Position numbers and translations under genes: made by a program. Shown piece after piece: positions 1-64,000 of a stretch of DNA of 64,000 nt. The notes below the pieces were generated by a model. That model made no database searches. It had not been told where the DNA came from and saw nothing but the letters and a program-made list of their open reading frames with translations. This stretch comes from Hemiscyllium ocellatum (lineage: Eukaryota): positions 62,203,776 to 62,267,775 of the forward strand of contig NC_083418.1 of NCBI RefSeq assembly GCF_020745735.1. The letters run 5' to 3'. The number at the start of each line of letters is the position of its first letter. The first letter of the stretch is position 1.

Positions 1-42
1 CTAAGCTAACTGACCATCAACTGCAATTAAAAAGCAACAGTA

Positions 43-363
43 ATTAGATTAGATTCCCTACAGTGTGGAAACAGGCCCTTTGGCCCAATAAGTGCACAGC
101 GACCCTCTGAAGAGTAACGCACCCAGACTCATTTCCCTACATTTACCCCTGACAAATACCTTAACACTATGGGGCAATTTAGCATGGCCAATTCACCTGA
201 CCTGCACATCTTTGGATTGTGGGAGGAAACCGGAGCACCCAGAGAAAACCCACGCAGACACAGGGAGAATGTGCAAACTCCACACAGACAGCTGCCTGTG
301 GCTGGAATTGAACCCGGGTTCCTGGCACTGTGAGGCAGCAATACTAACCACTGAGCCACCGTG
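43..363 (-). mobile_element. HE1-type tRNA-derived SINE
   Basis: The minus strand reads GGTGGCTCAGTGGTTAG (A box) then GGTTCAATTCC (B box), followed by the SINE body and a (AATCT)n tail. The same family occurs at 22586, 30900, 33829 and 44461. Confidence 0.85.
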
Positions 364-1360
364 ATGTGATTAATTTCATGCAAGTCTGCTTTGCACTCTA
401 AGCTGAGGACATTGATTGAAACTACCTGTATTTAGTTATCTGCCATTAAATGCAGGTTGGTTAGATATGCTCTCTTGTTGTCACTTATGCATTTCTATGT
501 GATTCGCTCCCATCCTTTTAAACTCCCTTTCTGTAAAAATTTTTAGTACGTGGCTAAACTGCACTTCAAATAAATTTAATTAACTAGATTAAAATTGAAG
601 GAGAGTCAATTCCAAGGTTTTCTTGAGTACAAGTGAGTGGAGTTATTGCCTAGTAAAGCTGATAAAAATAATGAAACAATGCACTAACACTCACGTATAT
701 ACAGACAGGTGATAACATTGTACAGAGAAAGCACTGGAGGAAGGTATTTGAACATGGAGGTGGTTAGGCAAGCTGCAGTTTAACATTATTTTAACATGTC
801 CTTAAGTTACGAGAGTGAAAACCAAAGTCTCAATTATTCATCTGTTGTCCTGTTTTCTCAGGCGTGATGAAGCTTGAAGATAACCTACATGTCTGGCTGA
901 ACAGTACTTTTACCAAGTTGCATTTTCACGCTGCCTGTAAAATCTGTAGTGAGAATCTTAAATGAATAAAATAAAAATCATGTGGGAATAGTTTTCTAAG
1001 TTTTTTCTTTCTTAGCTAAGGAAATGTTTTTCATCATTAAAAGTGCAACTTTAACATAACTGACCCAATGGGAATAGAAGCAGATAGCCTTCCTCACACC
1101 TGCTCAAACATACTCTTCACTCAAATGAGCAGCTTTCCCCATACTGTAATTCCCAGCAGGGTTTTAGGTTAATGTTAATCCCCTGATATTGGATATGATG
1201 GTCCTTTATTGAACTGGATCAGAAACTCAATTTTTATACGGAAATGCAGTTTTCTGAATATTACATAATTTAAATGTGAGTGCTGTGAATTAGTGTTGAA
1301 CATAAAACTGCTTTGCAGCTGAAGGTGCTGAACTCTCATCCTATTTTAACCAAGAATCAT

Positions 1361-1379
1361 TTTTCTTTACTTCTGTCAG
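1361..1379 (+). other. Splice acceptor of the RAG1 coding exon
   Basis: Pyrimidine tract TTTTCTTTACTTCTGTCAG ends at 1379, 12 nt before the ATG at 1392. Vertebrate RAG1 has a non-coding first exon and an acceptor just upstream of the ATG. Confidence 0.7.
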
Positions 1380-1391
1380 ATACCAGTCATT

Positions 1392-4300
1392 ATGGAAATG
1401 AAGATGCCTCTACGACTGTTACCCGATGACTTCTTATATGCAGAAACCAGGCCAACCAAAAATACCCAGAAGGAAGTCATAGTTTCAATGGAAAAGCTTT
1501 ATGAGACAGAGACGGTTACACCAGTTCATGGCCTACTGCGGCATTCCCCATTACCACAGAGCAAACCAGTGGGAACTATGCCATTAGAAACACTGCCTTT
1601 GGACAAAAAAACTTTTGAAGATAAGGCCCTGGAACAAATGCTTTTAGAATGCGACCCATCAAAAAACAAGTCCTGTGACTTTAGCCAAATAAAAGCAAAA
1701 TCTTTGGAAGAGCATATATTGCGATTGCAAAATCTCTGTCGCATTTGTGGAGTTGCCTTTAACACCAACTGTTATGATATGAAATACCCAGTAAATGGTC
1801 CTGTTGATGATGTCACCCAAGAGGTGCTCAAGAAAATGGGACATGGCGAGTGTTTTTGGCCAGAACTCATCCGTAACACATTTAGGATCGATGTCAAGAC
1901 AGATACAGAAGCCAGATACCCCACTCACTTCTGCTATAACTGTTGGCGTATTGTGATTCAGACAATTAACAATACAACGAATGAAGATGCATTCTTTCCG
2001 ATCAGTACAATCATTGAGTGGAAACCACATTCCAATCTTTGCAGCATTTGCAACTTTTTGAGTGGGCCCCGCAAACGAAAAGGTCTGAAACGAAGTCCAC
2101 CAGTCACAAAGAAGCCCAAAGTCACAACTGATGCTCCAGTCAGACCAAGAGTCATTAAAAGAAAAGATCAGGTGACTAGCACAAGTTTGTTATTGGCCAG
2201 AAAGATTATCAACTGCAAGAAGTTTCATCTAACTTCAAATCTCCTTGTGCTTGATTATCCCAATAATTTTATCCAGTCCGTGTCATGTCAGGTTTGTGAG
2301 CACTTACTTGCTGACCCTGTGCAATCACCTTGCAAGCACCTGTTCTGCAGAACGTGTATCCTCAAATGCATTGCTGTCCTCGGCAAGTTTTGCCCAGTTT
2401 GTAGATTTCCTTGTGCTCCCAAAGAGCTCTTAAGCCCTGTTAAATCATTCATAAATGTTCTTAATTCACTTGTACTCAAATGTCCAGCAACAGATTGTGA
2501 AATGGAGGTGAGACTCGGTGAATATTCGAATCATGCTCAAAACCATAAAGAAATAAGAATGAAGCACGCTTACTCACCAGTGAACAAGGGAGGTCGTCCA
2601 AGACTACATTTGCTTTCTCTCACCCGAAGAGCTCAAAAGCATCGTCTGAGAAATCTGAAACTTCAGGTGAAGGCTTTCGCAGACAAAGAGGAAGATGGTG
2701 ATGTAAAGTCCGTTTGCCTGACTCTGTTACTTCTGGCACTCAGAGCTGGCAATGAGCACAGGCAAGCAGATGAGCTGGAAGCGGTAATGCAGGGGAAAGG
2801 ATCCGAACTGAAGCCAGCAGTCTGCCTTGCCATTAGAGTGAACACTTTTCTGAGTTGCAGTCAGTATCATAAAATGTACAGGACAGTCAAAGCAACAACT
2901 GGGAAGCAGATCTTCCAGCCGTTGCATGCTCTTCGAAATGCAGAAAAAATACTGTTGCCAGGTTATTATTCATTTGAGTGGCAGCCCCCTCTAGCAAATG
3001 TCTCGACAAACACTGAAGTGGGAATTATAGATGGTCTGAGTGGATGGACACAGTGTATCGATGATTATCCAATGGAAACCATTTCAAGACGGTTTAGGTA
3101 TGATGTGGCACTTGCTGCAGCTGTGAAGGAGCTCGAGGATGATATTCTAGAAGGTTTAAAACGCCATAGCGTAGACGAGTTTGTGAGTGGACCGTTTACT
3201 GTTGTAATCAAGGAGTCTTGTGATGGAATGGGCGATGTCAGCGAGAAACACGGATGCGGTCCTCCTGTTCCAGAAAAGGCAGTGAGGTTTTCCATTACAA
3301 TCATGAGCATAAGTGTGATGAATAACAACGATGAGAAAGTGGTCATTTTTGAGGAGTTGAAGCCTAATTCTGAGCTGTGCTGCCGACCACTTTCCCTGAT
3401 GTTGGCGGACGAATCTGACCACGAAACGTTGACAGCGATCCTGGGCCCAGTAATCGCTGAGCGAGAAGCTATGAAGACTAGCGATTTGATCCTTGAGATT
3501 GGGGATTTGCACAGATCCTTCCGGTTTATCTTCAGGGGCACAGGGTATGATGAGAAGCTTGTTCGGGAAATGGAAGGCCTCGAAGCCTCGGGCTCAATGT
3601 TCGTCTGTACGCTGTGCGATTCCACACGATATGAGGCTTCCCAGAACCTGGTTTTTCATTCCATAACAAGGAGCCACGAAGAGAACTTGATGCGCTATGA
3701 GATTTGGCGCTCCAACCCGTACTGCGAAACCGCGGAGGAGTTGCGTGACCGGGTGAAGGGGGTTTCAGCAAAGCCCTTCATCGAAACTCAGCCGTCCATT
3801 GATGCCTTGCACTGCGACATTGGAAATGCCACTGAGTTCTACAAGCTCTTCCAGGACGAGATCGGGGAGCTGTACAAAAATCCAAATACCTCCAAGGAGG
3901 AGAGGAAGCGCTGGCAAGCGATGCTTGACAAGCACTTAAGGAAGAAGATGAACCTGAAGCCTGTCATGAGGCTGAATGGAAATTTTGCACGGAAGCTAAT
4001 GACTAAAGAGACGGTCGACGCTGTGTGTGAACTGATTCCGTCTGAAGAAAGGCGACAAATCCTCAGGGAGCTCATGCATCTTTATCTTCAGATGAAACCA
4101 GTGTGGCGTTCCACGTTTCCAGCCAGGGAGTGTCCTGACCTTCTTTGTCAGTACAGCTACAATTCCCAGAGATTTGCAGAACTGCTTCATACAGAGTTCA
4201 AGCACAGATACGAAGGGAAAATCACCAACTACCTGCACAAAACACTGGCTCACGTCCCCGAGATCATTGAAAGAGATGGCTCTATAGGTGCTTGGGCGAG

Positions 4301-4538
4301 TGAAGGCAATGAATCAGGCAACAAACTCTTCCGGCGTTTCAGGAAAATGAATGCAAGGCAGTCCAAAAGCTATGAATTGGAAGACATTTTGAAGCATCAC
4401 TGGCTGTACACTTCAAAATATTTGCAACGGTTCATGGAAGTGCACAATACGTTAAAGGACATCAAGTGTGCAACTGTAGAACCTGAACTGATCAGTACAG
4501 AAGATACAATACCTAATGATAATTCATTTGATTTTTAA
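1392..4538 (+). CDS. RAG1: V(D)J recombination-activating protein 1, 1048 aa, single coding exon
   Basis: Contains LCRICG and HFCYNC N-terminal Zn motifs, a C3HC4 RING (CQVCEH...CKHLFCRTC...CPVC), ZFA, and the nonamer-binding GGRPR. Catalytic triad is D611 (ESCDGMGD), D720 (GTGYDEK) and E974 (SEGNESGNK), equivalent to mouse D600/D708/E962. Confidence 0.99.
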
Positions 4539-7285
4539 GCTGATTTATTGGTGCAGAAGTTGATTCTCTGTATCTTTAACCCACAGGAGACTGTGAACAG
4601 TCTGTACAAGGTGGACAGTTGGGCTTAACATGGCCAAGCTTTGAATGCATTATTGGCATTGGTGGAAAAAAGCTCTGGCAGTACTATTGGAAAGGTTATG
4701 GTGGAAGCAGTGTTAAACAGGCTCGCTGATAAATCTATGTGACAACTGAAGCCATAATAAGTAATGTACACAAGTGGGTGAATGTTTCTATGCTATTTGG
4801 AACCTATGAGTTATTCACAGCAAGCAACAATGTTACTTACATTTGGTGCTTAGATGGAAAGGAAAGATGGGCAAGATGTTAGACAACATGCCATTTTTTT
4901 CAGGTGAAAGAGCAGGTAATCTTTTCTGAATATAGAGTTCAGTTCTCAAAATTATAAATGGCAGGCTTGTTATTGGAGAGGAAATGGTGATGTTCAGTTC
5001 CCATTGGTTCTGTTCAATCATTTCTGTGTTTTTCTATATTCTTATTCAGCTATTTACTGATTTGTTGTGGAAATAATTTAGTTGTGTCGATAGTTGTTTT
5101 GATAATTAGATTAGCCGGTAGGATGATTACGGCTTTACTTCACAGCAGTTGTTTTTCCTTAGAAGGGGTTTTGAATAAGTTACTGCACTCCTGTGCCATC
5201 AATTCATTTGATCTGGTTTACTGAATAGGTACTAATTACACTGGGCCTGAAATTGACTCATTTATTAGCGCTGCAGGATGATCCTGTACACTGTAAGGCA
5301 TGTACTGTTACCTCACCATGATCAGTGGAATAGGATGACTATGAATATCTGCTAAACTGATGAGGTGTAATTTCTGGACTATCCTTAGTCAGTTTATAGG
5401 TAATTGTCTTTTAAACAGATCAACTATTCATTAGAACAGCTTCATTTGTGTTTTCAGTAAAGGGTATTTCTATTTCACAGCAGAATTTCTCTGTACGTTG
5501 GGAATTGTGAATTTGTTTTCTCTTTATATACATTTTCTCCTCAAAGATTTTACAATTGCCATAAAGAATTTATGTCAATGACTTTTATGACACCTAACAT
5601 ATAACTAACACACCTTTTAGAACTTTTTTGATGTCAAACACTAGCAGATCTACCATGAGTTAGACTTTCTACTCTGCAATAATGGAAGCATTCACAACAA
5701 ATTTGGCAATTTCCACTTGAAGCAAGGGTTACACTTTGAGGGAGTGTGAACTACGTATAAAACCAATGAGAAATTGCTGCATTGCATAGCTATTAGAGTG
5801 TAAATCAGATGTAAAGTACACATTTGTTCAGAGATCAGTCCCACTGCTAACTTTGTATGGCACAGGACATTCTTTTAGGATTTCTACTTGAATGTGTAAG
5901 ATACGGACCTAAAGTCCGTAAAGGATCTGATTGCAATATTATTGGTTAATCTCTGCCTACTTCAAAACATTTTCATAGCCAGTTTATCTGACAACTGAAA
6001 ACATGCAGTTAAAAGTTTGTTTTTAAAAATACATCTGGTGGATTCAGCAGAATGCATTCCAACTCCATAGGAGACCATCCTCCTCCCTGTATCTTGATCC
6101 AATTGTTTTCCTGGGATTTTGAGGGTCACTGCCAATACAGGTGTCAAGAAATTGATCCCTCTCATCATGTCAGTTGCATATGGATATGACTAATATTGAG
6201 CATTTATTGTCATGATTCCAATAAAGCCTGATGGCTAATTTTTTTCCCTTGCTTTAAGGACCTGGATTTGAACCCCAAAATGAGCCAACATGAGCTGTGT
6301 TTATAATACATTAATTTTATTGTGTTCATCATTCACTTCTGATAAGCATCTCATGTCATTGTAATCACAGTTTGACACTCCATTGTCATAATTGAGATGT
6401 CATGTTTTAACGTGTAAGCAACCTTACGGGAGATCTGCTAGTATTGTTGATTGATAGAAAAGATATTGGATGTACACACGCATTTACTTTTATCATTTTA
6501 TTGTATGTCTACTAAATCTGTTCAATTGAGAGATTAGTTTGTGGCTATCTTGGAACCAAATTGTGGTTTTAACAAATGACAAATGATATCTATTGCTATA
6601 GTTACAAGTCTCTAGTTATTGAGAGCTGAGTTAACTTTGTACTAATAGTTTTCTGCAGGGATTCAAATTGGCTTGGCAACATATAGCACTTGGTTCGAGG
6701 ACTAAGCAGTCTTTAAATTTTTGGCAGGCTGTTATTTATTTTTCAACTTTAAGATGCAACATGGACAGTTTCAAAATAAGGTGATGCAGGTTAAAAGTTG
6801 CTATGCCTGTTGACTGGCAAAGGAAAGTATGATTAACAATGCACCAAATTTATAACAAGGCAAATTTTAATTGGTTAACTCAGCTACACATATTACTGCA
6901 CGATTGAGTCAAATGCCTGAATTATTTTAATGGATACTGGAAAGGTATACATTTTATCATAGATTTATTCCTTAAATTTATTTCAAAGCATGGGTTGTTG
7001 TCTTTTTTTATTAATCATGGAACTCAAGTCATGTTTGCAGAATTGTTTATTTTCCAATTCTGTATTGTAGTGCTTATAATGTTTCACAGGGTTTGGATGC
7101 CTATTGGGTTCTAATATTGAAATTTACTGCAATCTGTTATATTTCTGGAATAATTTTCCTTATATGTATAGCAAGTTTTGACATAAAAAAAATTTGTGCT
7201 AAATGTTAAGCTGCCAAATTCATTAGGATATATTATGATGATCACGCTCATTGCAAATGTCGACTGTTGCTCAGCTTTTTCGAAA

Positions 7286-7291
7286 AATAAA
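7286..7291 (+). terminator. Candidate RAG1 polyadenylation signal
   Basis: AATAAA followed by a T/GT-rich tract (TTTTGAAGAGTTTTGTTGTGT), about 2.75 kb after the stop. Alternative AATAAA sites lie at 6220 and near 7913. Needs 3' RNA data. Confidence 0.3.
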
Positions 7292-8660
7292 GATTTACAG
7301 TTTTGAAGAGTTTTGTTGTGTACAATTTGTAATCTACAATGTTTTCTGGTAATGTTCAATAATGTTTGTTCTAATTTACTCGTTGACTAAATTGTCAGGA
7401 GATGGTCAACATTTGATTTCTCTGATTGAGAAAGTTGACGTCAACTTAAAACTAGGGTGAAGTCTGTGGGCACATTGGTTCAAATGGATGCCCAGATGAA
7501 ATTCAGGTTTGGGCCTCATTTAAACATATTGGTGGGAAGCTACTTCTCAGGCACCTCACTGCAGATCACTGGATCCTACACACCAAGGTGACAACACTCT
7601 GTGTTTGGGAAAGGAGGTAATGGTGAGGGAGGGGGCTGAAGGATCTTGAATGCTCCAAAGTTTCTTTGTTGATCTATGATGAATTATAATATTCAATATT
7701 TGGTGTAACTGGGCCTGGTGTAATTAGTTGGTGCAGGTACAGCACATGTGTGGCACGTGTGTGGTATAAAAAGATTAATTTAAATCATGCTGTAACTGAG
7801 CACCTGATCCTGATGTCGTTAAGAGAGAAGTTACCAGTCTAGAATGAGCATGTGAGGAGAGAGGTCTGAGGCATTACACTAGAGAGCTGTAGTTTGTACT
7901 ATATATAGGTGGAAATAAACAAAGTTTTACGGTTCATAACGAGTTGACAAATCTCGGGGATAATGACCAAGCAGCCTCAGTGATAGTGTATATACAGCCA
8001 CCCTCAGTCTGAGATACTCCAGACTGACATCACATAGTGCTGGTAGTAGGACTGACTTAAGCATAAGGTAAATTAACATGACCCACTCATTTGCTCCTGA
8101 GTTTATAACTGGGGTCCTCACACCAGCATACTCTTTTTTGCCAATTTAAACATCTCATTTATTTCTGTTCTTATCTCACTCCCTCGTATTTCTAGTGCAA
8201 TTAAATGGGTGCCAGCATTCCTCTCCTCCAGCTTAACCATTCCATGTGTTTCATTGTGAGTGTATAGTGCTTCAGTGGGCTTCATCCACCTTTTCCTGTT
8301 TTCCCTCAGGGGCTTATCATAAATTCATGAAATTTTATCCACGTATTTTCACAGTGATTCTTCTGTTAATTTCTCATTTGTTTAACTCATTGTCTGTGGA
8401 GATGCACTGTTGTTATTGTTTTCTGAGAATCCTTTTTACTCTTGTTCATACCACTATCATTTCCATAACCATTCTGACTTTTAGATAAGGGCTTAAAGAA
8501 TTTTGTAAGTCATGGTGAAAAAGAAGGTAGTCCAGTCACCTTGATAAGCCACCTATAGTTAATTTGTTGTAGTTAATGATCCAGGATTTATCAATATATC
8601 ATTTCAGAGGCATCACACTGTAATCTTTTGCTATAAATTCTGTGTCGTATGATGTTATTC

Positions 8661-8752
8661 TCCACAACCTCCTGATGAAGGAGCAGCGCTCTGAAAGTTA
8701 GTGCTTCTGAATAAACCTGTTGGACAATAACCTGGTGTTGTGTGATTTTCAA
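8661..8752 (+). mobile_element. PLE-associated terminal repeat fragment with a slightly decayed hammerhead motif
   Basis: CTGATGA-AG-GAGC/AGC/GCTC-T-GAAAGTTA-GTG at 8672-8703, then AATAAACCTGTTGGACAATAACCTGGTGTTGTGTGATTTT. A more decayed reverse copy lies at about 14155-14270. Confidence 0.6.
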
Positions 8753-10887
8753 CATAGTTAATTTGATAAGACTTCAAGACCAGAGGAGAGGCACTCAACA
8801 ACATAGTAAGGGAAATGTGAGTGGAAAATGCACAGGTACTGTGCATAAGTTTCAAGTCTTCCCAAGACTTGGGGTTATAGCAGCAGACTTGAGAATTGCA
8901 AATGTTGTAAAATTGTTCAAAAAAGGGGAAGCCCAGAACCTGCAGATGTGTCAATTTAATGCCATCGGTGGGGAAACTTTTAAAAATGATCATTCAGGAC
9001 AAGATTAATTTTCCCTTTGACAAATGAGGGATATTCTTGGAAAGCCAGCATCAATCTGTTCAGGACATATCATGGACTTCCAAAAGCAATGAATAATATG
9101 CTGCATAACAGACTTCTGCACAGAGTTAGAGCTTATGGAATAGAAGAACAATAGCAACATGAGGCAGAACAATAGTACCCTTCATCCACAGACATTGGCA
9201 ATCGACTTTTGCAACACCTCAGGATTCACATGACATCTGTCCAATCCACCTGCGAAATTCTTCTGCAGTTCAATGCAGTACCTCAGGCTGTACTCTCATT
9301 GCAATGCTGTGTTTACAGTAACACACACTCAGCGTACATATTGGATCAGGCTGTATCTCAGGGCTTCTCACATGCTCTCTTACTGCTCACTGACTGACAG
9401 TCTGCATGGATGGTCACAACAGCCCTGCCTTGCCTATCAGTTCAGTCTCACAATCAGGCAGCTTGCCTTGCAAGTCAGCAGTCCTCAGTCAAGGGCTGGG
9501 GTTGGGGGAGTGGGATGTTGGGAGGCATCTTGCTGTGTGGTGTAAGGTGGTATACATTGACCTATGTGCCAGCAGCTTACAGAATAAACACAAAGCATGC
9601 GCCGCAAGTAAGTGGCCTTGTCTCAGAGTGTAACCCTCACCAAAGCCCACAGGGCCATTGTCAATCAGGAGTCTTGACCAAGTAAGACCCAAAGGTCATT
9701 TGAGAACTAACATTCCCACTGGGGTGTGAGTATCTGAGGTTGGTGAGGGTGGAGGGGTTTTCAGGAGGAAGCCTTGTCGAGGCCTCCTCTGAGGCCTTGC
9801 AGCTCTCTCCCTCAGAGGTGGAGGAGGTGCCCTTCCGGCAAAGCAGCCTTCTTCACCGCAGGGCCATCCCGCTGGCACCTACAGGTATAACTGAAGGAAG
9901 ATGTAACAGCCATTGGCTCGGAGTGGTGCATAATCCGATACCAGTTCAGAGGATTAGCCGTAGTCTAGCAAGTGGGCCACAGACAGTCCTGTGGTTCCTG
10001 TGTAGATGGTCTGGGGAAAGGGTAGGATTAACACAGCTGGGGAGATGTACAGGCATCAGTTGAGATTCTGGGCACTTCTCATCCATCACTCTCTGCTTGG
10101 GTCACTCATGTAGGTAGGCCATGGTCCATCCATTGATCCATCCATAGAAGCTAACAGGTGCTGCTGTTCGCTGCTGTGGCAGGAGGCTCAGGAACCTATT
10201 TGCGGGGATCAGTGGTTTCAGACTGTGGAGTAAAGGGGAGGAATTCAGTACAGCATGGATGAGAGCCTGGTTGTGTGGGAGAGGTTTCATCCACCATCCT
10301 CACTAACACGTAGAGGAATTATAACTACACAGTGAGAACGAAAACGGTCAGGACCAACACTCCGAGTGTGAGGAGTAAATGTCTCCGCTGTCAGGGAGGG
10401 GGTTGCAAGACCAACTGATCTGAGGCTCTGTAGAGAGGTAGAACATTAGACACAGGCACACACATTGTACAGGACCAGACCTGTGTTGTCCCCAGATCCT
10501 GACGATCCTAATGCATTGGCTTTCTATCTCCTGTCAAACAGACATGCTCCAGACAATACTGACCACTTCATTTAGCACCAACACTTTTTAACACAGAGGA
10601 CAGGGAAAGATAGGCATAAGAATCAAGAAAGGCAATAGTGTCAGCAGAATCCATTGCCCTATGCCTTGCTTCCAGATGCTGTAGCATTGACATTGATCCA
10701 TACAGCATACGAGATGGACATAATGTCCCACATAATGGTGGTACAGTTCCAATCAGTGCTAGACAGAGCCTCAATCAAACAGATATATTCCGAAATGGAA
10801 ATGTGAGTATTGGTACACAGTGCAATGTCAGCTAGGCCACCAAAGTGCCTTCAAATTTAAGGAGCACTTGTTGCGAGTGTTGAATAA

Positions 10888-11080
10888 CTAGGAGAAAGTG
10901 AGGACTGCAGATGCTGGAGATCAGAGTCGAGAGTGTGGTGCTGGAAAAGCGCAGTAGGTCAGGCAGCATCCGAAGAGTAGGAATAACGAAGGGCTGATGA
11001 AGGGCTTATGCTCGAAACATCGATTCTCCCAGTTCTCGGATGCTGCCTGACATACTGTGCTTTTCCAGCACCACACTCCC
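10888..11080. mobile_element. Inverted pair of PLE terminal repeats around a decayed hammerhead
   Basis: GAGAGTGTGGTGCTGGAAAAG...GGCAGCATCCGA at about 10930-10975 is the reverse complement of about 11035-11080. Between them is CTGATGAAGGGCTTATGCTCGAAACATC (10994-11021), in which GTC is mutated to ATC. Confidence 0.7.
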
Positions 11081-11439
11081 AACTGTTGGATAACTTTGTC
11101 CCACTGAGACAGGCAACAAATGGTAAGGTGATGGAGCCTTGGATGACAAGAGAACAGGAGTTTCTCAACAAGAGGAAGAAGGATAGCTTACTTACGGTTG
11201 AGGAAGCCAGGATCTGGCACAGCTTTAGAGAATTACAGGATAGCTAGGAAAGAAATAAAAAAATGGACTGAGGAGAGCTGGGGGTGGGGTGGGGAAGGGA
11301 CACAAAAAAGCCTTAGTGGGAAGGTTTAGAAAAACACAAAGGCATTCTACATTTATGTGAGGAATAAGAGGATGATCAGAGAGAGGGTAGGGCTGGTCAG
11401 GGATAGTGGAGGGAACTTGTGCCTGGCGAGTGAAGAGGT

Positions 11440-13011
11440 GGAGGAGGCCCTAAATTAGTTTCTTTTTCAGCATTCACTAGAGAGAGGGACCTTGTTGACT
11501 GTGAGAACACCATGGACCAGGTAAAAAGGCTTGAATAGATTGATATTAAGAAAGTGGATGTCCTGAAAATTCTGGGAAACATCAAGACAGATAAGACCCA
11601 GGGCTGGACCAGATATATCCAAGGTAACTATGGGAAGTGAGGATTGAGGTTGCTACGGCTCTGGTGATGGTCTTTGCATCCTCACTCTCCACGGGAGTAG
11701 TATTGGATGATTAGAGAGAGGCAAGTGTTGTTCCTCTGTTCAAGAACAGGAATAGGGAAATCCCTGGAAATTACATCTGTGGTAAGCAAGGTATTGGAAA
11801 GATTCTGAGAGATAGGATTTATGACATTTTGTAAAAACATAGTTTGATTAAAGATAGTCAGCATGGCTTTGTGAAGGGCAGGCCGTGCCTTTGAGGATGT
11901 GACAAGACAAGTTGACAAAGGTTGAACAATGGATGTGGTGTATATAGATTTCAGTAAGGCTTTGATAAGATTCCCCATGGTAGGGTCATTCAGAAAGTTA
12001 GGTGGTATGGGATACAGGGAGATTTGGCTGTCTGGATACAGAATTGGCTGGCCGAAAGCAGACAGCGAGTGGTAGTGGATGGAAAGTAATCGCCTTTCAG
12101 TCACTGGAGGTCAGTGTCTGGTGGTGTCCCACAGGGATCTGTTCTTGGGCCTCTGCTCTTTGTAGTTTTTATAAATGACTTGGATAAAGAGGTAGAAGGA
12201 TGGGTTAGTACGTTTGTCAATGACACAAAGGTCGGTGGTGTTGTAGATAGTGTTGAGGGCTGTTGCAGGCTACAACAAGACATTGACAGGATGCAGAGCT
12301 GGCCTGAGAAGTGGCAGATGTTCATCCTGGATAAATGTGAAGTGCTTCATTTTGGAAGGTCAAATTTGAATGCTGAATGCAGGGTTAAAGACAGGATTCT
12401 TGGCAGTGTGGAGAAACAGGCTTTCATTAACGGGGGATTTGAGTTTAAGAGCCAAGAGGTTTTGCTGCAGCTCTCTAAAACCCTGGTTAGACCTTGGAAT
12501 ATTGTGTCCAGTTCTGGTCGTCTCATTATAGGAAGGATATAGATGCTTGAGAGAGACTGCAGAGGGGGTTTACCAGCATGCTGCTTGGGTTGGAAGGCTT
12601 GTCTTATAGAGATTGACTGACCTTGGGCTTTTCACACACTGGAGAGAAGAAGGAAGAGAGGTGGTGTGATAGAGGTGTACAAAGTAATGAGAGTGACAGA
12701 TAGAGTAGATAACCAGAGACTTTTCCCCAGGTCAGCAATGGCTGTTACAAGGAGTCATAATTTTAAGGTGATTGGAGGGAGGTATAGGAGAGATGTAGGT
12801 CGGTTCTTTACACAGAGAGTGGTGGCTGCATGGAATGCACTGCTAGTGGTGGTAGTAGAGTCAGAGACATTAGGAACATTTAAGTGACTGCTGGGCAAGC
12901 ACATGGACGACAATAAATTGAGGGGTGTGTAGGTTAGGTTGATCTTAATTAAGATAAAGGCTCAGTACAACATCGTGGGCAGAAGGGCCTGTACTGTGCT
13001 GCACTGTTCTA
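11440..13011 (+). mobile_element. CR1-clade LINE, 5'-truncated, with a degenerate RT and 3' end
   Basis: ORF 12114-12542 reads [23 protein letters not shown]...STFVNDTKVGG (RT motifs) and has frameshifts and stops. The 3' segment encodes FFTQRVV..WNAL. Confidence 0.85.
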
Positions 13012-13424
13012 AATATTATCTTCTGTCTTTCTCTCCCACTCCATCTCAGTGCAGTCCATACTCTGTAGTTGGGGTGGAGGGCGATTGCTTGGCAATGGAG
13101 GTTTGCTCAGGTGACCCTGGGTACCATTGTGTCTAGATTGTCTAGCAATGCCTTTCAGGAGGCAGATGAACTGTCCTTGGCTTGTATTTCCAAGGTGCTG
13201 AGCAGGGAAGGTAGAATGCAGGAGTAGGGCCAGGGCATCTCTGGAGTGCCCTGGGAAAAGATTTTCAGGAGCCTTTGCATGGTCCATTCCCCAGCTGTAG
13301 GAACTGGGCATGCTCTGAGTGCCAGTGGCCTGGGCTGTTTATTCCTTGGGCAGCTTCAGCGTTGTTGCAAGGAGGTGTTCACCAGCTTGTGCTACCCGAT
13401 GTTCTGAACCTGACCCTCCCACTG

Positions 13425-13560
13425 AGGTCAAAGAGTGTGGTGCTGGAAAAGCACAGCAGGTCAGGCAGCATCCGAGGAGCAGGAGAATTGATGTTTCTGG
13501 CATAAGCTCTTCATCAGGAATTATCTTCTGCCTTGGGACCCTCCAGCCACACGGGTTGTG
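13425..13560. mobile_element. PLE terminal repeat and C-terminal fragment with a decayed hammerhead
   Basis: The minus strand at 13489-13517 reads CTGATGAAGAGCTTATGCCAGAAACATC. The adjacent plus strand encodes IIFCLGTLQPHG, the PLE ORF C-terminus. Confidence 0.65.
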
Positions 13561-14154
13561 CCAGTTTTCTCCTGCGAGCCCTGTATTCTCTCATCCACAG
13601 TGGGTGAAGGTCTAATGTTGAGCACTTCCCTATCTGTCCTGACTCTTCCTGCCCTGTTATGGACTGTTTTCTCTGTAATGGGAGAGATTGGGTGAGGTGA
13701 ACATGGCTGGCACAGATTTTAGGTCTAATGCGGGTCATTGAAAAATGGTGAGGGATCCCGCGTGAGTGAATAGGTAGCACAGATACCATGTGGGGATTAA
13801 TGTTCTGAGAGGTTGGTAGGGACAACAAAAGGGAAGATGTTGCATGCAATAGTGAGTACGGAAGAGACTTGAGGGGAGGTGTGTGCAAAGGCAAGATAGA
13901 GGGAGTGGAGAGAGCAGAGTGTGGTACTTAGCCTGGTGGAGTGGAAAAGGCCATTCACTTTCTTGCAACCATTCCTTCCCTTTACCTTCTCCGCCATTTT
14001 TGGTATAGCTGTCCTCAGTCAAACTTCCAAACACCAGTGTTTGTCGAAGTGCACATTGGCTTTTTAAAGGTGGCGCAGGAACGTCAGATTTTCAGCAGGT
14101 ATTCTGGTGGGTAGTGAGTTGTTCTGGGAATGATGGGTTGGAGAATGATTTGGA

Positions 14155-14270
14155 GGTGCCAGTGTCAGACTGGAGTGGACAAAGTTAAAAATCTCACAAC
14201 ACCAGGTTATTGTCCAACAGGTTTATTTGGAAGCACTAGCTTTTGAGGCACTGATTCTTCATTGGATGGT
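14155..14270 (-). mobile_element. Decayed reverse copy of the 8661-8752 repeat family
   Basis: GTTAAAAATCTCACAACACCAGGTTATTGTCCAACAGGTTTATTTGGAAGCACTAGCTTT is the reverse complement of 8695-8752. Confidence 0.7.
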
Positions 14271-14739
14271 TATGGAACATGACCATATGACACAGAATTT
14301 ATAGCAAAAGGGTTACAGTGTCATGGTGTTGTAATGATACATTAAACAACTTTAGTTAAAATCTCACAACACTAGGTAATAGTTCTTAAGCAAATTTAGA
14401 TTAAATCTTTCATCTTTTAGAATGGGATATGGTGGTTTAGGTTCTTTAATATGTAAATACCAGAATGATGCTTAAGTCTATTATGAAGGCTGCCAAAGGT
14501 TTGGGGTGGGTAGCTATTGAAGGGAGTTTTATAGGATGCGGGGAGAGAAACCGTGTGTGAAACTTGACGGAAATGACACAGTCAAAAAAACACAAGATTT
14601 AACCCTTGTCTTCGGAATTGGCTGAGTGTCAGGAAACAGAGGAAATGGCTGATGTTTATTTCTGACTGGATGAATGGGATTTCCCTGGGCTCAGTGTTAG
14701 GCCTACTGCTCTTCCTTTTGTTAATCTTTCACAAGATGT

Positions 14740-15650
14740 GGATGTTGCCGCTAGACTGTCAGTTGTAACCCATCATTAATTGCTTAGAAATCGCCAACAT
14801 TCATTGCAGTGTATTATGAATGGGGGGAGGAGGCATGTTGCTGAATATTTTAGTGGATGGGGTGTCTCTCAAGCAGAATGCTTTATCCTGGATGACGTTG
14901 AGCTCTGCAGGTGTTGTTGGAATCACACCCATCCAGGCAAGTGGAAAATATTCCAGCATACTCCAAACTTATGTCTTGAGGAGTTTGGACAGGCTTTGGA
15001 GAGTCAGGAGGTGAGTTACTTACTGTATCATTCCCAGCCTCTGCTCTGCTCTTGTAGTCACAGTATTTGTATGATTGTTCTAGTTCAGTTTCTGGTCAAT
15101 GGTGACCTGCAGGTCCTGATAGTGGAGCATTCAGTGATCAAATGCTGCTAAATGTCAGGGAGAGATGTTTTGATGCTCTGTTTTGGGTTGGCCATTGTCT
15201 GGCACTTGTGTGGCATGAATGTTACTTACCACATATCTGCCCGAGTCTGAATGTCACCCAGGTTTTATTGAATGGGCACCAACTGTTTCAATATCTGAGG
15301 AGCTAGGAATGGTGCAGAGTATTATATGATCAGGAAGGAAAGTCCCCACATTGTTGGAGGGAAGGCCATTGATGGAGCAGCTGAACGTGATTGGGCCTAG
15401 GACACTACCCTAAGGAACTCCTGCAGAGATGTCCTGGAGCTGGGATGACTGATTTCCAACAACCACAACCATTTGCCCATGTACCAGGTATGACTAACCG
15501 ATGGAGAGTTTTTCTCCACAGCCTCATGACCTTCAGTATTGTTAGGACTTCTTGATGACATATTCAGTCAGATGCTGCCTCCACACCAAGGGCAGTCATT
15601 CCTCACCGCTGGAGGTCAGTTCTTTTGTCCATTTTCAGCCCAAGGTAATT
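14740..15650 (-). mobile_element. CR1/L2-group LINE 3' fragment (second family)
   Basis: Reverse-complement similarity to 27172-28120; for example CCCATCCAGGCAAGTGGAAAATATTCC matches GGAATACTCCCCACTTGCTTGGATGGG. Confidence 0.7.
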
Positions 15651-16075
15651 CAGTTGGGGTAGACTGGGGTTGACCTCTGCCAAACTGCCAGGATTTGTTG
15701 GCTAAGCCTCCTCGACCAGTCTCTGGGAAGACGACGCCCCTCCGCGGACCAGCCTCTCCACCAGCACCTGGAGGTCCCTGTCAAAGAAATACAGTACCAT
15801 TAGTCAACATCTTTGGTGGAGCAAGGCAGCTTTGGTAAGGTGGTAATTGGCTCAGGTTGAATTTGTCCTGCTCTCCGTGAACAGTATATCTGTGCAACTT
15901 TCCACATTGTCCTCTCCATGTTTTTTCACAGATCTGTAATTAAGCTGTACAGTAACACCCTGGCTCTGCGTCTCAGTAGTTCTGGAGCATCAGAAATATT
16001 ATATGGATGATCTGGACTTGGTATACTTTGCTGACTCTATTTGGAAGTATTGCGAACTCTGAAGTTAATATAAAC

Positions 16076-16388
16076 TTAGAGTCACAGATATGTACTGCAT
16101 GGAAACTGACCCTTCGGTCCAACTCATCCATGCCGACCAGCTATCCTAACCTAATTTAGTCCCATTTGCCAGCATTTGGCCCATATCCCTCTAAACTGAC
16201 CTCTTCATATACCCATCCAGATGTCTTTTAAATGCTGTAATTGTACCAGAATCCACCACATCCTCTGGCAGCTCATTCCATACGTGCACCACCCTCTGCG
16301 TAAAAAAGTTGCCCCTAAGTCCCTTTTTATATCTTTCCTCTCTCACCCTAAACCTATGCCCTCTAGTTCTGGACTCCCCCTTCCAGGG
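16076..16388 (-). mobile_element. CR1-type LINE 3' end
   Basis: ORF 16191-16430 (-) reads GESRTRGHRFRVREERYKKGLRGNFFTQRVVHVWNELPE. It ends in the ...TCTGTGACTCTAA tail shared with other copies. Confidence 0.85.
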
Positions 16389-16770
16389 ACTTTGAAAAGC
16401 AAATAAAAACAGGGCAGAATAGACAAACAAATGGCAGATGGAATTTAGTGTCAGAGAAAGTGAAGTATTTCATTTTGATAGCAAGAACTTGGAGAGACAA
16501 TAGAAACTAAAGGCTCCAATTCTGAAGCAGGAGTAGAGGAATCATCGAAGGCAGCAGAACACTTGCAAGCATCATGAAGAGAACATACAGAATTTAGTAC
16601 TTCCTCAATGGGAGCTCAGAAAATTAAAAAAATCAAGGAGGTTATCTCGAACCTATATATAAAGAGAAAAAAGCACTAATTTGCCTTTAAATGGAGTTTT
16701 GCATTCAGTTCTGGGTGCTACACTAAAGAAAGAGCATTAGAGATAGTTAAGAGAACATACATGACAATTA

Positions 16771-16919
16771 GGGATTAGAGTGGTGCTGGAAAAGCACAGC
16801 AGTTCAGGCAGCATCTGAGGATTTCCGTGCTCCTCGGATGCTGCCTGACCTGCTGTGCTTTTCCGGCACCAATCTAATCCAGAATCTGGTTTCCAGCATC
16901 TGCAGTCATTGTTTTTACC
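16771..16919. mobile_element. Short palindromic PLE-repeat insertion with a 16-bp target-site duplication
   Basis: Arms 16772-16820 and 16832-16880 are near reverse complements with an 11-nt spacer. Flanks are ACATACATGACAATTA (16755-16770) and ACATACATGAGAATTA (16920-16935). Confidence 0.8.
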
Positions 16920-19059
16920 ACATACATGAGAATTATGCAGGAATGAGGAATTTTCGTTTTACAAGGTAAACTGATCAGTTATTGTCCCAGTCACTAAAAT
17001 AAATCAAAGGAACTGAGAAACAACTTATCCCAGCCCTATGGTTTAGACTCTTGAACTAGCACTTATTTCCTTTGTTTTTTCTTCCACTATAACATTTGTG
17101 TTATACCTGCTGGTTTTGTTTGTCTTAGTTGTGAATGAATCTGTGTGTTTAGGGTTTTAAAGGGTTATACTTTAACTCGCATTGTAGTAATGAGTAACGC
17201 ACTGTTTGTCAATTGTTAAAGAACACGTTTGTTTACAAGTTTTACTGTCATTGTCCTGTTAAGTGTGAACCCTGGTGTAGATTACATTTTTTCTGAATAG
17301 CAGTTGGTCAGACAAATATATCATCTTAATGGTTTGATGGGTAGTTATACATTTGAGATAAGTTGTGGAATATTGGGGTATGATTATTTCCAATTGAATC
17401 ACAACTACCCTATTATCAATATAACATGATCAATTTTAAAAACATTATTTTCCATAATGCGTGATTTGGAATGTTTCAACAGTACCTGCCGAAAGGAAAG
17501 TGTTCAAATACATGAAGGGGAAAAGTTTGCAGAGTTATAGAGAAAGATAAGGGGTGTGCAATTACCTGTATTGCTTTCGAAAAGAGCTGGTACCAATTCG
17601 ATAGGTGGAATAATCTCTTACTGTGCTGTATAAATCTACAATACCATCATTTTAACTTCCTGACCAATGAAACACTCCCTGGAAAAGTACACTAAGCCTT
17701 TCGTGGTGGCTTGTGTAATAACCTTTTATTTACCCTGTTATATCTCATTGTAAGTAATTGGTGGTGAGAAGAACTGCAAAACAACATCTTGACAGACTGT
17801 TCCACACTGCTCCTGATTTCCTTTTTTCAATTGAACCATTAGTCAAAAAGCTTGTACGTCTAGTTTGCCAATCCATTATTATTTGTTTTGTGTCACTGTG
17901 CAAGATGAATTTCACTCTGACCAGCTTTTGACACAGCTCCTTCTCAATTTCAAACAGAGCATCAGAGTGGGTCACCAAGGGGAAGCTGGAACACCTTCGA
18001 AAGTGACGGTGCAGAGCAGCTAGCTGTAGAACTTTCATTTCCACCAACCCGCGACCCTGGAATTATTCTTGGAAAAGGTGATCTATACTCTATTCCAGAC
18101 AATGGTACAAATGGTTTAAGTGAAGGAAGAAAACAATGTTAAGACAGAGATAACTCTACTTTTATAAAGGACAACAAGTTACAGAGAATCAGATTTATCA
18201 CTCTTGAAAAAACTATTAATTTATTATTTTCCATTTGTCCAAAGCAGATTAGATCCACAATTTACACTGGGCAAACGTAAATCCCTGAAGCCAAGGGATA
18301 GCCTCCTCATTTACTGAGGTTAAGGTGAATACTCTGCCAGTTTCATAACACAAAGGAAATACACATTAAATATTACCTTTCAGATGTAACTGAACTCTCA
18401 GTGGTTTAGGGAACTGCTGTTCATCTGCAGTTTAAGTGATTCGCAACTAGCACGTTGCAGTCAATGTTTAACCTAAGCTACAGCTGCCTGCTTGTCGTTA
18501 CCGTCATACTTCTGTGTGGCTGAGAACCACAATGTTAATGTATTTGGGCAGAGGTTGTGTATGGAGGGGCTGTGTGCTAGTCTGGAATATATTTTTGATG
18601 TCTACAGCACGGAGTTTATATCCGTTTGAGAACTGAATCGCAACAATGGCAAGCAGCGGCAACTAAATTGAGTTTCTGCCACGCCTTTCTTATATCTCTC
18701 ATCAGAAGCAACGGCTTGCCCTGTACCCAGAGTACACAGCCAAACCACAGAGCCAGTGAACATATGGTTCAGAATGATCTTGGTTTGAGCAGCTAAAATG
18801 CTGGAAGAGACCCATCTCATGCAATATAATGTGAATTCTTCATTATTTGCCTACTATAAAATTGAGCTTGCCATCCCTCATAAGGCAAAACATTGACAGC
18901 AGAGATGAAAACTTCATTCATTGCTAGAGATTGATTTTCTCTCTAAAAATAGGGAATTGTTGAACAATAAAGGATGTTCAGTCCGCATAGCTCATTTTAA
19001 CTGGAAAGTCTGTCATCTTGATTTGCTTGTGAGCCAGACAACTTTATCACTATCAGTGA

Positions 19060-19310
19060 TAGCTCCATGCCCAGAGACTTCAGAATGTCATTTAGTCTCA
19101 CACCTCAAATGAATGCAGCAATGTTGGAGGCTTTGTCTTTCAGATGTGATGTTAAACTGAGGCCGGGCTTGTCTTTCTAGATGGATATAGGAATCCTGTG
19201 TTAATATTCAAAGAGGAGTATGATGTTCTCCTCACACAACCCATCTGATTGCTACTTGTGGATACTTGCTGTGTATAAATTGCCCGTGATGTTTGCAGCA
19301 ACAATGATAA
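19060..19310 (+). mobile_element. DeuSINE-like (SacSINE1/AmnSINE1-type) relic
   Basis: GGAGGCTTTGTCTTTCAGATGTGATGTTAAACTGAGGCC resembles the Deu-domain core as recalled (GGAGGTGCCGTCTTTCGGATGAGACGTTAAACCGAGG). A tail-like GACTTCATTGGCTG segment follows at about 19785-19845. Confidence 0.55.
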
Positions 19311-19498
19311 TGGGGATAACTTTCAACTTTAGTAGTACAGGCGTTGATCGGAGAAGGCTGATTGATTGGATTTGGGACCAGTGGATAACCTGCGCCATCA
19401 GATTACCATCCAGGCAGTGATGTTTAAAGTCTGGTTGAAGATTTGTGGCTCGGGTGTTCGTTGTTGTGGTTCTGTTCGCCGAGCTGGAAGTTTTTGCT

Positions 19499-19538
19499 GC
19501 AAACGTTTCGTTCCCTGGCTAGGGAACATCATCAGTGC
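19499..19538 (-). ncRNA. Minimal type I hammerhead ribozyme motif, intact
   Basis: The minus strand reads GCA-CUGAUGA-U-GUUCCCU/AGCC/AGGGAAC-GAAAC-GUU-UGC: full core, 7-bp stem II, palindromic AACGUU stem III and 3-bp stem I. Confidence 0.7.
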
Positions 19539-19669
19539 TATTGGAGCCTCCTGTGAAGCGCTGCTTTGATGTTTCTTCCGGTGTTTATAGTGGTGTTATA
19601 AATACCGGAAGAAACCACTATAAATACCAGAAGAAACATCAAAGCAGCGCTTCACAGGAGGCTCCAATA

Positions 19670-19709
19670 GCACTGATGATGTTCCCTAGCCAGGGAACGA
19701 AACGTTTGC
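19670..19709 (+). ncRNA. Minimal type I hammerhead ribozyme motif, intact
   Basis: GCA-CTGATGA(19673-19679)-T-GTTCCCT/AGCC/AGGGAAC-GAAAC-GTT-TGC, with predicted cleavage after 19706. Confidence 0.7.
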
Positions 19710-20869
19710 AGCAAAAACTTCCAGCTCGGTGAACAGAACCACAACAGGCAGTGATGTCACAAATAGCCTTATTTCACATCGAAGAGACTTCATTGGCTGG
19801 GAAGCTTTCTGGGGCACATGAAGGCCATGAAAGATGTTGTAAAATAATTGGGCCCCAAAATTGGATTTGCTAGGGCTGATAGTTTTGGTGGAACAAGTGT
19901 CATATTAATACTGCAATGGCTTCTGCAACATTTGTGCACAATACCATAATTACTCAAGTAGAATACTGTCTTGGTGAAGGCATTGGAGTGAGTATTGGGT
20001 GTGTGTTCTAGATGAATGGTGAACAATAATGGTTGTAGTGCCGTTTCTATCCTCCCAATTGCCAACATCTGCTCTTAAACACGTGCAGCTGAGTATGTGA
20101 TTACTGGCAGGAACCACCGCTCTCCTTCCATAGTACTTTATTTTACGGATTCATCAATCACAATGCTTAATTTCTATTGCCTCCTTTTGTGTTGATAGAT
20201 GTGCTACTGAGTCCCACAATTCTGTAAATTCAGTGAGGTTGACAGGAAGGGATGGCAAAGCTTCTGGTCAGACCACTTAATCCCAGTTCCCATCTCCTTT
20301 AAGTTACGTCATGAGAAGGAAATGGAGCAGAGACAGGAGAGATAAGATTCAGTGAACACGATCCCTGAATTGGTGGTACAAGTATTTGACTGATTGAATA
20401 CCTGGTTCTCATTGAACTGCACACTCTGGCCTCAGGATTTGTAAAGATAGATCCTCACCACAGTCACCTTTGTGAAAGATACATCAGGAGATTTGCTCGC
20501 AACATCCACCTCTCCAGGGTTGCGGAAAACGACCTGGTAACTAAAGAGAAGAAACATTTGTCTTGACCAAGACATAGTTTATTGCACGATAGCAAGTCAC
20601 CTTGATATGATGGACACTGATACTAATATCGTGAGGAAAACCTGGATGGTAGGTCTTCCCCACCCAGAATTGTTCTCCCATTATTAATTCCACATGACAT
20701 CACCAGCAAATGTTCTTCAATATTAACCTTTTCAAAGCTCAACACCTCAAAAATATCTCCAACACAAGCTTATTTTCCATTATTAATATTTATATAATGG
20801 AAAGGTTTACATAATATTTACATCATATACATAATTGCATTTACCACTACCTTAGCTGCCTCAAGTGTA

Positions 20870-22400
20870 AAGAAGGAGAATGAAGAGACTGGTGTCAATT
20901 TAACATAAGGGGGAATCCCGAAGTCTTCTGTCAGCACATTAATAATAAAGCAGTGGCAGAAGGAACAGTAGGGTAATTTGGGAATCAGGAGGCAGGGGTC
21001 ATGGCTGAGATATTGAATGAACATTTTGCTTCTGCTTTTACCCATGAAGCAGATATTACACAGGCCATGGTGTCGGAGGAGGAAACTGTTGCTGGATTGG
21101 TCAAAAATTTACAAAGAAGAGATCTTGGATAAGCTTGTGTACTTAGAGTTGGTGAGGATGAGAGTTGGATGAGATGCATGAAAGGATCGTGAAAGAAGTA
21201 GGAATGTAAATTGCAGATGCACTAGGCATACTCTTTCAATTTTCCCTAGATGTAGGGGTGGCACCAAGGACTTGAAAATTGAAAACGTTATTCACTTGCT
21301 CAGAAAGGTTGTAAGGAAATGCCTGGCAATTACAGATTAGTTAGTTTAATTCAGCAATGGGGTAACTCCTAGAAATAATAATGCTGGGTAGAATTAATAG
21401 TCACAGGGACAAGTATAGGTGAATCAGGGAGCACCAGCAAAGATTTCTTAAGGGAAAATCAAATTTGACTAATTTGTTGGAGATTTTTGAAGTAGCAGTG
21501 AAGGTTAATGAGGACTACGCTGTTGATATGGGATACATGGTGGACTTCCAAACACATTCAATTCAGTGATAGTCAGCAGATTTAAAAGTGATGGGTCATG
21601 GAATAAAGAGGACAGTAGCAATGTGGATGCTAAATTGGCTGAATGATAGGAAACAGGAAGTAAGTTTTAGACTGGAGAAAATAATTTTCCCAGTGGTCAA
21701 TTTTGGGACTCTTCCTTTTCCCTGTTACAAATTAATGATTTGATATTGGAATGGAAAGGACAATTTTGAAGTTTGTGAATGATACAATTTAGATGCATTA
21801 GAAACTGTGAAAAAGTCAACAAAGAACTTCAAAACAACGTTGACAAATTTGTGGAGCGGACAGATAGGTGGCAGATGAAGGTTAACATAAGAAGTGTGGA
21901 GTAATACATTTTGGTAGAAAGAACATGGAGAGACAGTATAAAACTGAGGGTGTTGTTGCAAAGAGTGGGCAGAAAGAGAGAGACCTGGGTGTACATATGC
22001 ACAACTCATTAAAAATGACAGGACAGGTAGAGAGAGCAGCCAATAAAACATACAGTATCTTAGGAGTTATTATTGGTGATGCAAGAATATTGAGTACAAT
22101 GTTACACTGAACTTGTATAAGGCACTAATTATACCTCACTGGAGCACTGAGTACCACAATTTTAGAAGGCTTTTCATGCATTGAAGAGAGTGCAGAAGAG
22201 GTTTACAAGAATGGTTTCTGGGATGAGAAACGTGAGTTGTGAAGACAGATTCGTGAAGGTGGAATTATTTTTTCTTAGAGATGACAAGGCTAAGAAGATA
22301 TTTGATTGAGGCTTTCAAAATCATGAGCATTCTGGGCAAAGCAGACAGAGAGAAAACCGTCCTGCGTATAACCAGTCCAAAAAAGAGAGCAGAGACGCAT
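20870..22400 (+). mobile_element. Old, highly degenerate CR1-type LINE
   Basis: Patchy nucleotide similarity to the better-preserved CR1 copies (GTGGACTTCCAAAC, GATAGGTGGCAGATGAAG, GAAGAGAGTGCAGAAGAGGTTTACAAGAATG). No intact ORF. Confidence 0.6.
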
Positions 22401-22585
22401 GTTCAATGAACTATGGTAATTAGAAAGGTAGCAATGTGGTGCACAGGTGTTGGGTAATTCTGTGAAGTGTTAAGAAAACAAAAACAAAGTCAAATTCCTT
22501 CTGGAATCAGTATTTGTCATAGAATAAGCAAGACTCCTGGAGTGATAATTGAAGACAGAAAGCTTACACTGTGGGGTTTATGTTG

Positions 22586-22884
22586 GGGCGGCACAGTGGT
22601 TAGCACTGTTGCCTCACAGTGCCAAGGTCCCAGGTTCGATTCCAACCTTGGGTGACTGTCTGTGTGGAGTTTGCACATCCGGGTGCTCCAGTTTTGTCCC
22701 ACAGTCCAAAGACGTGCAGGTCAGATGAATTGGCCATGTTAAATTGCCCATCGTGATAGGCATATTAGTCAGAGGGTAGGTGCATTAGTCAGAGGGAAGT
22801 GGGTCTGGGTGGGTTATTCTTCAGAGGGTCAGTGTGGACTGGTTGGGCTGAAGAGCCTGTTTCCACACTCTAGGGAATCTAATC
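22586..22884 (+). mobile_element. HE1-type SINE
   Basis: A-box-like CGGCACAGTGG, B box GGTTCGATTCC (22633-22643), SINE body and AATCTAATC tail. Confidence 0.85.
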
Positions 22885-23456
22885 ATCAACTTGATTTAAG
22901 ACAATATTTAAGGATTGATTTTAACTTAGAAGAAAAGCTGATTACAGTCAGCAGCATAGATAGTTTCTTGTCCAGGAAGCAGTATTAGAAATAGATGGAA
23001 AGCACAATTATTCTCACATTAAAAGATTAGTTTGTGAAACTTCCAGATATGGAGTGTTTTGTTAGAAATTGATAGTCAGAAAGTCAAAACTTACAGGTTT
23101 GTGAGAAGTTATGTATAAAGACTTCAAACAGCATAATTAGGGAGCAGTTAAGTCAAACTTAAAGATTTGGTACAGAAAGATATTTTTCTGGATTTGATTC
23201 ACTGTAAATTAATATTTTTCAGAAAAAGATGAGACTTTGTTTGGGTGCATTTTTTCAGATCTTTCAAATTCTGCCCTGTGATCTACATTTAGATATCATG
23301 GTCTGCCTTATTTTATCTTTCTTTCTTTTGTTTAACAAACTTCTGTTTTATTGTTAAGGAAAGTCAGCAACCTCGTATGTTTATGTGTTAGTGAAGTACC
23401 ACCATGTTAAATAGGAAAAGACCTATCAAATCAGATGTCATTCTGGGAACTGACTT

Positions 23457-24805
23457 GGAGAAAGTGAGGACTGCAGATGCTGGAGTACCAGAGTTGAAAA
23501 ATGTGATGCTGGAAAAACATGGCAGGCCAGGCAGCATCTGAGGAGCAGGAGAAGGGCATAAGCCCTTCTTCAGGAATGACGCTGGTGTGCCAAGCGGGCT
23601 GAGATAAAAGGTAAGGGGGAGGGAATTTGGGGGAGGGGCGCTGGGAATACGATAGGTGGAAGGATATGAGGGTGAGGGTGATAGGCTGGAGAGGGGGTGG
23701 GGATGGAGAGGTTGGGAAGAAGATTGCAGGTCAAGAGGGCGGTGCTGAATCTGAGGGTTGGGACTGAGATAAGGTGGGGGGAGGGGAAATGAGGAAGCTG
23801 GAGAAATCTACATTCATCCCGTGTGGTTGGAGGGTTCCTAGGCGGAAGATGAGGCGCTCTTTCTCCAGGCATCGTGTGGCCAGGGTCTGGCGATGGAGGA
23901 GGCTAAGGACCTGCATGTCATTGGCGGAGTGGGAGGGGAGTTAAAGTGTTCAGCCATGGGGCGATTGGGTTGGTTGGTGCGGGTGTCCCAGAGGTGTTCC
24001 GTGAAACATTCCACAAGTAGGCGGCCTGTCTCCCCAATGTACAGGAGACCACATCGGGTGCAGCGAATACAGTAAATGATGTGTGTGGAGGTGCAGGTGA
24101 ATTTGCGATGGATATAGAAGGATCCATTGCGCCTTGGAGGGAGGTGAGGGGGGAGGTGTGGGTGCAAGTTTTGCACTTCTTGCGGTTGCAGGGGAAGATG
24201 TCGAGAGTGGTGGTTGGGTTGGGGGGTGTGTGGACCTGACGAGGGAATCGCGGAGGGAGTGGTCTCTCCTGAATGCTGATAAGGGTGGAGAGGGAAATAT
24301 ATCCCTGGTGGTGGGGTCTGTCTGGAGGTGTCAGAAATGATGGTGGATGATACGATGTATCCAGAGGTTGGTGGGGTGGAAGGTGAGGACCAGTGAGGTT
24401 CTGTCCTGGTGGTGATTGGAGGGGCGGGGTTCAATGGCGGATTGTGGGAAATGGAGGAGATGCGGTGGAGAGCATCGTTGACCATGTCGGAGGGGAAATT
24501 GCGGTCTTTGAAGAAGGAGGCCATTTGAGTTGTTCGGTAGTGAAATTGGTCCTCCTGGGAGCAGATGCGGACGAGGTGGAGGAATTGGGAATATGGGATG
24601 GCATTTTTACAGGGGGCAGGGTGGGAGGAGGTGCAATCTAGTTAGCTATGGGAGTCGGTCGGTTTGTAGTAAATGTCTGTGTTGAGTTGCTTGCCTGAGA
24701 TAGAGATGGAGAGGACTAGGAAGGGGAGGGAGGAGTCTGAGACGGTCCAGGTAAATTTGAGGTCGGGGTGGAAGGTGTTAGTAAAGTGGATGAACTGTTC
24801 AACCT
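23457..24805 (-). mobile_element. Penelope-like retroelement 3' part (GIY-YIG endonuclease and terminal repeat)
   Basis: ORF 23838-24524 (-) contains FTCTSTHIIYCIRCTRCGLLYIGETGR..ECFTEHL (PLE GIY-YIG), then LIFRLGTLQPHGMN. The terminal repeat has CTGAAGAAGGGCTTATGCCC with the GAAAC segment deleted. Confidence 0.85.
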
Positions 24806-25454
24806 TATCGATGTAGCAGAGGTGACTTGTCCAGTAGCATCTTGAGGTGGGATTATTAAAGTTTAATTCAAATTTTGAAGAAAAAGGAGGCCATGAATAA
24901 AGGACAAAGAAACAAGACCAAAAAGCTATAACTTGCCATTGGAAACTTTCTGATAGTGGTGATTATGCCCAGTAAAGTCTCATTTCACATATGGCCTGTA
25001 TTCAGTTTGGAATCATCCAGGATGAACCTTCTTTTAAAAATAGACATTAACGAGTAGTAAATATGACTGCTGAAGGTCAGGAAACTTTGTAATTTCTACC
25101 TTGGTGCACAATTACCTCAGCCTCTGGAAAATTCTTAATTTACAACTATAGAATATATGCCTCTCTTCGAATTGATTTAGACAGGAAAAAAAAATCAGAT
25201 TTATGAGTTTCCAGAAATTTGAAACCTGTAGATTCTGGACATCCAGGGTATTGGGATAATGCAGGTAGGAAGAGCTGAGATGAGGGATGGATCAGCCATG
25301 ATTTTAATGCATGACGGAGCAGACTTGATGGGCCAAATGGACTACTCCTGCTTCTATTACTATGAAACTATGAAATCTGAGCTCTGTATTTAAATAAACA
25401 CAAAATAGGTTTGAATGACGATCAGATATCCCCAGCTGCTTGTCAATGATTTCG

Positions 25455-25903
25455 GATTCGAGAGTGTGGTGCTGGAAAGATACAGCAGGTCAGGCAGCAT
25501 CTGAGGAGCAGGGGAGTCAAAGTTTCAGGGCATTGGCCCTTCATCAGGAATGAGGCTTGTGGACTGAGATAAATGGGAAGGATGTGGGACTGGGGGGAAG
25601 GTAGCTGGGAAAGCAATAAGTAGATGAAGGTGGTGGAAAATGTGACACTTGGAGAGGAGGGTGGAGCAGATCTTTGGGAAAGACAATGGACAGGTCAAGA
25701 GGACGGAGCTGAATTGGAGGCTTGGGACTGGGATAAGGTTGGGGGAGGGGAAATGAGGAAACTGATGAAATCAACATTAATCCCGTGTGGTTGAAGGGTC
25801 CCAAGGCAGAAGATGAGGCGTTCTTCCTCCAGGCATCGGGTGGTTAGGATTTGGTGGTGGAGGAGGCCCAGGACCTGCATGTCCTTGGTGGAGTGGGAGG
25901 GGG
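25455..25903 (-). mobile_element. PLE 3' fragment with a decayed hammerhead
   Basis: ORF 25695-25880 (-) reads EERLIFCLGTLQPHGINVDF. The terminal repeat reads CTGATGAAGGGCCAATGCCCTGAAACTTTGA. Confidence 0.75.
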
Positions 25904-26149
25904 CATAAACAACAAAAGATAGACAGAGCTAAGTGATCTCAAAACCAACGGATCTGATCTAAGCTCTGCAGTCCTTCCACATCTAGCCGTGAATGGTGAT
26001 GGACAATTTAACAACTCACTGGAGGTAGATGCTCCACAAATATCCCCATCTTTAATGGTTGAGATGTCCAGCACCTCAGTGCAAAAGATAAGGCTGATGC
26101 ATTTGCAACATTTTTTAGTCAGACTTGCTAAGTGGGTGATCCATCTTGG

Positions 26150-28120
26150 GCTCCTTCAGTGGTTCCCAGCACCACAGATACCAGTCTCCAGCCAATTCAA
26201 TTCACTCCACATGATATCAAGAAATAGCTGGATACTGCAAAGGCAATGGGCCCAGAAAGCAGTCCGGCAATAGTACTGAAGTTGTGTGCTCCAGAACTTG
26301 CCGCTCCCCTAGCTAAGCTCTTCCATTACAGTTACATCACTGGCATCTGCCCGACAATGTGGAAAATTGTCTCGGTATAATCCTGTAACTAAAAACAGGA
26401 CAAATCCAACCCGGCAAATTACCAACCAATCTCTACAATTCATCATCAGTAAAGTGACAGAAGGGGTCATCAACAGTGTTATCAAGCAGCACCTGTTCAG
26501 CAACAACTTGCACAGTAACACCCAGTTTGGGTTTCACCAGGGTCACTCAGCTCCTGACCTCAGTACAGCCTTGGTTCAAACATGGGCAAAAGAGCTGAAT
26601 TCCAGAGGTGAGGTGAGAGTGATAGCCCTTAACATCAAGGCTGCATTTGATCAAGTATGGCATCGAAGAGCTCTGGCAAAACTGGAATTAATGGGTATCA
26701 GGAGCAAGCACTTCGCTGGTTGGAGTCATACCTGGCACAAAGGAAGATGGTTGTGGTTATGGAGGGTCAGTCATCTCAGCTCCAGGACATCTAATAGAGG
26801 AGATCTAATAGAAACTTACAAGATAATTCATGGCTTAGAAAGGGTGGATGCTGGGGAGTTGTTAGGCAGGGAGACTAGGACCTGTGGGCACAGCCTTAGA
26901 ATTAGAGGGGGTCATTTTAGAATGGAAATAAGACATTTCTTCAGCCAGAGAGTATGGGCCTGTGGAATTTATTGCCACCAAGCGCAGTGGAGGCCAGGAC
27001 ATTAAATGTCTTCAAGGCAGAGATTGATAAATTCTTGATCTCACAACAAATTAAGGGCTACAGGGGAGAGTGCAGGTAAGTGGAGTTGAAATACCCATCA
27101 GCCATGATTAAATGGCGGAGTGGATCTATGGGCCGAATGGCCTTACTTCCATTCCTATGTCTTACGGTTTTATCTTTGCAGGAATCCCTCAGGGTAGTGT
27201 CCGAGGCCCAACAATCTTCAGCTGCTTCATCAACGACCTTCCATCTGTCATAAGGTCAGAAGTGATGATGTTTGCCGATGGTTGCACAGTGTTCAGCACC
27301 ATTTGCGATTCCTCAGATACTGAAGCAGTCTGTGCTCAAATGCAACAAGATCTGAACAATATCCAGGCTTGGGCCAACAAATGGCATGTAACATTCACGC
27401 CACACAAATGCCAGGCAATGACCATCACCAATAAAAGACACTGTAAACATTGCCCCTTGACATTCAATGGTATTACAATCACTGAGTCCCACACTGTCAA
27501 CATCCTTGGGGTTACCATTGACAAGAAACTCAAATGGACTCTCCACATGAACAGAGTGGCTACAAGAGCAGGTCAGAGGCTAGGAATACTGTGGTGAGTA
27601 ACTCATCTCCTGACACCCCAAAGTCTATCCACCATCTAGAAGGCACAAGTCAGAAGTGTGATGGAATACTCCCCACTTGCTTGGATGGGTACAGCTCCAA
27701 CAACACTCAAGAAACTTGACACCATCCAGGACAAAGCAACCCATGTAACTGGCACCACATCTACAAACATCCACTCCCTCCACCACTGGCACTCAGTAGC
27801 AGCAGTGTGTACTATATACAAAATGCACTGCAGAAATTCACCAAAGATGAATTTAGACAACACCTTCCAAACTCATGACCACTTCCATCTAGAAGGACAA
27901 GGGCAGCAGATACTTGGGAACACAACCACCTGCAAATTCCTCTCCAAGCCACTCACCACCATGACTTGGAAATATACTGCTGTTACTTCACAGTTGCTGG
28001 GTCAAAATCCTGGAAGTCCCTCCCTACCAGCATTGTGGGTCAACCCACAGCAAGTGGACTTCAGCAATTCAAGAAGGTAGCTCACCACCACCTTCTCAAG
28101 GGCAAATAAGGATGGGCTAA
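26150..28120 (+). mobile_element. CR1/L2-group LINE RT region (second family), interrupted at 26791-27170
   Basis: ORF 26367-27005 has QFGFHQGHSAPDL...VIALNIKAAFDQVWH. ORF 27112-27597 resumes with GIPQGSVRGPTIFSCFINDLPS...MFADGCT after the insert. Confidence 0.8.
26791..27170 (+). mobile_element. CR1-type 3' fragment nested in the preceding LINE
   Basis: Encodes RGDLIETYKIIHGLERVD...RTCGHSLRIRG and ends in the 3' UTR ATGGGCCGAATGGCCTTACTTCC...CTATGTCTTACGGTTTT. Confidence 0.75.
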
Positions 28121-28149
28121 AACTGCTGGTCAAATCCCACATATGAATT

Positions 28150-28720
28150 TAAAAAAGGCTTACTGCAATGAGAAGTGAGGATCACATTGAGCACTTTCAG
28201 TCGGGGGCCGATATTCTCCAGCTGCTGATATAGTCCATCTCTCCTCAAGTGAGCCAATGTCTTGGTGAGATCGATGAATGTAGCATGTGTGGTCTCCTTT
28301 CTTTACGACATTTCTGTTGCAGTTCCAGGCTGAGTAGATCCTGCCAAATATAAAGCTTCCGCTTCTGAAGTCACGCTTCAATTCAGAACAAATGTGTTCA
28401 GTCAGCATCTAAAATCTGACCCAGACAACACAGACAAATAGCTTTCCCGTGATAGCTTGCAATTACTGCAATCGCCCTTGTTCTTGTGCAGGGTCACAAT
28501 CTCAGCATTGTACAAAGGCTAAGCAACTGTGCCCTCCCTCCAGTGGAGGCAGAGACATTCAGGCAGATGCAGCAGGAATGCAAGTTTCCCATTGTTGATG
28601 AGTGCAGGTAGAATAACTTCAGCTGCTAGCTCTGGGTATTCAATGTCCAGGTCTGCCATGGCAGGCAGGCTTTTTATGAAGTTTACAGCTTCCTTGGTGA
28701 TAGAATTCTCTTGGAAAATA
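28150..28720 (-). mobile_element. RTE-clade LINE relic
   Basis: The minus strand resembles the RTE RT region around GFR...FIDLTKAFD (TTCATCGATCTCACCAAGACATT) with frameshifts. A second fragment of the same region lies at 29460-29625. Confidence 0.6.
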
Positions 28721-29459
28721 ACTCAAGGTCGTTTTCTGCACATTTCTCCAACTAGTATTGCAGTTGGTGATGACTTCCTCTGATTTGTCTTCTTATGGAG
28801 CTGCTTCTTTTGCTGAGGGAACTGTTGTCTCTTTGAAACTTTCATACATGCCTTTGGCTTTCCCTGTGCCCAAGGACACTGGGAAATTCTGACTGAGTTG
28901 GAAGCAGATACCCACGGCCTCTCAGTCTGTTGTTACCAAACCACAGAAGGAAGAATCAAAACCGTGATCTAAACTTTGGCCGAAGAGTTTCAGGAGAGAA
29001 GTTCAGGGCTCAGGTTATGGAAAAGTAAGCAGAGCTGGCGGGTTGGTGTAATTACAACCAGAAATTAAAGTAAAAAATGGCAGAGAAATTCAGCAGGTCA
29101 GACCGCACCTGGGGTGCAGAAACAAGTTGATGTTTCAGGCATGTTAGGAGGTCAGAACTTGAGGTGCACAGAGATTTTTGGGGATAGAGCAGAGGCTGGG
29201 AAAGGTGACAGAAATTGAGAGGGCAAAAGCAATACAAATACTTGAAGATGACGGCGATAAAATTAAAATTGAGGTAAGGCTGGATTGGGAGTCAACATAG
29301 ATTGGGGACCATGGGGTGAATGGTGAATGGAATTAGGTGGCTGTTCACATGTGAGGAGCAGAGTTTCTTGGAATGCCTGAGTGGCTTTTGATGGAAGGGA
29401 ATGTGAATCCTATCAGCAACTGTGACTGGCAATGCTAACCAGGGAATCATAAATCTCCC

Positions 29460-29625
29460 AGTTCTGAAATCCCGCTTCAATTTCGGACAGATGCATTCAG
29501 TCAGAATCTGCAATCTGACAAAGGCAGCACAGACAAATACTTTTCCCGTGATGGTTGTAATAAGTTATTGCAATTATTGCAGTTGCCCTTGTTCTTGTGT
29601 GAGGTTACAATCACACAGTTGTACA
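29460..29625 (-). mobile_element. Second RTE-clade LINE fragment
   Basis: Diverged direct-repeat match to 28365-28515 (CACAGACAAATA..TTTCCCGTGAT...GCCCTTGTTCTTGTG). Confidence 0.55.
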
Positions 29626-29631
29626 TCGGCT

Positions 29632-30063
29632 GAGAAGAGAGGACTAGAGGGTTTGAGTCATAAGGAGAGACTGGCTACGCCATGACTTTTTCCCCCATGA
29701 AGCATCACAGGCTAAGGAGTGACTTTAAAGGGGTGTTGATAAGGTGAATGGCCAAGATCTTTTTCCAAGTCTACAGGAATCCAAAACTATAGGTTATAGA
29801 TTTAAGATGAGAGGAGAAAGATTTAAAAGCCACTGTAGGGTAAGTTATCGCATAGACGGTGGTGCATGTGCGGAATGAGCTGCCAGAGGAAGTGATGAGC
29901 CGAGTATAACATATAAAAGACATTTGGACAAGTACATAAATAGGAAAGGTTTAGAGGGATCTGGGTCAAACACAGGCAAATGGTACTAGTTCAGTTTAGG
30001 ATACCTGGTCGGCATGGATGAGTTGGAAAAAAGGTCTGTTTCTATGCTGTATGATTCTATGAC
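29632..30063 (+). mobile_element. CR1-type LINE 3' end
   Basis: GAATGAGCTGCCAGAGGAAGTG...GGTCTGTTTCTATGCTGTATGATTCTATGAC matches the tail of the other CR1 copies. Confidence 0.75.
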
Positions 30064-30899
30064 ATTAATCTGGTGCAAAGAACAGTAAACTGGAACAACT
30101 ATTGTAGATGGAAATGATGAAAGAAACCACCATTTAAGTCAGAATAATATCTTCAGGTACTATCAAGGACTAAGCAGAGTAGTTTGGGTATTTTGGGATG
30201 GTTATTTGTGCTTAGTTTGGCAAATCATGGTTTCTTTGCATTTTCTTACAAGTTCCTATTACTTGATGATTCTTCATCAAATACTAATTGTTGTATTGAA
30301 TTAAAGAAAATCATCCAGACTCTGATTATTATTTTTATTTCTGTAAAGAGTTAGCACCACAGAAGTAAACTTAATAATAATTGTTAAGCATAGCACCAGA
30401 AGTAAGTTTGCAAACAAAAATTATAACTGCATCAAATGTTACATCCAGAACAGTAACGCCAAAAAGAAAATTAGATATAAAATTACAAAGTAGTACAGGA
30501 TTATGCAACAAATCTCATGTTCTGGCACATCACCATTTGAGTATTAGCTCTTGTTTAGACCATTTATTGCATTTTAAATGTGTCCTACCAGCTCTTATTG
30601 TGTGCTGAGAGTCTAAATTTATAACCCAGGAGAAATAAACACACTCAAGGGTGAACTTTGCAGCCACTTGCTAGTGTTGAAGGCCTGCATCTTTGTCAGT
30701 TAGCGTTGCTATCAGGCAGGAAGGAGGCACCTTCTTTGGGATAGTACTCAGTAGCCTTTCCAGCCTTTCTGATTCAACTCTCCTCCCCACCACACTGGGG
30801 TCTCCAAGTCATGCCTACCAAATTTCCCAGGATGTATTAGAGGGGTAAGGGAATGGAATCTGCACCCCCCCCACATATAATCCATTCCAGAATATATGC

Positions 30900-31221
30900 A
30901 GTACAGTGACACAGTGGTTAGCACTGCTATCTCTTGCTTTCAGGGACCCAGGTTTGATTCCAGCCTCGGGTGACTGTCTGTGTGCATGTTTTCCCCATTT
31001 CTGCTGGGTGCTCTGGTTTCCTCCCACAGGTCAAAGATATGCAGGTCAGTGGATTGGCCATGATAAATTGCCCTGTGGTGTCCAGGGACGTGCAAGCCAG
31101 ATGGATTAGCTCTGGGAAATGTGGGGTTGTTGGGATAGAGCTTGGGTGGGATGCTATTTGGAGGGTTGCTGCAGACACGATGGGCTAAGTGACTTCTTTC
31201 TGTTAGGATTCTATGATTCTA
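30900..31221 (+). mobile_element. HE1-related SINE, diverged
   Basis: ACACAGTGGTTAGCACTGC head, GGTTTGATTCC B-box variant, SINE body and ATTCTATGATTCT tail. Confidence 0.75.
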
Positions 31222-31592
31222 ATACAGGGAAAACCTAACAGTTAAGGCAACATCTTTGGGATGGGTACATAACGACATGCAATGTGGACCAATGACTTAT
31301 TGTCAGAACATTTTGTTTATATCTTCCTGAACTTTTGTTCTGAATGAGACATCTTTGACCCCTCTCTCCAGATGCTGCCCGTCCTGTTTAGCATTTCCAG
31401 CTTACTTCTTATCTTAGGTTGCAGCATCTGCAGTATTTTGCTATCGCAGAGCATAATGATATTGTTAGATCATGTGACAAGTCTACTGGACATTTTGTTA
31501 AATAAGAAAATGTACATTGTTTCAGTTAACAAGAAAGAATCCTCACCATGTAGACTAGATAATGCTAACAGAAATTGACTTTTGGCTCACTA

Positions 31593-31598
31593 TTTATT
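31593..31598 (-). terminator. Candidate RAG2 polyadenylation signal
   Basis: TTTATT on the plus strand is AATAAA on the minus strand, about 176 nt after the RAG2 stop. Other candidates lie further left. Confidence 0.3.
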
Positions 31599-31773
31599 GT
31601 GTATTGCATATATAGTCCATACATTTATCTTGGATATCTTGAGATAGTAACAAGTTTAGAATAAGCGAGACATCAGAGTGCACGAATATTGCTATGACCC
31701 CAAATGTTAAATTGCAAATGATTTCATTGTCAATCAATCCCAAATTGTGTAGCACCGTAAGAACTCTACAGTT

Positions 31774-33333
31774 TCAATCAAATAGTCTCTTCAGAAAGCT
31801 TTTCTTCATTGGTGTCCTTTTCAGAGTGGCTGGCGATTTCTTACGTGGAGATTTAATTGGTGTGCGCTTTATCTGTTTCTTCTTTTGAGGTGTTTGAATT
31901 CCTCTATCAATGTAATGCTCATTGCAAAAATACTTTGTGTTTTCTTGGGAAAACTGAATCAGCTGCGATTCTGCAAGATTCATGCACTGGGCATGAACCC
32001 AGTGTCCATCATCACCTCCGCTAGAGCAAAAAATCATTGCAGGTTTATTTAATTCTGTGGAATAATAAGGCTCCCAGATATTGACGTTCATATTACACGT
32101 AGAGCTGCATTTAATCCAATAACCTTCCTCATCAGCATTATCTCGGTTCTCTGCATCATCAGAGCCATCGGCCTCCACTTCAAAGTTAAATTCTTCTGAA
32201 TCTTCAAAGGTGCTACATTCTTCTGGATCAGTGAAGGATTCCTGGCTGCAAGAAACGTGACTTTCTTCATCTAATTGCTCAAATTTCACAATATAGAAGA
32301 AGTATGCCTCGGCTGCATCTTGTTTACTTTCTCCAGGGATGCCGAGTAACACTATATTACTTTTCATGCTACTACCAAACCAGGTTTTGCTTGCTTTAAT
32401 ATCGCCGGTCCACGCTGGGGGCTCCTTTTCCAAAATCTGAACGTTGTCATTCTCCACTGTGATGGTGTTACAAATCATTCGCTTCTTGCTCTCCGACTCA
32501 TAGCCACCAACAATGATGAATTCATCTTTTCCTGCTTGGGTCACTATTGCACTCGACACAGAGATGCCACCTTGCAGTATTGTGCACTGGACACTTGGAG
32601 AAGTCCCAAATAAATCAACCTTCAGACAAAGTAACCTTTCAGGGCGAAGGTTCGTTTCAATGGAATGGCCACCTAGTATGTACACTCTGTCAATTTTTGC
32701 AATGGAGGTATGAAATGAAAACCCATCTTCTATTTCGGGAAGTATGTGGGATGTGCAATGGCCGGTGTTTATATCAATCAGAAAAACCTCTGGTAAACAA
32801 TCAACAACACTGTTCCAGTTTTCTGTGGTTCGTTGCCCTGGGGGCCGGAAGCATCTACCCCCAAACAAGACTAACAACATTTGACCCTTGTTTTGAACCA
32901 CATTGAGGCTGTGGCCATATCTTCCTCGGGGAACCTCTCCTTCAAGATGTTTTTCAATGCAACGAAGTGATGTTGTCTTGTTGCCAGTGCTACTGTGAAC
33001 CATCATTAAATAAAGTGAATTAGTCAAGTCATTATTTGGATCTCTCCCACCGTGAATGAAATATAAAGGGCTCTTGGATTCTGAGGGATCCGAGTAATGG
33101 GTTATTGCAGGACAGCGCAGTGGGGGAAGGTAGCATGAGTCAGGTGAAAATGAAACAGCTTTCAGTTTGAGATTATGACCTTTGAGATGAAGAAGAAAAA
33201 CTCCAGTGCTGCAGGATCTTTTTGGCCACCCTTTCTGACCAAAAAAGAAGACTTCACCATTTAAATTGAATAAAGAAAAGCCTGGGTAGATAAGTCCAGT
33301 TTTGCTACACTCTGAAACCATTTGCAGAGACAT
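31774..33333 (-). CDS. RAG2: V(D)J recombination-activating protein 2, 519 aa, single coding exon
   Basis: Starts MSLQMV at ATG 33333; the track's 33339 start is a GTG. Contains the Kelch-repeat core (FFFGQKGWPKRSCSTG, IHGGR, PRGRYGHS), an acidic hinge (about 32125-32282), a PHD finger (GYWIKC..C...AMIFC...GHWVHAQC...YFCNEH) and the C-terminus KKSFLKRLFD. Confidence 0.99.
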   Translation of the reverse strand: MSLQMVSECSKTGLIYPGFSLFNLNGEVFFFGQKGWPKRSCSTGVFLLHLKGHNLKLKAVSFSPDSCYLPPLRCPAITHYSDPSESKSPLYFIHGGRDPNNDLTNSLYLMMVHSSTGNKTTSLRCIEKHLEGEVPRGRYGHSLNVVQNKGQMLLVLFGGRCFRPPGQRTTENWNSVVDCLPEVFLIDINTGHCTSHILPEIEDGFSFHTSIAKIDRVYILGGHSIETNLRPERLLCLKVDLFGTSPSVQCTILQGGISVSSAIVTQAGKDEFIIVGGYESESKKRMICNTITVENDNVQILEKEPPAWTGDIKASKTWFGSSMKSNIVLLGIPGESKQDAAEAYFFYIVKFEQLDEESHVSCSQESFTDPEECSTFEDSEEFNFEVEADGSDDAENRDNADEEGYWIKCSSTCNMNVNIWEPYYSTELNKPAMIFCSSGGDDGHWVHAQCMNLAESQLIQFSQENTKYFCNEHYIDRGIQTPQKKKQIKRTPIKSPRKKSPATLKRTPMKKSFLKRLFD

Positions 33334-33358
33334 TGCCACAGTGAAAAGCTGACAGTAT

Positions 33359-33380
33359 CTATGGAAAGAAAAGAAATATA
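33359..33380 (-). other. Splice acceptor of the RAG2 coding exon
   Basis: The minus strand reads TATATTTCTTTTCTTTCCATAG|ATACTGTC. The exon begins at 33358, 25 nt before the ATG. Confidence 0.75.
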
Positions 33381-33828
33381 AACTGATGTTAGAATTAAAA
33401 ATTTATTACAAAATTGATTGTTATGGATTCTGATGATGCAGAACTAACCACTCTGCAGCTTTTAATAAGTGCAAAAATGCTGGTTTTCGCTGTAATTTGT
33501 GTGATAAATCAGCAATTAAGAAAGACCATCACTTTATATTTCAAAATTCAATTACCTTAGGTTATGAAATACTTTTACTTTATTAAGTAAGAAAAACATT
33601 GTACTGCATTGATTTTTATTCATCATGCACAAAGTGTAATTGCTTCCAACCTTATTACTGAAATTCGGTTTCAATAAAATCTTCATTCAGCAAACTTAGT
33701 TTCTTTCCAATTCCAGGTCAGGATATGAAACCTTCAAATACTCAAATCTTTTTATTATTGTTCTATCTTTGGAACATATGTCTGGAGGGACTGAGGTGGA
33801 ACAGTGTATGATTAAGACTTACAATATA

Positions 33829-34140
33829 TTAGAGTTACAGTTTGGAAATAGGCCTTTCAGCCCAATATGTCCACACTGACCCTCCGAAGAGTAACCCACC
33901 CAGACCCATTCCCCTGCCCTACATTTATCACTGAATAATGCACCTAACACTATGGGCAATTTAGCACGGCCAATTTACCTAACCTGCACACCTTTTGGAT
34001 TGTGGGAGGAAACCAGAGCGCCCAGAGGAAACCCATGCAGACAAGGGGAGAATGTGTAAACTCCACACAGTCACCTGAGGCTGGAATCGAACCTGGATCC
34101 CGAGTGCTGTGAGGCAACAGTGCTAACCACTGAGCCACCC
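33829..34140 (-). mobile_element. HE1-type SINE
   Basis: The minus strand reads GGGTGGCTCAGTGGTTAGCACTG...GGTTCGATTCC. The body matches 43-363. Confidence 0.85.
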
Positions 34141-35671
34141 CAAATGGAAACTTGGGTTCTAAAGTAGACAAAAATGGGGTTTCATTTTTAGCCCTTTGAA
34201 GGTAGCTTTTTTTTTCGTAAGGGTTAGAAACCCATAGTTTTTTGCAGTGGATCAAATAGCTTTGCTAATAAATCATAAGACTTAAGCTGAATGATTAGAT
34301 AAGTTTCCGGGTGAGATATTTTCTGAAGCGTTTGGTGAATTCAGGTTTTAGAATCTACAGAAAGAGGGGCCAGAAGCAGTTTGTTTGCAAGAAATGCAGT
34401 CTCAGAGTAGTCAAAGTCAGACTAAAGTTAGTGTGTTAACCATATCGTGTATCTTGAGGGGAGATGAAGAGAATCATATTTGGTGAATGTGCAGAAAAAG
34501 AAATGCACGTGCCTTTGGCAGTTGAAAGAGAAATCATAGAGTGAAGTTAGAACTGATGTTGAGTATCTGTAAGGAATATTACTGGGAGAAAATGAATGAA
34601 TATTAATGATACTTCACTGGTGTTGAATATCTGTAAGGAATATTATTGGGAGAAAATAAATGAATATTTGTTATTGTTGTTTGTGATAAGGTCTCTAAAA
34701 TTGTCTTTTCTTTATCTTTGACCAACAATCAAATATTGTTATGTTAAAATTACATTGGCAATCTTGTGTGATTATGTTCAGTGAATGATTGCCACAGGAA
34801 TCAAATTGCAAAGGTAAAACTTATGGTCTATCAAGCTAAGTTTCACTTCCTGTCTGACCTGTCTAATACAACCATCAGCTAGGATCATAACAGGCACTAG
34901 AATTGAAAAGGTTACATAAATTGTGTTTGGGCCATGTTATTCGGAATCCTGAATGCATTTATGGGATATCAGTTAGAGACTAGGACCTAGAAATTGGCCT
35001 ATGGAGACAGGACAGAGGAAAATGGCTACAGGAAAGAATCACCATGGTAGATAAGGTCGGAATGCTGGAGATCCTTTGCCACATTTGCCCACATGGTATT
35101 GAATCCTGGGGAATTCCACTGCAACATGAAAACAGCCTTTCACTGCATCACTCTGCTTTTGTATCCATGCTGATATTGCCCTGTTTATACCCACTGGACT
35201 TCAATTTTGTGCATTGTTGTCCTTCATCAGACACCTTTTGGAAATTCATATACATATCGACAAATTTTTTTTTCATTCAGTCTGTCATCTCCACTTCATC
35301 AAGACCTCAATTCTGTTAGTCAATAAGGATTTCTCCTTCATGATTCTCTGCCAGCTCCCCTTTAATTGATCTTCACTTATCTAAGATGCTGTTATTTTTA
35401 CTTGTGGATTTTGTTTTTAAATGCTTCTCTGTTGCTGATATTAAACTGACTGCCAGGTTAATCCTTTCTCTCATTTTGGAAAGTGGGTTGTGATGCTTGG
35501 AGTCCTCCATCCTTTGGTGACAGCCATTTATCAAAAGAGGATCTGGTTTTCCTTAACTACTTTGTTTGTATCATTCTCAAAAATCTCATCAGGTCTTTCC
35601 CATTTAGTATTTATTCAATGCTATTTTTCAAATTGTTTTCATGACCTTGGCATGCAATGGATTCCAAATTC

Positions 35672-35932
35672 CAGGATTTTAGGAGGAAGGTACAAAGGAG
35701 ACGTCAGAGGTAGGTTCTTTACGCATAGAGTTGTTAATCCATGGAATCCTTTGACATTCTGTGGTGGTGGAAGCAGAGTCATTGGGAATATTTAAGTGAC
35801 AGCTGGACATGCACATGGATAGCAGTGAGTTGAGGGGTGCGGAGGTTAATTTATTACATTTTACATTAGGATTAAACCTTGGCACGACATCGTGGGCCAA
35901 AGAGCCTGTACTTTTCTATGTTCAATGTTCAA
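35672..35932 (+). mobile_element. CR1-type LINE 3' end (same subfamily as 12750-13011)
   Basis: GGAGGAAGGTACAAAGGAGACGTCAGAGGTAGGTTCTTTAC...ACATCGTGGGCCAAAGAGCCTGTAC. Confidence 0.75.
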
Positions 35933-36104
35933 TATTATCTCCTTACATAAACAACGATTCCTCATATTATCACCAAGTTTCGAATTATCATAAATCTACA
36001 CTTTCTGGCCCTTCTGAGACTTTTGCATCAGTAATGGCATGTATTTTGCAATGAGTATTTAGGTCTATGTGTAAGAGTTGTATGTTAGTATTAAATATGC
36101 ACAA

Positions 36105-38366
36105 TATAGAGGGAACAGAGGGGTCCAGTGACCATAACTCTATTAGTTTTAAAATAGTGATGGAAAAGGATAGGCCAGACCTAAAAGTTGAAGTTCAAAA
36201 TTGGACGAAGGCTAATTTTGACAGTATGAGGCAAGAGCTTTCAAAAGCTGGCTGGGGGTAGATATTCACAGGTAAAGGGGTGGCTGGAAAATGGGAAGCC
36301 TTCAGAAATGAGATAATGAGAGTCCAGAGACAGTGTATTCCTGTCAGGTGAAAGGAAAGGCAGGTAGGTGCTGGATGAACGAAAGAAGTTGAGGGTTTGG
36401 TTCAGAAAAAGAAGGAAGCATATGTCAGGTATAGACAGGATAGATTGAATGAATCCTGAGAAACGTATAAAGGCTGTGGGGGTATACTTAAGAGAGAAAT
36501 CAGGAGGGCACAAAGGGGACATGAGATAGTTTTGGTAAATAGAGTTAAGGAGAATCCAAAGATTTTTTTTACAAATACATTAAGGACAAAGGGTAACTAG
36601 GGAGAGAATAGGGCCCTCAAAGGTCAGCAAGGAAGCCTTTTTGTGGAGCCACAGCATTAGGAGAGATACTAAATGACTATTTTGCATCAGTATTTACTGT
36701 GGAAAAGGACATGGAAGATATAGAATGTAGGGAAATAGATGGTGACATCCTGAAAAATGTTCATATTACAGAGGAGAAAGTGCTGGATGTCTTGAAACAC
36801 ATAAAAGTGGATAAATACTCAGGACCTGAACAGGTATACCCAAAAACTCTGTGGGAAGCTAGGGAAGTGATTACTGGGCCTCTTGCTGAGATATTTGTAC
36901 CATCAATAATCACAGGTGAGGTGCCGGAAGACTGGAGGTTGGTTAACATGGTTAACACTGTTTAAGAAAAGTGGTAAGGACAAGGCAGGGAACTATAGAA
37001 CACTGAACCTGACATCAGCAGTGGGCAATTTGTTGGAGAGAATCCTGAGGGACAGGATGTAAGTGTATTTGGAAAGGCAAGGAATAATTAGGGATAGTCA
37101 ACATGGCTTTATGCATGGGAAGTCATGTCTCACAAACTTGACTGAGTTATTTGAAGAAGTAACAAAGAGGATTGATGAGGGCAGAGCAGTAGATGTGATC
37201 TATATGGATTTCAGTAAGGTGTTTGACAAGGTTTGCATGGGAGACTGGTTAGCAAGGTTAGGTCTCATGGAGTACAGGGAGAACTAGCTATTTGGATACA
37301 GAACTGGCTGAAAAGTAGAAGACAGAGGGTGGTGGTGGAGACTGGAGGCCTGTGACTGGTGGAGTGCCACAAGGATCAGTGCTGGGTCCTCTGCTTTTCA
37401 TCATTTATATAAATGATTTGTATGTGAGCATAAGAGGTATGGTTAATAAGTTTGAAGATGGCACTGAAATTGGAGGTGTAATGGACAGCAAATAAGGTTG
37501 CCTAAGATTACAACAGGATCTTGATCAGATGGGCCAATGGGCTGAGAAGTGGAAGATGGTGTTTAATTCAGATAAATGCGAGGTGCTGCACTTTTCGAAA
37601 GCAAATCTTAGCAGGACTTAAACATTTGATGGTAAGGTCCTAGGGAGTGTGCTGAACTAAGAGACCTTGGAGTGCAGGTTCATAGCTCCTTGAAAGTGGA
37701 GTCACAGGTAGATAGGATTGTGAAGAAGGCGTTTGGTATGCTTTCCTTTATTGGTCAGAATATTGTGTACAGGGGTTGGGAGGTCATATTGCGGCTATAC
37801 AGGGCATTGGTTGAGCCACTGTTGGGAATATTGCATGCAATTCTGGTCTCCTTCCTATTGGAAAGATGTTGTGAAACTTGAAAGGGTTCAGAAAAGATTT
37901 ACAAGAATGTTGCCAGGGTTGGAGGATTTGAACTATAGGGAGAGGTTAAATAGGCTGGCGCTGTTTTCCCTGGAGTGTCGGAGGCTGAGGGGTGACCTTA
38001 TAGAGGTTTATAAAATCGTGATGGCCATGGATAGGATAACTAGACAAAGTCTTTACCCAGATGAGGGGAAGTCCAGAACTAGAGGGCATAGGTTTAGGGT
38101 GAGAGGGGAAAGATATAAAAGAGACCTAAAAGGCCACATTTTCACACAGAGGGTGGTACGTGTATGGAATGAGCTGCCAAAGGAAGTGGTGGAGGGTAGT
38201 ACAATTGCAACATTTAAAAGGCATCTGGATGGGTATATGAATAATAAGTATTTGGAGGGATATGGGCCAGGTGCTGGCAGATGGGACGAGATTGGGTTAG
38301 GATAGCTGGTCGGCATGGACCAGTTAGACCGAAGGGTCTGTTTCCATGCTGTATATCTCTATGACT
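36105..38366 (+). mobile_element. CR1-type LINE, about 2.3 kb 5'-truncated copy with a disrupted RT
   Basis: ORF pieces read SQHGFMHGKSCLTNL...VDVIYMDFSKVFDKV and QFWSPSYWKDVVKLERVQKRFTRMLPGL, and the copy ends in a CTCTATGACT tail. Confidence 0.9.
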
Positions 38367-38850
38367 TTAAAGGTTTGCTCCTGCTCTTAGATCGTATATA
38401 GCAGAAGCTGGGTCTTTGTTCAAGATTGATTTGGATAGACTTTTCATAGAGAAGGGACTCAAAGGTATTAAATACAGATATAAAATAAACCTGAGACCAC
38501 AACCATGTGAGCCATGACATTGTTGAAGGATGGAACAGGCCTGAACGTTGAAATTAGCTCCCACCCCCCCCAAAACTAGTAAAACTTAAAAATGATCCAT
38601 ACTGCTCCAATTGCTTTGTATATTTTCGAACAATGCTCCAATATGACTTAGTACGTTAACTTCTATGTCTTTCTTTTTAAAACACTCTTTCTATTGGACT
38701 GCTCCTGTTTCCAACCTCATATTCCAAGCTATTTTGCTGACTGTGCGCTAAAATATTGTAATATTAGTGTGATCAACTATTTGGGAGCGCTGCATCATCT
38801 GATTGTTCAATATTCACCGAAATCTTAATCTCACACCCTCCTCTTGATTC

Positions 38851-39010
38851 CGGAATCAATATTCAGAGGCTCTATTTCCTCGGGGGTGTCATGTCCAGTG
38901 GGACCGGCCGACAGGATTTGTGGGATCTGTAGTTCACATTACGCCAACTAAGACTACATGTCCCAGCATTCCCCGTCCCTTCGACGTTGCTTGGCGACAT
39001 GGGCAAACAG
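38851..39010 (+). promoter_or_regulatory. Candidate bidirectional IFTAP/NWC promoter and non-coding exon 1
   Basis: 10 CpG in 38851-39034. Divergent ZNF143/SBS motifs lie at 38921-38933 (- strand ACTACAGATCCCA) and 38953-38971 (+ strand ACTACATGTCCCAGCATTC). An RFX X-box lies at 38986-38998 and a CAG|GTAAG donor at 39010/39011. Confidence 0.75.
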
Positions 39011-39182
39011 GTAAGAGCCTTGGAAAATGCTGCGAAACCCACTGAAATTATAACAACAAGCTGCATCTAACAACTGCCTGAATCCTCCTCATGAATAAAC
39101 AACACTCAATACAAATGGTTGTAGTCATGGTGGGGGAGATCATCCACAGTGAGGAGTGGAGGAGCCTGTCTACATTGTATCT

Positions 39183-40845
39183 GTGGGTATTGGGGGGAAG
39201 GGGAGTAGCATTGGGGGAGGGGGTGTGGGTATTGGGGGAGGGGGGAGTGGGGTTAGGTGGGTGGTGTGGGTATTGGGGGAGGGGGGAGTGGGGTTAGGTG
39301 GGTGGTGTGGGTATTGGGGGAGGGGGGAGTGGGGTTACGTGGGTGGTGTGGGTATAGGGGAGGGGGAGTGGTGTTAGGTGGGTGGTGTGGGTATTAGGGT
39401 GAGGGGGTATGGGGTTAAGTGGGTGGTGTGGGCATTGGGGGAGGGGGGAGTGGGGTTAGGTGGGTGGTGTGGGTATTGGGGGAAGGAGAGTGGGGTTACG
39501 TGGGTGGTGTGGGTTTTTGGGGTGAGGAGATGTGTTGTTGGGTGGTTGGGGTGAGTGGGTGTGGGGTTAGGTGGATGGTGTGGGCATTGGGGGAGGGGGG
39601 AGGGGGGAGTGGGGTTAGGTGGATGGTGTGGGCATTGGGGGAGGGGGGAGTGGGGTTAGGTGGATGGTGTGGGCATTGGGGGAGGGGGGAGTGGGGTTAG
39701 GTGGATGGTGTGGGCATTGGGGGAGGGGGGAGTGGGGTTAGGTGGGTATTGGGGGGAGGGGAGTGGGATTAGGTGGATGTGTGGGTATTGGGGGGAGGGG
39801 AGTGGGATTAGGTGGATGTGTGGGTATTGGTGGGAGCGGTAGTGGGGTTAGGTGGGTGGTGTGGGTATTAGGCTGAGGGGGAGTGGGGTTACTTGTTGGT
39901 ATGTGTTTTTGGGGTGAGGGGGTGTGGTGTTAGGTGCGTGGTGTGGGTATTGGGGGAGGGGGGAGTGTGGTTAGGTGGGTGGTGTGGGTATTGGGGTGAG
40001 GGGGTTATGCGGTTAGGTGGGTGGTGTTGGGTTTTGGGGTGAGTGGGTGTGTGGTTAGGTGGGTGGTATGTGTTCTGGGGTGAGGGGGTGTGGTGTTGGG
40101 TGGTGTGGGTATTGGGGTGAGGGGGTGTGGGGTTAGGTGGGTGGTGTGGGTATTGGGGTGAGGGGGTGTGGGGTTAGGTGGGTGGTGTGGGTATTGGGGT
40201 GAGGGGGTGTGGGGTTAGGTGGGTGGTGTGGGTATTGGGGAGGGGGAGTGGGGTTAGGTGAGTGGTGTGGGTATTTGGGTGATGGGGTGTGGGTTTAGGT
40301 GGGTAGTGTAGGTATTGGGGTGAGGGGTGTGGGGTTAGCTGGGTGGTTTGGGGTTTTGGGGTGAGGTGTGTGCGGTTAAGTCAGTGGTGTGGGGTTTTGG
40401 GTTGTGGGGGTGTGGGGTTAGGTGGTTGGTATGGGTATTGGGGGAGGGGGTTTGGGGTCAGGTGGATGGTGTGGGTATTGGGGCAGGGGATATGGGGTTA
40501 GGTGGGTGTTGTGTGTATTGGGGAGGGGGAGTGGGGTAAGGTGGGTGGTGTGAGGTTTTGGGGGGAGGGAGTGTGCGGTTAGGTGGGTGTTGTGGAGTTA
40601 GGTGGGTGGTGTAGGGTTTTGGGGGGAAGGGGGTGTGGGGTTAGGTGGGTGATATGGGTATTGGGGCAGGGGATGTGGGGTTCGGTGGTTGGTGTGGGTA
40701 TTGGGGCAGAGGATATGGGGTTAGGTGGGTGTTGTGGGTATTGGGGAGGGGGGAGTGGGGTAAGTTGGATGGTGTGGGGTTAGGTGGTTGGTGTGGGTAT
40801 TGGGGCAGGGGGTGTGTGGTTAGGTGGGTGGTGTGGGTATTAGGA
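39183..40845. repeat. G-rich tandem array with a ~40-41 bp unit, about 40 diverged copies
   Basis: The unit is approximately GGGGTTAGGTGGGTGGTGTGGGTATTGGGGGAGGGGGGAGT, with extreme G skew on the + strand. Confidence 0.95.
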
Positions 40846-41429
40846 TCAGGGATTGTGAGGGGCATAAGATGTGAGGGTTAGGGGAGGGCATGTGGTGGTT
40901 CAAAGGAGCTTCGGATGGGAGCGGGTGAGGGTTGGAGGTGAGGGTGTGATATCTCTACACTGGGGAAATGGGGATGGTTTGTCCACACTATCTGCATGTG
41001 TGTTTATGTATAAATGGTCTCTGTGTAGAAATGGTGGTGTGGTCTGTCTACAGTATTGGGGGGAATATCAGTCCACTAGTGAGCTTTAAATGGTCACTAT
41101 CATCTAGGAATCACAGGAGAATTATGATATATACTGAACAGAAGGAAGTTCTATAGAAATTGTGCCTGTTGTGCTTTTCTGAAAGTTCTGTTCAGTTTCA
41201 GTTCTTGGTTGTTTATGATTTTATTTCTTTCAACACTCCAACAAACTATATTGCAGATTAATTTCCTGGGAGAGCAGAAGGCTATGAAAAGAAAGGCAAT
41301 CCTAAATTGTCTTACAGTGACATTAAGGATGAATTGATAACAAGAGAAAGAGTCCGTTAACGACCACAGTAGTATTTTTGTATGTTGTCCCAGAGGGTGT
41401 TGTGAATAGATACATTGTGTCAGTGAGAG

Positions 41430-42167
41430 GGTCAACATGAAATCATGGAGAAGCTCTGTGATACAATTAAATGAATCAACACAGACAGAGAGGAGGTCCT
41501 TAGTGATCTGGCAGGCTGAAAAGAAGATAAATCTCTGGAACTAAATGAACTATTTCTGAGTTTATTGAGTGAGGCAACAGTAGAAGTAGCACTGATGTTT
41601 GCAAACGTTTTCAAATCGTCTCTGGCAACAGGAGAGGTGCTGGAGGACTGAAGAACTGACGGTGTGGTACTGTTCTTCAGGAAGGAGCAAGGGATCAACT
41701 AGGAAACTACAGGCTAATTGGACTAACATTGCTGGTGGGGAAATTATTGGAAACAATACTGAGGATGTTGCTGGAAAAGCTGGGACTTTTTTCCCTGTAG
41801 CATAGGAAGTTGAGAATCAATTTGATAGAAGTTTATAAAATAGTGAGAGGTTATAGATAGAGTTAATGGTGGTTGACTTTTCCCTAGGTTGGGGATTTCA
41901 AGACTCGGGGACACGGTTTTAAAGTTAGACGTGAAAAGACACATGGCAATTTTTTTTTACACAGGGTGGTTCGCGTGTGGAATTAATGTCCTGAGAAAGT
42001 GGTGGAGATGGGTACGATTGCAATGTTTAAAAGACGTTTGGGTAGATACTTGAATAGGAAAGATTTGGAAGGATATGGGCCAGGAGCTGGCAGATGGGAT
42101 TATGTTTGGTTAGGACTGAATTGGATTGAATGGTCTATTTCTGTGCTGTATGATTCTATGACTCTCT
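41430..42167 (+). mobile_element. CR1-type LINE fragments with an internal deletion
   Basis: GGCAACAGGAGAGGTGCTGGAGGACTG followed by the 3' end GGAATTAATGTCCTGAGAAAGTGG...GATTCTATGACTCT. Confidence 0.7.
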
Positions 42168-43698
42168 AATGTCTGATTTACTTCCCTTTTAACCATTTAA
42201 AATCATTACCTCGTCATTGTTCTGACAGACCCTCCATTTTTCTGGGTTAAATTTCACCAACATTGATTCATTCTGTTTACTAACCTGTCTTTGTCTCCTA
42301 AATTCATACAAACCATTCAAAAGCTAACCAGGCTTTCTATTGTAATGTCTGTAAATTGATATTATGTTGCTAAATAATGTCTGTATTACATATTATAGGC
42401 CAGTGCAAAGTGTTCTAAAGTCCTCGAACATTAATATGATTTTAATACCATTTACCTTAATCTTATAATCAGAAGCCTCTTGTGTAATGGCATACGAAAT
42501 TGATTTTGAGAATCCACTTGTCCTGCAATTCCTGTCACTATACACTTCATTATTTCCTCAAGCACTTGATGCAGTTTGTCAGCTATGACTAGATTTCTCT
42601 CTCTGTGATGATGTTAATTTGGTCTGGTTTCATGGCAGGTAGAAACCTACCCCATCTACATGTGAATTATGTGGGAAAGAAAGATTTATATTTATCTAAT
42701 TTGTACATTTACAACATTCTACAAAGAAGTTTTGTTATGAGCATTTTGTTTTCTCTTTGAATTCCAGTGCTCCTGTTTTTCAGTTTGTTTCATGTGGAGG
42801 CCCCAGAAAGCAAATTTTATAAAAATAAGTTTCTTATGAAGCGACTGTAAGATTTCTGCTGAATTGCAGATCATTGCAACATGGCCTGAGAGGTAATTGT
42901 TGCAAAAAGAAATGGTGTTAACCACTGTGCCACCTGGACTGCTGAGTAATCTAGTTTTCGTCCTTTTGTTCGTGTTGAAACCATTCTGTTTAAGAAACCA
43001 ACATTGTGGCACCTGTTCTTATAATTTGTGCAATAAATCTGACAATGCTGTGTTATCATTTCTAAAGCTGATTTGAGAATTGCTTTTTAATATGAAATTT
43101 AGATCGCAATTTTTCCAGTTTCACACAGTATTTCTACTGAACAATAGTCTGCAGATTAAACTATTGGAATTTGGCCTTCTATAGTAACTAATCACTCTCA
43201 AGGTGGTCACTCTTAGCCCTGAGAAGGTCCAATTCACCTCAGATTACCCTGCAGCTCCTCTGCAGTAATAACGGGGGTGTTTGCCATTAAAGCGATGCCG
43301 CTGTCAAGCCAAAAAGACGTTTGTCGATCACACAAATGAATAATGTGGTATATGCATTTCCTTGCTTGTGTGTTGCCAGGTATGTGGATTGAAAATCCCA
43401 AAGATGAGTGGGTCGAATCAAACAGCGTGTCTCTGGCTGCTCGCAATAAGATACTGATTGTCCACAGCCAGCCTGTACTTGCAAAGCCCACAGCAGTGTC
43501 TAAGATTAGATGCAATTCTAAAATTCAATACTTGCTTGGTAATCCTGCATGTGCAACAGATTATGCTGACAGTATAAAATTTATGATAGTACAGTATGGC
43601 ACACTTGTATGTACTGAAAGGTACATATAATATTACACAAGGTCCTGTTCTTTGCAGATAGAAAGAACATGTATATACACTGTATCTGTTTCAGCCAT

Positions 43699-46520
43699 TT
43701 AGAGTCATAGAGATGTACAGCATGGAAACAGACCCTTCAGTCTAACTCATCCATGTCGACCAGATATCTGAAATAAATCTAGTCCCACTTGCCAGCATTT
43801 GGCCCATATCTCTCTCAACTCTTCCATTTCATATATTCATCCAGTTGCCTTTTAAATGTTATAATTGTACCATCCTCCATCACTTCCTCTGGCAGCTCAT
43901 TCCATACGTGCATCACCCTCTCTGTGAAAAAGTTGCCTTTAGGTCCCTTTTAAATCTTTCCCCTCTCACCTTAAATGTGTGCCCTCTAGTTTTGGACTTC
44001 TCCACCCTGGGGAAAAGACCTTGTCTATTTACGCTATCCGTGCTACTCGTGATTCTTATAAACATCTATAAGGTCACCCTCCGCCTCTGACGCTCGAGGG
44101 AAAACAGCCCCAGCCTATTCCGCCTCTCTATCCAACATCCTTGTAAATCTGTTCTGAACCCTTTCAAGTTTCACAATATCCTTTCCATAGCAGGGAGACC
44201 AGAATTACATGCAGTTAGGCCAAAAGTGGCCTAACCAAAGTCCTTTACAGCTGCATCATAACCTCCCAACTCTTATACTCAATGCACTGACCAATAAAGA
44301 CAAGCATACCAAATGCCGCCTTTGCTATCTTAGCTACCTGTGACTTCACTTTCAAGAAACTACGAACCTGCAATCTAAGATCTCTTTGTTTGGCAGCACT
44401 CCCCAGCACCTTACCATTAACTCCTGCCCTGATTTGCCTTTCTAAAATGCAGCACCTCACACGGCACGGTGGCACAGTGGTTAGCACTGCTGCCTCACAG
44501 CGCCAGAGACCTGGGTTCAATTCCTGCCTCAGGTGACTGACTGTGTGAAGTTTGCGCATTCTCCCTGTGTCTGCGTGGGTTTCCTCTGGGTGCTCTGCTT
44601 TCTTCCCACAGTCCAAAAATGGGCAGGTTAGGTGAATTGGCCATGCTAAATTGTCCATAGTGTTAGGTGAAGGGGTAAATGTAGGGGAATGGGTCTGGGT
44701 GGGTTGCGCTTTGGCGGGTCAGTGTGGACTTGTTGGGCCAAAGGGCCTGTTTCCACACTGTATGTAATCTAATCTAAATTCCATCTGCTACACCTTGGTC
44801 CAATGGCTCATCTGATTAAGATCCTAGTGTACTGTGAGGTAGCCTTTTTTTGCTGTCCACGAATCTCCAATTTTCGTGTCATTTGCAAACTTATTAACCA
44901 TACCTCCAAATCATTTATATGAATGATAAAAAGCAGCGGACCCAGCACTGATCCTTGTGGCACACCACTAAACACAGGCCTCCAGTTTGAAAAGTAACCC
45001 TCCACCATCACCTTCTGGCCAGTTCTCCCTGTATTCCATATAATCTAGCCTTGCTAACCAGCCTGCTACGATGAACCTTGTCGAATGCCTTACTAAAGTC
45101 CATATAAATCATGTCCACTGCTCTACCCTCATCAATCTTCTTTGTTACTCGAAAAAACTAATTTTGTGAGACATGATTTCCCACCCATAAAGCTATGTTG
45201 ACTATCCCTAAACAGTCCTTGCCTTTCCAAATACATGTGAATCCTGTCCCTCCGGATTCTCTCCAACAACCCTGCCACTATTGATGTCAGGCTTACTGCT
45301 CTATAGTTCCCTTGCTTTTCCTTACCACCCTTTTTTAAAATAGTGGCATCATGTAACCAACCTCCAGTCTTCTGGCATCTCACCTGTGGCTATTGATGAT
45401 ATAAGTATCTCAGGAAGGGGCCCAGCAATCACTTTTCTCACTTCCCATGGAGTTCTAGGATACACCTGATGAGGTCCCTGGGATTTATCTACCTTTATGC
45501 ATTTTAAGCTGTCCAGCACTACCTCCTTTGTGATGTGGACATTTTTCAAGATATCACTATTTATTTCCCACATTCTATATCTTTCATATCCTTCTCCATA
45601 GTAAACACTGATGCAAAATACTCATTTAGTATCTTCCCCGTTTCCTGCAGTTTCACACATAAGTGGCCTTGCTGATCTTTATGGGGCCCTATTCTTTCAC
45701 TAGTTACCCTTTTGTCCTTAATGTATTTGTAGAATCCCTTTGGATTCTCCTTCATCCTATTTGCCAAAGTTATCTCATGTCCCCATTTTGCCTCCCTGAT
45801 TTCTCTCCTACTGCCTTTATACTGGATTCACTTGATTTTTGTTGACTATACTTGACATCTGCTTCCTTCTTTTTCTCTACCAAAACCTCAATTTTTTGAG
45901 TCATTCAGCATTCCCTACAACTCTTAGCATTTCACCCTAACAGGAACATACTCTCTCTGGACTTTATCTTATTTTTGACGGCTAGCCATTTTCCAGCTGT
46001 CCCTTTACCTGCAAACAATCATCCCCAATCGACTTTTGAAAGTGCTTGCCTAATACTGTCAAAATTGGCCATCCTCCAGTTTAGAACTTTAATTTTTAGA
46101 TCCGGCCTAAACTTTTCCATCACTAGAATTATGGTCACTGGTCTGGAAGTGCTTCCCTAATGACATCTCAGTCACCTGCCTCCCTTGTTTTCCCAGAGGA
46201 GGTCAAGTTTTGCTCCTTCTCTAATAGGTACAGCCACAAACTGAATCAGAAAACTTTCTTGTACATGCTTAGTAAATTCCTCTTTATCCAAGCTCTTAAT
46301 ACTATTGGCAGTCCCAGTCTACGCCTGGTAAGTTAAACTCTCCCACCATAACTACCCAATTATTCTTACAGATAACAGATCTCTTGACAAATTTGTTTCT
46401 CAATTTCGCTCTGACTATTGGGGAGCCTATAGTACAATACCAATAAGGTGATCATCCCGTTCTTATTTCTCAATTACGCCCAAATAACTTCCCTGGACAT
46501 ATTCCCAGGAATTTCCTCTC
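43699..46520 (-). mobile_element. CR1-type LINE, about 2.5 kb, interrupted by an HE1 SINE
   Basis: Minus-strand ORF pieces read [35 protein letters not shown] and RMKENPKGFYKYIK, with the 3' tail at 43699. Confidence 0.88.
44461..44777 (+). mobile_element. HE1-type SINE nested in CR1, well preserved
   Basis: GGCACGGTGGCACAGTGGTTAGCACTGCTGCCTCACAGCGCCAG...GGTTCAATTCC, ending in an (AATCT)n tail. Confidence 0.9.
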
Positions 46521-46523
46521 TAC

Positions 46524-46750
46524 TTAGAGTCATAGAGATGCACAGCATGGAAACAGACCATTCGGTCCAACTTGTCCATGCCAACCGGATATCCCAACCC
46601 AATCTAGTCCCACCTGCCATCACTCAGTCCATGTCCCTCAAAACCTATCCTATTTATATCCCCTTCCAGACGCCTTTTAAATCTTGCAATCGTACTAGCC
46701 TCTACCACTTCCTTTGGCAGCTCATTACTAATATACATACCACCCTCTGC
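46524..46750 (-). mobile_element. CR1-type LINE 3' end
   Basis: TTAGAGTCATAGAGATGCACAGCATGGAAACAGACC matches the tail seen at 16076 and 43699. Confidence 0.75.
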
Positions 46751-47850
46751 TCTGACGCTGCAGTTGATTAATTTATCAGGGCATTGTCCTGACCAATCAA
46801 AGTCAACCTGCGTGGTTTGAAATTTAACTAAATCTGTCTGTTAACTGTCAATTCGTATCAATGGGTGCACTATCAATGACAGCATCTCTACCAATCAGAG
46901 TCCACTAGTCAATCAATTAGCAATTTGCTCTTCTGCAGCATAAATGTTGGTTTTGCCTTTTAATTGGCATTCTTGCAAAATGTCCTGATGACTGTAAGTC
47001 CAGAAGCTTTGACCAAATGTGGTCTTTTTCAACAATAGCAAAAATATGCTAATTTTTAATAAGTGCATAAGAAATAGGAGCAGAAATTGGCCTTCTAGCT
47101 GTTCAAGCTTGCTTTGTCATTAGATAAGACCTACTTCAACATCATTTTCCTGCACTGTTCCCATATCCTTTCTACGTTGAAATCAATTGATTGGGGTTTT
47201 AAATATACTCAGCATCTGATCATCCACAGCCCTCTGGGACTGAGAATTCCAAAGGTTCCTCTGAGTGAAGAAATTCTTCTTTTCAGTCCTGACTGCCCTG
47301 TTCCTTATAGAGCGATAGAGTCCTACAGTATGGAGACAGGCTCTTTGGCCCAAACTGGGCCATGCTGACCAAAAGTTCTCAGGCTGTGCCCCTGATTTTA
47401 GACTTCCTAGCAAGAGAAACATCCTACTTCATCTACCTTGTCAATCCCTGTAAAATGTTTGAATGAGATCACCTCTCATTCCTCTAATTTCCAGAAAATA
47501 AAGTCTGAGAATATTTACTCTTTCCTCCTAAGACAATCTCTGCCTTCAGCAGTTAGTTTGAATCTTTGCTGTACTTGTTTTTCATATTAATGTTGAAGAA
47601 CAACTGACAAGGTATTCGATAGGGTTTCTTTTTTACAGACATGAAGGGTAAAAAAGGCGCTATGGCATTTATTTTTATTTGCCATATCTTCGTTAGACTA
47701 ACGGTCTTGGCTCAGCCAGGCTGTAATTCTGGGAACATCGGAGCAGGATGAAACCATTCAACCATCTGAACCTGCACAGCCTCTTAATGAAAAAAATTAT
47801 TGTGATCTCAACTCTACTTTCATGTCTGACTCCTGTACCTTATATATATG

Positions 47851-48770
47851 TGATTTGGAGGAGAATGTACATGGCCTGATTAGTACGTTTGTGGATGACA
47901 TAAGTTGCGGGGTGCTGCAGATAGTGAGGAGGACTGCCAAAGGATACAGCAGGATATAGATAGACTGGAGACTTGGGCGGAGAAATGACAGGTGATGTTT
48001 AATCCAGACAAGTGCTGGTGATGCATTTTGGAAGATCTAATGCAGGAGGGAGGTATACAGTAAGTGGCAGAACCTGTAGAAGTGTCAACATAAGAGGATG
48101 TAGGCGTATGGATCATAGTTCCCTGAAAATGGCAAGACAAGTGGATAAGGTAGTCAAGAAGGTATATGGCATACTTGCCTTCACCAGTTCGGGTACAGAG
48201 TATAACACATTGGCAAGTCATTTTGCAGCTGTTTAGAATTTAATTAGGCGACATTTGAAATATTGTTTACAGTTCTGGCTGCCACATTACTAGAAGAATG
48301 TGGAGGGTTTGGTGAGGGTGCAGGAACAGTTTACTATGAGTTTGCCTGGTTTTAAGGGTATTAGCTATGAAGAGAGATTGAACAAACTTAGTTTGTTTTC
48401 AATTGAACTTTAGATGATGAGGTTCCACCTGACAGACACTTACAAAATATGAAAGGCATGGAAAGAATGGATAGTTGGAGTCTTTTTTCCTAGGTTAGAA
48501 ATGCCAATTGTAGGGTAAATAGGTTTATGGTAAAAGGGGGTAAGTTTAAAAGGAGATGAGAGGCAAGTTGTTTTACTCAAAGGGTATTAATTTTCTGGAA
48601 TGCAACTAAAGGAAGTGGTGGAAATGGATATAATAGAAAGGTTTAAGAGGCATCTTACAGATCCATGAATAGGTAGGGAAGAGGCATATGGACCACATAG
48701 AGGCAAAAGGATGTCAGCAAGTCTTGGTGGGCTGAAGGGTCTGTTCCTATGCTTACTGTTCTTATTAGTT
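47851..48770 (+). mobile_element. Degenerate CR1-type LINE 3' part
   Basis: GTACGTTTGTGGATGAC (FADD region), ATGCATTTTGGAAGATCTAATGC and the 3' tail GGGCTGAAGGGTCTGTTCCTATGC. Confidence 0.7.
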
Positions 48771-49975
48771 TTTTTGATTCAAGCACAAGGACCCTGAAAT
48801 CCTCCTGACTTACAGTCTTCTGCAGTCTTTCTCCATTTAAGTAATATATGACTTTTTTTTTGCTGCCAAAAGGCATAACTTCATTTTCCCCTCATTATAT
48901 TCCAACTGCCAATTTTTTGACCACTTGCTCAACCTGCCTATACCCCCCCCCGCAGCAGACTCTTTTTGTTAACCTCACCATGTACATTTCCATCTGCTTT
49001 TGTGTGATCTACAAACTTGCTGATTGTACATTTACTTTCCTCATCCATTAATATATTACAAAATAATTGTGGCTCCAACACTGATTCCTGTAAACGTATC
49101 TAGTTAAGGGCTGCCATCCTTTGGCTGCAATCTTAACTCTGTCTTCTATTCGTTAGTCAATCCTCTGTTTGTTCTAATCTTACTCTCCCCAACACTATGG
49201 ATTCTTATCTTGTTAAGTATCCTATGTGAAGTTCCTTTCGAACATCTTTTAGAAATCCAAATATATTTCATCTACAGGTTTCCCTTTAGCTATCTTTCCT
49301 GAACCACTTCAAGAAATTCTAAATTTTGTTAGGCTTGAGTTACTTTTCATAAAGCCGTGCTGTCTCTACTTGTTAAAATTATGCATTTTTAAATGCCCGC
49401 GATAGCATACTTTATGATAGACGCATAACATTTTCTCAGTGATAGATGCCAAGTCAAGTGGCCTGTAGTTATCTTTTTTTGTCTCCTTCCCAGTTTTCCA
49501 TTCCTCTGGGACTTTTCTCAAATTTGTGGGAAGGTTATTTCCTGTGCATCTGCTATCTCTGGAGTTATTTTCTTTAATATCCTAGGGTGCAACCCATCAG
49601 GCTCAGGGGCCATTAGCCACATCAATTTCCCTGGTACTTTTTCTCCCATTTTTTTGCCTGTTGGTCATTTGGTATTTTGGGAATATTTTTAATATAATTT
49701 GCTACGAAGACTGTTGCCAGTCATTTTTAGCTCCTCTGCCATTTCCTGGTTTCTGATTAATATTTCCCAGCTTTATTCTCAAAGGAGCCTTTCTTCATTT
49801 TGGCCCCTCTCTTCCTTTTTGTATGTTTGAAGAAGTGCTTACTGTCCATAGAATCATAGAATCAGAATCACAGAAGTGTTACAGCACAGAAGGAGGCCCT
49901 GAAGCTCATTAAATGAGCATCATTACCTAGTTCCAGTCTCCATTTCTTCCCCTTACTTTGGCATATTAGTTTTAT

Positions 49976-50638
49976 GGAGAAAGTGAGGTCTGCAGATGCT
50001 GGAGATCAGAGCTGAAAATGTGTTGCTGGAAAAGCGCAGCAGGTCAGGTAGCATCCAAGGAACAGGAAATTCGACGTTTCGGGCATAAGCCCTTCATCAG
50101 GAATGAGGAAAGTGTGTCCAGCAGGCTAAGATAAAAGGTAGGGAGGAGGGACTTGGGGGAGGGGCGATGGAGATGTGATAGGTGGAAGGAGGTCAAGGTG
50201 AGGGTGATAGGCCAGAGTGGGGTGGAGGCGGAGAGGTCAGGAAGAAGATTGCAGGTTAGGAAGGCGGTGCTGAGTTTGAGGGATTCGACTGAGACAAGGT
50301 GGGGGGAGGGTAAATGAGGAAACTCATTTGACCAACCAACCCAACCACCCCGTGGCCCAACACTTTAGCTCCCCCTCCCCCTCCCACTCCTTGGACTCCT
50401 CCATCGCCAGACCATAACAACACGACGGTTGGAGGAAGAGCGCCTCACCTTCCGCCTGAGAACCCTCCAACCACAAGGGATGAACTCAGATTTCTCCAGT
50501 TTCCTCATTTCCCCTCCCCCCACCTTGTCTCAGTCGAATCCCTCGAACTCAGCACTGCCTTCCTAACCTGCAATCTTCTTCCTGACCTGCTGTGCTTTTC
50601 CAGCAACACATTTTCAGCATATTAGTTTTATGCAAATA
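49976..50638. mobile_element. Rearranged PLE 3' end (minus copy followed by an inverted plus copy)
   Basis: The terminal repeat and purine-rich 3' region occupy 49976-50325 (-). About 50330-50638 (+) encodes RRLEEERLTFRLRTLQPQGMN and is the reverse complement of part of the first segment. Confidence 0.8.
50069..50104 (-). ncRNA. Minimal type I hammerhead ribozyme motif, intact
   Basis: The minus strand reads AUUC-CUGAUGA-A-GGGC/UUAU/GCCC-GAAAC-GUC-GAAU: 4-bp stem I, 4-bp stem II and palindromic ACGU stem III. Confidence 0.7.
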
Positions 50639-51368
50639 ATCATCTTATGCCCTCTTTAGTGCCTCAATTGAATCTGTCTCCAGCACATTGCTAGGCAGGA
50701 CATTCCATACTTAGTGAGTGAAAAAGTTTTAATTTCCACTTCATCCTTAGTTCTTTTCTGATCACTTTAAATCTCTGCCCTCTTGATCTTGTTCCCTTTA
50801 AAAAGCAGGAATATTTTTTCTCTATCTACTCATCCAGCCTGCTCATAATTTTGAAAGCCTCTATCAGATCTTCACCCAACCTTCTGTCCAAGAAGAACAG
50901 TCTCAACCATTCTTGTAAATGAAATCCACTTAGCTATAACTTGCTAGTTAACCTTCAAGGTTTGTTTTCTCCCTTTTTTGGTAATCTTTTGTTGGCTTTT
51001 CGAACTTCCCAATCCTCTGGCTTACCACCAGTTTTATTTTTCAATTTGACATTACCCTTATCTTTGTTAACTTGCTCTAGTTTATCCTCTTGCTAGACTT
51101 CTTCCTTACTGGGATATATCTTCACTGTGAATCATTAACTATTTTCTTCAACATCGTCTTTGTTCATCAACTCTTTCCCAGTCCACTCCAGCCAACTTAA
51201 TCTTATTCCTTTATAATTAGAGGTCTTTTCATCTAGTGTTTTGGCCAAAACACATTTCCCAACCAAATCCTCCATTTAGCTACAGGAAGGCACTTCCCTG
51301 CTCAGTGGTACTTTTTCAATTTTAGTACTGTATTTGGGTTTTACAAATGTAGCAGTCCAAACACACTA

Positions 51369-51542
51369 CAGAGGAATCTCAATTATCTGAAAGACACGGG
51401 CGAGCAGTATTTCATTTGGTTAATCAAATTCCAGATAATCAAATGCTGGATAACATAGTTTAGCCAAGCATCGGGACCTTGTGATCTTGCCGGATAATCT
51501 GATATTTGGATAATCGAATGCCAGATAATCGAGGTTCCTCTG
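51369..51542. mobile_element. Tc1/mariner (Tigger/pogo-like) MITE, 174 bp
   Basis: TIRs CAGAGGAATCTCAATTATCTG and CAGATAATCGAGGTTCCTCTG (2 mismatches), flanked by TA at 51367-51368 and 51543-51544. Confidence 0.8.
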
Positions 51543-54500
51543 TATCTGCTTTCAAGTTTCAACTTTTGTTTCCCTTCAAAACCATTTCAATTTTAGCTGT
51601 TTGCTGTTAATTCTTCATTATTTTGAAGCGGGGACAGTGGTTGATCTTAGTGGTTTTCTTTTTCTCAGTATGTGCAGTGGATCATGTAGTCTCTATTTCT
51701 GCTGTCAGTTTATGTTCAGTGTTTGGATGTAAATGCTCAATGTCTGCTTTTTTATTACCACTTCACAGACAGGATATAAAGCAGCAGTAATTTCCCTAGC
51801 ATGTAAATTCTTTAATGTTATTCAGATAGTTGCATTATGATGCACAGGCATCCCTTTAATTGTCAGGTAGACCTTTTGCTGTTGACTAACTTTATAGTGA
51901 GTTACAGAAGGCTTGGTTCTACATAATTCATATATTTTGGCTGTTAGCAAAATTGATTTAATGCTGTTGCTGTAATGTAATTGTACTAAACTGAGTGAAT
52001 TTAAAACTTTCTTTTGAATTACCGACCAGTACTGTTGGTTCTGAATGTTGTGATGAACAGACTGGAACATGGAGACACTGTGCAGAGAAATATCTGTTTT
52101 TCATTCTTTTCTCATGGTCCCTGATGATCAAGGCAATTCTGGCTTTGAACAATATTTCCCTTTCACATAGGTATGAGTTAAAATTTAACATTTTCACTCA
52201 ATTTATGCTCATAGTAGTTTTTGCCCTACATTTACGACTAGTTTGGTTTTTGTGTGTAGAGATAATGCTTGGTCATTCTGAGAATGGAAATCATTTAGAA
52301 TTTTGCACCGTTTTTAAAATAGAAAACTAACCGATGTCTTGGAACATAAGTCATGGAATAGCCATTTGACCGTTTTGGGCCTGGCAATACTATTCAATAA
52401 AATCGTGTTTGACCTGATTGTGGTCTCATCTCCAGCTTCCTTCCTTTCTGCCCTGCATAATCCTTGACTCTCCTCTATCAAAAAAATCTGTTATTCAACC
52501 TTGGATAAATTCAGTGGCCCAGCCGCCACTGCTCTTTGGAGAAGAGAATTTCACATACTAACAACCGTCTGAATAAGAACATTTTTCCTCCTCTCCATTC
52601 AAAAAGTATTAAATAAAAGTATACTGAATGAAGGTAAAACAACAAATAAGCCAGGTGAACGTTCAAATTGTTTCTAACTCAATTACATCTTTTTTCAAAT
52701 AGAGATCAAAACTCTACACAGTAAACCAGATGTAGTTTCGTCAGTTACTTTATATAATTTGTGCAATTTCTCTCTTTTTATATTCCATTTCTCGTTGCAA
52801 TAAACAGCAACATTCCACTTGCTTCCTGCTAAACTGCTCACTGCATCTATCTCATTTTTTAAATTGAATTCTTCATGTTTTTTTAATCAGAATGTTGTCT
52901 GTGGTCTGTCATTCCCTGATCCTCATCCTTTTTTTTATCCTTCTCGGAGATTGAGACAGTCCAACTGCCCTATGGTACCTCACCCATCTGAGCATTCTTT
53001 ATGCATGAGGCCAGCCTTGATTATGGGTTGGCTTCACATTTACCTTCACATTTCAAACTTGACAGGGTTCAAACATCTACACGCACTATTTTAATGGGAT
53101 TTGGATTCAAATTCTGAGACAGTTGCAATTGGAAATGAATTGATCACCAATTTGGAGAGTTAGCTCCAAGACTGTGACCCAGCAGGTTTGAGGGTAACTA
53201 AATTTCATGATTCTGTTTTATTAAGTGAACACTTTGGACAAAAATCTATCAGAAAATAAAACATAATCAAATGTAAATAGAGTCAAATTTGTATTATGAC
53301 AGTCTGGGTTAAAAAAAGTGGTTGCTTGTTACTGTCTGTAATTAATGTAACATTTATCTTTTCTGATGTCTTCTGTGCCAAATGTATTTCCAGTAATTTT
53401 AGCTTCATACACTGAAATAGCAGCTATGAAGGTGTAGGTTTTTAATCATTATCTTTTCTGATTCTGGATTTTCTTTAAAATTTGAAATTATTAGCCAATA
53501 GCTTTTTCTATCTCTGATCCATTTGCTTATTGGCTCACTATTCTTTGAATACCGACGTTGCACTTGATTGGATATTAATACATCATTTATATGTTAGTTG
53601 AAATTAGTGACCTTCACTGCCCTTTTAAATGTAGAGGTAAGATAAATAGAGCACAAATATGACTAACAGCTTTGGTCACTTCCATAATGACATGCCATTT
53701 CTCTCTCACTGAGTTTTCTGGACTGTGCCTAAAAACAATGTGGTAATAGTAGATCAAATTTTGTCGACAAAGTTTAATTTATATTTTTCTAGATGAAAGA
53801 AACTTTGCAGAGACTGACATGAATTATCGAGGGACATCATTCAACAACTTCTCTACAGTTCAGAATCCTTTGATAAGTTATTCAATTGCAACAACCTTAT
53901 TTGAAAGCTTCTGTATTATAAGTACAGTAAATAGTTCTATCTTTAAAAATGATTGCTATTAGTTACTATGGCAGCCCTGCATCCTTACCTCTGATCACTT
54001 TCTTTAAACAATATTACCGTCAAGTACAAAGGAGGCTGAACTTGCTTGTAGATTTAGAAGGTGGCGAAGACTTGGCAGACATGCAGCATACAAGCAGTGT
54101 AGAAGATAATTCAGGGAGTTTACAGCTGGTGCAGATGGTACTAAGCAGAACCCTGATGGGAGTAACTGTCTGATTGCTGGAGTACAACAGATGCAACAAT
54201 GACGTTCTAAAGGTACAAGATAACCAATATATCAAAATACACTACAATACATCTGCAGCACCTAAACTTCATTAATATTCTAATCCTCTTAAAACTTGAT
54301 TAAATCCTTCATGTTAAATTCCCTTTGCTAGTTATCATACTGGTTGTAATTTTAGGGAAAGCTCTTCAATTTGTATTTCTTTTCTTAGATGTAGAGATGC
54401 TGGTAGGCAACTTTTAGGTTTATTATTAAAGCAAAATGTTACCTGACTTGGGTACATTAATGATACCATGGGTCAGAACCCCGCAGTATAATGTACATTT

Positions 54501-55745
54501 TTAACTTTGTGCATTGTAACTCTAAAATATGTTATTTTAAATGAGAATTAATACAGTCAAAAAATGGCTGTGGATGTGAATTAAGTGACTTTCTCGACGG
54601 AAATACACTCCTGGAATGTCACCTATGGAAATGAAGAGAACTTCAAATAACATCCCTTCACTGTGGAAAAGAGGCAAGTCAAAACAGACTGGACTGTGAT
54701 CTCTTGTGACAATGAAAATAACAAGATGCTGATGACCCCTACTGAACAGCAAGCCATTTCCCTGCAGATTATGTCCCACGCTGCATTCATGTTTTGTACT
54801 TTTCCCTTTGAAGAATACACAAGGACAGTTTAGTGCACTAATGGGACTGAATGCTCTTGTGCGTACCAGCCTGGGTTTGAGTATTACCATACCAGTCAAA
54901 GAGCTCTCTCCGAGTCACTCCTGTGTTGCGAGAAAAATGATTCTTTAGCTCGGAGTCATGGAAATTAGGTAGCTAGCAGCCAAGCAAAAGGAAACAGGAC
55001 AATAAAAGTACTTTCTCTGACACTGAATGCTAGAATACAGTCATGGCCAATAGGAATCAGAATGATAAAATCTCTACTAATCTGACCATAAAATTGACGT
55101 TTCAACTAACAATGTTAATTCTACTGACAGCCTTCACTGCAACAGCTACAATGTTCAATTATCCACTCTTCACAAACAATTCAGAATCTGATGTCTTTTA
55201 AATCTTTATCTTTTTTGGACTTGCCTCTTATTTCTAATCTCTGTTTGTGTTGTGTTACTAATTCTTCTGTAGTTTGTTAGTTATTGAACTCATGCTTTAT
55301 TAACTCATAAGCCTGAATAAATTGTCTCCTTTTTTGGGCATAAATTCATTTGAGTCTGGGAAAATACAAGGGAAGGGACCTTTTTAAAATTAATTCTTGT
55401 GATCAACTGAGAGGATGGGTGAATAAAGAAGTAGAACAGTTCATCCCTCCTCACCCATGAGTTTAATGATTTGGGGTCTGGTCATCTCGACTGCCAACAT
55501 GTGATTCATTGAAGTTTTTGCATTTGTGATTAAGAAACTAGTTTTCGCAGAAACTCAAACTGTAACCTAACAAGAGTAATTCCCAAATATATGGTCATCA
55601 CAATTTACTGATTATTCCTGAATTGAAAACGCTCTTTTAATTTATTGTGATTTCTAGCAAGAACATTTTATGAAAAGAATTTTCCAATTTTGTTGTATTC
55701 TATGGAAGGTGATGTCTTTACGAAGCTTTTTGAATTGTAATGCAA

Positions 55746-56165
55746 AGGAGAGGCTGAATAGACTGGGGCTATTTTTCTCTGGAGCATCGGAGGCTGAGGG
55801 GTGACCTTAAAGGTTTATAAAATGAGGGGCATGGATAGGGTAAATAGACAAAGTCTATTTGTGGGAGTCCAAAATTAGAGGGCGTAGGTTTAAGTTGAGA
55901 GGGGAAAGATTTAAAAGGGACCTAACAGACAACTTTTTTATGCAGAGAGTGGTACAGGAATGGACTGATCTGCCAGAGGAAGTGATGGAGGTTGGTACAA
56001 TTACAGCATTTAAAAGGCATCTGGATGGATATATGAATAGGAATGGTTTAGAGGGATGTGGGCCAAATACAGGCAAATGGGACTAGATTTATTTAGGATA
56101 ACTGGTGGGCATGGACAGGTTGGACTGAAGGGTCTGTTTCCATGCTATATGTCTCTATGATTCTA
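55746..56165 (+). mobile_element. CR1-type LINE 3' end
   Basis: ORF 55859-56086 reads ESKIRGRRFKLRGERFKRDLTDNFFMQRVV, with a CTCTATGATTCT tail. Confidence 0.85.
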
Positions 56166-57305
56166 AATGCACAATAATGTTCATTCAGTAACCAGATAGA
56201 ATAGCTGTACAATTGACAGTCAACATGATAAGTAGATAGTAAATAGTGCTCAGAATAAGTTCTAGAAAATATTATACTCTTGATTATAGAGAGGTCATGT
56301 GATGTAGTGGATGGCATTTCTGCCTCTAAGAAAGAACTTTGGATTCAAGTCCCACTTAGAATTCCTTGGTCATTAAATTCCTATGTGTCATAATGTGGCT
56401 GAATAAATTGAGGATCAAGCTGCAAATCCTTCTCATACATGCTAACAGCAGGTAGTAGCAGTGGGCAGGATTCCTGGTCTGCCATGTAATGGAAAGAAAG
56501 TTTAAGACCTTTACTATCACTGTCCAGAGCTCCAGGCTGCTTGTTGCCACAGCAACTCAGTCTCCCTGTGTGATATGTAACAGGCCAGTACCACTCTTGA
56601 TTATGAATTGTATAGACTTTATCAAAAGACACTAGACACAATTCTGGGTTTCTGATGGCAATGTTGTACGGCTGTTTTCAAAGACAAATCCAGAAGATAA
56701 ATAACATGCCTTCTTTCTTAGACAGATTCTCAAGACTGAAAATTACATTCTTTCATTTGGAATTGTGGCTTCTGAGATGACTAAATAGTCTAGTGCTGAA
56801 TTTGCATGCCCTGTCACAGATTTATAGGGGATCTTATGGTAAAATGGTATTGTCTCTGCCTCCAAGCAAGAAAATCTGTTTAAGTTCACAACGGATTGAT
56901 GAAAGTAACTATCCTACCACAGGTGGGGCAGGTGATGTTTAAAGTAATGGTTGGATGCTGAGGTTTTTCTACTTTCCTTTTACTGTTTTGCATCACTAGA
57001 TCACATGACCTCTTTATAATTAAGAGATGCTCAAGACGGTTAGCAGCTTTGTAGATGTGTCCTCTCCAATTTCGGAAGTTTTGGGGACGGATTCCCATGT
57101 GTTGATGGCGATATTGCATTTTTTCAGAGAAGCTTTCAGGTTGTCCTTTGAAGCATTTTCTCTTTCCTTCTAATAAGTGCTTGCCGTGGATAGCTATTAT
57201 TTGGAGGACTTGTGTGAGACATGTGATGTGGCAACAGTTGATTGACAGTACCTGGTACATGATGCTGGTGTTGTTGGCCTGTGACAGGGCAGTGATTTAG
57301 TAGTG

Positions 57306-57431
57306 CTGAAAATGTGTTGCTGGTTAAAGCACAGCAGGTTAGGCAGCATCCAAGGAACAGGAAATTCAACGTTTCGGGCCAGAGCCCTTCATCAGGAATG
57401 AGCTTCAACGTTTCGGGCCAGAACCAACTCG
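57306..57431 (-). mobile_element. Short PLE terminal-repeat insertion with a 14-bp TSD inside the RTE relic
   Basis: GTGATTTAGTAGTG is duplicated at 57292-57305 and 57432-57445. The insert carries a hammerhead and a partial duplicate of it. Confidence 0.8.
57364..57399 (-). ncRNA. Minimal type I hammerhead ribozyme motif, intact
   Basis: The minus strand reads AUUC-CUGAUGA-A-GGGC/UCUG/GCCC-GAAAC-GUU-GAAU, with palindromic AACGUU stem III. Confidence 0.7.
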
Positions 57432-57790
57432 GTGATTTAGTAGTGACTATCCTGCTATTGGATATGCAGGATTTTGCAGTTGCAACGCTGGTGATATTTC
57501 TCTAGGGATTTGAGATGTCTGTTGTACATTGTCCATATCTCCAAACTATGCAGAAAGGTTGTTAACACTACTGCCGTCTCAACCAGGAGCTTTGTGCCAG
57601 GTTTGGAATATTTGTCATCAAATATTGTGTTCTTCAAATAGCTAAAGGCTGCACTGGCGCAGTGGAGACTCTGTTGTGTTTCATCATCAAAATCTGTCCT
57701 TGCTGCGAAAAATCTACCAAGATGTGAGAATTGAAGCATTATTCTGTATCGTGCAGTTTTTCAGTTCTCTGCTTTTTCCTGTCTATCGCT

Positions 57791-58994
57791 GATTGATGAG
57801 GGCAGAGCAGTAGATGTGATCTATATGGACTTCAGTAAGGCGTTCAACAAGGTTCCCCATGGGAGACTGATTAGCAAGGTTAAATCTCATGGAATACAGG
57901 GAGAACTAGCCATTCGGATACAGAACTTGCTCAAAGATAGAAGACAGAGGGTGGTGGTGCAGGGTTGTTTTTCAGACTGGAGGCCTGTGACCAGTGGAGT
58001 GCAGCAAGGATCAGTGCTGTGTCCTCTACTTTCTGTCATTTACATAAATGATTTGGATGCGAGCATAAGAGGTACAGTTAGTAAGTTTGCAGATGACACC
58101 AAAATTGGAGGTGTAATGGATAGCGAAGAGGATTACTTCAGATTACAATAGAATCTGGAGCAGATGGGCCAATGGGCTGAGAAGTGACAGATGGAGTTTA
58201 ATTCAGATAAATGCGAGGTGCTGCATTTTGGGAAAGCAAATCTTAGCAGGACTTATTCACTAAATGGTAAGGTCCCAGGGAGTGTTGCTGAACAAAGAGA
58301 CCTTGCAGTGCAGCTTCTTGTAAGTGGAGTCGCGGGTAGATAGGATAGTGAAGAAGGCATTTGGTATGCTTTCCTTTATTGGTCAGAGTATTGTGTACGG
58401 AGTTGGGAGGTCATGTTGCGGCTTTACAGGACATTGGTTAGGCCACTGTTGGAATATTGTGTGCAATTCTGGTCTCCTTCCTATCGGAAAGATGTTGTGA
58501 AACTTGAAAGGGTTCAGAAAAGATTTACAAGGATGTTGCTAGGGTTGGTTGATTTGAGCTATAGTGAGAGGCTGAACAGGCTGGGGCTGTTTTCCCTAGA
58601 GCGTCGGAGGCTGAGGGGTGACCTTTTAGAGGTTTGCAAAATTATGAGGGGCATGGATAGGATAAATAGGCAAAGTCTTTTCCCTGGGGTCGGGGAGTCC
58701 AGAACTAGAGAGCATAGGTTTAGGGTGAGAGGGGAAAGATATAAAAGAGACCTAAGGGGCAACTGTTTCATGCAGAGGGTGGTACGTGTATGGAATGAGC
58801 TGCCAGAGGATGTGGTGGAAGCTGGTACAATTGCAACATTTTAGAGGCATTTGGATGGGTATATGGATAGGAAAGGTTTGGAGGGATATGGGCCGGGTGC
58901 TGGCAGGTGGGACTAGATTGGGTTGGGTAACAGGTTGGCATGGATGGGTTGGACCGAAGGGTCTGTTTCCATGCTGTACATCTGTATGACTCTA
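57791..58994 (+). mobile_element. CR1-type LINE, 1.2 kb 3' part
   Basis: ORF 57816-58151 reads IYMDFSKAFNKVPHGRL...SGVQQGSVLCPLL..IYINDL...SKFADDTKIGG. ORF 58413-58844 is the C-terminal part. Confidence 0.9.
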
Positions 58995-61900
58995 AGTAGA
59001 TTATGAGGTGGAATTCATACTTATTGAATTTATGAACCTTTCATTCCCCTGGGCTCTGTTATTCCTTCAAATAGTTATTGGTTACATCTGTGGAGAGCTG
59101 TTTAGAGCAGCTTGGTACAAGGAATTGCTTCAAATCTTTCCTGGAGTGCAAGATTTTTGGATATATTGGGAAAAATCTAAAAATGCTGCAGCAGATGGAA
59201 AAAAATCTCCCTCAAATGTTCTCCTCTAAAGACCTCTGAGGTCTTCAAATTCTTTCCTGTTTAGAATTCGATTTTTAGCCGCAAGTTTCAACTTGGGCGG
59301 AGAATGCATCTATATCACAAAATTTTATCCTCCTTTGTAATGAAAGATACCAAGGCTATTGTGCCAGCAGTAGAATCCCATTGAGGTCAGTGGTCCCCAT
59401 TTACTCTGTTTGGAATGTCAGTGATGAGGAATCATGAGTTGAAAACTGCTGTTAATAAAGTGGGACAGAGATTAGCAAAAAATATATTATACAGAAGGTT
59501 GTTAGAACATATACGGAATGCTTTGCTACAGGATGCAGTTGTGGCACGATCAGTTATTTAAAAAAAAGGTTAATAAGTAATTGAAATAGAGAATAATACG
59601 GAACAGTGGAGAGAGAGTAAGAACAGCAAACAATTAGATTAAACTGTCTCACTGTATCTTTTAGGGGAAAAGAAATCATTTTACTGATTGCCTGTTTTCC
59701 TTTCCTGAAATGTCTTAGAATAATTCAGATAATATGAAACTTCAACTTAGAATAAAAATTGTCTCTACTTATAATGATGGGCATGTCTTAATTCTTACCT
59801 AATGCAAAATTGGGATGATTTGATGGCTGTAATCCAGTCTTTGGTGTCCAGTCCAGTTCTTTGTGAAGCATTTTCAGAGTTTCATTGTGCTGTAGTAAAT
59901 GACACTTCTGTGAGCTTGTTACAATAAATCATCACAAAAAAAGCTGATGAACATGAAGAAATGCACACTTGAATCTGATTATTTCTGTGTGCATTATATA
60001 GTGAGCTGATCAGTTCCAAAAATTAGTTAAGAACTAGAATTCTCACTATTCTGTAATCTTATGATTTTAATAAACGTCAAATGACTCTCCCTGATTCTTT
60101 CATCTACTTTATAATGAACTTTGCCAAGTGTTACATTTATCTGTGGTTGTTGCTGTATAAAGAGCTCTTCTAAGAAAGGGAATTGACAGATGCCTACACT
60201 TTGTCAGTTCAACCACAGATAGAAAAGGTCTGTGCCTTATTTAATTCATCACAATTTAACTCTTCTTCAAGATTTTGGTATTTAGATTTGTGCATTTACA
60301 GCTTATCTTTTTATGTTTAAATATTAAGATACCATTTTTATTGTGGCTCAGAAAATGATGTCCTAGGTCATTGGCTGTTTTGGGTGCAAGTTGTAGCTTG
60401 AGGTCAACTAATGAGAAATATTTAGTGCTCTTATTTCATATTCAATAAGATCATCATGCGATCAGAAGTTCTTAAAAAACAATAGCTCTTAAGAGACAAA
60501 TAGTCACTTTAAAACAACTGCTGGTAAAAGCGGAAGTGGACAAGGTTGAGTACTGCCTCATTTGGAGGTAGTGCAGGGAAATGTGGCTTATTTTTGCAGA
60601 TGAGAAGTGTCCTGCAATAAATAGCAATTTCAAAGGAACATGTGTCAATGTTATTTTACCTGAAGCCAAAACATGGGAATAGTGAGGAAGAAATCGTGAA
60701 TTCTACTTGCGTGCAGCATTTTCCTATAACTGACAGTATTACAACAGTTTAATAAGACATGTAACTTGATTGTTATCTGTGGTGTCTGAAATAGTTGGCT
60801 GTGACATATTTGGGACAACATAAGACATGCATTATATAAATCATTATATAGAAAAATAGCTCTAGCTCCTGATAAACAATAAATCAGTTCCATTTGCTCT
60901 CACATTCTTTCAGAATTATTTGCACAACACATTGGTACAGTCAGGGAGTTGATCACTTACCTGGTAACAGTTTGTTGTTCAGGATATCATTTGCCACTCT
61001 TGGAAGTCAGTTGTCACTTCAACAAAGATATAAATCATGTAATTGATGAAAAAGGTTTTGCAGGTAGTTTTTCATGGAAGTTTTGAAAAAGCTCTACAGC
61101 AGTTTGTATGTTGTCAGTAACAGAAGTCAAAACAATCGATGATAAGAATGTTTCCTGTTACAAAACCACTAGGTTTTGCATAAACCATTCAGATTGCCGA
61201 TGTAAACATTTTATGCTGGTTCATTTGAGATTCCCCAGAGAACAGATTTGCAGAAGTTGGGGTTTTTCTCTATTACAGATTTGAACTGTTATTTTTTAAA
61301 ATGCTAGACAGCATGCTTTGCGATGCAACATCCTGGTTTTGTTGTTAAAAAGCACTCGGAATTTCAGAAACCCATCAGTGTAGTATTTGATGTTCTACTT
61401 TACTTTGGGATTTTCTCAGTTAAAATACTAGAAATGTATTTTAATCAGTTCCATTTCATCATCTTTATGGATAAATCACAAACACATCAATAAATAACAA
61501 GGAATTGGGAACCTGTAATTCTCAATATAAGTTCTATTGGAATCAATTTAAGCAGTTCTGTTTAATATTTTTATCCAATCAGTTTTGTTATCTGCATTCA
61601 CATAACCTAATGCAACACTTACAAAAGCAAACTTCAAGTGAAAGAAAATGCCCAAGAAATTTGATAACATCACAACAATAATTCAGACCCAAAGTAGGTA
61701 ACTCAGCATCTAATATAGTGGGCAGGGAGTGCCAATCATCAGATACATTGGCTGAGACAGCCCTGGCTATGATACCTACTGGAACGTAGGTATCGATTTA
61801 AAATATTCACACTTCAGCTGTGTATTTGTTTTAGAGCCAATCTGTTAGATGGCTTTAAAAAATCTGTCATGGTTGAATAATTGGCATGCAGTGGGTAAAA

Positions 61901-62142
61901 TGTTAAGTGTAGATTGTAATCACGGTGGGAGTGAATATAATTTTAAAAATGAAATGAATTGTGATGAAGTGATTGTAGGAAAGTGAAAGAAAATGGGGAG
62001 GAGCGTATTGTGACTAGTGAGTTTGGAGGCATGAGCCGAGAGTTAGATATCAAGACTTTTACCTTGGTAATTGTAGTAATTTAATTGTTTCCTACCCCTC
62101 GACCATTGTCATGTCCTGGAAGTTAAGTTGGTAGGCTGAACA

Positions 62143-62364
62143 ACAGACGGTGGTACATGTATGGAATGAGCTGCCTGGGGATGTGGTGGAGGCTGGTACA
62201 ATTGCAACATTTAAGAGCATTTGGATGGGTATATGAATAAAAAGGGTTTGGAGGGATATGGGCCGGGTGCTGGCAGGTGGGACTAGATTGGGTTAGGTAA
62301 CAGGTCGGCATGGACGGGTTGGATCGAAGGGTCTGTTTCCATGCTGTACATCTCTATGACTCTA
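62143..62364 (+). mobile_element. CR1-type LINE 3' end
   Basis: Close match to 58780-58994 (GGAATGAGCTGCC...CTCTATGACTCTAA). Confidence 0.85.
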
Positions 62365-63098
62365 ATTCAATTGGCAAAGATTTAACTGAGACTTTCAGTG
62401 CCAAGCAGGGAACAGGATCTCCTTTGTTTTGTCCACTTTACCAGGATCTCTAAGTGGCCTGTCTGGACCACTTAGAGCCAGATTAACTGTTTGAAAATGA
62501 TTCTTTCTAAAGCCAAAATACACCTCTCCTTTAATGTCAAAAATATCCAATTTCCTGACAAAAACTTATGATGCCCATGTATGCAATTTTTGTAGTCCAT
62601 CTTTCGTTATTCCATCACTGGGTGTGCTTTCGAACTCTCTGCAGACAGAATTCATGATGAACCATAAATTTTTATTTTCTTTTCTTTTGATTTAAAGTTT
62701 ATTTGTTATATTTCAGTTTTTTAAAAATAAATTTCATTTATATGTTACAATCTTTATTTCCCTGACTGTAAGATGATTAACAAATGAAGGGGAATCTGTG
62801 TGTTTAACTTCCTGGTGTACTGTCAGTGAAAATTCTTTAGTGGGATTTGCTGCTTAGCCTGTTAGTTGACAGAATTGTTGCTAGACAATGGAGAACTCCT
62901 TTGTTTATGGCAGATTAAAATTAATGTTGAAAGACGTGAAATACTTGTCACAGAGATCTGTAGATCTTTGTGGACTACTTTCTTAGAAATTAGTGATAAA
63001 TAAGCCCTGGCACCTCACCACTGACCACAAATCCATTTGTTTTATTGTAGCTAACTCTGTGCCTATTTTGTATTCTAGATGAAATACCTACATTAGAC

Positions 63099-63228
63099 AT
63101 GCCAGCAGTGTTGGGATCACAAATTATGGGGGAAGGAAGAACAGCCTTTGATGCTCTGGAAAAATTTTGCAGCAGTCATGAACAAACATATGCTGAATTC
63201 TTAGAATCATTTATGCACCTCAAAAAAG
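63099..63228 (+). CDS. IFTAP: First coding exon of intraflagellar transport-associated protein (C11orf74/NWC); the remaining exons lie beyond the window
   Basis: Acceptor TTTTGTATTCTAG| at 63078 and donor AAG|GTAAG at 63228/63229 (phase 1). Encodes MPAVLGSQIMGEGRTAFDALEKFCSSHEQTYAEFLESFMHLKK, matching the recalled human N-terminus [34 protein letters not shown]. Position and orientation next to RAG2 are the expected synteny. Confidence 0.85.
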
Positions 63229-63602
63229 GTAAGCTTTGTCAGGAGGTGAGTTTTAAGTAATGGATAAAGATGAGCAAAGTGTAGAGGAGTCAAGTCCACT
63301 TTGTGCACAATTGGCAATTCCAGTGCAAGTTATGTCCAAAGGTTTGCTTGTTTTAGGAAGTGATCCTTATCCTCAATTTCTGCTCGAATCAGTTTGCATA
63401 CTGCTTACACGGAATCTGCAATGAACCAGCATAATTAGGCAGCAAGTTAAATGGCAATCTACAAGGATGCTATAAATGTTATTCTTTGATTTATTTTTGA
63501 AAATGACTTGATACATTTTGAGTATAACTTAAAATGGATTATCATAAAACCAGTATAAATCACAGCATCAATTCACTACTTGTCCCTAACCTGATTTTAA
63601 AC

Positions 63603-64000
63603 TAGGAGGAGAAAGTGAGGTCTGCAGATGCTGGAGATCAGAGCTGAAAATGTGTTGCCGGAAAAGCGCAGCAGGTCAGGCAGCATTCAAGGAACAGGAG
63701 ATTCGACGTTTCGGACATAAGCTCTTCTCATGCTGAGATGAGTTTGATGGGGCAGGAGCAGGCTGAGACAATGGGTCGGCCGGGGCAGTCAGGTTTGTGG
63801 ATTTTGGGCAGGAGGTAGAAACAGGAGGTGCGGGGTTGTGGGACTGAGGTTGGAGGCGGTGGGTGGAACATCCCCTGAGGTGATGAGGTTATGGATGGTC
63901 TGAGAGAGGATGGTTTGATCATCTCCCAGACCATCCATAACCTCATCACCTCAGGGGATCTTCCATCCACCGCTTCCAACCTCATAGTCCCACAACCCTG
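63603..64000 (-). mobile_element. PLE fragment (terminal repeat and RT piece) with an inverted duplication, running off the window
   Basis: ORF 63728-63985 (-) contains FYLLPKIHKPDCPGRPIVSAC, a PLE RT motif. 63831-63907 and 63922-64000 are inverted repeats. The hammerhead is truncated and has lost CTGATGA. Confidence 0.8.

Follow-up and report, generated by a model that had tools for sequence, protein, structure and literature searches.

The epaulette shark RAG locus carries two divergent ZNF143-type motifs between RAG2 and its neighbour IFTAP, and this raises the question of which gene the motifs serve and whether transcription toward RAG2 could yield RAG2 mRNA, as an earlier note on this DNA had suggested. 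We addressed the question in a 64,000-nt stretch of Hemiscyllium ocellatum DNA, taken at its full length as the window, and in the RAG2 neighbourhoods of other vertebrates.

The window has the gene order RAG1-RAG2-IFTAP, and IFTAP (NWC, C11orf74) is head to head with RAG2, an arrangement shared with other jawed vertebrates (Table 1). RAG2 was 97% identical to RAG2 of Chiloscyllium plagiosum, and its coding exon has a strong acceptor at 33359/33358, read directly from the sequence. The first coding exon of IFTAP corresponds to residues 1-43 of the annotated Hemiscyllium ocellatum protein with 100% identity, and the annotated protein begins at the 63099 ATG. The motif pair sits between this exon, on the plus strand, and the RAG2 coding exon, on the minus strand. 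Between RAG1 and RAG2, at 26367-27597, are two open frames with reverse-transcriptase (RVT_1) matches, which are retroelement remnants.

Table 1. Features of the window, with window positions and strands
Feature	Positions	Strand	Remarks
RAG1	1392-4538	+	Single open frame
RAG2 coding exon	31774-33358	-	Pfam RAG2 (E 3e-145), plus RAG2_PHD; ATG at 33333
Interspersed repeat	37031-38262		Many dispersed copies in the window and the skate locus (local blastn)
Small CpG cluster around the motif pair	38801-39050		10 CpG per 200 bp; observed/expected 0.77-0.85
Putative RAG2-side ZNF143/ZFP143 site (SBS with ACTACA extension)	38910-38935	-	Exact core; 15/17 against the consensus
Putative IFTAP-side ZNF143/ZFP143 site	38951-38976	+	Exact core; 14/17 against the consensus
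Predicted non-coding IFTAP exon 1	38977-39010	+	Ends at the 39011 donor; start somewhere after the IFTAP-side site
X-box-like (RFX-type) element, GTTGCTTGGCGAC	38986-38998	+	33 nt from the start of the IFTAP-side core
IFTAP/NWC first coding exon	63079-63228	+	Pfam IFTAP PF17722 (E 2.9e-10); ATG at 63099

The motif pair and its conservation

A search of both strands of the 64 kb with ACTACANNTCCCA returned two matches, namely ACTACAGATCCCA on the minus strand at 38921-38933 (the RAG2-side core) and ACTACATGTCCCA on the plus strand at 38953-38965 (the IFTAP-side core), the latter followed by GCATTC. The cores are divergent, with 19 nt between them; the positions, strands, and GCATTC continuation reported in the earlier note were thus exact, as was its placing of the motifs ~5.6 kb upstream of the RAG2 coding exon (5.56 kb by coordinates). 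The number of ACTACANNTCCCA matches expected in the window by chance was 0.04 (mean of dinucleotide shuffles), and two matches occurred in 0/100 shuffles. For scoring, we used the 26-nt ZFP143 consensus RRACTACANNTCCCRNNNNNCNNGCG, which had been applied to the mouse NWC promoter (PMC3439442). The two sites scored as listed in Table 1, and a score of at least 14/17 was reached nowhere else in the window. All that the two sites miss of the consensus is its 3' GCG, which we count as a point against their being a promoter.

The pair lies in a local CpG cluster that is the richest non-coding one in the window, though small. Positions 38801-39000 form the highest non-coding 200-bp bin for CpG, with 10 CpG, an observed/expected ratio of 0.85 (0.26 for the whole window), and a GC content of 0.49. 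As the cluster extends over only ~200-250 bp at a GC content of 0.49-0.51, it is borderline by the usual island criteria.

RAG2 neighbourhoods were retrieved by way of their RAG2 proteins, and seven species were compared: the window species, Heptranchias perlo (sevengill shark), Amblyraja radiata (skate), Callorhinchus milii (chimaera), gar, bowfin (Amia), and platypus. A 6-kb flank from Xenopus laevis had no site at ≤1 mismatch; this locus did not translate to the query and was left out of the comparison. Upstream of the RAG2 coding exon, four lineages besides the window had a divergent pair whose ACTACA ends face each other, and such a pair occurred in 0/300 plain shuffles per locus. The gap between the cores and the distance to the RAG2 ATG were 19 nt and 5.6 kb in the window, 21 nt and 4.4 kb in Heptranchias, 18 nt and 1.2 kb in Amblyraja (with one mismatch, ACTCCA), 62 nt and 0.3 kb in Callorhinchus, and 41 nt and 3.4 kb in platypus. 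In the comparison with other chondrichthyan genomes that the earlier note had proposed, the pair was found in sevengill shark, skate, and chimaera.

The IFTAP-side site was present in 7/7 species, including gar and bowfin, while the RAG2-side site was kept in 4/4 chondrichthyan lineages and in platypus. The gar and bowfin loci (L003 8150-8300 and L007 5480-5600) keep the IFTAP-side site, the X-box-like element, and the donor, but on the RAG2 side the site is missing or degenerate. Not all jawed vertebrates, therefore, have the inverted pair, and the loss of its RAG2-side member suggests that RAG2-ward output is probably not under general selection and is dispensable in some lineages.

Through these comparisons the published layout, with two inverted ZFP143 sites separating RAG2 from NWC/IFTAP, is extended to four lineages of chondrichthyans, and support is gained for an origin of the arrangement in the common ancestor of jawed vertebrates, at the time of RAG gene domestication. 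This statement is qualified by the variation in spacing between the sites (18-62 nt) and in how far the promoter lies from the RAG2 exon (0.3-5.6 kb), and by the presence of only the IFTAP-side site in gar and bowfin. Conservation of bidirectional activity in jawed vertebrates is reportedly the subject of a 2018 study by the group that described the mouse promoter (Sniezewski et al., Dev Comp Immunol 81:105), to judge by its title. Four points go beyond the literature accessible to us: the narrow spacing of 18-21 nt in elasmobranchs, a distance to RAG2 that varies, the RAG2-side loss in gar and bowfin, and the conserved RFX-type box.

The IFTAP side of the probable promoter

The sequence GTTGCYWGG, a putative RFX-type X-box by its consensus, lies at an offset of 31-37 nt from the IFTAP-side core in the window, Amblyraja, Callorhinchus, gar, and Amia, and of 59 nt in Heptranchias. 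In the fetched loci the element is on the minus strands, at ~9581-9593 in L001, ~8742-8755 in L002, ~8187-8200 in L003, ~5473-5486 in L004, and ~5486-5499 in L007. A GTTGCYWGG element followed by a GTRAG donor was common to 6/6 fish lineages compared. GTTGCYWGG was not evident in the platypus locus, which keeps the donor only; the GTRAG donor itself follows the IFTAP-side site by 58-107 nt in 7/7 species. Conservation within the element is confined to the left half-site plus GG, the right half being poor. The conservation of the element supports a putative RFX site in the IFTAP promoter.

The GTAAG donor that had been noted at 39011 is present as the near-consensus CAG/GTAAGA, with 39011 the first intron base, and among all GT sites of the window it ranked at the 99.8th percentile with an approximate donor matrix based on standard tables; the other donor scores given below come from the same matrix. 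We infer that this donor ends IFTAP exon 1 and that 39010 is joined to 63079. Among the IFTAP relatives retrieved, none derived from a transcript contig that would reveal the 5' UTR. With this junction, an ATG at 38999 opens a 9-codon upstream frame whose stop lies 2 nt before the IFTAP ATG. Because the frame stops after nine codons, exon 1 would be non-coding, as reported for mouse. The proximal ZFP143 site of mouse is at -45/-20, and the first mouse NWC exon is non-coding (PMC3439442); by analogy, the shark start site would be near 38990. A start ~20 nt after the site, as in mouse, would make exon 1 only ~15-35 nt long, which is unusually short and a weak point of the proposal. A promoter followed by a short first exon would be expected to show this conserved order of elements, with the site pair first, then the X-box-like element, then the donor.

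In the mouse NWC promoter, ZFP143 binds two inverted sites on which activity in either direction depends (Laszkiewicz et al. 2012, PMC3439442). The NWC start site is 313 nt from RAG-2 exon 3, and RAG-2-ward transcription starts at -143 and gives an intron-less RAG-2 transcript detectable mainly in testis (PMC3439442). ZFP143 sites were also reported in human, dog, Xenopus tropicalis, and Latimeria, with a spacing of 40-50 bp in tetrapods and coelacanth (PMC3439442). The shark module resembles the mouse and human NWC promoter in lying at the IFTAP 5' end and head to head with the RAG2 coding exon, in its two ZFP143-consensus sites arranged as a divergent inverted repeat (platypus has the same orientation), in its CpG cluster, which is borderline as an island, and in the predicted non-coding nature of the first IFTAP exon. 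It differs in that the sites are 19 nt apart here, and 18-21 nt apart in three elasmobranchs, rather than 40-50 bp as in the species of PMC3439442; in that the RAG2 coding exon is 5.6 kb away rather than ~0.3 kb as in mouse; and in that the CpG cluster spans only ~200-250 bp.

Position, conserved layout, and the published mouse sites together point to the motif pair being the IFTAP core promoter, i.e., the shark orthologue of the known NWC/IFTAP promoter, and we consider this reading, taken jointly with mostly non-productive leftward RNAs, likely. The earlier note's view of the pair as a promoter-type ZNF143 module fits this location at the 5' end of IFTAP/NWC, opposite the RAG2 coding exon, with position and layout conserved in four lineages.

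Factor binding, start sites, and the fate of leftward transcripts are what we infer from the sequence, as follows. ZNF143 would bind both divergent sites. THAP11 and HCFC1 are its probable partners on the ACTACA extension. Another 20 nt along, the X-box-like element is the probable target of an RFX-type factor. Plus-strand transcription would start somewhere in 38966-38998, and the short non-coding exon 1, ending at 39010, would be spliced to 63079 directly or via unseen exons. The promoter is probably intrinsically divergent, like other ZNF143 CpG promoters.

Like bidirectional CpG promoters of the ZNF143 (Staf)/THAP11/HCFC1 type, the shark promoter has full ACTACA-NN-TCCCA motifs near the predicted start, is TATA-less and CpG-rich, and has divergent sites. 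It is unlike them in that a lineage-restricted recombinase exon, at a distance of 5.6 kb, takes the place of a housekeeping partner as the opposite unit; no partner first exon was evident on the RAG2 side of the shark promoter. With ciliary promoters of the RFX (X-box) type it shares a GTTGCYWGG within ~35 nt of a ZNF143 site, before or at the predicted start, from chimaera to bowfin, but its right half-site is poor, the element is not evident in platypus, and RFX binding is putative. IFTAP is described as an intraflagellar-transport-associated, testis-enriched gene (PMC6283527). The conserved RFX-type box offers a testable link between the ciliary and testis role of IFTAP and its promoter.

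Transcription toward RAG2 and other readings

The mouse precedent makes it natural to ask whether the shark promoter is productive in both directions. Leftward transcription would then start at ~38860-38880, use a donor at ~38817-38836, and be spliced to 33358, giving a translatable RAG2 mRNA in non-lymphoid tissue, e.g., testis. The orthologous mouse promoter does drive RAG-2 transcripts in testis and other tissues, and its RAG-2-side ZFP143 site is needed in both directions (PMC3439442); in the shark, the RAG2-side site is exact and is kept in all four chondrichthyan lineages, a strong acceptor is available at 33358, and GT sites are available at 38836, 38834, and 38817. The mouse transcript, however, is unspliced and starts ~170 nt from the coding exon (PMC3439442), whereas the gap here is 5.6 kb and is filled in part by an interspersed repeat (Table 1). 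An unspliced RAG2 leader would be 5.5 kb long and contain 99 ATGs and 10 poly(A) hexamers, so the unspliced route taken in mouse is not open here.

The spliced route has its own difficulties. The minus-strand donors at 38817 and 38834, which the earlier note had called weak, do exist, but together with that at 38836 they rank only at the 89th-94th percentile, as chance gives in a few hundred bases. An alignment of the RAG2-side flank of four chondrichthyans had nothing conserved beyond the site itself and no conserved donor. The RAG2 acceptor, for its part, is in any case needed by lymphoid transcripts that come from an upstream RAG2 exon, and the fact that gar and bowfin have lost the RAG2-side site likewise argues against a general need for RAG2-ward output. 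RAG2 mRNA from this promoter looks harder to obtain, and less likely, than in mouse; a productive bidirectional promoter in the shark is accordingly a reading we regard as unlikely, and, judged by sequence features, the RAG2-ward transcripts would most likely not be RAG2 mRNA but short upstream antisense RNAs of a non-productive kind.

A related proposal places a spliced RAG2 transcript in germ cells: driven by the elasmobranch ZNF143 pair, it would, together with RAG1, supply germ-line RAG activity. The proposal would fit the testis enrichment of IFTAP/NWC in mouse, and germ-line RAG activity has been deduced from recently germline-joined immunoglobulin genes in the nurse shark, another orectolobiform (Lee et al. 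2000, PMC2193156). We hold this proposal to be very unlikely; were it true, germ-cell RAG2 transcripts from the shark promoter would be relevant to how germline-joined antigen-receptor genes arose.

The sites could also act mainly as a control element of the RAG locus, through Ikaros silencing at TGGGA cores in lymphocytes or as a ZNF143-bound chromatin anchor. For mouse, competition by Ikaros for these same sequences and inactivation of the promoter in lymphocytes have been proposed in two reports (PMC3439442; PMC4157847), and the shark cores contain TGGGA. Such control is compatible with a promoter role and secondary to it, and the conserved X-box, donor, and IFTAP coding exon all point to a transcription start, making control as the main function highly improbable. 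ZNF143/Staf sites also serve snRNA and tRNA-Sec genes, and the motifs are short, so that a distal element of an snRNA-type gene or a chance occurrence has to be weighed as well. Against the two together stand the chance expectation of 0.04, the 0/300 shuffles per locus, and the retention of the pair over ~400 million years or more, and we give them hardly any credence. Chance origin is ruled out by this conservation. A Staf element of an snRNA-type or tRNA-Sec gene is ruled out by the Rfam scan of 34100-42000, in which no family reached its gathering score on either strand.

Conserved blocks and repeats nearby

Several other parts of the window were conserved. IFTAP intron 1 contains a deeply conserved non-coding block at 42697-43188 (core ~42870-42990), separated from the RAG2 exon by the promoter. 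The block aligned at 71% over 527 bp to Heptranchias and at 84.5% over 71 bp to Callorhinchus and contains two CAGGTG E-boxes; no conserved donor was found in it. We regard the block as a candidate RAG2 upstream promoter or enhancer; a motif pair inside a RAG2 intron, as expected of an NWC/IFTAP promoter, would require one or more RAG2 5' exons beyond it. Three further blocks (54033-54224, 60082-60192, and 61122-61389) were conserved relative to chimaera or skate and occur in collinear order, the strongest match among them being 78.6% over 276 bp (E 1e-54); an enhancer role, for the RAG locus or for IFTAP, is possible. A stretch of ~400 bp of AT-rich sequence (33342-33726) immediately upstream of the acceptor of RAG2 is conserved in elasmobranchs (75% over 416 bp to Heptranchias, partial to Amblyraja) and is not conserved in chimaera. 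Finally, a G-rich minisatellite at 39182-40888, with a 41-bp unit in ~35 copies and a GC skew of ~+0.95, begins 170 bp past the predicted exon 1 donor and gives the coding strand of intron 1 G-quadruplex potential.

Follow-up and report, generated by a model that had tools for sequence, protein, structure and literature searches.

The presence of a site matching the RFX consensus (X-box) within the promoter between RAG2 and IFTAP of a shark raises the question of whether RFX factors act on this promoter and, if they do, whether their action reaches RAG2. The first-pass annotation of the sequence had proposed that such a site could be a route to RAG2 expression in ciliated or germ cells. To address this, we analysed a 64-kb window (the whole stretch of DNA under study) that comprises the RAG locus in an orectolobiform shark. 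IFTAP, also known as NWC or C11orf74 (B230118H07Rik/Nwc in mouse), is the third gene of this locus; it functions in ciliary transport and is arranged head to head with RAG2.

The promoter between RAG2 and IFTAP

The features of the window that matter for the question are the following:

1392-4538, plus strand: RAG1 coding exon, identified with Pfam and convergent with RAG2
31774-33358, minus strand: RAG2 coding exon, with the ATG at 33333-33331 and a Pfam-confirmed open reading frame at 31774-33339
38910-38935, minus strand: RAG2-side ZNF143 site, inverted, with the core ACTACA-GA-TCCCA at 38921-38933
38951-38976, plus strand: IFTAP-side ZNF143/ZFP143 site (SBS), with the core ACTACA-TG-TCCCA at 38953-38965, compared with the consensus RRACTACANNTCCCRNNNNNCNNGCG from PMC3439442
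38986-38998, no strand assigned: X-box-like imperfect palindrome GTTGCT-T-GGCGAC, which fits the consensus and whose strong half is conserved in seven species
38988-39010, plus strand: predicted short non-coding exon 1 of IFTAP, placed by analogy with the mouse transcription start and ending in a CAG/GTAAGA donor, with the intron from 39011
63079-63228, plus strand: first coding exon of IFTAP, in exon reading frame 3, encoding the N-terminal conserved domain (Pfam PF17722), with splice sites present

RAG2 shares 97% identity with its counterpart in Chiloscyllium plagiosum. Its coding exon is preceded by a polypyrimidine tract and an AG acceptor (33360-33359), and the mRNA must therefore start in an exon further upstream. 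The coding exon of IFTAP matches PF17722 over profile positions 4-44 with a score of 40.3 bits (cut-off 29.3). The two genes are divergent, and between their coding exons lies a pair of inverted ZNF143 sites, both with perfect ACTACANNTCCCA cores. This is the arrangement published for the mouse NWC promoter, which lies in the Rag2 intron, works in both directions and requires a pair of inverted ZFP143 sites (Laszkiewicz 2012, PMC3439442). The X-box, which the first-pass annotation had placed in the IFTAP promoter, is located in the IFTAP (NWC) core promoter. Inverted pairs are also present in the RAG2-upstream loci of chimaera, skate, rodent and bat, while in gar and turtle only the IFTAP-side site is found at one mismatch or fewer.

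The mouse sites span -10/-37 and -74/-100 relative to the start. If the shark start is placed in the same way, with the ZFP143 site ending at -10, it would fall near 38988, and the X-box would cover approximately -2 to +11, i.e., it is predicted to overlap the start. The ATG at 38999 was ruled out as the start of IFTAP: it does not share the reading frame of the coding exon, and the predicted exon 1 is therefore non-coding, as is exon 1 of mouse Nwc. Should transcription start upstream of it, this ATG would open a 9-codon upstream reading frame (38999-39010 and 63079-63096) that crosses the junction between exons 1 and 2 and stops before the IFTAP start codon.

The distance between this promoter and the RAG2 ATG varies about 20-fold across species: 5.6 kb in the shark, 1.2 kb in the skate, 0.66 kb in the gopher, 0.3 kb in the chimaera and 0.27 kb in the bat. 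In mouse, 313 nt separate the NWC promoter from the RAG2 coding exon (PMC3439442). The open reading frames of the shark spacer (33359-38910) have no Pfam match, and no transposon open reading frame could be recognised among them; local BLAST with 34025-34073 masked found no long internal repeats in it. A search of 34100-42000 against Rfam gave no match. On the IFTAP side, a G-rich minisatellite (39182-40888; about 35 copies of a 41-nt unit) begins 170 nt past the exon-1 donor. It has a GC skew of about +0.8 to +0.9, with the G-runs on the IFTAP sense strand, and is of a sequence type prone to form G-quadruplexes that here adjoins a bidirectional promoter.

The X-box in the window and its strong half in other jawed vertebrates

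The plus strand reads GTTGCTTGGCGAC at 38986-38998, and the reverse complement, GTCGCC-A-AGCAAC, fits GTNRCC-N(0-3)-RGYAAC exactly, just as the first-pass annotation had it. That annotation had also put the site 11 bp from the right ZNF143 extension, which is near enough: it lies about 9-10 nt beyond the end of the 26-nt ZNF143 consensus and begins 33 nt after the start of the right-hand (IFTAP-side) ACTACA. The strong half, GTTGCT, is on the side towards the ZNF143 site, and the weaker half, GGCGAC (GTCGCC on the other strand), meets the degenerate consensus only. A forkhead-like GCAAACA directly behind the X-box was dropped because it is not conserved.

With a 1-nt spacer (GTNRCC-N-RGYAAC), the site is the only match in the 64-kb window, for 0.16 expected. 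Allowing spacers of 0-3 nt brings the number of matches to two, and a first-order Markov simulation expects 0.51 per window, with a probability of 0.38 of at least one, so that the motif taken by itself is within chance. The chance of a consensus X-box at 60 nt or less from the ZNF143 pair is about 0.001. It is this adjacency, together with the conserved position described below, that makes the match convincing. The other match, GTTGCCACAGCAAC (56543-56556, 2-nt spacer), is situated within intron 1 of IFTAP, 6.5 kb upstream of the first coding exon, and is probably a chance occurrence. The 500 nt around it are unique in the window and have a CpG observed/expected ratio of 0.05.

To compare the promoters of different species we used RAG2-anchored loci with 10-kb flanks, and the promoter could be located in the window and in six further species. 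MAFFT aligned only the ZNF143 sites across all seven, and we therefore compared offsets, defined as the distance of GTTGCY from the IFTAP-side ACTACA, scanning the first 120 nt downstream:

Shark (window): offset 33, GTTGCTTGGCGAC, full consensus
Callorhinchus (chimaera, locus L001): offset 32, GTTGCTAGGAGCC
Amblyraja (skate, L003): offset 37, GTTGCCAGGGCCAC, full consensus with a 2-nt spacer
Lepisosteus (gar, L002): offset 32, GTTGCTTGGAGAA
Chrysemys (turtle, L007): offset 35, GTTGCC only
Thomomys (rodent, L005): offset 59, GTTGCTCCWGGAGA
Glossophaga (bat, L009): offset 54, GTTGCTCCWGGAGA

All seven located promoters have exactly one same-strand GTTGCY within the 120 nt, an outcome with a chance of 1-2% in each species. 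Offsets range over 32-37 nt in the five non-mammals and 54-59 nt in the two placentals. The sequence between the ZNF143 site and GTTGCY is not conserved across the seven species, and a single GTTGCY is kept nonetheless; the conserved unit is therefore one strong RFX-type half, usually followed by (W)GG. Even the following GG is missing in the turtle, and in chimaera, gar and mammals the second half reads GGAG(A/C), a poor fit to RGYAAC. Only the two elasmobranchs extend the conserved half-site into a full palindrome, with different spacers, while the other five keep the strong half alone. Of the conservation across orthologous promoters to which the first-pass annotation had looked, the strong half thus stood in 7/7 and the full consensus in shark and skate only. 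At the level of sequence, this comparison shows that the position and strand of GTTGCY have been kept since the split of chimaeras, sharks and bony vertebrates.

Rodent and bat share a second and better X-box in an aligned block, in both cases exactly 302 nt downstream of ACTACA on the IFTAP side (GTTGCCTAGCAAC and GTTGCCTGGAAAC, respectively; L005 8975-8987 and L009 9368-9380). The Thomomys copy fits perfectly, while the Glossophaga copy contains one mismatch. Weak matches to the mouse Nwc exon-1b primer follow about 350-400 nt further on, and from this position the second X-box may be part of the alternative Nwc promoter that is strong in testis (PMC3035778).

In the 10 kb upstream of RAG2, three other loci, those of Xenopus laevis, Indicator (a bird) and Esox (a pike), have neither a ZNF143 pair nor an exon of IFTAP. 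The promoter was thus not located in them, and they are uninformative on the X-box either way. The Xenopus laevis locus (L004) does contain a consensus X-box, GTTGCCAGTAGCAAC at 3346-3360, which we set aside because it seems to belong to a dispersed repeat and not to a promoter. It is 6.6 kb upstream of RAG2, has no ZNF143 pair nearby and carries CCAATC on its plus-strand 3' side (ATTGG on the opposite strand).

RFX and other readings of the element

GTTGCY is the hallmark half-site of RFX factors. The reading that we favour, with a probability of roughly 0.6, is that the 13-mer is a true X-box of the RFX type, conserved since ancient times in the core promoter of IFTAP, through which RFX would boost IFTAP. 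ZNF143 would provide basal, bidirectional and ubiquitous activity, and an RFX dimer (RFX1/2/3) would dock at the start-proximal X-box mainly via its strong half, thereby raising IFTAP expression in ciliated cells, spermatocytes and round spermatids. Such a boost would account for the roughly tenfold higher expression of IFTAP in testis. If transcription towards RAG2 is affected at all, this would follow as a side effect of the shared opening of the promoter. As its strong half has held its place from chimaeras to mammals, the X-box is probably a real but ordinary control element.

Published observations on other X-boxes and on the NWC protein are consistent with an RFX site. The X-boxes of DYX1C1 (GTTGCTAGGGAAG) and KIAA0319 (GTCGCCGTGGTAAC), which bind RFX1/2 or work in reporter assays, are built in the same way with one strong half, and that of DYX1C1 is bound by RFX in gel-shift assays (PMC5024701). 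The NWC protein co-precipitates IFT-A proteins (IFT122 as bait in CiliaCarta). It is seen in spermatocytes and in round spermatids, stages that it shares with RFX2, whose expression falls in pachytene spermatocytes and early round spermatids; RFX2 sites are very near transcription starts. The second X-box of rodent and bat also speaks for an RFX site. Human C11orf74 has an expression-screen score of 4.63 in CiliaCarta, with high co-expression with ciliary genes.

It is possible, if rather unlikely, that the GTTGCY(W)GG element is functional without being an RFX site, and acts as a core-promoter or start-site element, as a site for a partner of ZNF143 or as an RNA signal in exon 1. Relative to the mouse-equivalent start, GTTGCY occupies -3 to +2 in the non-mammals and +19 to +24 in rodent and bat. 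It is thus probably transcribed, and a role at the start site or in the 5'UTR is conceivable. The poor second half in chimaera, gar and mammals also fits such a role, as does the outcome of two surveys: the human gene was not called by the strict X-box screens of CiliaCarta (RFX/FOXJ1 TFBS = 0), and B230118H07Rik/Nwc is absent from the expression and ChIP tables of the Rfx2-knockout mouse testis, which include Ift122, Ift57 and Ift172 (Kistler 2015).

Against a non-RFX element stand the full consensus palindromes of shark and skate, with their differing spacers, the one-strong-half form that the element shares with the RFX-binding X-box of DYX1C1, and the ciliary and testis-enriched character of IFTAP. 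The conserved half-site is itself the hallmark of RFX, and we know of no other factor whose motif fits GTTGCYWGG, which also counts against that alternative. For these sequences, a genuine RFX site is the likely identity of the shark 13-mer.

RAG2 transcription and comparison with known systems

The first-pass annotation had gone further and suggested that a ciliary-gene promoter active in both directions could leak RAG2 transcription into germ cells. On this reading, RFX bound at the promoter would drive transcription leftward as far as the RAG2 coding exon in germ cells or ciliated cells of the shark, which would provide a route to germline RAG2 and help to explain germline-joined V(D)J genes. 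We consider this improbable. The mouse NWC promoter, bidirectional and requiring ZFP143, yields RAG-2 transcripts in testis at levels 5-10 times below those in thymus (PMC3439442), so the core of the leakage inference is already published. The promoter architecture is conserved in the shark, where the good 3' splice site of RAG2 at 33360-33359 could be used by a leftward upstream exon, and candidate minus-strand GT donors occur at about 38836 and 38818. Against the leak, the promoter is 5.6 kb away from RAG2 in the shark but about 0.3 kb away in chimaera, bat and mouse. The shark X-box is on the IFTAP side, and the ZFP143 site of that side has little effect on transcription towards RAG-2 in mouse; moreover, the authors of the mouse study detected no RAG-2 protein in testis (PMC3439442). 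RAG1 would be needed as well. Sampled words of 38900-39060 were absent from the presumed-RNA runs of the source organism.

The NWC promoter has been proposed as a host element that sheltered and expressed the incoming RAG transposon, and Laszkiewicz et al. argued that jawed vertebrates have conserved its architecture and that this favoured survival of the transposon (PMC3439442). One could extend this proposal to a promoter that has combined ZNF143 and RFX since the gnathostome ancestor and provides a conserved route of RAG2 transcription in male germ cells, which we regard as less probable still than the leak in the shark. As RFX2 is the main regulator in spermatids, a host promoter beside the domesticated RAG transposon would then be boosted specifically in male germ cells. 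If this were true and RAG1 leaky too, it would offer a mechanism behind the germline-joined antigen-receptor genes that cartilaginous fishes carry; the link from a RAG2 leak to germline-joined V(D)J genes is speculation.

The weakest reading, a chance match without function, can point to the 0.5 consensus X-boxes expected per 64 kb and to the second one at 56543-56556, but the cross-species result makes it very unlikely, with the strong half fixed in position and strand in seven lineages amid unalignable flanks (joint chance far below 1e-6).

The favoured RFX-type X-box can be compared with two known systems. The shark promoter resembles that of mouse NWC (PMC3439442, PMC4157847) in its two inverted ZNF143 sites (published spacing of about 40-50 bp) and in the location of this pair between the RAG2 coding exon and a non-coding exon 1 of IFTAP, with the two genes divergent. 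In the mouse system, IFTAP expression is highest in testis and the promoter drives the RAG-2 transcripts found there. The shark differs from it in having 5.6 kb, and not 313 nt, between promoter and RAG2 coding exon. Relative to the shark, the two placentals of our comparison have GTTGCT about 20 nt farther from the ZNF143 site and a poorer second half. The papers of the Laszkiewicz group on the NWC promoter (2011; 2012, PMC3439442; 2014, PMC4157847) mention neither RFX nor an X-box, and ZFP143 and Ikaros are the only factors placed on this promoter in the work cited here. A literature search pairing C11orf74, B230118H07Rik or IFTAP with RFX or X-box returned nothing relevant.

As an X-box, the shark site resembles those of DYX1C1/DNAAF4, DCDC2 and KIAA0319 (PMC5024701) and the RFX2 targets of spermatids (PMC4498915): it is an imperfect palindrome of 13-14 nt at a cilium-related gene, at a start that is predicted here. 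With DYX1C1 it shares the strong half GTTGCT and a degenerate partner, and its half GTCGCC also occurs in KIAA0319. Unlike the RFX ciliary X-boxes, it stands beside ZNF143 sites in a bidirectional promoter of ubiquitous activity, and IFTAP is outside both the CiliaCarta set of RFX/FOXJ1 sites and the Rfx2-knockout tables. If the RFX-type element is real, a gene long "of unknown function" would join the ciliary regulon through its cis-regulation.

The EF-C/MDBP (RFX1) sites in the enhancers of polyomavirus and hepatitis B virus are, like the shark site, 13-nt palindromes with a 1-nt spacer that begin with GTTGCT. They are viral enhancer sites with two good halves, whereas the shark site belongs to a cellular promoter and has one weaker half. 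Overall, a putative RFX-type site beside the ZNF143 pair adds modestly to the published model of this promoter and is not a new mechanism.
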